Shown: in pieces, positions 1 to 64,000 of the stretch
Position numbering within the stretch: position 1 is the first letter of the stretch
How the letters are laid out: each line of letters starts with the position of its first letter
From: Scyliorhinus canicula
Lineage: Eukaryota
Assembly (NCBI RefSeq): GCF_902713615.1
Contig: NW_024055654.1
Location: 2,149,674-2,213,673 of the forward strand
Direction of reading: 5' to 3'
Length of the DNA: 64,000 bases
Notes under the pieces: generated by a model
What the model saw: the letters and a program-made list of their open reading frames with translations, nothing else
Told to the model about the DNA's origin: nothing
Database searches by the model: none
Position numbers and translations under genes: made by a program

Positions 1-80
1 GTGAGTCTATGTTCAAATGGTCACTGTCTGTTTCCAGCGTTCGTTCCCAGGTATTAAATAGATTCTGTAATTTGTTGCAG

Positions 81-378
81 GAACAAATGGCAAAGATGAA
101 GTGTTCCAGGATCCCCCTGAATTAACAGTTCTGGAAGGACGGGCAATAACACTGGGCTGCAGCTACTCGACAATTGGTGCTCCAACTCTGTTCTGGTACA
201 TCCAGTCTCCCGGAGAAGCTCCGAAATATGTATTCAAGATATATAGCTCAGGAGCTACGTCTCAAGATTTGCCAGCCAGGTTCTCGGCTATTTTAAACAA
301 AGAAAACAAAACGGTTCCTTTAAATATCGCCGCGGCGCTTCTCTCCGACACAGCCGTGTATTTCTGTGCCTTGCAGCC
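81..378 (+). CDS. TRAV: T-cell receptor alpha/delta variable exon (TRAV-like), open frame; leader exon lies upstream of the window
   Basis: Intron 1-80 (gtgagt...ttgcag). Phase-1 exon reads (G)TNGKDEVFQDPPELTVLEGRAITLGCSY...LFWYIQ...DTAVYFCALQ, with Cys23, Trp41 and Cys104 intact and no stop, followed directly by an RSS. Confidence 0.9.
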
Positions 379-418
379 CACACTGATGCAGAGAAATAGT
401 GGAGCCTGTACAAAAACC
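379..418 (+). promoter_or_regulatory. Recombination signal sequence (23-class)
   Basis: Heptamer CACACTG at 379-385 and consensus nonamer ACAAAAACC at 410-418. Spacer is 24 nt by my count. Confidence 0.85.
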
Positions 419-1577
419 CCAGCGTGAGAGTTCCAGTTATTGTCAGCAGTTGCGCTCGCACTGAAAACATTAACCAAAACTGAACCTGCGAGGGTCATTA
501 TTAAGATTTGAGAACAAAAAACAACACCCAACAATAACGTAAGCAGCAGCTGAGGAATGTTATTAGTTAGTTTTTTAACTTGCAGCTATACTGTAAATTA
601 ATTTCACAAACCAATTTATGGTGCGTTCACCCACTTTCTGCCTTTTTGTGATCTTGTCCTGTCTTTCGGAATCAATGTGAAATCCATTCTCCATTCACGC
701 TCTCTTTCTGGGTCTCTTCGACCACAGCCGGCACATAGTGCCTATTTGGCTAGAGTATTTTGCTGGTAACAAGCCAAAAGCTCAGAATTACCTCAATGTT
801 TATTTACAAATGTTTATTTGAATGTTTTCTGACACAATTCACAGCCTAATTCTTCCGCCTGACAATAACCAGATGACCGGGGCCATTCCTACCCCGTGCC
901 TAACGGTGAAACCTGTATTCTTATAAAAATACTGACTAGATCTCTGTTATGGTTGTTTAGATTCACTGACAGCCTGTTCCCCAAGTCCAGATGCTAAAGC
1001 ACCATTGGGCCACGGTGGAACAGCGGTTAGCTCTGCAAAAAGCAGCTGAGACGGACCTACAGTTTGTAACACAGTCGCTGGAAAACGTCCCTTAGTCGCC
1101 AGATAAGTGAAATCTGTTTCTGATCTGCGTTTAATAACAAGGATTCTTTTTCTGCTGAAGTCTACATTAGACACCGTGTTCTCTCCAGGGCCGTTTCTGA
1201 TAATGGCCATGCTGCTTGGTAAGACTATGTTCAAAGGGACATTGTTTATTCCATGTGTTAGTATCCATCCCAGACTCTGACACAGCCTGTGTTCTTTTGC
1301 CGCAACAAGTAACACAGACTCACTACTCCTGGGTCGCCTACTACTGTTGGAACATCAATATTCAGGGTAGGCTCCGAAATAATTGCTGTGGTGATATAAC
1401 TCGGATCATGGAGATAAGTCTCAGGGTTTCCGAGACCGGCTTTCTGTTCAGGTGGACAAGGATAAAGACATCAATGCAAATGTGTCTTACATAAACATGT
1501 CAGTTTTGTTCACTGCGAGCACGGAAATAGACTTTCGCAGTTAGAGGCATCAAAAACATTCAGCCGAGAAGAAAGGA

Positions 1578-1616
1578 GGTCTTTGTACGACGTCTTGTCT
1601 TGTATCAGACACTGTG
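1578..1616 (-). promoter_or_regulatory. 23-RSS of V pseudogene
   Basis: Minus strand: CACAGTG, 23 nt, ACAAAGACC. Confidence 0.9.
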
Positions 1617-2145
1617 CCTCACTGAACAGTAATAAACCGCTCCGTCTCCACATTCAGGGCGCTTATGTTCAGGTAACCAGACTTTGTAGACTAATCATCA
1701 GTCGCCAGATATCGTCCTGAGATTTTATCTTTCTTCAGTACTGCTACAGTACTTTGTAAATTATGCAAATTGGAGGATGTGCCTGTTTCTGCCGATACCA
1801 CTGCATGGTGTTTATACCCTGATCTGTATACTCGCAAATTAACTGCGCCGAACGCTCTTCTAACACAGTTAATGTCACTGGAGACTGAGTCAATGCACAT
1901 AATCCGCCTGTGAAAGTCGATGAACAAAAGAGCCCGAGATTAAATAGAGTCAAGCGAAACGTGTGTCTATCGAGACGTAAGTGTGTAAACTCTCATTTGC
2001 CAAGCTACACATAACATGTATATATCTTATCGTTAACGATATTAATGTTGAGTGCAAACTCTTTGCAATCAATATGCTAAACTGTCACGATGAACCTAAT
2101 CGTATACTGACCGTCCCAGAGCGTCGCCAGTATTATTAGAAACAT
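1617..2145 (-). pseudogene. TCR alpha/delta V pseudogene (leader 2145-2112, intron, V exon 1907-1617)
   Basis: Leader MFLIILATLWD-G ends at gtcagt; acceptor is ttcacag. The exon reads GLCALTQSPVTLTV...LICEY...WYRQ...ISGRYLA...GYLNISALNVE..VYYC, with a frameshift after FR2, a TAG at 1693-1691 and a second 1-nt deletion before YYC. Confidence 0.9.
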
Positions 2146-2179
2146 GTCTGATTAAATTTCTCAGTGAATGGGAATGAAA

Positions 2180-2423
2180 TGAGTCAGAGAATGAGAAAGA
2201 GAGAGGGATCCCAGGCTCTGTTCAACACTGTTCCAGCCACAGGGGGTCAGGCCTATTGTGACATCACTCAGGATACCATCATGTTTGGACTTTAACCAGG
2301 TTGTTGTCAGACTTCTTACTGCTCGCCCAGGGCGACGCCAGCATCTCCACGTCCCTATTGGCTTTGGCATTGATCTGTCGTGACTTTCTAATCAGCATAC
2401 TGCTGCCTGCCTCCCTCTGCTGA
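2180..2423 (-). promoter_or_regulatory. V-gene promoter: AP-1 site, TCR-V CRE-like decamer, degenerate CTCF-like site
   Basis: TGAGTCA at 2180-2186, AGTGATGTCA (minus) at 2268-2259 and TCAGCAGAGGGAGGC (minus) at 2423-2409. Same order as the paralogous promoters at 18.0 and 31.0 kb. Confidence 0.6.
2283..2350 (+). mobile_element. Degenerate Penelope-like terminal repeat remnant
   Basis: ttggactttaaccaggttgttgtcagacttcttactgctc...gcatctccac resembles the element at 8474-8641. Confidence 0.4.
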
Positions 2424-2607
2424 CGGATTCTCTTCAATCCAATGTATAACTACTGAGTGGGTTTATTGAAATACACATCAAAACAGAAATGTTAAATATT
2501 GTCTCTCAAAAACCTAAATAGATGACGAAACGCAATCTTCATTTTTCTGCACAAAGAATCAGCTGTCCCACCCACTGAGTTAAAGCGCACGCAAAAGCTC
2601 TGAATTC

Positions 2608-2672
2608 ATAGCCAGCCAGGAGTGGAACCTGGAATATGTTGTCAGAAGCGATATCCATTGTGCCACTGGGCC
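2608..2672 (-). pseudogene. tRNA-Arg(ACG-type) pseudogene, anticodon arm deleted
   Basis: Matches the vertebrate Arg-ACG body with an ~8-nt deletion over the anticodon. Confidence 0.75.
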
Positions 2673-2766
2673 ACAGCGATGCGCGCCATTGGCTATTCCT
2701 CGTTGATTGAGACCAATTACGAGATTGAGGTAATATTCAGCAAAACACAAACTTGGAAGCACGAGG

Positions 2767-2839
2767 TGTTTCTGCCTGGTTTTGAAAAGGGGACCTTTCG
2801 CGTGTGAGGCGAATGTGATAAGCACTACACTACAGAAAC
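2767..2839 (-). pseudogene. tRNA-Val(CAC) pseudogene
   Basis: Val body with CAC anticodon; T-arm and B box disrupted. Confidence 0.8.
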
Positions 2840-3672
2840 AGCTGGCAGGCAATGGACGTGTACAATGTACAACGTCACTGTGTTGCTGCAGATTGTAATA
2901 GTGAGGCTGAGAGGCCACGTCACTTATTCCAAGACGACAGCTGTTTCTTTAAAAAAAACAGATGTTTCAACATATAAAACCATGAGGTGTAGAAATTATA
3001 TCGAAATTAACATAAGTTATATTTTGCTTAATGTCGGTCTTAAATTTGTGCTCTTTGGTCTCGAGGTCTGGTTCTCGTTTAGGGATTTTTAATCAATGCC
3101 TATGGGAGTGGTCGTGGGTTTAAATCCCACCTATTGCTAGCCCTCTATCGAGGCCCAATGCAGCACTCCACCACCCCCAACCCCACCCCCACCCCCCACC
3201 CACAATCGTCTGAATCTCCAATTCCAGTTCTCCAGCTTTGACAAAGAGTCCACTTGACTGGAAACGACAGCTGCCATTTCGCTGCCCAGAGGCTGTCAGA
3301 CCTGCCGAGATTATCCAGTATTTTCTGTTTTTGTTTCCGTTTGAAGCATCCGCAGTAAGTTGCATTTGTCATACATTTAGACATGTTTGAGATGGTGATT
3401 AAATATGTTCATTTGTAAATCGCTGAAATTCTGTTGTGGATGAACTAGCTGCTAATATCCGAGCTGTGCCAAGATAAGAAAATTCTTCACCTCTCATTGC
3501 CTGCCGAAAATTCAGTGCTTGGGCCTTAATGTTCAATTCAGTTTAGTGGCTCATGTGAGACGAAATCTCATAGTCCTGGAACACACGAGGTTCCGGCAAC
3601 ATTCAGGAAACAGAATTATTTTGTGCCCAATAATTGTGCAAACTTTTCTCACACGAAATGCTAAATGTTGGA

Positions 3673-3740
3673 TGTTATTGTCCGGTTTTGAACCGGGGAC
3701 TTTTCGCGTGTGAGGCGAATGTGATAACCACTACAGAAAC
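3673..3740 (-). pseudogene. tRNA-Val(CAC) pseudogene
   Basis: 5-nt deletion at the 5' end/D arm and acceptor mismatches. Confidence 0.8.
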
Positions 3741-4977
3741 CGCTGGCAATTAATGGACGTGCGGAATGTACAACCTCACTGTGTTGCTGCAGATTCTGAT
3801 GGTCTGTTTGAGAGGCCAGGTCCCTTGTTGCAAGCGACTGCTGTTTCTGAAATTAACAGATGTCTCAACATATAAAGCCGTGAGATGTAGAAATTATATC
3901 GAAATTAACATAAGTTATATTTTGCTTAATGTCGGTCTTAAATTTGTGCTCTTTGGTCTCGAGGTCTAGTTCTCGTTGAGGGATTTTCAATCAATGCCTA
4001 TGGGAGTGGTCGTGGGTTTAAATCCAACACAGGCTCTTTACTCCAGGTCAGAGATTATGAATTGTTTGCGATGCTGACGGCGGGGTTGATTTACATTGGC
4101 CCTCTCAGAAAAAGATTTCTCAGGACTCGGAATGTTTACGTCGTTTCTCTCCCCATAGATGATGCTCGAGAGAGAGAGAGAGAGAGACAGTGTCTGAGCT
4201 GGAGTGTGTTTGGATAAAATTGATGCTCCAGATCTGTGTTAACCACAGGGACGTGACCCATCTAATCCACAGCCAAAGTGGAGAATTAAACTGACTGGAG
4301 AGCTGGGTCTTAACGCTGACCTCCCGGACCTCGGCGTCGTTGAATGTTCCAAAGAAGCTCAACAGACACTCGAGGAACAGCAGCGCATCTTTCCACTGGG
4401 CTCAATACAGCTTTCACACTCAGAGTGTGTTCAGCAGTTTCACACTGTAAATGCTGCACCCATTTTGTGTGTCCTTACATCGCAGATTTGGGTTTCAATC
4501 TTGTTTCCACTTGTTCTTTGTGTCCCTGCGGTAGTTGTTCATCAATCTGCCATCGATAGCTCCTCCAGACATACCTTTTGTTTCTTTGTTTCTTCCATTC
4601 CGCTAACAGAGAGCTGGCACAGACCCGGCGGACGGAATGGCCTCATACTGTGGTGTCATTATTCTCTGGTTTGATGCTAACCTAACTCTGTGGCCAGGTC
4701 CCAAGGCCTCTTCTCGTTTAATCTCTCCTGACTTGCCCCCTATTAGAGCCCTTTCCTGTTGTTCTGTTTCCTCCCTCTGAGAGTTCAATTGGTTAAGACG
4801 TACTACATTTCTAACCTGTCCCGGTTTTAATGAAAGGTGACGGTGAAAGACGAACATTGTTGTCCTGTCGACAAATGTCGCCTGACTACCTGAGATGGTG
4901 CAGTACTTTTGGCGTTCTCCGCAGATGTTAGATTGATTTTGGATGGCAATGACAGTATGCTTTGGCTCTTTTCGCGG

Positions 4978-5041
4978 GACGCGTTGGTCTAGGGGTATGA
5001 TTCTTGCTTTGGGTGTCTCGCTGTCGGAATTTGCGAGAGGT
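4978..5041 (+). pseudogene. tRNA-Pro(TGG) 5' fragment with 18-nt intron (5014-5031), T arm missing
   Basis: cgttggtctaggggtatgattcttgctttggg-[tgtctcgctgtcggaatt]-tgcgagagg, then unrelated sequence. Confidence 0.8.
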
Positions 5042-5369
5042 TCAGCAGGCCGTATCCTTCAATGGTGCGGCGATCCCAATACTGCAGCCGGCTCACGGTA
5101 CTTGTTATCACAACATTATCACATCTTGCTTTATTGCAGCAGAGAAATGCATTCCTCTGATTGCCAGTGACACGCCAGTGAAAGACAAGGCCAGTAAAAT
5201 TGGGCAGCCAATACCTGGACATAAATATGTACGTAGAAATCCTGGAAGTTTGTCACTCGCGGAATTATTATAGTGCCAGGAATGTTAAAGCACTCAGAAT
5301 CACAGATGCACAGAACCAAGCAATTCAGATGAGGCCTTCCGGTCAATCGAGTCTGCACCAACATGTGAA

Positions 5370-5666
5370 AAATACAGGACTAACTACAGGACCTCATTTG
5401 TCAGCACGTGTTCCATAGCCTTGAATGTGAAGACGTGGAATGTGTTCAGCCAGGTACTATTTAATGGATGTGAAGCACACTGCCTCTCCCACCCTCCCAC
5501 GTAGGTTACTCCAGACAGTCACCATCCTCTGAATAAATAAGATTTCCCTCAAATCCCCATAACCTCCTGCCCCTCACCTTGAACTTGTGTCCCCCCGTAA
5601 CTGATCCTTCAACTAAGGGGAACTGCTCTCTATCCACCCTGCCATGCCCCTCATAATCCTGTACAC
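5370..5666 (-). mobile_element. CR1/HER1-like LINE 3' fragment (copy at ~28965-29260)
   Basis: Typical shark CR1 3'-end sequence on the minus strand. Confidence 0.65.
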
Positions 5667-5892
5667 CCAAAACTATGCAACGTCTCTTCATAACATAAAT
5701 GGCGAAGTATGTCCCTGATCTGCGTGGGAATCGAACAGAAGACATGTCGTGTCAACAGAAATTTCAGGTATTTTCGATCGAAAAATTGATTTCTATTAAA
5801 GTCTAAACCTGGCACCATGTGCTTCCCATGTCCCAACTGATAGTAATTCTCATGTTGCTCGGTGGTTATTATACATTAAGCGTACATTGTCG

Positions 5893-6202
5893 TAATAATA
5901 ATCTTCACTAGTGTCATAAGTAGGCTTACATTCACACTGCAATGAAGTTACTGTGAAAATTCCCGAGTCACCACACTCCGGCCCCTGTTCAGGTACACAG
6001 AGGGAGAATTCAGAATGTCCAATTCACCTAACAGCACGTCTTTTCGGGACTTGAGTGAGGAAACCGGAGCACCCGGATGAAACCCACGTAGACACGGGGA
6101 GGACGTGCAGACTCCGCACAGATAGAGAACCAAGCCGGGAATCGAACGCGGGTCCTATGAGCATGAGGCAGCAGAGCAACCCACTGAGCCACAGTGCCGC
6201 CC
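5893..6202 (-). mobile_element. HE1-like tRNA-derived SINE (copy at 29486-29795)
   Basis: gggcggcactgtggctcagtgg head, B box gttcgattccc, HE1-type core, (tta)n tail. Confidence 0.8.
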
Positions 6203-6659
6203 ATTAAGTACCTTGTACATTTTGTACCCCAGCACGTATTGATCCATTCTGCTTTGCGTTAAAAGAACAGGTAACGAGGAGTCTTAGTCCATGGACTTTC
6301 TGCAAGAGCAGGCCATGATTTTCGTCCATCTCCTCAGTTGAGTGCCACCCTCTGCCGGTAGGTAGATATTCTGGTTTTAAAGTTACAATACAATTTGCGG
6401 TATGATAGACCATAATAAGACCATAAGACTATTAGACATAGGAGCAGAATTAGGTCACTTGGCCCATCGAGTCCGCTCTGCCATTCAATCATGGCTGATA
6501 TTTTCAACCATAGCTCTCAAGATTTCCCAAACTATTCCTCTCTTGATCGACACAAGGACAGAGACATATCCGGTAAATAGACATGATTGCTTGCCTGAGC
6601 TTGGGATCAATTCCTTCTCGGAAAGGAGCTCAACAGATCATTCAGTACATGGAAGAAGA

Positions 6660-8473
6660 GGGAATTAAACAAAATTCAACAAAATACAAGAAAATACATG
6701 GGACTACGTAATAGGGCAACACAAGATATACAATGTAACTGCATATGCATTGGCATCGGTTGAAGCACACAGGGTGTAGTGTTAATGAGGTCAGTCAATA
6801 AGAGGGTCATTTAGGAGTCTGGTGACAGTCGGGAAGAAGCTGTTTTTGAGTCTGTTCGTGCGTGTTCTCAAACTTCTGTATCTCCTGCCCGATGGAAGTT
6901 GGAAAAGTGAGCAAGGCGGGTGGGAGGGATCCTTGATTATGCTGCCCTCTTTCCCCCGCAGCGGGAGGTGTAGATGAAGTCCATGGATGGGAGGCAGGTT
7001 CGTGTGATGGACTGGGCGATATTCACAACTCTCTGAAGTTCCTTGCGGTCCTGGGCCGAGCAGTTGCCATACCAGGCTGTGATGCAGCCCGATAGGATGC
7101 TTTCTGTAGTGCACGTGTAAAAGTTGGTAAGGGTTAATGTGGACATGCCGAATTTTCTTAGTTTCCTGAGGAAGTGTAGGCGCTGTTGTGCTTTCTTGGT
7201 GATAGCGTCGACGTGAGTGGACCAGGACAGAGTTTTGGTGATGTGCACCCCTAGGAATTTGAAACTGCTAACCATCTCCACCTCGTCCACGTTGATGCTG
7301 ACAGGGGTGTGTACAGTACTTTGCTTCCTGAAGTCGATGACCAGCTCTTTAGTTTTGCTGGCATTGAGGGAGAGATTGTTGTCGTTCCACCACTCCACTA
7401 GGTTCTCTATCTCCCTCCTGTATTCGGACTCGTCGTTATTCAAGATCCGGCCCACTCTGGTCGTATAGTCAGCCAACTTGTAGATGGAGTTGCAACCAAG
7501 TTTTGCCACGCAGTCGTATGTGTACAGGGAGTAGAGTAGGGGGCTAAGTACCCAGCCTTGCGGGGCACCGGTATTGAGGACTATTGTGGAGGAGGTGTTG
7601 GTGTTCATTCTCACTGATTGTGGTCTGTTGGTCAGAAAGTCAGGGATCCAGTTGCAGAGTGGAGAGCCAAGTCCTAGGTTTTGGAGCTTTGATATGAGCT
7701 TGGCTGGGATTATGGTGTTGAAGTCGGAGCTGTAGTCAATAAATAAATGAATGAAAAATGAAAATCCCTTATTGTCACGAGTAGGCTTCAATGAAGTTAC
7801 TGTGAAAAGCCCCGAGTCACGACATTCCGGCACCTGGTACAGGAATCGAACCGTGCTGTTGGCCTGCTTGGTCTGCTTTAAAAGCCAGCGATTTAGCCTG
7901 GTGAGTTTCACCAGCCCTTGGAGTCTGATGTAGGAGTCCTTGTTTTCGAGATGCACTAGAGATGAGTGTAGGGCCAGGGAAATGGCGTCTGATGTGGACC
8001 GGTTGCGACGGTATGCGAATTGAAGTGGGTCAAGGCGTTCTAGGAGTATGGAGGTGATGCGCTTCATGATCAGCCTCTCGAAGCACTTCATTACAACTGA
8101 CGTCAGGGCCGCCGGAGGGTAGTCATTGAGGCATGTTGCCTCGTTCTTCTTTGGTATCGGTATGATGGTGGTCTTCTTGAAGCAGGTGGGGACCTCGGTG
8201 TGGAGTAGGGATAGGTTAAAGATGTCTGTGAATACCTCTGCCAGCTGGTATGCGCAGGCTCTGAGTGCATGACCAGGGATCCCGTCCGGGCCCATCGCCT
8301 TCCGTGGGTTCACTTTCAGGAAGGCCGATCTGACTTCGGAAACTTGATGGTGGGTATAGGTGAATTAAGAGCTGCTGGGATACTCGACAGCGGATTGTTG
8401 GTTACCTGCTCAAACCGAGCATAGAATGTATTAAGTTCGTCGGGAAGGGATGCGCTGCTGCCAGAGATACAGC
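6660..8473 (-). mobile_element. Rex1/Babar-type LINE, RT region plus 3' UTR, inactive
   Basis: ORF 6937-8313 has RT motifs ([48 protein letters not shown]). Catalytic ADD is mutated to ADY, and the ORF is interrupted by a SINE. Confidence 0.9.
7746..7919 (-). mobile_element. Short SINE (174 bp) inserted in frame in the Rex1 RT
   Basis: gggctggtgaaactcaccaggctaaatcgctggc... family. Absent from the paralogous LINE copies at 19.5, 27.5 and 31.7 kb. Confidence 0.85.
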
Positions 8474-8641
8474 AAGAAGTCTTACAACACCAGGTTAAAG
8501 TCCAACAGGTTTGTTTCAAACACGAGCTTTCGGAGCGCAGCTCCTTCCTCAGGTGAATCACAAAACAGAACCATTTAACCTGGTGTTGTAAGACTTCTTA
8601 CTGTGCTCACCGCAGTCCAACACCGGCATCTCCACACCATG
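8474..8641. mobile_element. 168-bp Penelope-like pseudo-LTR insertion with internal 26-bp inverted repeat and ~14-bp TSD (copies 20102-20269, 32224-32391)
   Basis: TSD gccagagatac(a/t)gc at 8460-8473 and 8642-8655; perfect IR at 8474-8499 and 8574-8599. The uninterrupted site is visible at ~28026-28045. Confidence 0.7.
8521..8555 (-). ncRNA. Minimal type I hammerhead ribozyme motif (copies 20149-20183, 32271-32305)
   Basis: CAC-CUGAGGA-A-GGAGC ugc GCUCC-GAA-AGCU-C-GUG: intact core, helix II, palindromic helix III and 3-bp helix I. Confidence 0.65.
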
Positions 8642-9059
8642 GCCAGAGATACTGCTCGACCCGGTCCGGTTATGTAGATCTTTGGGCTTTTTTTCTGAGG
8701 GATTCTTCTCCAGAGACCGCTGAGATAGGCCCATTGAAGATTTTAAGACAGATGTGGTTGGATTCTCAACTGAAAAGGTAATCAAAGGTTATCCGGGTCG
8801 GTGAAATGTGAATCTGAGGTCATGTTCGCATCTGTCACGAACTTATTGAATGTTGGAGAAGGCTCAAGGGGATGAATAGCCAACTCCTGCTCAACATTCG
8901 TCTGTTGGCAGGTCCGTGAGGAGGTGTCACAATCTCCTGAGTTATCGAGGGAGACACAGCATCGTTGAGCTATTCCCCAGCTCGGCGCCATGAAGGATAT
9001 TACAGCGATAGAGGCAACTCCATGCCGGAGCCGGTGCACGGTACGTGTTATCAGAACAG

Positions 9060-9229
9060 GAAAATCTTTTATTGTCACGAGTCCGCTTCAAATGAAATTA
9101 CTCTGAAAATCCCCTAGTCGTCACATTCCGGCGCCTGTTCGGGGAAGCTGTTACGGGAATCGAACCGTGCTGCTGGCCTACTTGGTCTGCTTTCAAAGCC
9201 AGCGAGTTAGCCCTGTCCTAAACAGCCCC
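9060..9229 (-). mobile_element. Short SINE (copies ~20682-20836, ~32809-32978)
   Basis: Same family as 7746-7919. Confidence 0.8.
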
Positions 9230-9263
9230 TAAAAACATATCATCCAGGAGTGGAACAACAATT

Positions 9264-9280
9264 CGTCTCTGGGTGGGATC

Positions 9281-9337
<57 letters not shown>
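9264..9337 (-). tRNA. tRNA-Asn-GTT: tRNA-Asn(GTT)
   Basis: gtctccgtggcgcaatcggttagcgcgttcggctgttaaccgaaaggttggtggttcgatcccacccagagacg. One C:A acceptor mismatch; A and B boxes intact. Confidence 0.85.
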
Positions 9338-9975
9338 GACAACAGGATCACAACTCTGTGCATTTCAACAGTGACGGCCAATCCTCTGATTGCCAGGGTC
9401 CGAATGAGAATGCTGGTAATATTGGTCCCCTGAGGCAGTGCGGAAAATATCTGGAAGGAGCGGACACATGGTCCCGCGGGCATGGACATTTGTGAGACGT
9501 GGAATCATCACAGGCCCGTGGATTTTACAGAACTCACTTGGACAGCACCACACTTTCTTTGAAACACGTCCCTTATCTGGGAACCTCCATAACAGAAAGC
9601 AGGAAGTGTCAACATAGATTTGATGTATTTTCGATCAGAAAGTCGATGTTCCGCTGAAGACTACTAGGGGCTCAGACTCATTGGCATAAGGTCGACCTAA
9701 ATTAACGGTCCTGGAAGATTTTATTATCCCCACATCTGAGAACTTTCATTACTGCTGCTCGGAAGTGGATATTCCAAGCTTAAATTTACTGTGCATCGCG
9801 ACATGCTGATTAATCTCGCGAATCCGAAACGGCTCCTCTATTGACCTATACAAGGACAGAGACGGCAATGCAATTGTGGAGAAATAGACCTGAGTATTTT
9901 TCTGAATCCTGATCAAACCATCCTCCGGTACAAGGGCAGGAACGCAAATTTACTGGAATTGAAAATACTCTCTGA

Positions 9976-10014
9976 GGCTTTCGTACGTGGTGGTAGCTGC
10001 TTTGTGACACTGTG
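9976..10014 (-). promoter_or_regulatory. 23-RSS
   Basis: CACAGTG, 23 nt, ACGAAAGCC. Confidence 0.85.
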
Positions 10015-10256
10015 CTCATTGCACAGTAATAGACCGCCCCGTCCTCCACACTGAGCGCGTTTATATTGAGGTAACCATTCTTTTTAGACTTGTTGGCAGC
10101 CGCCAGATATCGTCCTGAGATCTCCTCTTTCTTCATCGTCAATATGTTAATGATGACCATTCTCGGCGGCTGTGCCGGCTTTTGCTGATACCATAGCATG
10201 TGGTACATCGTCCGGTCTGTATATTCGCAATCTACCTGCACTGAACCCCCTTCTGA
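10015..10256 (-). pseudogene. 5'-truncated TCR alpha/delta V exon (open frame; no leader, acceptor or FR1 start)
   Basis: SEGGSVQVDCEY...MLWYQQKPAQPP...ISGRYLA...EDGAVYYCAM. Joined at 10256/10257 to the tRNA repeat unit. Confidence 0.9.
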
Positions 10257-10427
10257 TTTCTAACCTGTCCCGGTTTTAATGAAAGGTGACGGTGAAAGTC
10301 GAATTTTGTTGTCATGCCGACAAATGCCGCCTGACTCCCTGAGATGTTGCAGTACTTTTGGCGTTCTCCGCAGATGTTAGATTGATTTTCGATGGCAATG
10401 ACAGTATACTTTAGTTTTTTTTAGTGC

Positions 10428-10517
10428 GGCTCGTTGGTCTAGGGGTATGATTCTCGCTTTGGGTGTGTCGCGGTCGGAATTTGCGAGAGGCCCCGGGTTC
10501 AAATCCCGGATGAGCCC
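10428..10517 (+). tRNA. tRNA-Pro-TGG: tRNA-Pro(TGG) with 18-nt intron (10464-10481)
   Basis: 72-nt Pro body plus insert after G37. Stems intact (one G:U); TTTT lies downstream. Confidence 0.85.
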
Positions 10518-10594
10518 TTCGATGAGGTTTTCTGTTGGTCAAATTGATTAATTCTGGTGGACTCAGACAGCTCTCTGTCCCTTTCTTTTTATCA

Positions 10595-34856: not shown

Positions 34857-35057
34857 CAATTTATCGAAGCATCAGATATTGAACTTTGCTGAACTGAAGA
34901 TAAGTTCTGTTTTGCTTGGAGTTAAATTGAGAGGGCAGGGCTTTCATAAGTAACCACAGCTGATACGAGAATTGATGATGCCCTGCTCACTTTGCTCTGC
35001 ATCGGGAACCAGCTGTCCAACCCACTGAACTAAAGGGGACGCCAAAACTAGAAACTG

Positions 35058-35130
35058 CGAGCCAGTCAGGAGTCGAACCGAGAATCTCCTAATTCGCAGT
35101 CAGACGCGTTATCCATTGCGCCACTGTCCC
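35058..35130 (-). pseudogene. tRNA-Arg(ACG-type) pseudogene, anticodon GCG
   Basis: Loop CTGCGAA; T-stem and acceptor mismatches. Confidence 0.8.
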
Positions 35131-35224
35131 AAAGCAATTAAACGATTTTGCTATTCCTCCACGATGAAGACCAGTTACGAGATTGAGGTAATATTTAGCA
35201 ACAGACTAAGCTGGAAGCACCAGA

Positions 35225-35297
35225 TGTTTCTGCCTGGTTTCGAACCGGGGACCATTCGCGTGTAAAGCGAATGTGATAACCACTACACCACAGAAAC
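35225..35297 (-). tRNA. tRNA-Val-TAC: tRNA-Val(TAC), one T-stem mismatch
   Basis: 73-nt Val body. Confidence 0.7.
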
Positions 35298-35558
35298 AGC
35301 TGGCAACGCAGACGCCAACGGACCTGTGGCACCTGCAAGTCAGCTGCCTTGTTGCAGCTTCGGAAAGTTCGGCTGAGAGGACATGTCGCTTCTTCTAAGA
35401 ATACGTCTGTTCCTTGAAACCAGATGTCTAAACTTACAAGCCAGAAGAAGAACCTATATGGAACTGAAGCATTTGTTCAGCAAATCTCTAACGGCGAAAT
35501 GCTGACGGCAGGGTTGATTTACATTGGCCCACTCTGAAAAATATTTCTCAGGACTCGG

Positions 35559-35596
35559 GTGTTAGGCGAATGTGATAACCACTACACCACAGGAAC
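35559..35596 (-). pseudogene. tRNA-Val(AAC) 5' half
   Basis: gttcctgtggtgtagtggttatcacattcgcctaacac, then a junction. Confidence 0.7.
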
Positions 35597-35844
35597 CGCT
35601 GGGAGCCTCGCCATGAGTGGACGCGTGTAATGTTCAACCTCAATGTGTTGCTGCGGCTTCTCATGGTTCCGCGGAGTGGTGTCTCAACTTATGAAAGCAT
35701 CAGATATTGAACTTTGCTGAACTGAAGATAAGTTATGTTTTGCTTTAAGTAACCACAGCTGATACGAGAATTGATGATGTCCAGCTGAATTTGCTCTGCA
35801 TCAAGAACTCGCTGAACTGAAGGGGACGCCAAAACTCGGAACTG

Positions 35845-35917
35845 CGAGCCAGCCCGGAGTCGAACCTGGAATCTCCTGATTCGTAGTCAGACGCGTTATC
35901 CATTGCGCCATTGGCCC
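35845..35917 (-). tRNA. tRNA-Arg-ACG: tRNA-Arg(ACG), two stem mismatches
   Basis: Loop CTACGAA; boxes intact. Confidence 0.7.
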
Positions 35918-36011
35918 ACAGCAGTTCCAAGCTTTGGCTATTCCTCGATGATGAAGACCAGTTACGAGATTGAGGTAATATTTAGCAACAGACTAAACTG
36001 GCAGCACCAGA

Positions 36012-36084
36012 TGTTTCTGCCCGGTTTCGAACCGGGGACCATTCGCGTGCAAAGCGAATGTGATAACCACTACACCACAGAAAC
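36012..36084 (-). tRNA. tRNA with Val body and TGC (Ala) anticodon
   Basis: gtttctgtggtgtagtggttatcacattcgcttTGCacgcgaatggtccccggttcgaaaccgggcagaaaca; all stems pair. Confidence 0.75.
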
Positions 36085-36299
36085 AGCTGGCAACGGAGAC
36101 GTCTGTTTCTTTAAAACAGATGTCTAAACTTACAAGCCAGAAGAAGAACCTATATTGAACTGAAGCATTTGTTCAGCAAATCTCTAACGGCGAAATGCTC
36201 TCTTCTATTATTAATGCAGCATTCTGAAATCCTACAGAAAAAAGCAACCGACTTTACACAATATTTGTTTCGTTAGAGGTCTACACAATTATGATTGGC

Positions 36300-36645
36300 A
36301 TATACAGAGTGGATAGTCAGAAGCTTTTCCCCAGGGTAGAGGGGTCAATTACTAGGGGCATAGTTTTAAGGTGCGATGAGCAAGGTTTAGAGTAGATGTA
36401 CGAGGCAAGTTTTTTTACACAGAGGGTAGTGGGTGACTGGAACTCGGTGCTGGAGTTGGTGGTGGAAGCAGGGACGATAGTGACATTTAAGGGGCATCTT
36501 GATAAATACATGAACAGGATGGGAATAGAGGAATACAGACCCAGGAAGTGTAGAAGATTGCAGTTTTGTCGGGCAGCATGGTCGGCATGGGCTTGGAGGG
36601 CCGAATGGCCTGTTCCTGTGCTGTACTTTCCTTTGTTCTTTGTTA
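36300..36645 (+). mobile_element. CR1/HER1-like LINE 3' end
   Basis: ...FFTQRVVGDWNS...FKGHLDKYM, then a gggccgaatggcctgttcctgtgctgtac tail. Confidence 0.85.
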
Positions 36646-36876
36646 TTATCTAGGCATTGGTATTTAGAATAATGAGAGGTAACCTTATTGAAATACATAA
36701 TGTATTGAGGGTACATGTTGCGGTTAATACACGGGGAGTGTTTCCTTGCGCGAGAAGACTCAAATAGGGGCACAGTTTAAGAATAAGTATTCTACATTTT
36801 AAATAGGAATTAGGCCATTTTGTTCTCTCAGGCGGTCATTAGTCTGCGGAATTCTCCTAATTCACCCCAAGAAAGT

Positions 36877-37058
36877 AATGAAATGAAATGAAAATCGCTT
36901 ATTGTCACGAGTAGGCTTCAATTAAGTGAATGTGAAAAGCCCCTAGTCGCCACATTCCCGCGCCTGTTCGAGGAGGCTGGTACGGGAATTGAACCGTGCT
37001 GCTGGCCTGCCTTGGTCTGCTTTAAAAGCCAGCGATTTAGCCCAGTGAGCTAAACCAG
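36877..37058 (-). mobile_element. Short SINE nested in an older CR1 fragment (~36655-37260)
   Basis: Same family as 7746-7919, with a (tttca)n tail. Confidence 0.8.
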
Positions 37059-37399
37059 ACAATGGAAGCTGCGTCTTTAAATTTATTCAAGGCTGAGTTG
37101 GATAGATTGTTGATAGTTAAGGGAACCACGGGTGCTGGCTGGGGTGGGGGCGGGATTACAGACAGGAAGATGGAATTGAGACCACAATCAGATATACGAA
37201 GATTAGATTGAATGGCGGAGTAGGCTAAAGGGCCAGATAGCCCACACTTGCTTGCAAACCATTTGATTATATGCCAGAATTAATTGCATTCTTGGTGGCC
37301 TGTCCCTCAAAGGGATGTTATTTAGAGAAAGGTGTATCTCAATTTCTCTGCCTCGGGGTAATATCCGTCTGTTGACTGAAATATGCCAGCCTCTGACCT

Positions 37400-37670
37400 G
37401 CATGGATGTGCTGCCGCAGACACGATGGCACAATGATTAGTCCAGCTCCTTGACAGTGTCAGGGTCCCGGGTTCAATTCTGACCTTGGATGACTGTTTGT
37501 ATGGAGTTTCCACTTTACCCCTGTTTCTGTCTGGCCTTTCTGCGGCTGCTCCCACAGTCCAAAGTTGTGCAGGTTCGGTGTACTGTCCGCCTTGTGTAAG
37601 GTTATGGGGATGGGGTGGGACAGTGGACCTGGGCGGAGCTCTCTTTCAGATGGTCGGTGGAGATTCACAT
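37400..37670 (+). mobile_element. HE1-like SINE, diverged
   Basis: A/B boxes and core. Confidence 0.6.
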
Positions 37671-38524
37671 GTTCTGGTGGAATTTGTTTTAATTCCCGAT
37701 CCATTATCTGCCTTTTATTCTTCATTTTTTCTTTTCTTCATACTCACCTTGATACTTCCACTCTTTCTGTTCCCACTGCTTGATAATATTTGAGAATCTA
37801 AATGCTCCACAACTGCTCACTGCATCAGCTCTGGAGGAAACACAAATATATTGGAAAAACCGCTGGTCATGCAGGATCTTTCACTGTCCATAGTATTTCA
37901 ATAGCTCCCATGTGTTTCCCTTGCTATCTCTTTCCCCTTTGTTCTCTCCTTCCCTCACTTGCCTTGTTTTAATCGCGCCATCTCACATTCTGTGTTTCCC
38001 TGTCTCTACCAATGGTCTGCACCCTCTATGTTATTCTATCTGCTTGTTCGTTCTATGTATCTCTTTAATATTTCTCTTAAGTTGCCTGTGCATCCCTTTT
38101 CATTGCTCTGTCATTCTTTCCCTGCATCACGCTGTCTTTATTCATTGCTTGTTAATTTATAACATCTTGCCCGACTTTCGAGGGCCAGGATTCCAGCTGT
38201 TACCTTATATGGCAACAGGTTACGTGCGAGCAACGCCATCGATGGCTAGCGGTGTCACGTCAGCGGTCACCTTCCGATCCAGTGGGTTTGGAACCCCCCT
38301 CCCGCTGCCTCATTGGCCGAAAGCCAGAGATGTTTCTGCAAAAGCGCGATCAATATAGACACCCAAGACCCGTGCCAGTGCAGACTCGGCGTGGTGGTGA
38401 TCTTGACCATTCTGAAGACGCACCAGAGGGTCAGAGAATCCCGTGAGTGCAGAGGAGGCCATTTCGCGTATCGATCCTCACCAAACATTTGAAATAACAC
38501 CTTACTGGGACCGCAGATCCCTTC

Positions 38525-38745
38525 AACCCACCTAATCATTGGAGAGAAAGGGACAATTTAGCATGGCCAGTCCACCTAATCTGCAAACATTTTGACTGTG
38601 GCGGGAACCGGAAAATCCGGAGAAAACCCACTCAAACTTGGGGAAAGTGCGCAAACTCCACACAGACAGGCACCGAATGGAATTGAACCCGGGTCCCTCA
38701 TACTCTGAAGCAGCAGTTGCTATCCACTGTACCAGCGCGCCGTCC
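38525..38745 (-). mobile_element. HE1-like SINE, diverged
   Basis: Core aagggacaatttagcatggcc...gaattgaacccgggtcc. Confidence 0.6.
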
Positions 38746-38944
38746 CTGTCCCACTGTGCCAAAGGACGGAAGGTCGTCCACCTTTGTGACAACAGCCCTG
38801 AGGAACATGAAACTCAGAGAATCGGAGTCGCAGCTTGATCAGGTTTATCAGCACGAGTAGTATCACGAATCTGCGGAATCTTTATAGTGATTGTTATTGG
38901 AATATTTTAAGGGTTAATATATTGAATAAAGATACATCGAAACA

Positions 38945-39320
38945 TTCATAGAAAGCAGAAGCAGGAGAAGACCATTTGACCTTCGAGCATACTCCACCAT
39001 TGATTATGATCATTGCCGATCATCACGTTCAGTACCGTTATCCCGCCTCCCGCCCATATCCCGTGACCCATTAAGCCCCAAGAGTTACAGCTAATTGCTT
39101 CTTGAAATTACAAAACGTTTTGGCCTCAACTACTTTCTGTGGCAGTAAATTCCACAGATTCACCACTCTCCGGATGAGAAAACATCGCCTCACCTCAGAC
39201 CCACAAGATTTATTCCTTATCCTCAGTCTATGCCCGCTAGTCCTGGACTCCCCCACCATCGGGAACAATCTTTTTGAATCTACCCTGTCTATTCATGTTT
39301 GAATTTTGTACGGTTCTGTG
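38945..39320 (-). mobile_element. CR1-like 3' fragment
   Basis: ESRTSGHRLRIR...RRVVNLWNLLPQKVVEAKT..FKKQL. Confidence 0.75.
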
Positions 39321-40107
39321 AGATTCCCTCTTACTCTTCAAACTTGGTTTGATTTTATAGTTGTCCTGTGCTTTTTTCGCCTCATCAAGAAAGACATCTG
39401 GGTAAAACGTTTCATGAATACACTGGTCAGAGTGTCTGAGATTTTACAGATACAGCAGCCCCTTGCTTATCAATGCCCGCTCTCCGCTCAGCCACGTCTG
39501 CAATATTCGCACCAATCCGCACTTTCTGTCCACCCATCTTCCTTCCCTGCTTATTCACCTCCACTTTCTATTACCCCACACAGACGCTCTGCTGAAGAAA
39601 TTCTCACTCATTCCGCTCTTGAAGCATGATCCACCTCTTTTCTCTTCCATTGGTCGTCACATTCTCTACACCTGCACAGCACCTGAAAGAACGCCCACCT
39701 TCCACTTCTTCTCGATTGCTTTCTTCTGCACGAATGTTATGATTTGCCTGACGCATAGACTGCGCATTGACGGGGAATGTCAGAGCAAATTTACAGATGG
39801 ACTTGATTCTGGTGTGGACTATCGGCACTAATACAAGCACGAAATTCGAAATTTCAGGCTGTCTGCCACTCAACTGCAAAAATGTGCAAACAGCTGATGG
39901 GTTCGGGACATTTTATAGCTACAGTTGGTACAATGACTCAGCGAATCCATCACATGAGAACCTCAGGTTCCTCCCATCTTGGATCTGGTTGCTGATGTCA
40001 GACTAAAATTAATTATTCGTCGGAAAGTTGTCCACTCACCCGGGAACCCACGTTCAAATCCGGATGAAGAAAAAGCGGGTTGAGTTCCAATACCTCTCCC
40101 GCTTGAC

Positions 40108-40404
40108 TGGTAACAATAATAATCTTTATTATTGTTACAAATCGGCTTACATTAACACTGAAATTATGTTTCGATGAAAATGCCTTAGTCGCCACACTCC
40201 GGCTCCTTTCCGGGTACACAGATGGAGAATTCAAAATGTCAAATTCACGGAACAGCATGGCTTTGGATATGTGGGAGGAAACTGGAGTAACCCCACGCAG
40301 ACACGGGGAGAATGTGCAGACTCCACACCAACAGTGACCCAAGTGGGGGATCGAACCTGGGACCAAGAGCTGTGAAGCATCAGTACTAACCACTATGCTA
40401 CCAT
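40108..40404 (-). mobile_element. HE1-like SINE
   Basis: Head ggtagcatagtggttagtactgatgc; (tta)n tail. Confidence 0.75.
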
Positions 40405-40491
40405 GTTTTGGTAGCCAGATTGCACCCTGTGGGCTCTGAGGTCACTAAGATTCTGGTCATCACTCACCTTCGACATTTTAACGTTTTACAG

Positions 40492-41446
40492 TGTAGCCAT
40501 CTAAGATGGACAATGGGCTACAAAATGGAGAACTGCTAAGGCTGCAGGGAAAAACAGTCTTAGTGAGGACAAGCAGCTTACAGAAGACTAATTTGCATTC
40601 TGCACGTACAGAAACCAGTTTTTGGCCAGGTGCAGAGTTTCAGCCAACGGTGCAAATGGAAACAGATCTGCATAGCAATGAGGTGATCCAGATCCAGACC
40701 CCGCACAATAGAAACATTTAAGTGTCAATGGATACTTTTGAGTAGAGGCCCAGACAGAATGGCGCCACAGCAACCAACACAAAGAGCCGTAGGGACCGCC
40801 CCACCCATCGAGGAACGACCCTCAGATTGGGGGGTTTGGAAGATATCGATTGGGAAAGGCCCAATCGATACCTGGCAGGTAAAAGAACCGCCCCAAGGGG
40901 GCACGGACTTCTAGGACCTATAAGAGTAGACCCCGCACATGGTTCGGTCTGCTTTGCTCCGGCTCAGGACTGCTTTTGCTCCGGCTCAGGACTGCTTGCT
41001 TACTCCGACCCGAGTTTGTTGTTTGTTACATCGCATCCTGACTCCAGTTTCATCACCAGCCGTTGAGCCATCAGCCATCGAACTGTAAGTGCCAATACAA
41101 CGATCGCTACGTGATCCAGACCTTGCTAGATCTTGACAACTTTGCGATTCAGAGAGTTGCAGACCAAGAACGGGAGTATTTAGTTGTTTAGTATTAGAAG
41201 TAAGTTAGTCTCTTTAGCGTATGCATGTGTATTTATTATATTTGTTATAATAAACACCAATCGTTTGGACTTACTAATCGGTGTACAGATTTATTACTTT
41301 GAACCTGACCTTGATATACTTGTGACGGTGTCTCAATACGCCACCTGGCAACTCCAGCATAATTACATATACAGAGCCATAGTAGTGTTAAGCACACGGC
41401 CTTTAAACGGAGGCGTGTCAATCACACTCCAGTAAAACGAGCAACA
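40492..41446 (+). mobile_element. Solo LTR (955 bp)
   Basis: TGTAGC...GCAACA termini; 4-bp TSD ACAG at 40488-40491 and 41447-41450; TATAAGA at 40919; AATAAA at 41249. Confidence 0.8.
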
Positions 41447-42134
41447 ACAGGTAATTCAGTAAATCAGCGGCCATTAAAAGCTGTTTCCAATATGGACGCA
41501 GCAGCTAATCCGTTTGCACGATTCAAAACTCACCGTGCATAAATCAGGTTTTAGTCCACACTGAACGTTCCATGCACGATGATGATGCTCAGAGTTTTCC
41601 TAGTTCTCCATATAAACTCCACACAGAGGCATGTTTCTATTCAACATCAGACATTTCATGGGTGGCGTTGAGCTTCGTCAGACTTGTTGGAAGTGCAATC
41701 GTCCAGACAAACACGGAATATTCCATTACATTCCTGTCTTGTGCCTTGTAATTGGAGACAGGCTTTGCAAGGCCAGTTGGTAAGTTACTCACCGCAGAAT
41801 TCCCAGCCTCTAGCTGACCAAGCCGCCACATTACTAGCATAAATGGGTCATTTCAATTACGAGGAATTTGTACATTGTCTGTTTATCTGTTCTCCAACAT
41901 ACCCAGCTTTATAAGCAAAGTATTTTAACTTTACTTAAGAAGAGATACCCACCCGAGGCCCATCAAAGACATGGGGCACGTGCCCGAGTCACTATATCTA
42001 TAGCACAACGATTCGGGATAGTTCCTGTAGTCTGTACTTAAATTAATGTGATCAAGGCTTTAAAAAAGTGACAAGCAGACCTGGAAAACTAACCACTCGT
42101 TAGCTTCAGTCTGTAATGCAGAAACTGTTGAGTA

Positions 42135-42436
42135 AATTATAGAATTTACTGCGCAGAAGGAGGCCATTCGGCCCATCATGTATGCACCGGGCCTGGGAAA
42201 GTGCACCCTACTGAAACGCACCCCTCCCCCCACCTAACCGTTTGGGCATTAAGGGACAATTTAGCATGGCCGATTCACCCAACCTGCGGGAGGAAACTGG
42301 AGAACGCAGAGGAAACACATTCAGACACGGGGAGAACGTGTAGACTCCGCACAGACGGTGACCCAAGCCAGGAATCGGACCTGGGTCCCTGGCACTGTGA
42401 AGCAACAGTGCTAAACACTGTGCTACCGTTCCGCCC
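42135..42436 (-). mobile_element. HE1-like SINE
   Basis: Head gggcggaacggtagcacag; CR1-like tail. Confidence 0.75.
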
Positions 42437-42496
42437 ACATTAAAGATTTCTTGGATATCGGAATACATTAAAGATTTCTTGGATATCGGAATACAT
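42437..42496. repeat. 28-bp tandem duplication
   Basis: acattaaagatttcttggatatcggaat x2. Confidence 0.9.
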
Positions 42497-43191
42497 AAAT
42501 GGCACCAACATGACTTCATGAAAAAAGATAATCTTTACAAATATTGGCATACAGACTTCACAGCTTTGATAAAAATGTGAATAGTTGTGGAAACGAAGAG
42601 ACGTGCATTAGTCATTATCGATTTAGACTTAAAAATGCATATAGCCATAGAATAAAAGCCATTTTTAAGGCTTGAAAAAATTGATCTGGATTTAGAAACG
42701 CTGGTAGAAGATAGATAAAAAGACAGTTAGGTGTATATCTGGATCGGTTTATCAATTCCCAACTCAGAGAAATGTTTGGATTATCTTCCTTCTGATGCGG
42801 GCTGCCGAGGAGGTGGATCACAGCTTGCAATTACAGAGTGGCTAATTTATAAGATCAGTTGACAGCATACACTTTATTTCCATGTCGTGACCTTCGACGT
42901 GAAACTATCATCAACCTGGCTGCGCACTTGCAGCGTGCAATAGATCAGCTGTCAGTACAGCGCTGAGATTTCCATACTTAAAGGTGACACTGAGCATTTT
43001 CCACATACTCAACACGAACTACAAATAGTGCTTGGCCTCTATTCAAATTTAATCATTTGTCTTTATTTCGGATTCAACAAGATATTTGCATTTCTGCCTA
43101 TCTTTCTAGTTAAGCTAAGAATAGACATCAGTGTATTGCCTCTCTGTCTGTTTACCTGTATGTTTATTCAGCTGCGAATCTATCCGCGAAT

Positions 43192-43345
43192 GGGACTGGT
43201 TCAGCACACTGGGCTAAATCGCTGGCTTTTAAAGCAGACCAAGGCAGGCCAGCAGCACGGTTCAATTCCCGTACCAGACTCCCCGAACAGGCGCGGGAAT
43301 GTGGCGACTAGGGGCTTTTCACATTCACTTAATTGAAGCCTACAG
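43192..43345 (+). mobile_element. Short SINE
   Basis: gggactggttcagcacactgggctaaatcgctggc... Confidence 0.8.
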
Positions 43346-43721
43346 TCAGCGATTTTCAGTTTTTTTTTCATTTTCCTCCAGAGATCTTGTGGCCCACTGA
43401 GCAGCGCCTCTAGCTCTCCCAGAACTTCCGGGAAGGTGCCGCAATTCAAGACTTGATGAAAATGACAGGTTTACTCATAACCTGGCCAAACTGGTTGATT
43501 ATCAGTCGGAAATCCTTCCAGTGGCGGATAGAAACAGCGAATGAAACATAGAAATATAGAAAATAGGTGCAGGAGTACGCCATGTGGCACTTCGAGCCTT
43601 TATCATCATTCAATATGATCATGGCCTTGCTAAAGTCTATGTAGACAAAGTCGACTGCACTGCCATCATCTATCTTCTTGGTTACCCCTGTCAAATACTC
43701 AATAAAATTCGCGAGACATTA

Positions 43722-44413
43722 GGGGGGGAGATTCTCTGAGTCTGTGCCGGGCCAGAGAATCACCGCAACCGCACCACAACACCCCAATACCGGTGCGTGA
43801 TTCTCCGAGGTGCGGAGAATCGACACCATTTGCGCCAACGCGTTTGGTGCAGCGCCGGCCGCGGGCCAGTGCAATCAGCGGGGCCACCGATTCTCTGTCC
43901 CGGATGGGCCGAGCAGTCACACAGTCACACTGATAGGACTGAGTCGCCCCGGCGCCATTCACCCCTGGTCGCCACCGGCGGGAACTCTGCGTGAACGGTC
44001 AGGGGCAGCCTGTGTCTGTGTGTGTGTGTGGAGGGGGGGGGGGCTCCTTCAATGGGGGGGGGGGGGGCTCCGATGGGGTCTGGCCTGCAATTGGCCAACA
44101 TCTTCTCCCCCGGGCCTACTTTCTGGCGCGGCTGTATCCTGAACACCTACGCCATGTTGGTCGGGACCGCGTGCTAAAGAAGTCCCCCAGACATGCACAG
44201 GTTGGCGTGGCCCAACTGCGCATGTGCGGCTTGGCTCGGCGCACATTTGGCACCACGAACGGAGGCTGGAGCAGCGTGACCCACTCCAGCCCTGTGCTGG
44301 CCCCCTGTGGGGGGCAGAATCGTTCGTACCCGGGCCCGGTTCATGGCGTCATGAAATACGACGCCATTCACGATGGCGCAAACACTTGCGCTCCATATTG
44401 GAGAATCGCCCCC
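43722..44413. mobile_element. GC-rich MITE-like element with terminal inverted repeats
   Basis: Ends gggggagattctct / ggagaatcgccccc, internal gagaatc repeats, CpG-rich, no coding homology recognised. Confidence 0.6.
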
Positions 44414-45714
44414 ATGATTTTCCACTCACAAAGCTATGTTGACTGTCCCAAATCAGCCCTTGCCTCGAAATGCCTGTAGATCCTGTCTCTCAGAATACCT
44501 TCTATAAACTTACCACCACAGATGTTAGGCTCCCCGGTCTGTATTTCCCAGTATTTTCCCAGCGGCCCTTCTTAAACAAAGGCACAACATTTGTTACTCT
44601 CCAATCTTCAGGCACATCACCTGTGGCTGTCGATTTAGTTTCATGCAGGACTGAGAAGAGAAATCCAAGCGGCCAATCAACCCCATAACGTCGGCCTCTT
44701 TTTCACAAGACTTTAAAATAAAGATGGAGCCAGTGGGTTTGTATAACGAACTGTTCATTTATTCACTCAAATACTAAAATGTGTATACTGATTGCCAAGT
44801 AAATAATTATAATCAAAGATCAGGAAACATCCAGTCGAAATTGCACACTTTTTTTCTTGACGATCGAAAGGTTTCTATCCTGTCTTATGATATTAAACAG
44901 CTTTATTCAGTACACTCCAGCACGTATTTGGTAAATACCCGATATTAGCTCTTCTAACTGGTGCCAGACTTGAGGAAGAATTATAATTGTTATTTCTCCC
45001 TGAAGCCTCCAACCATTCAAGGATCAATACACCGTCTATATATGAAGGCAGCCTTCTTGCACATCATTCTTTGCAACATAGAAACACAGCACTTAGGAAT
45101 AGAAGTTGACCAATGGGCACTTTTAGCTTCCCCGTAATCCAATAAGATAATGGCAGATGTGTTAGTTGTTTCAAATTCACTATCCTATCTGCTCGCTGTA
45201 ATCCTCAATTAATCTTGTCTATAAACAATTTATCCAACTGAGCCTTGAACACAAGGCCTCTATTGCTTTCTGAGGAAGAGAATTTCACAGGCGGGTGAGC
45301 CTGTGAGGGAGACAACAATGTTCTCCTCATCTCCTTCTTGAACGAGACACCTCTTATATTAATCAATGTGCCCCTGCACCTGTGTAGTTTTCGTCACCTG
45401 GCAAAGGATTAACTAAAGGGTATGTTTGATATAAAATCGTTTTATTAACATTGAGCTCTAACACCCATCTTTCTACACATAGGTTGTTACCTTCAACTCT
45501 AAGTTTTGTGACACATTATGTTAGTTTAAGTAATTCTCCATTCGGCGTCAGGAGATTCTATCCTTCATCAAGACTGAACACGTAATCTCGGCCGAAATTC
45601 AGTTTTTGACACTGCAGGAGTGCTGCATCGTTGGTGGTGCTGCCTGCCTGCATATATATGTATCTGAAGACTCAATTTGCCTATTCAGGTAGATATGAAA
45701 GAGTCCACGCGAGG

Positions 45715-45982
45715 AGATGGTGGGGTAGTCACTGGGCCAGTAATCCAGAGATAATGCTCTGGAGTCCCGGGTTCCAATCGCACCGCGGCAGATTGTAAAA
45801 TTTTAGTTCAATAAAAATCTAGAATTAAACGTCTAATGATGACCATTGCCTATTGTAAAAGCGAAAATCCCATCTGGTTCACTAATGTCCTTCAGGGAAG
45901 GAAATTTGTGCTCATTACCCGGTCTGGCCTACACGTGACCTCCGACCCACACAGCAAGAGATGCACTTATCTACACCGCCCC

Positions 45983-46013
<31 letters not shown>

Positions 46014-46080
46014 AACTGAAATGGCCATCACGCCTGTCAGTTCAAAGGCAACTTGGGATGGGCGAAGCCGTTGACAACAT
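45715..46080 (+). mobile_element. Older SINE, SacSINE1/DeuSINE-like (related copy ~61600-61870)
   Basis: ...cccatctggttcactaatgtccttcagggaaggaaat...gtctggcctacacgtgac core present in both copies. Confidence 0.5.
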
Positions 46081-46343
46081 CTGAGAAAATGAAAATCTTT
46101 CATTCAGTTTAGTAATAATACTCTGCCTCAAACAAGGTTTGGAAATCCACATTTCTTGTGACAATTTGTTTGTTTCTCTTTGCAACCGAAACGTTGTCCT
46201 GCAGTTGCCCTTACAGAGGTTTGATAATAAAAGTGGCACAACCATAATCGTCATCTCGTAAGAGGCACAATCTCAAGAATTCTTGCACATTTCCTGCCAT
46301 TTTAACCCAAGTACAATTTCTCTATACATGCATACATGCATAT

Positions 46344-46674
46344 GGGGCAGCAGGGTAGCATGGTGGTTAGCATAAATGCTTCACAGCTCCAGGGTCCTAG
46401 GTTCGATTCCCGGCTGGGTCACTGTCTGTGTGGAGTCTGCACGTCCTCCCCGTGTGTGCGTGGGTTTCCTCCGGGTGCTCCGGTTTCCTCCCACAGTCCA
46501 AATATGTGCGGGTTAGGTGGATTGGCCATGCTAAATTGCCCGTAGTGTGCTAATAAAAAGTAAGGTTAAGGAGGGCGGTTGTTGGGTTACGTGGGTTTGA
46601 GTGGGGTGATCATGGCTCGGCACAACATTGAGGGCCGAAGGGCCTGTTCTGTGCTGTACTGTTCTATGTTCTAT
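46344..46674 (+). mobile_element. Young HE1-like SINE
   Basis: ggggcagcagggtagcatggtggttagc...gttctatgttctat. Confidence 0.85.
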
Positions 46675-47039
46675 AGTGGAATTTGCCTTTGGATTTTAAT
46701 TACAATCTATCGCCACCGCTTTTCGCTTCCTTTTCGCTTTTTTGTTCCACCTGCATGTGGTTTCCGGTGTTGGATCTAACTCAACGTCTCTACTTCCCAA
46801 ATGCCCCGTCTATTGTTATCTGTCTACAAATAAGAACGATAAATCGATATATAATGTAGACAGGCAGACAGAATGAACGAGCTCGAAGTGGGTCTGAATT
46901 ATTTCCGTCTCCACTGGTCTAATTCTTCCCTGAGTATTCCATCCATTGCACCGGAAGAACACTACACACAATCTCCATGCGATTCACTCTGACTTCGTTG
47001 TTTCCCACATCGATCCACCTCGTGCTCTTTAGCCTTAAA

Positions 47040-47700
47040 TGCTAACGTGAAAAACAAACACTTCTATTGAAATCATCACGGAACGTATGTGGATTATTAT
47101 TTGAATGGGTGTAAATTGAGAGAGGTGGATATTCAGCGTGATCTTGGTGCCCTCGTACATCAGTCGTTGAAGGTCACCGTGCAGGTGCAGCAGACAGTAA
47201 ATAAGGCAAATAGTATGTTGATCTTCATAGCGAGAGAATTTGAGGACAAGAATAAGGATGTTTGACTGCAATTGTGTAAGGGATTGGTGAGACCATATCT
47301 GGAGTACTCTGTGCAGCTCTGGTGTCCTTATCTGATAAACGATGTTCTTACTATGGAGGGAGTGCACTCAAGGATTATTAGGCTAATTCCTGGGGTGGCG
47401 TGACTGTCATTATTTGGAGAGAATAAATCGGTTAGGATTATAGTCACTGGAGTTTAGAAGAATGAGAGCGGATCACATAGAAACTGCTAAAATTCCAGCA
47501 GTATTAGGCAGGGTAGGTTCAGAAAGAATGTTCCCGATCTTGGGGGAGTCCAGACCTAGGAGTGATATTTTAAGGATAAGGGGTAAACCTCTTAGGACTG
47601 AGGTGAGGATAAATTTATTCACTGAGGATTGGTGAATCTGTGGAATTTACTCACAGAAAGCAGTTGAGGCCAAAACGCTGTGATTTTAAGAATCCTGGGA
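47040..47700 (+). mobile_element. CR1 RT C-terminal fragment, degenerate
   Basis: cagcgtgatcttggtgccctcgtacat... and ctggagtactctgtgcagctctggtgtcct (LEY.VQ.W.P). Confidence 0.75.
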
Positions 47701-48719
47701 GTCCTGGCTGATAAACTCCACTGTCTTTCTTCCTCACCCAATTTCCGCTATTGCCACAGCAACCGCTTATCCTGAATGCAACAATTTATGACCTTCTTGA
47801 ATTACATTTATTCTGATCGTCCATTATTATCTCTTGGATTTTGATCAATTTCCTAGTGAATATCAAATGCAAAATGGAATTATTAATATCTATAACAGCA
47901 ACGTGTATCTATATATCTCTTTGAATGGAATTAATAAAACCCAGTCCTTCACAGGAGGATAAAAAATATATGAAGCGAAGCACTGAAGGAGTTACTAAGG
48001 AAGAGCATCAAAGGCTTGCTCAAAGTTAGAGGTTTTAGCTTTTAATGAGTACCTAAAATGAGAATACGTATTGGTCTGGTATGAGTAGAGAAGACTGGCA
48101 GCAATAGAGTGAATATGCATGCATGCCAATGCGCTTAATTAAAACCACTTATAGAGCTAAGAGTTGTAAAGAGTATTGTAGCGAAAATACTTGTGCAGTT
48201 TATTCCATTCTGTGCCGTTCGCTTTACTGAGCTGTCGTATTTATCATGCTATTGATGGAACGACACTTGAATCCCTGATGTTTTAGTCAGAAAAGTCATC
48301 ATCATTAGCATTGGAAAGGTTCCAGAGGATATTGACCGTATTGTCGGATGGGTATGATGATGGTAGCTGCGGAAAAGATAAAGTTGCAGTTGAAGAGACA
48401 GATAACCATATTGAATGATTTGAAGATGCAGTGATAAAGCATCATGAGAGACCACGATCAGTGAAGCAATTCATATCGCCACAGAGCCAAAGAAGACAGA
48501 CAACGTGCAGAGTTAGATATAACTACGTGAATATATAACGTTACAAAGCGATAGATACAGATTGGGATGTCGAAGGAGAGGTGGGTTCCATCACACGACC
48601 TACTAGAAATTACGATCGACACGCAGCTCACAATACATTTGTACAATGTCTATTCTCTTGATTAATGTTGGCTGATGGTTATGGAGGACAATACTTGAGA
48701 GGCAGGACTTGCCTCAATA

Positions 48720-49150
48720 CCGCACGTGAAGCAAGCCTATGACGTTTCAGGGTGTTGTCTTTGGTATTGGCGACTGTTGCCAAAATACAATCGCTCTTGC
48801 CCTTGGTAGAGCACTTCAGCTCAAAGGAGGTGGCGCCATTTCCTCCTTTCGCCAACTATTTACGTCCAGATGTGATGGTCTGTGTGCAGGTCCTTCACAC
48901 CAGGCTTGTTAACCTGCTTGAAGCAGAATATTTGGCACTCAGCTGCTCGCCTGGCTCCGGCCACCTCCGGATTCAGAAGGTCCTGGTAATGCGACCATCT
49001 TCCAGCCTAAGGGTTTGCCTGATCCACAGAGATTCCTCTCTTTGTTTAGTGCCAGCACGCATGGGAACTCCGCCTTTAAGAACACTGTTGCATCTGCGTT
49101 TCTATCCGGCCACTCCCGCACCGGTAATGCATCAAAGACAACGAATATAT
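48720..49150 (-). mobile_element. Degenerate RTE-like LINE ORF2 C-terminus
   Basis: Stop-riddled frame ...LWIRQTLRLEDGRITRTF*... resembles RTE 'GHV.RM.DGRIPK'. Confidence 0.4.
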
Positions 49151-49529
49151 ACACAATTGAGCTTCTTTAGCGGATAGCTGTAAATATCCCACACGTCGCA
49201 GCCATAAATAAAGGTGCGGAGGACAAAGATTTTGTAATAATCAGTTTATTCTCAAGGGTTAGTTTGGTCCTATCATACGTACATTTCGTGAGTCTGCCAA
49301 AGATGGCAGTGTATTTCCCTATGCTGACCTCGAACTGTGCATCAAAGGAATGCAGCCGTGAACTCCAGGCAGCAGAATTAGAGAATCAATTGAAGTGAGC
49401 TGTTATTTAGTGTGATTTGGTGCGAAGATGCAACAAGTTTTCCCATGGCCATAGTTTTCATGGCGTTTGTACTTAGGGTGACAAAGAAAGAGGCATTGGC
49501 AGAGACAGTCCACTTAGGTGAATAACACA

Positions 49530-49880
49530 GCCTCTTTAGTGTCGAGGGTTTCCGTGATCAGGAGATATGTCTGACCGGGGAAATAAATAGAAAGCATGAT
49601 GGAGACAGATATTGATATATCTAGCGGTATATTGAGACATACAGGTAGAGAGTTAAAAATAAATAGAATGATAGATACGTATCTGGAGAGACCGAGGCTT
49701 GCAGACATGATGGAATGGTGATGAGATACAGTGATAATTGAAAACTTAATGATGCATGGAAAGATGAAAAATGTCTGAAATATACGCATTGAAAGACATC
49801 GGCAGACACAAATACATACATAGACAGAAGAATTAACAAATTAACAGACAGCGAATAAAGGACCAAACAGCATTTACAAT
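49530..49880. repeat. Purine-rich degenerate AGAT/AGAC simple repeat
   Basis: Dense agat/agac/atag words. Confidence 0.55.
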
Positions 49881-50107
49881 ACACGTATAATATATCAATG
49901 TATCCACATGGCTACGTTTGGAGAGATTGCATTCAAGTTTAGTTTGTTTTCATTGGTATGTCATCTCCTCCGTTGGAAGAAAGAATATGATTCTGTTTGC
50001 ACTTTACTTCAGAAAATTCTCTCCGCGTACATTGTGAACAAGGCAAAAGTGATATTTATCTCTAACTCAGACGCTGTCAATATCCTGACCATAGTCGCAT
50101 CCGTGTG

Positions 50108-51082
50108 TTACACGGCGCAGCAATGTGCTCTCCATTGAAAGTTCTGGGACCTGAAAATGTACAGCATGGGATTAAGGAAAGCAGATAATGAAGTGAGGGC
50201 CCAGGTGTAAATCTTAACATGGCACATATAAAAAACTGATATTCTATTGAATGGACCTATCAGACCCTCACTCGAAAAATACAGTTGTGGGATGTGAAAA
50301 GGGGCAAAGCAGAAAAGTAGAACAGCCAGAATTCCTGAAATGGTCCTTAGCACTTGCGTCTTCATCAGCTTCATTGATTCCTTTCCAGCTCCTACTTCTC
50401 TCAGCTTCTTTGCAGTCAGAGCATAGCAGATCAACAGGGCCAGAACTGGAATGACAAATGATACCATTTCACAAACTAGCATGAAGATTTGCAAAGGCTT
50501 CCTCATTAATATCTTATCCTTACATGAGATGCTTTCATCTACGATGTTTCTTTTGAAGTGAAAGGCAGCCACACTCAAGCTTAACACTAACAACCATATT
50601 ACAATGGACAGGGCGACGTAGTATCGGGGTCTTCGCCAGTTATGACACCTGATTGGATGGACAACCGCGATGTACTGATCAATAGCAATGCAGGCCATGA
50701 ATGGTGGGTTGCCAAAAATGTTGACTGTACCGATGAGCAGATGGGCTTCAAGGAGACGCTTCGTGAACTTAATTTGTTGGATCAAATGAATGAGATAAAA
50801 TATAGAAGCCAGGATCACCAAGACGTTGGTGATGGTTAAATCAAGCAGGAGAACAGCAGTTGCTGATGAAACTTTCTTTCGTCTTGTGATGTACCACAAT
50901 GAAATTGAGTTCCCAGCCACGCCCAACACTACAGTGAAGCTGAGAAGACAAGGGAGGACGAGCGTTTCAATCCGTTCCATGGCTTCGAAGTGCCCGAGAC
51001 TTGCATTTCCAGTATGGCTGGCTGCGGTGACCTCCGTCCAAGGACGGCTGCCTGTTGCATTCCAGGTCATAAACGTAGCCAT
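50108..51082 (-). CDS. Intronless rhodopsin-class GPCR, P2Y/LPAR4-6/PAR-like (delta group), 324 aa
   Basis: Seven hydrophobic segments; TM1 GN, DQYIAVVHP, TM4 W, TM5 FVIP...CY, TM6 FCFAPFH, TM7 LNPMLY; N-terminal NxT/S sites. Confidence 0.9.
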   Translation of the reverse strand: MATFMTWNATGSRPWTEVTAASHTGNASLGHFEAMERIETLVLPCLLSFTVVLGVAGNSISLWYITRRKKVSSATAVLLLDLTITNVLVILASIFYLIHLIQQIKFTKRLLEAHLLIGTVNIFGNPPFMACIAIDQYIAVVHPIRCHNWRRPRYYVALSIVIWLLVLSLSVAAFHFKRNIVDESISCKDKILMRKPLQIFMLVCEMVSFVIPVLALLICYALTAKKLREVGAGKESMKLMKTQVLRTISGILAVLLFCFAPFHIPQLYFSSEGLIGPFNRISVFYMCHVKIYTWALTSLSAFLNPMLYIFRSQNFQWRAHCCAV

Positions 51083-51514
51083 TTGATGTTTTGATCAGAT
51101 AATATTTTTAAAAACAGCCGATGAGTAATGCGAGGAAAATGAGCAGATAGATTGTCGAATATCAGTTGGGAAATATCCTATCAATTATTCAATGTTGAAT
51201 GACGCAGTTCAGCACCTTAATGCTATCTCAGTGGTTCAGACTGCCTGTAGTTCTCCTCTGAAATGGGTGGGATACAAATGTACGTGAGGAATCTCTATGA
51301 TGCCAGGATGCCGAATTGGTGAAGTTGAATAGGTGAAATTGGAGATTGAATTCTGCAACAAGCAGATATGATCAAATGTATTAATTGCCTGAAAGTAATT
51401 ACATTTTAGAAGTTATAGAGCTAGGTATATGGACGCAGACTTGTCTCTTAATCGCACTCACCACAGTAAATGCATACATACATATTGTAGCTTCCCTACT
51501 GTGACTATGACACG

Positions 51515-51955
51515 GAATCATCGAATCCCCACAGTACATAAGGAGCCTATTCGCCCATCGCGGAAGTATTGGCCCTCCGAAAGTGCACCTACCGAGGCTC
51601 ACTGCCCCGTCCTATTCCCGTAGCCCCATAACCCCACCTAACCTGCACACCTTTGAACTGTGGGTGGGGGGGGGGGGGGGGGGGGGTCACCGCAGCCAGC
51701 CATACTGGAAATGCAAGTCTCGGGCACTTCGAAGCCATGGAACGGATTGAAACGCTCGTCCTCCCTTGTCTTCTCAGCTTCACTGTAGTGTTGGGCGTGG
51801 CCGGGAACTCAATTTCATTGTGGTACATCACAGGACCGTAGTACCCGGAGGAAATACACGCAGACATTGGGAGAAAGTACAAACTTCACACAGAAAGTAG
51901 CCCAAGGCCAGAACTCAAACCTCGGTCCCTGGCTCTGAAGCAGCAGCGCTGCCAA
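51515..51955 (-). mobile_element. HE1-like SINE interrupted by a G21 run and a 148-bp GPCR-derived insert
   Basis: SINE core breaks at ctgtggg|...acccggagg. Confidence 0.7.
51685..51832 (+). repeat. Inverted copy of GPCR coding bases 50885-51032
   Basis: 148 bp, 1 mismatch to the reverse complement. Confidence 0.95.
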
Positions 51956-54398
51956 TATGCTCCTGTGCTGCCCTGTACACTATCTGTGTATCTCAGTCCA
52001 GCTCCCGCCAGCACAAACTTGCACCCTGGCTGGAATCTCTGCGTTAGTCTCTACTTATTGTGTACGGGGAGAATATTGTTGTTCTCCCTGGTGTCTATCA
52101 GCCATTTTTCTCAGAGGGAGATACGTGCACCATCGTATTTATCGTTCCATTCGGCCGGATATATTCTTGCAGCATCCGGCCTCTTACAGTCGTCCTCCTG
52201 CAGTAAGTTACAAGCACAACTCGCGTCTCGTCTCACACGTCCCTCCCTCTCCATTGCTTCGTCAACACCATCTGCTCCCTCACCCGTTTCATTGTTCTCC
52301 TAACCCTACTCTCTAACCCTCCACCCTTGGTCTCTAATCTCTTATTTCCGCTCCTGATCCTTCATCCTCATGGTCTATTTTCTGATTCCCACACCATAAG
52401 CTCCAAACCACGTTCTTTATTCCAGCATTCCAGATTTCTACTGACCCATTCTCGCCCCTTATCCGTCATTTCTGAAATTTACTGCAGCTAATCCGGCTTG
52501 GCCCACTCAACTGCTGAAAGTGTAATTCGCTTTCTGTGTTTTGGACTGAAATAATTGTACCATTACCTGTAAACTGATCCAGAATCAATGAATATCGATG
52601 TAGACTCAGGAAGGACTGTGTTAATGTTGTTGAGAATGGGTTGTGTTCCAGAGCAAGCGGGGAATGAGGATATCTCAGGCAGCCCTTCATGCAACTTCCA
52701 ACAAGTACAAACAGCTGTGAGGTCTGGCGGCTTTTTATAGTTCCCGATTTGCATTTGGTGTCATTACTGTGCTCGTCCAAATCATTGCCAACTCATGGTT
52801 CTCACACTCTGCTTATTAGTTTGATTCGTAATGCCTACCTGGATAAAATTCCATTCTTGGCGAGAGTAGTGTTTTATTACCCACTCACTCGAGCAATTGG
52901 CGTTAAGTTCAGACCAAAACAAGATGCAGTTTTCTGACCGAATGGACATATTTCGGCATTCGATTAATTATTGACTTTGCAGTGTTAAACACAGCCCCAT
53001 TCGATTGGGATATAGGCTCCATTCTCGCCTGGGGAACGTCTTGTGCCAGAGGGACAGATGTAGAGGTTATCCCAGAACCCCACACCAATTCCGGAATAGG
53101 ATTATGTCCTCTCTACAATTGTTAAATTGATGGTTTCACGCGCGGAAACTTATATGCTCGCTCTCAGTGAAACATCCACATTTCTCACACCGAGCCCCCA
53201 GAATATTATGAGAGACGTTTCTCCCCAGTCAAACGCTGTAATAGATTAGCTGTAAGTGCACACGGATTTCCTGCCTCATGTTCCCTCCATACCATTACAT
53301 TGTTCTGGACCCTAATTGTCAGTCTCTGTCTACAGTAGATTGGATTTAACTACGCAGTAGAATTTCCATATTTGGTTGCATTTCCATGTTCTCAACACGA
53401 ACTATCAACAGAGATCTATTTCTACTCAAGGTCATTCAATAGTCTGAGCCCTATCTCGATTCTTTTTGTTGCAGCCAACATCCCATTTCTCCATCCAAAA
53501 TTTTGTTTCAGATACATCAAAGAATTTTTGAATGGGTGGATCATGTATTCACTCAAGGATCCTAAGGGAGACGGGACACGTGCTGTGGGAACCGAGTCAG
53601 CATTTTAAACACCTTAGTGGACTCTACGATAGTTTCTGTAAACTGGATGTTGGCTAATATAGTCCACATTATTTAGCAACAATGTGACTAGCCAAACCCG
53701 GGAAATTTAGGCTAATTAATTGAGCAGCAGTAATAGGATCGATATCTGGGACCATACCTTCCGGCAGAGAACTATACTTTCCTGCCTCGCTGTCAATTTA
53801 AAAAACGTATCCAACATGACTATAGCCACTACATTTCAAAATTATTTCCTTTGCTGCGAGGCGGTTGAGGAGAACTTAAGATCCTAGCGAAACTCTCGGT
53901 GAACAGCAATACTTTGTTTCATATGAATACATTTTCTGCCATTTGGGATTTCGTCATCGGAGTTAAAAGTGTGCCTGTGACTTCCCTGGAGGCCATGACG
54001 TCAGCTGCCGCGCACATGACGGCTCCGTCTCGGGAATGAAGATATTGGCAATTTCAACCCCGATAATGGGTTGTTTTTGATGTTAAGAAAAGGCACACAA
54101 ATTGTAGAACAGGCCATTCCCCGGGACTGTTATGCAGGTAACTTATTGGTCCCGGCAGAAAGCACTTCAAATCCCATCCCAGAGAAGTTTTCAATTAGTT
54201 TCCCCTTATCCGGAGACTATGATCTATCGAACTCGAGGACGCATCCGTTGCACGTCTACTTTATCCATTTATTTTATCATCTTATATACCTCAATTTGAT
54301 ATCCCCGCATTCTTCTAAACGCTGGAGAGTATAGGTCTAAACTGCTCAACCTTTCTGCATAAGACAGCCCTCTCATCTCTGAACCTCGTCTGAACTTC

Positions 54399-54834
54399 GG
54401 GGCCTCACGGTAGCATGGTGGTTAGCATCAATGCTTCACAGCTCCAGGGTCCCAGGTTCGATTCCCGGCTGGGTCACTGTCTGTGTGGAGTCTGCACGTC
54501 CTCCCCGTGTGTGCGTGGGTTTCCTCCGGGTGCTCCGGTTTCCTCCCACAGTCCAAAGATGTGCGGGTTAGGTGGATTGGCCATGCTAAATTGCCCGTAG
54601 TGTAAGGTTAATGGGGGGATTGTTGGGTTACGGGTATACGGGTTACGTGGGTTTAAGTAGGGTGATCATTGCTCGGCACAACATCGAGGGCCGAGGGGTC
54701 TGTGCTGTACTGTTTAAAAAAAAAAAAACTGCTTCCAATGCACCGGCATCGTGGGTTTGAGTAGGGTGATCATGGCTCGGCACAACATCGAGGGCCGAAG
54801 GGCCTGTTCTGTGCTGTACTGTTCTATGTTCTAT
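54399..54834 (+). mobile_element. Young HE1-like SINE with duplicated 3' tail
   Basis: Near-identical to 46344-46674; tail repeated after an A run. Confidence 0.85.
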
Positions 54835-54942
54835 CTTCCCTCCAATAAGCGGACCGAAACCGAACCCAGTACTCGCGGTACGATCTCAACAATGCGTTGC
54901 ACAGTTGCGACACTTCCTTGTCTTTTTACTCTATTTCATCAG

Positions 54943-55250
54943 CATGGTGACACAGTCGTTAGCACTGCTGCCTCACAGCTCCAGGGACCGGGGTTCAATT
55001 CCGGCCTTGCGTGACTACACTTTCTCCCAGTGCGTGCTTGGGTTTCCTCCGGTTTGCTCCCAAAGTCCAATGATGTGCAGGTTAGATGGATTGACCATGA
55101 TAAATTGCCCCTTAATATTCAAAATAGTTTGGTGGGATTACTGAGTTACTGGGATAGGGTGGAGACCTCGGCTTAAGTAGTGTGCTCTTTCCAAGGGCCG
55201 TTGAAGACTCTCTGGGCCAAACGGCCACTTTCTGCACTGCAGGGAAACTA
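54943..55250 (+). mobile_element. HE1-like SINE, diverged
   Basis: Head and core recognisable. Confidence 0.65.
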
Positions 55251-55484
55251 TTATATGATCATTGCAATCGCTTTCTTCATTTTCTGCTGCACCTGCATGC
55301 TAACATTCTGTGACTGATGTGCGAGGACACCCAGATCACTCTGAAGCGGACCTTGGTCTCTCCCAAGTTAGATAATAAGTTACCTTCCCGTTTCCACGAG
55401 AAAAATGGATGGCTTCACAAGTATCCACGTTATACACCATCTGGCACATTTTGGCCCACTCCCCTAACTTATCGATATGCACTT

Positions 55485-57378
55485 TTAAGTTCCTATTTTC
55501 TGAATTGCATATGTTTTAATGCAAGAAGTATAACATGTAAGGCAAATTAACTTAGAGCTTGGATTAGTACTTGGAACGATGATGTTGTTGACATTACAGA
55601 GACCTGGTTAGTGGAAGGGCGGGATTGGCAGCTAAATGTTCCAGCAGTTAGATATTTCAGGCAGGATAGAGGGGGATGTAAAAGGGGTGGCGGAGTTGCG
55701 CTACTGGTTAGCGAGAATATCACAACTGGAGCGCGGGAGGACACCTCAGAAGGCAGCGTGGCTAAATGGGGAGAGCTCAGGAATAAGAAGAGTGCCGTCA
55801 CAATGTTGGGGGTTTACTACAGGCCACCCAACAGCCAGCAGGAGATAGAGGAGGAGATAGGTCGACAGATTTTGGAAAGGAGTAAAGCAACAGGGTTGTT
55901 GTGATGGGAGACTTTAAGTTCCCCAATATTGACTGGGACTTAATTAGTGCTAGGGGCTTGGACGGGGCAGAGTTGTAAGGAGCATCCAGGAGGGCTTCTG
56001 AAAACAATATGTCGATGGTCCAACTAGGGAAGGGGCTATACTGGACCTGGTATTGGGGAGTGAGTCCTGCCAGGTGGTAGAAGTTTCAGTAGGGGAGCAT
56101 TTCGGGAACAGCGACCGCAATTTAATAAGTTTTAAAGTGCTGGTGAACACTAAGAGTGTTCCTAGGGTGAATGTGCTAAATTGGGGGAAGGCTAGTTATA
56201 AAAATATTCGGCAGGAACTGAAGAACCTAGATTGGAGGCGGATGTTTGAAGGTATATCAACATCTGACACGTGGGAGGCTTTCAAATGTCAGTTGAAACG
56301 ACATCAGTACCGGCATGTCATTGCGTGGAGGAAGGATAAATACGGCAAATTTCGGGAACCTTGGATAACGAGAGATACAAGAGGCCTAGTCAAAATTAAA
56401 AGGAGGCATTTGTCAGGCATAGAAGGCTGGGAACAGACGACGACTGTGTGGAATATAAAAAAAGTAGGAAGGAACTTAAGCAAGGAGTCAGGAGAGCTAA
56501 AAGGGGTCACAAAAAGTCATTGATAAATAGGGTTAAGGAAAATCCCAAGGCTTTTTACACGTACATAAAAAGCAAGAGGGTAGACAGGGAAAGGGTTGGG
56601 CCACTGAAGGGAAGGCGAGGGAATCTATGTGTGGAGCCAGAGGAAATGGGCGAGGTTATAAATGCATGCTTTGCTTCAGTATTCATCGAAGATAAGCAAT
56701 TGGTGGATGTTGAGTCTGGAGGAGGGTGTGTAGATGGCCTGGGTCACATTGAGATCCAAAAAGACGAGGTGTTGGGCGTCTTGAAAAATGTTAAGGTAGA
56801 TAAGTTCCCAGGACCTGATGGGATCTACCCCAGAATACTGAAGGAGGCTAGAGAGGAAATTGCTGAGGCCTTGACAGAAATTCTTGGATCCTCACTGTCT
56901 TGAAGTGATGTTCCAGAGGACTGGAGCATAGCCAATGTTGTTCCTTTGTTTCAGAAGGGTAGCAAGGATTATGCAGGGAAACTACAGGGCAGTGAGCCTT
57001 ACCTCAGTGGTAGGGAAATTACTGGAAAGAATTCTTCGAAACAGGATCGACTCCCATTTGGAAGCAAATGGACGTATTAGCGAGAGGTAGAATGGTTTTG
57101 TGAAAGGGAGGTCGTGTCTCACTAACTTGACAGAGTTTTTCGAGGAGGTCACAAAGATGATTGATGGAGATAGGTCAGTGGATGTAGTCTATATGGACTT
57201 CATTAAGACCTTTGACGAGGTCCCTCTGGCAGACAGGTACAAAAGGTGAAGTCACACGGGATCAGGGGTGAGCTGCCAAGATGGATACCGAACTGGCTAG
57301 GTCAAAGAAGGCAGAGAGTAGCAATGGAAGGGTGCTTTTCTGATTGGAGGGCTGTGACTAGTGGTGTTCTGCAGGGAT
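55485..57378 (+). mobile_element. CR1 LINE ORF2 (APE endonuclease plus N-terminal RT), frameshifted, 3' part missing
   Basis: NCICFNARSI, ITETWL, DRGG..RGGGVAL, GVYYRPPN, GDFKFP, KFPGPDGIYPRILKE, ending at SGVLQG. Confidence 0.9.
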
Positions 57379-59098
57379 TCCGCTTTGAGGGGGGGGGGGG
57401 GGGGGATTGGTGAGATTATGGGGATCCACGGGGAATTCGGCCAGTTTTCGGGGTCTTTATAGTTCAAGCAAGGGGACAAGAGAGGAGATTGGGGAGGATG
57501 CCGTTCAAGGAAGTGGGAGGGAGTTTTCGATATTTGGGAATGCAGGTAACGCCGGAATGAAAGCAGCTGCATAAGCTGAATTTGGCTCGGTTGGTGAAGC
57601 ACATGAAGTGGAACTTCAGAAAGTGGGATATGCTCCATCTGTCACTATTGGGGAGGGTGCAGGCGGAAAGATGACAGTTCTCCTGAGGTTTCTGTTTGTA
57701 TTTCAGACGCTGCCTATTTTTGTCATCAAAATGTTCTTTCATAGCGTGAATGCGGCGATCATCCGGTTTGTGTGGACGGGTAAAACCCCGCGTGTAAAGA
57801 AGATGCTGCTGGAGCGGGGCCGAGATGAGGGGTGTCTGGCCCTACCGAAGTTTACTCCTGGACGGCGAACATAGCAATAGTCAGTGTCTGGGTATTGGGG
57901 GAGGGGTCTGTGTGGGAGCGGGTGGCGGCGGCTTCATGTAGAAGAACAAGTTTAGAGGCACTGGTAATGGCACCTCTGCCGTTTTCGTTGGCTCGGTACT
58001 CCACAGGCTCGGTGGTAGTGGTGGCCTTGAGTGTGTGGGGACTGTGGCGGAAGCCTATGGGAGTGGAGGGGGCGTCGGTATGGGCACTAGTTTGTGGAAA
58101 CCACTGGTTTGCACAGGTGGGGCTGGATGGGGGTTTCGGAGGTTGCAGCGAGCCGGGATCTAGTGGTTTATTGACGGCAGCTTTTCGTGCTTGGAGGGTT
58201 TGGATGAGGAGTTTGAACAGCCCGGTGGAAATGGGTTCCACATTCTGCAGTGACGGACTTTGTGCGGAAGTCGTTTCGACCTTTCTGCATCTGCCACGCC
58301 AGGGAATACAGCACAAGGTAGAATCGAAAACCGGAGTGGGGGAGGGGAAGGTCTCGGAAATGTATAAAAAGCTCACAGAACGGGAGGGACCCCCGATAGG
58401 GGAGGTGAAGCGTAAGTGGGAAGAAGAATTGGACAGGGAAGTCGAGGCGAGGTTGTGGAAGGATGCCCTGAGTAGAGTCAACGCGTCTTCGTTGTGTGCC
58501 AGGCTTAGCCAGATACAATTTAAGGTGGTCCCCAGGGTGCATATGACTGTGGGCAGGCTGAGCAGGCTGAACGGGTGGAGGATATGTATGGGCGGTGTGC
58601 AGGTGGGCCCGCTAATCATTTCCGAGGCTCAGGGGATTTTGGCGAGGATTTGCCGATGTCATGTCATTAAGGGTGATTTCGAGTCCAGAGGTGGCAGAGA
58701 GAGGCTGATGTTTCTGCCTTTGCCTCCCTGGCAGCCTGGTGACGGATTTGTTGGCATGGAGGGACTCAGGGGTATGGGTTGTGACATGGCTGAGATTTTC
58801 AGGCTTGAGAAGATCAAGTTCACAGGAAGAGAATCTGTGCGTGGGTTCGCCCGGAGGTGGCATCCATTTATCGACTGCTTTGGGGAAAATCAAGCTGTTA
58901 GCAGAAAGGTGGGGTGGGGGTGTGGGGGGTGGGGGGGGGGGGGGCTGGTTGAGGTTGGAAACAGTTAGTGGAAAGGGGGACTAGTGAATTGTTTATGTAA
59001 GTCACATTGGCTGGATTTGGTTGTTGTTTGCATTGTTGTTTATCCCTCTTGAAAACTGTTAAAATTTTATATATGCCTCAATAAAACATTTTTTAAAA
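57379..59098 (+). mobile_element. L1/Tx1-clade LINE, 5'-truncated ORF2 3' half
   Basis: FRYLGMQV, LRFLFVFQTLPI...FVWTGKTPRV...G.LALP, QFKVVPR; AATAAA at 59080 and an A-rich end. Confidence 0.85.
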
Positions 59099-59896
59099 TG
59101 TTTTTTATCCTAAGCCACCAGGCCAAACACACTAGCATTTTGTTTATCAACAACAATACTTTATTTTAAAAAGTAAGATTCCATGGGTTTGGTGCAATGA
59201 CACGATATTTATTGGAAGTGCTAAAGTTGGCTTTCTAATGGACAGATCGTTAAATAAACAGTTCCACGTTGGAATGACGCGACACGACGTCCCCTTGAAA
59301 CTACATTATTTTATTGATGTTAAAACTTGTACACATTTTCCCGTTGTTGTTTTCCTGCCATTAATTTATTTCACTATATATAGAAACCAACTGAGCAGTT
59401 GGAATGTCCGTGCCTCTATTAACCTGTTCTGGGACTGTAGCGGACGCTAGAAGTGGAGAGAGATTGATGAATAATCGTCAATAGCAGTGTGAGAGCAACG
59501 TGAGAAATTTAATGTCAAGCATAATGTAGTGTCGACAGTCACCCGTTTCCGAGTGGATGAACTCAACTGTTAAAATATGAAAGTCATTATCATCCATGTA
59601 TCCCAACTTATCTACAGATCAATAAAATGATAGCAAGCGCATGAATGTATCAGCTGGATAGTTATTTACTAACACGAGATCGGAATGAGTACCCAGCACC
59701 TTCAGTTGTTTTCCTTTGTGTGATGTTCCCTCGAATAAAACATCGAGGCGAATTAAGGTTACTCGGGATCCCACTGTATTCCTTATATAGTCTTCAAACT
59801 TAGTTGGAAAAACATAAATATTGAATTCAGCTAAAGATAAAATATCCATATGATTTGTTTTATTTTTGGGAATCAGGGCAATTTTGAAAGTGTTAA

Positions 59897-60886
59897 TTAC
59901 ACGAAGCAGCAGCGTGGTCTCCAGTTAAAGTTCTGGGACCTGAAAATGTACAACAAGGGATTAAGAAACGCAGAGAAAGACGTGACAACCCATGTGTAAA
60001 ATTGAACATTACATCGGTAAAATACTGTGACTGGAGAGGATGGATCCAGCAGAACCTTTGCTCTAAAGTATAATTCAGGCACATGATAAGGGGCAAAGCA
60101 GAAAAGGAGAACAGTCAAAATCCCCCCAATTGTCATCAACACTTTTTTTTTCATCAACCTCATTGATTCCTTCCCTTTCCCGATTTCTAGCAGTTTCTTA
60201 GATGTCAGGAAATAGCAGATCAACAGGATTAGAACAGGGATCGCAAACACCATAACTTCAGAAACAAACAGGAGGATTTCCCACAGTCTCCACACTATGA
60301 CCATTTCCATGCATGGGACACTATTTGGTGATACCGTTCCCTTTATAAAAAACTCCATTAGACTCAGAGTAAATACTGCCAGCCAAGTTGCAATAGACAG
60401 CGCAACATAATATCTGCGCTTTCTCCAAGCCTGAGACCTAATGGGGTGGACGACAGCTATGTATTGGTCAACGGCAATGCAGGCCATGAATGGTGGGTTG
60501 GCACAAAGGTTGATTGTATACAGGAGAAGAATAAAATTATAATATAAATGTACTGAGACAACATGTATGGTGAACACCATAATGTTAAGCGTGGAAGCAA
60601 CAATGACCGAAAGGTTTGTGATGGTCAAATCAAGCAGGAGCACATCAGTTGCTGACGAGAGTTTTTTTGATTTTATGATGTGCCACAGTGCAATTGCGTT
60701 CCCACTGATACCTAATAGAAGCACTAAGCTAAAGAAGCAGATAAATACGGTTATTTTAGCCTGATCCAATGGGTGGGAGTTACTGTTAATTGAGGGCACG
60801 AAACTTGTATTTCTACTTTGATTGGGGGAGTGAAGCTCTGACCAGGTTGTGGTGACTGTTACATTCCATGTCATAAAACTTGCCAT
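59897..60886 (-). CDS. Intronless rhodopsin-class GPCR, paralog of 50108-51082, 329 aa
   Basis: Same motif set (GN, LLLDLTITN, NPPFMACIAVDQYIAVVHP, FCFAPYH, LNPLLY). Confidence 0.9.
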   Translation of the reverse strand: MASFMTWNVTVTTTWSELHSPNQSRNTSFVPSINSNSHPLDQAKITVFICFFSLVLLLGISGNAIALWHIIKSKKLSSATDVLLLDLTITNLSVIVASTLNIMVFTIHVVSVHLYYNFILLLYTINLCANPPFMACIAVDQYIAVVHPIRSQAWRKRRYYVALSIATWLAVFTLSLMEFFIKGTVSPNSVPCMEMVIVWRLWEILLFVSEVMVFAIPVLILLICYFLTSKKLLEIGKGKESMRLMKKKVLMTIGGILTVLLFCFAPYHVPELYFRAKVLLDPSSPVTVFYRCNVQFYTWVVTSFSAFLNPLLYIFRSQNFNWRPRCCFV

Positions 60887-63197
60887 TTGATGTTATGTAG
60901 AATAATGAAAAGCAGTGGAAAAAATAATAAAGATTCACTGTCCAATAAGAGTTGAGACCACACGTAAGATTATCGTTTGTTGAGTTGGATGTGTTTTCCT
61001 CCAGCACATCAATGATATTTCATGGATACAGCCTTCGTCATTTACTTCTCAGAAAACTATGGCTATGAAAAGTGCAGTGGCGGCAGCACGTAGGTATCAG
61101 AATCCTGTAAATTGGTAGATATGAATAAAGTTATTACAGTACTCAAAATAATATCAAGAGATATGATGTATTGAGTGCTATCAAGACATTGAGTAGAGTC
61201 CTTAATTCACTCTTTGGAAGATGTCTACCCACTGATTGTTGTCTTAATGACCCTGTCTGTGCTTGGACCTTTATCTACCCTCCTCTCTGTTTCAGGCAGA
61301 CATGTGCACACTGCCCCTGCCACAACTAACCCCATTTACTTACCTTCCGGAAGATAATTTTACACCGTCTTTCACTCCATTCACTCAGGATGGTGAGAAT
61401 CTGGCATGTCCTGACTTGGAAGGTAGTGGAGGCTTGAAACCTCACAATCTTTAAAAAGCATTTGAATCACCGTCACATTCACTGATATGAGACAATTGCT
61501 GGGAAGTGGGAATCGTTTGAGATTAGTGGTAGTTCCTTTTGGTGCAGACTCGATGGGCCGAAGGGCCTTTTTGCGCTGTGCGTATCTATGACTCTATAAT
61601 GGGGTTGTCACTAGATTAGTAATTACGATTAATACTCTGAAGACGTGGGTTCCTGGCCCACCACGGCAGACAATAAAACTCTGAAATTAATGGTCTAATG
61701 ATGACCACGACACCTTTTCCGAACATTTAAAACCCATCTGGTTCACCAATGCATTTTAGTGAAGGAAATGTGCCATCAGTACTGGCTTCCATGTGAACCC
61801 AGGCCCAAAGCAATGCAGTTGACTGTGAAAGTGCCGAACAAGCCACTTCGTTCGAAAAAAACACTCGAATGTCTACAAGAAATTACTCCAGAGAGATATA
61901 GACCATGTGACATCGGTCATGGCAATGGAAAGAACAACAGGAAACTCAGCCCTTTTGACCCTGTAATGTACTCATTACGAACACCTCGGACATTAAGTTA
62001 ATATTGGAATTAGTGCCTCAAATAATAGTAAAAGAACAACTTAATTATTCGCTGGAATCTTACATGACAGCCAGTGGCATGGACACCACCGTCACCATAC
62101 CCGACTGTCTGACTCATGGTCAGGACAGACCCAGCAGAGTTGGCGGCACCGGAGCATACAGTTAGGAGGGAATTACCCTGGTAGTCATCACCAGCGACTG
62201 TGGACACATTACGTGTGATGGTATCAAGTGAAGCATGGTCAAAGAAGCCTCTTGCTGATTACCACGTACCACATCCACCTCCCCACTCCTCAGGGCCCCG
62301 CTTCTGAATCAGAGCTCCTCCATGTTGTACACGAGTTGGGGGAAGCACAAAGGGTAAAAATAAAGCCGAAAGTTCACTCTTTGACGAACTGCAATTTCCA
62401 GTATCGAGACACATAGAACCTGCTGGCCAAGTCCAAATAGACATAAATGCAAGACTGGATCTGCGGCATTCAGTCATTCAGAAATGTACTTGACCAAACA
62501 CTCACCAGCCTACCTGCCGTTGATGCATCTGTGCATGAGAGCAGGGGTGAGAATGACCAATGGACAATTCGTGTGTAGTGGTAGACCCGTATTCACTTTC
62601 AGAATACCCTCCATCTTGTTATGTTGTTCATCATTCTAAAAGGATAGATTTCAAAAAGATCGAGCAACCCTTGAGGAGTTGTGCGCCAGCAGCAACCAAA
62701 TCGCGCTCAACGAACATTTTCCAACTGGTGGCCTGGCGTATCACCCAATGTAATATTACAAACTCGATTGGGGATCAAACAATGAGTGACAGAGTGCATG
62801 CCAGGCGCAACAGCAATTAAGGGTTAAACCTGCTGAAGTAACAGGTCAGGACTAATTGTGAATCCAAGAATTAAATCAGCAAGCAATATACAGGACTATA
62901 CAACACTACAACCAATCGATCTGATGAAAATGAAAATTTGAAATGAAAATCGCTTATTGTGGCAAGTAAGTTACTGTGAAAAGCCCCTAGTCGCCGCATG
63001 CCGGCGCCTATTCGGGGAGGCTGGTACGGGAAAGTTGTACAGTCGTGTCACATTCATCCCTGAATTGTGTTGGACAAATAAACAACTCATTGAAGGGGGG
63101 AGAGTCCACAGATATTCCCATCCGCAATGAGTTTGGAATCGGGTGTATCAGTGCAAAAGATAAGGCTGAAGTATTTGCAACAATGGTTTTTCATATT

Positions 63198-63535
63198 ATT
63201 TACAGTGCAGAAGGAGGCCATTCCGCCCATCGAGTCTGCACCAGCTCTTGGAAACAGCACCCTACCCAAGCCCATACCTCCACCCTATCCCCATAACCCA
63301 GTAGCCCCACCCAACACTAAGGGCAATTTTGGGCACTAAGGGCAATTTACCATGGCCAATCCACCTAACCTGCACATCTTTGGACTGTGGGAGGAAACCG
63401 GAGCACGCGGAGGAAACCCACGCAGACACGGGGAGAATCTGCAGCCACTGCACAGACAGTAGCCCAAGCTGGGAATCGAACCTGGGACCCTGGAGCTGTG
63501 AAGCAACAGTGCTAACTGTGCCACCGTGCTGCCCT
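63198..63535 (-). mobile_element. HE1-like SINE
   Basis: Head gggcagcacggtggcacagttagc; CR1-like tail. Confidence 0.8.
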
Positions 63536-63758
63536 GAGCAGCCCATCCTCAAATTTAGCAACGCTTGGACGATATCGAGACTTGAGCCGACAAATGGAAA
63601 ATAACATTCCTTTCACACAGGTGCCAGTCAATGATCACCTCCAACAAAAGAGGAAAAAAACAATCGACCTTTGACATTCAATGATATTAACATCGCCCAA
63701 GCCCCCACTATCAACAACATGGGCGTTACCACTGACCAGAAACTGAACTAGCGCAGCC

Positions 63759-63861
63759 ACATTAAGACTGTGGCTACAAGAGCAGGTCAGTGGACATAAA
63801 GACTGTGGCTACAAGCGCAGGTCAGTGGACATAAAGACTGTGGCTGCAAGTGCAGGTCTGG
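63759..63861. repeat. 35-bp tandem repeat x~3 inside the old LINE
   Basis: acataaagactgtggctacaagcgcaggtcagtgg, head to tail. Confidence 0.85.
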
Positions 63862-64000
63862 GAACAGGAAACCTGCGGCAAGCAACACGCTTCTGCCTCA
63901 CCAATCGCTGCACGCAGTCTGCAAGATACAACGAGGAGTTTGATGAAATACTCCCCACTTTCCCGGATAAGTGAAGCTACTGCGATAGCCAAGAAGCTCG

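What the first reader, a model, noticed from the sequence alone, without database searches (positions are those of the whole stretch)
50108..60886. Two paralogous GPCRs share loss of four class-A hallmark residues
Seen in both ORFs: TM2 LLLDLTITN puts N at 2.50 with D at 2.45. TM3 NPPFMACIA(I/V)DQY gives R3.50Q, S3.39N and a Pro-Pro in mid-TM3. Counting back from 3.50, position 3.25 is Leu or Tyr rather than Cys, although an ECL2 Cys remains. TM7 has NPxxY. Established: D2.50/S3.39 form the sodium pocket, R3.50 is central to G-protein activation, and C3.25 makes the conserved ECL2 disulfide. Inference: both diverged copies are full-length and keep the same departures, so these look selected. 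This suggests an atypical (decoy, arrestin-biased or constitutively tuned) orphan receptor subfamily beside an immune locus.
Basis: partly seen in the sequence, partly recalled or inferred. Interest (0 to 1): 0.7.

Follow-up and report, generated by a model that had tools for sequence, protein, structure and literature searches.

The report
Shark-only receptor family lacking hallmark residues
Two intact neighbouring receptor genes belong to an undescribed, fast-evolving family found only in sharks and rays, which has lost the arginine that almost all such receptors use to switch on G proteins, so how it signals is an open question.

Summary
Both minus-strand ORFs (50108-51082, 324 aa; 59897-60886, 329 aa) are intact single-exon class-A GPCRs, 50% identical. 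Both carry D2.45/N2.50, no Cys at 3.25, N3.39-P3.40-P3.41, DQY and NPxxY.

They belong to a family found only in elasmobranchs (six shark and three ray or skate genera). Automatic names disagree, and I found no paper on it. The family sits on a very long stem. Its sister is a canonical "LPAR6-like" orphan clade of non-mammalian vertebrates in the P2Y-like group.

- **Family-wide:** Q3.50 (16 of 17 proteins), P3.40, M3.43, L6.44, no C3.25, no P2.58, and a tail ending two residues after the helix-8 Cys-Cys.
- **Not family-wide:** N2.50 and N3.39. Rays, skates and Heptranchias keep D2.50, and the site has flipped several times.

Selection is split. The cytoplasmic half is conserved (dN/dS 0.19-0.39). 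The ligand-facing half evolves two to three times faster (0.48-1.25). Contigs from two small, probably RNA, runs cover only an ORF2 transcript-sized block.

The most likely reading is a working receptor with a non-classical output. Arrestin bias is unlikely because the tail is missing. The scan noted this same stretch before; notes on other pieces of this genome mention orphan GPCRs inside TCR V arrays.

The parts
50108..51082 (-). ORF1: intact single-exon class-A GPCR gene, 324 aa plus stop
   Evidence: AlphaFold2 model has seven helices, pLDDT 86.6 and pTM 0.84. It is 97.9% identical to S. canicula XP_038644183 over 290 aa.
59897..60886 (-). ORF2: intact single-exon paralog, 329 aa plus stop
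   Evidence: It is 93.0% identical to S. canicula XP_038644186. Nucleotide similarity to ORF1 is confined to the coding sequence.
50825..50851 (-). ORF1 TM2 motif LLLDLTITN (D2.45, N2.50)
60614..60640 (-). ORF2 TM2 motif LLLDLTITN (D2.45, N2.50)
50672..50710 (-). ORF1 TM3 from N3.39-P3.40-P3.41 to D-Q-Y (Q codon CAG)
60461..60499 (-). ORF2 TM3 from N3.39-P3.40-P3.41 to D-Q-Y (Q codon CAA)
50741..50755 (-). ORF1 top of TM3 (LLEAH). Position 3.25 is L111; no Cys here
60533..60547 (-). ORF2 top of TM3 (LYYNF). Position 3.25 is Tyr; no Cys here
50516..50533 (-). ORF1 ECL2 segment SISCKD, holding the family-invariant Cys187
60305..60322 (-). ORF2 ECL2 segment SVPCME, holding the invariant ECL2 Cys
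50216..50230 (-). ORF1 top of TM7 (YMCHV). Cys287 is a candidate new disulfide partner of the ECL2 Cys (inferred)
   Evidence: Cys in 8 of the 9 members that cover this column..
50159..50173 (-). ORF1 NPMLY (NPxxY)
59948..59962 (-). ORF2 NPLLY (NPxxY)
50111..50122 (-). ORF1 C-terminus CCAV. The protein ends two residues after the helix-8 Cys-Cys
59900..59911 (-). ORF2 C-terminus CCFV
59241..61170 (-). Transcript-like block around ORF2, covered by contigs of two small, probably RNA, runs. It includes about 650 nt of 3' UTR with AATAAA hexamers at 59365-59370, 59309-59314 and 59208-59213
   Evidence: depth table and contig pieces; sequence

Best explanation
**Shown.** The two ORFs are working members of an elasmobranch-restricted orphan family of class-A GPCRs.
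- The family branched off a canonical 'LPAR6-like' clade of the P2Y-like group and went through a burst of change.
- Every member lost the TM3 Cys of the TM3-ECL2 disulfide and P2.58. All but one have Q in place of R3.50. All have P3.40, M3.43 and L6.44 in the activation core. All full-length members end two to four residues after the helix-8 Cys-Cys.
- Retained residues are N1.50, D3.49, Y3.51, W4.50, P5.50, Y5.58, C-F-x-P-x-H in TM6, NPxxY, the ICL2 Pro-Ile pair and the ECL2 Cys.
- Selection keeps the reading frame and the cytoplasmic half, while the extracellular half changes at or near the neutral rate.
- Tandem duplicates arise repeatedly, and the window copies lie next to a V-segment array.

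**Inferred.**
- The receptor binds a variable or lineage-specific ligand with a fast-changing pocket.
- Its conserved inner face engages a fixed partner.
- Because it carries the same Arg-to-Gln change that uncouples US28 from G proteins, and also lacks a phosphorylatable tail, it probably does not activate G proteins or recruit arrestin in the classical way.
- It would then act as a ligand sink, a co-receptor or modulator of another receptor, or through an unidentified partner.
- The D2.50N and S3.39N changes in the window copies are secondary, lineage-specific alterations of a sodium pocket whose Asp is no longer required.
For: **Identity and range**
- Pfam 7tm_1 match and a confident seven-helix model.
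- All family hits are elasmobranch. Scores drop from at least 311 bits to 173 bits for the next protein.
- The family is monophyletic with 100% support on a stem of 1.6-1.7 changes per site. After five long rows were removed it is sister to the LPAR6-like clade, SH-aLRT 94.
- That sister clade is canonical and widespread in non-mammalian vertebrates.

**Residues**
- Family against 58 relatives; per-protein table.

**Selection**
- Window pair: dN/dS 0.34-0.44 overall, inner half 0.19-0.27, outer half 0.48-0.60.
- Skate pair: 0.78-0.95 overall, inner 0.33-0.39, outer 1.07-1.25.
- All amino-acid differences between the two Heptranchias tandem copies lie in the outer half.
- Skate flanks have 12 indels in 1145 aligned nt, against one in-frame 6-nt indel in 975 nt of coding sequence.
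- Only 0.75% of random-substitution simulations stayed free of stop codons.
- Paralog DNA similarity ends at the coding-sequence borders.
- The Gln codon differs synonymously between the two window copies.

**Expression**
- Contigs of runs X9 (239 million letters) and X10 (43 million letters) cover 59241-61170 and almost none of the unique intergenic DNA beside it. A DNA run covers the whole stretch evenly.

**Mechanism**
- US28 R129Q, written 'DQY', is used as a G-protein-uncoupled mutant (PMC5153698).
- The 16-residue tail holds one Ser/Thr.
Against: - No functional assay exists, and the ligand, tissue and partner are unknown.
- The conserved inner face keeps the residues that normally serve G-protein or arrestin docking (Y5.58, Y7.53, the ICL2 Pro-Ile pair, basic ICL2 and ICL3). 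Residual or adapted G-protein coupling is therefore not excluded.
- One member (Mustelus) has DRY.
- Whole-gene dN/dS near 0.9 in skates could partly reflect relaxed constraint rather than diversifying selection. I had too few coding sequences for site-model tests.
- X9 and X10 are only guessed to be RNA. An oligo-dT RNA run of the same species label showed no reads on ORF2.
- The sister-group placement has only 94% SH-aLRT support, and only after long branches were removed.
Confidence: 0.55

Rival explanations
1. Ordinary G-protein-coupled sensory or immune receptors. Gln at 3.50 is tolerated or compensated, and the family is simply a fast-evolving, ligand-diversifying receptor family comparable to chemosensory, MRGPR-like or FPR-like expansions, with normal signalling.
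For: - The cytoplasmic half is under purifying selection and keeps Y5.58, Y7.53, NPxxY, the ICL2 Pro-Ile pair and K/R6.30.
- The outer half evolves fast, and the genes duplicate in tandem in the window and in Heptranchias.
- Several near-identical copies sit on different S. canicula scaffolds.
Against: - R3.50 is present in all 58 nearest relatives. By general knowledge it is present in nearly all G-protein-activating class-A receptors.
- The identical substitution uncouples US28 from G proteins.
- The PIF-type core (3.40, 6.44) and 3.43 are also replaced.
Confidence: 0.3
2. Arrestin-biased receptor, one of the first reader's options. It signals or internalises through beta-arrestin without G proteins, as ACKR3 does.
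For: The DRY motif is altered as in several atypical receptors. The inner face is conserved.
Against: - The C-tail ends 16 residues after NPxxY and holds one Ser/Thr.
- ICL3 is short and holds one or two Ser/Thr.
- The sister clade does have a long, Ser/Thr-rich tail. The part normally phosphorylated for arrestin binding was therefore lost.
Confidence: 0.07
3. Decaying or functionless copies. The hallmark losses reflect relaxed constraint in duplicated genes on their way to becoming pseudogenes.
For: - Whole-gene dN/dS is 0.78-0.95 in the skate pair, with substitutions nearly equal across codon positions (60, 47, 61).
- Coding identity is only slightly above flank identity, 82.8% against 78-80%.
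Against: - The six coding sequences read at DNA level, from four species, are intact ORFs of 324-329 codons. Four further protein models run full length to the family's C-terminal motif.
- Coding indels are in frame only, against 12 indels in the flanks.
- The chance of staying stop-free under random substitution is 0.75%.
- Inner-half dN/dS is 0.17-0.39 in all comparisons of diverged copies.
- Blocks of about 30 residues are identical or nearly so between skates.
- Paralog flanks have diverged beyond recognition while the coding sequence is retained.
- ORF2 has transcript-like coverage.
Confidence: 0.05

Closest known systems
Unnamed 'lysophosphatidic acid receptor 6-like' orphan clade of non-mammalian vertebrates (for example S. 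canicula XP_038642959 = P0016; also other sharks, rays, coelacanth, lungfish, salamanders, caecilians, turtles, squamates, gar, bowfin and basal teleosts)
   Same: - Best non-family hit of the family profile, 173 bits.
- Sister group in the tree, SH-aLRT 94.
- Shared ICL2 H-P-I-(K/R)-S...R-R-P-R-Y, a helix-8 Trp followed by Cys-Cys (in the shark and turtle members shown), C-F-x-P-x-H in TM6 and the ECL2 Cys.
   Different: - The sister clade is canonical: N2.45, D2.50, P2.58, C3.25, S3.39 (five of six sequences), DRY or ERY, and DPxxY.
- It has an N-terminal Cys and an ECL3 Cys, and a tail of about 30 residues rich in Ser/Thr.
- It is itself uncharacterised. Its best solved relatives are GPR17, LPAR6, CysLT2 and P2Y4.
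P2Y-like (delta-branch) class-A receptors with solved structures: GPR183, P2Y4, GPR17, P2Y2, LPAR6, GPR4
   Same: - Best family-profile hits in the PDB, 119-111 bits.
- Best fold matches, TM-score 0.72-0.80.
- F6.48 and H6.52 as in many P2Y-like receptors.
   Different: - Only 18-24% identical to the best P2Y-like fold matches.
- Somatostatin and opioid receptors score almost as well, 107-109 bits, so there is no orthology to any named receptor.
- All of these receptors keep R3.50, D2.50 and C3.25.
Atypical (non-G-protein) receptors with altered DRY motifs, such as atypical chemokine receptors, C5aR2 and zebrafish Cxcr3.3 (my own knowledge; PMC7028096 was seen only as a listed abstract)
   Same: These are natural class-A receptors in which loss or alteration of the DRY arginine goes with ligand scavenging or regulation instead of G-protein signalling. 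This is a functional analogy.
   Different: - The family is not placed with chemokine-type rows in the trees.
- By my own knowledge, those receptors keep the TM3-ECL2 disulfide and have phosphorylatable tails that engage arrestins. Here both are missing.
- No ligand is known.
HCMV US28 R129Q ('US28-DQY') laboratory mutant
   Same: [quoted passage not shown]
   Different: It is an engineered point mutant of a viral chemokine receptor, not a natural family. The effect of the mutation on another scaffold is an extrapolation.

Membership tests
Class A (rhodopsin-like) GPCR, Pfam PF00001 | Significant full-length match to the 7tm_1 profile and a seven-helix fold | tested here: met
   104.8 and 103.9 bits against a cut-off of 30.5, profile positions 1-260 of 260. 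The AlphaFold2 model has seven TM helices, pLDDT 86.6.
Class A (rhodopsin-like) GPCR, Pfam PF00001 | Reference residues N1.50, W4.50, P5.50, P6.50 and NPxxY | tested here: met
   N58, W163, P212, P261 and N304-P305-x-x-Y308 in ORF1. W4.50 and P5.50 are invariant in the family; N1.50, P6.50 and NPxxY are near-invariant.
Class A (rhodopsin-like) GPCR, Pfam PF00001 | D/E-R-Y with R3.50 | tested here: not met
   Q136 in ORF1 and Q141 in ORF2. Q in 12 of 13 aligned family rows, against R in 58 of 58 relatives.
Class A (rhodopsin-like) GPCR, Pfam PF00001 | C3.25-ECL2 disulfide | tested here: not met
   Position 3.25 is never Cys in 17 family proteins. ORF1 has no Cys between residues 45 and 131. The ECL2 Cys is retained.
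Class A (rhodopsin-like) GPCR, Pfam PF00001 | Sodium-pocket residues D2.50 and S3.39 | tested here: not met
   N2.50 and N3.39 in both window ORFs. D2.50 is kept in skates, Narcine and Heptranchias, and S3.39 in several members.
P2Y-like / delta-branch cluster (P2Y, CysLT, GPR17, LPAR4-6, GPR183) | Phylogenetic placement within or next to the cluster | tested here: met
   Sister to the LPAR6-like orphan clade, SH-aLRT 94, after long rows were removed. Best PDB profile hits are GPR183, P2Y4 and GPR17. Placement was unstable while a long lungfish row was present.
P2Y-like / delta-branch cluster (P2Y, CysLT, GPR17, LPAR4-6, GPR183) | F6.48 and H6.52 in TM6 | tested here: met
   C-F-A-P-(F/Y)-H in TM6. 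F in 12 of 13 and H in 13 of 13 rows.
P2Y-like / delta-branch cluster (P2Y, CysLT, GPR17, LPAR4-6, GPR183) | P2.58, and a second disulfide from the N-terminus to ECL3 | tested here: not met
   No Pro at 2.58, against 56 of 58 relatives. No N-terminal Cys. Only the Cys at the top of TM7 remains.
Somatostatin / opioid receptors (names given by automatic annotation) | Orthology, and the ligand-anchoring D3.32 | tested here: not met
   Only 23-27% identity. The somatostatin-receptor rows lie in a distant part of the tree. Position 3.32 is G, N, Y, S or T in the family.
LPAR6, GPR183, CXCR1, P2Y2 (other automatic names) | Orthology to the named receptor | tested here: not met
   Nine or more different names are applied to one monophyletic family. 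The family forms its own clade with 100% support.
Atypical / scavenger receptors (functional class) | Ligand binding without G-protein activation; internalisation or scavenging | not testable with these tools
   Only sequence correlates are available: Q3.50 and the missing tail.

The most novel reading that the evidence does not exclude
This is a natural class-A receptor family that gave up three things at once: the G-protein arginine, the arrestin-binding tail and the canonical TM3-ECL2 disulfide. The disulfide may be rewired to an ECL2-TM7 bond between the two 'orphaned' cysteines. The family still keeps a strongly conserved cytoplasmic face while its ligand face diversifies. It would then signal through an unrecognised intracellular partner, or act as a ligand sink, in an elasmobranch-specific immune or sensory role linked to its position in T-cell-receptor V arrays.
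Probability: 0.25. Interest if true: 0.75.

Novelty: new variant of a known kind. Interest (0 to 1): 0.55.

Why it matters
R3.50, the TM3-ECL2 disulfide and the 3.40/6.44 core are among the most constant features of class-A GPCRs. This family has done without them across the whole elasmobranch radiation, yet it stays intact, appears to be transcribed and is selectively constrained on its inner face.

- **A natural experiment.** The canonical sister clade in the same genomes is a ready-made control for which parts of the activation machinery are dispensable and what replaces them.
- **Annotation.** At least nine genera carry these genes under contradictory names (opioid-, somatostatin-, LPAR6-, GPR183-, CXCR1- and P2Y2-like). 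At least one gene model, in Heptranchias, is mis-spliced although an intact single-exon ORF exists there.
- **A target for deorphanisation.** The fast-evolving outer half and the repeated tandem duplication next to V-segment arrays make it a candidate lineage-specific immune or chemosensory receptor in a group with few classical odorant receptors (that last point is my own knowledge).

Tried and rejected
- **S. canicula and other shark DNA.** Look-ups for P0005, P0002, P0003, P0004, P0010 and P0011 returned no DNA because the files are too large. I could not compute dN/dS between the window genes and their closest orthologs. Only the two skates and Heptranchias gave DNA.\n- **Exact look-up of ORF2.** Nothing on record.\n- **Substitutions from the related-species DNA run X14.** The difference table was truncated, with 338 rows not shown. 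Only piecewise divergence could be read: about 4-11% in coding pieces and 6-10% in flanks.\n- **Raw oligo-dT RNA run X22.** No reads on ORF2. The tissue is unknown, so this says little.\n- **Expression tables of the catshark 'Sensory Shark' paper.** No supplementary files are held. Its text mentions no such receptors.\n- **Literature.** No hit for a natural 'DQY' receptor or an elasmobranch-specific GPCR family.\n- **First tree.** The family joined a long lungfish row, which the tool flagged as a meeting of long branches. I rebuilt the tree without five long rows.\n- **Disulfide geometry.** The structure tool returns no coordinates, so the C187-C287 distance could not be measured.\n- **V-like segments beside the skate and Heptranchias genes.** None within 3 kb in skates. 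None in the 21-kb Leucoraja or 34-kb Heptranchias loci.


Full report
**1. The observation**

Both match Pfam 7tm_1 over the whole profile, at 104.8 and 103.9 bits against a cut-off of 30.5. They are 50% identical along their full length.

The HMMER alignment to the kappa-opioid receptor and a 71-sequence alignment fix the generic numbering. In ORF1:
- D81 = 2.45 and N86 = 2.50
- L111 = 3.25
- N125, P126, P127 = 3.39-3.41
- D135-Q136-Y137 = 3.49-3.51
- C187 in ECL2
- N304-P305-x-x-Y308 in TM7

ORF2 is the same except for Tyr at 3.25. ORF1 has no Cys between residues 45 and 131. ORF2's only Cys in that stretch aligns with ORF1 position 123 (3.37), deep in TM3. So no shift of register can supply a Cys at the top of TM3.

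Among the 58 nearest other class-A sequences in the same alignment, D2.50 and R3.50 occur in 58 of 58, C3.25 in 57, P2.58 in 56 and S3.39 in 46.

The two genes start with a conserved M-A-(T/S)-F...W-N motif and a good Kozak context. N-glycosylation sequons in the N-terminus are consistent with that start.

**2. What the genes are**

Two searches were run: a word-indexed search of 5.8 billion proteins, and an exhaustive profile search of 1.84 billion cluster representatives. Close relatives appeared only in elasmobranchs.
- Sharks: Scyliorhinus, Mustelus, Heterodontus, Carcharodon, Chiloscyllium and Heptranchias.
- Rays and skates: Leucoraja, Rhinoraja and Narcine.

Family members score at least 311 bits. 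The next protein scores 173.

Automatic names for this one family disagree. They include kappa-opioid-like, somatostatin 1/4/5-like, LPAR6-like, GPR183-like, CXCR1-like and P2Y2-like. No chimaera, bony-fish or tetrapod member appeared. That is not proof of absence, because single-exon genes are often left unannotated.

In trees the family is monophyletic with 100% support, on a stem of 1.6-1.7 substitutions per site. With a long lungfish row present, the family joined that row, and the tool flagged the join as a meeting of long branches. After five long rows were removed, it is sister (SH-aLRT 94) to a clade of 'LPAR6-like' orphans.

That sister clade is also present in S. canicula. It is widespread in sharks, rays, coelacanth, lungfish, amphibians, turtles, squamates and basal ray-finned fishes. 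It is canonical: N2.45, D2.50, P2.58, C3.25, mostly S3.39, D/E-R-Y, DPxxY and a long Ser/Thr-rich tail. Its best solved relatives are GPR17, LPAR6, CysLT2 and P2Y4.

The family profile itself hits GPR183, P2Y4 and GPR17 best, at 119-111 bits. Somatostatin and opioid receptors follow closely at 107-109 bits.

The AlphaFold2 model of ORF1 is confident (pLDDT 86.6, pTM 0.84).
- It has seven helices and a 6-residue ECL1.
- TM3 is continuous despite the Pro-Pro.
- The last 13 residues form no confident helix 8.
- Its best fold matches are GPR183, LPAR4/6, GPR17, GPR4 and GPR68, at 18-24% identity.

The genes are therefore a highly derived, elasmobranch-specific offshoot of the P2Y-like group. They are not orthologs of any named receptor. 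Literature searches found no description of the family or of a natural D-Q-Y receptor.

**3. Which departures are family-wide**

Across 17 family proteins, or 13 aligned rows:

| Feature | Result |
|---|---|
| Q3.50 | 16 of 17 proteins; Mustelus has R |
| P3.40, M3.43, L6.44 | 13 of 13 rows |
| Cys at 3.25 | never |
| Pro at 2.58 | never |
| D2.45 | all but Chiloscyllium and one S. canicula copy |
| ECL2 Cys | 13 of 13 rows |
| N2.50 | restricted to galeomorph sharks |
| 3.39 | N, S or I |

The ECL1 W-x-F-G motif of the relatives is also gone.

Skates, Narcine and Heptranchias keep D2.50. On a tree rooted with the sister clade, position 2.50 needs at least two changes inside the family. A third follows if the outgroup's D is counted (the third is my inference). 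Asp and Asn therefore interchange there.

Three members of the ORF1 subclade (S. canicula P0002, Mustelus, Heterodontus) carry a Cys in ECL1, but the window genes do not.

The sister clade has four extracellular cysteines: N-terminus, 3.25, ECL2 and ECL3. The family keeps only the ECL2 Cys and a Cys at the top of TM7, which is present in 8 of the 9 members that cover that column. A rewired ECL2-TM7 disulfide is a reasonable inference, but I could not test it because no coordinates are returned.

The full-length proteins end two to four residues after the helix-8 Cys-Cys; the two window ORFs end two after it. The 16 residues after NPxxY contain a single Ser/Thr.

**4. Selection**

| Comparison | Whole gene | Outer half | Inner half |
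|---|---|---|---|
| Window paralogs (dS about 0.9-1.0) | 0.34-0.44 | 0.48-0.60 | 0.19-0.27 |
| Leucoraja vs Rhinoraja (dS 0.21-0.24) | 0.78-0.95 | 1.07-1.25 | 0.33-0.39 |

Values are dN/dS. I split the codons into extracellular ('outer') and cytoplasmic ('inner') halves using the model's helix boundaries. In the skate pair, substitutions are spread almost evenly over codon positions: 60, 47 and 61.

The same contrast holds in the cross-comparisons between window genes and skates. It also holds in comparisons with Heptranchias.

Between the skates, the block from 3.39 through ICL2 is identical but for one residue, and the block from TM7 to the C-terminus is fully identical. The TM2-ECL1-TM3 top and ECL2 are almost entirely replaced.

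The frame is actively kept.
- Skate flanks show 12 indels in 1145 aligned nt. The 975-nt coding sequence shows one in-frame 6-nt indel.
- Only 0.75% of simulations with the observed number of random substitutions stayed free of stop codons.

In the window, DNA similarity between the paralogs stops at the stop codon and about 11 nt upstream of the ATG. The Gln codon of D-Q-Y differs synonymously, CAG against CAA.

Heptranchias carries two tandem, intact 329-codon copies 14 kb apart and 98% identical. All their amino-acid differences are in the outer half. The annotated spliced model with an odd C-terminus (P0008) is an annotation artefact.

Together this rules out plain decay. It shows a conserved inner face combined with a rapidly changing ligand face. 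I could not separate positive selection from relaxation on the outer half with so few coding sequences.

**5. Expression**

Two small runs labelled with the window's organism are X9 (239 million letters) and X10 (43 million letters). Their contigs cover 59241-61170, at depth 2-6.
- That block is ORF2, about 650 nt downstream of it and 140-280 nt upstream.
- Beyond that block, the unique intergenic sequence out to about 62840 has almost no cover; X9 has only faint traces there.
- A DNA run of a related organism (X14) covers the whole stretch at about 24-fold depth.

Such small runs could not assemble unique genomic DNA from a genome of several gigabases. Transcription is therefore the likely source. 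The runs are only guessed to be RNA, and capture libraries are not excluded.

Three AATAAA hexamers lie where the coverage ends. A possible splice acceptor (AG at 61105-61106) and a donor near 61342 upstream of ORF2 are unverified.

The same runs hold 0.14-0.37 of ORF1's sampled words. That is weaker, index-only evidence. One oligo-dT RNA run of unknown tissue had no reads on ORF2.

**6. Context**

The first 30 kb of the window holds at least five V-set segments, at 146-373, 1577-1845, 9849-10241, 21456-21848 and 30292-30516. Four of them lie beside a 23-spacer RSS-like site; none was found beside the fifth. 'Beside an immune locus' is therefore correct.

Earlier notes of this scan mention orphan GPCRs inside TCR V arrays on other pieces of this genome. 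I did not test those notes.

S. canicula carries three ORF1-like proteins, 97-98% identical to ORF1, on three scaffolds. It also carries two P0002-like proteins and one ORF2-like protein. X10's contigs differ from the window by 3-6% and share variants with the related organism. Copy number or allelic divergence is therefore high.

No V-like sequence was found in the 21-kb Leucoraja or 34-kb Heptranchias loci.

**7. Mechanism**

*Shown:* an intact and probably transcribed receptor family that is old within elasmobranchs. Its inner face is constrained, its outer face evolves fast, and it lacks R3.50, C3.25, P2.58, the usual 3.40/3.43/6.44 core and a C-tail.

*Established elsewhere:*
- R3.50 contacts the G protein, and its replacement generally abolishes activation (my own knowledge).
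- The same Arg-to-Gln change is used as the G-protein-uncoupled US28 'DQY' mutant (PMC5153698).
- Phosphorylated tails drive arrestin binding (my own knowledge).

*Inferred:* these receptors bind variable ligands but do not signal through the classical G-protein route or the tail-dependent arrestin route. They may act as ligand sinks, as modulators of another receptor, or through an unknown partner that explains the conserved ICL2 and helix-8 face.

The main rival, at about 0.3, is that G-protein coupling survives with compensation. It is supported by retention of Y5.58, Y7.53, NPxxY and the ICL2 Pro-Ile pair.

**8. Verdict**

- An atypical, selected orphan subfamily: yes.
N2.50 and N3.39 vary within the family.
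- Arrestin bias: unlikely.

This is a new variant of a known kind, a derived P2Y-like class-A subfamily. It is undescribed as far as these searches reach, and of moderate to good interest.

Noticed in passing
window 51665-51832 (+): An inverted partial copy of ORF1's N-terminal coding region (residues 7-66, 85% amino-acid identity) lies about 600 bp upstream of ORF1 on the opposite strand. Another note of this scan also reported it.
   Followed up: partly
window 146-373, 1577-1845, 9849-10241, 21456-21848, 30292-30516: At least five immunoglobulin V-set segments. Four lie beside a heptamer / 23-spacer / nonamer RSS-like site; none was found beside the fifth. The copies at 9849-10241 and 21456-21848 are 92% identical. 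Together they form a V-gene array 20-50 kb from the GPCR pair.
   Followed up: partly
window 6937-8313 (-) and 19158-19718 (-): Reverse-transcriptase ORFs (Pfam RVT_1), which are retroelement fragments inside the V array.
   Followed up: no
window 62841-63700, also 61505-61838 and 59000-59166: Very high-copy repeats. Summed contig depth reaches thousands to millions in all runs, with many internal joints. These swamped the joint and loose-end tables of the read lay-out.
   Followed up: no
L004 10001-10990 and 24062-25051 (Heptranchias perlo): Two tandem intact single-exon 329-codon copies, 98% identical. The public gene model P0008 is spliced over 14 kb and has a wrong C-terminus. The odd C-termini of P0003, P0004 and P0009 may be similar annotation artefacts.
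   Followed up: yes
window 59377-60767 (contigs of run X10 against the window): Contigs from a run with the same species label differ from the window by 3-6% and share variants with the related organism's DNA. S. canicula also has three ORF1-like proteins, 97-98% identical to ORF1, on different unplaced scaffolds. This points to divergent alleles or unresolved recent copies.
   Followed up: partly
window 61105-61106 and about 61342 (-): A polypyrimidine tract followed by AG (a possible splice acceptor) lies about 220 nt upstream of ORF2's ATG. A consensus AAG|GTAAGT donor lies about 240 nt further upstream. Together they could mark a non-coding 5' exon. No supporting joint was listed.
   Followed up: no
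L002 1-6975 (Rhinoraja longicauda): The skate ortholog lies inside a same-strand gene model with a 1329-aa product that spans the whole locus. In Leucoraja (L003) a model with a 1171-aa product starts 7 kb downstream. I did not identify the host or neighbour gene.
   Followed up: no
C-termini of the ORFs: window 50111-50122 and 59900-59911: The proteins end in C-C-x-V. The sister clade has the same Cys-Cys at the end of helix 8, followed by a long tail. I did not examine whether the terminal C-C-x-V is only a palmitoylation site or is also a lipidation or PDZ-type signal.
   Followed up: no
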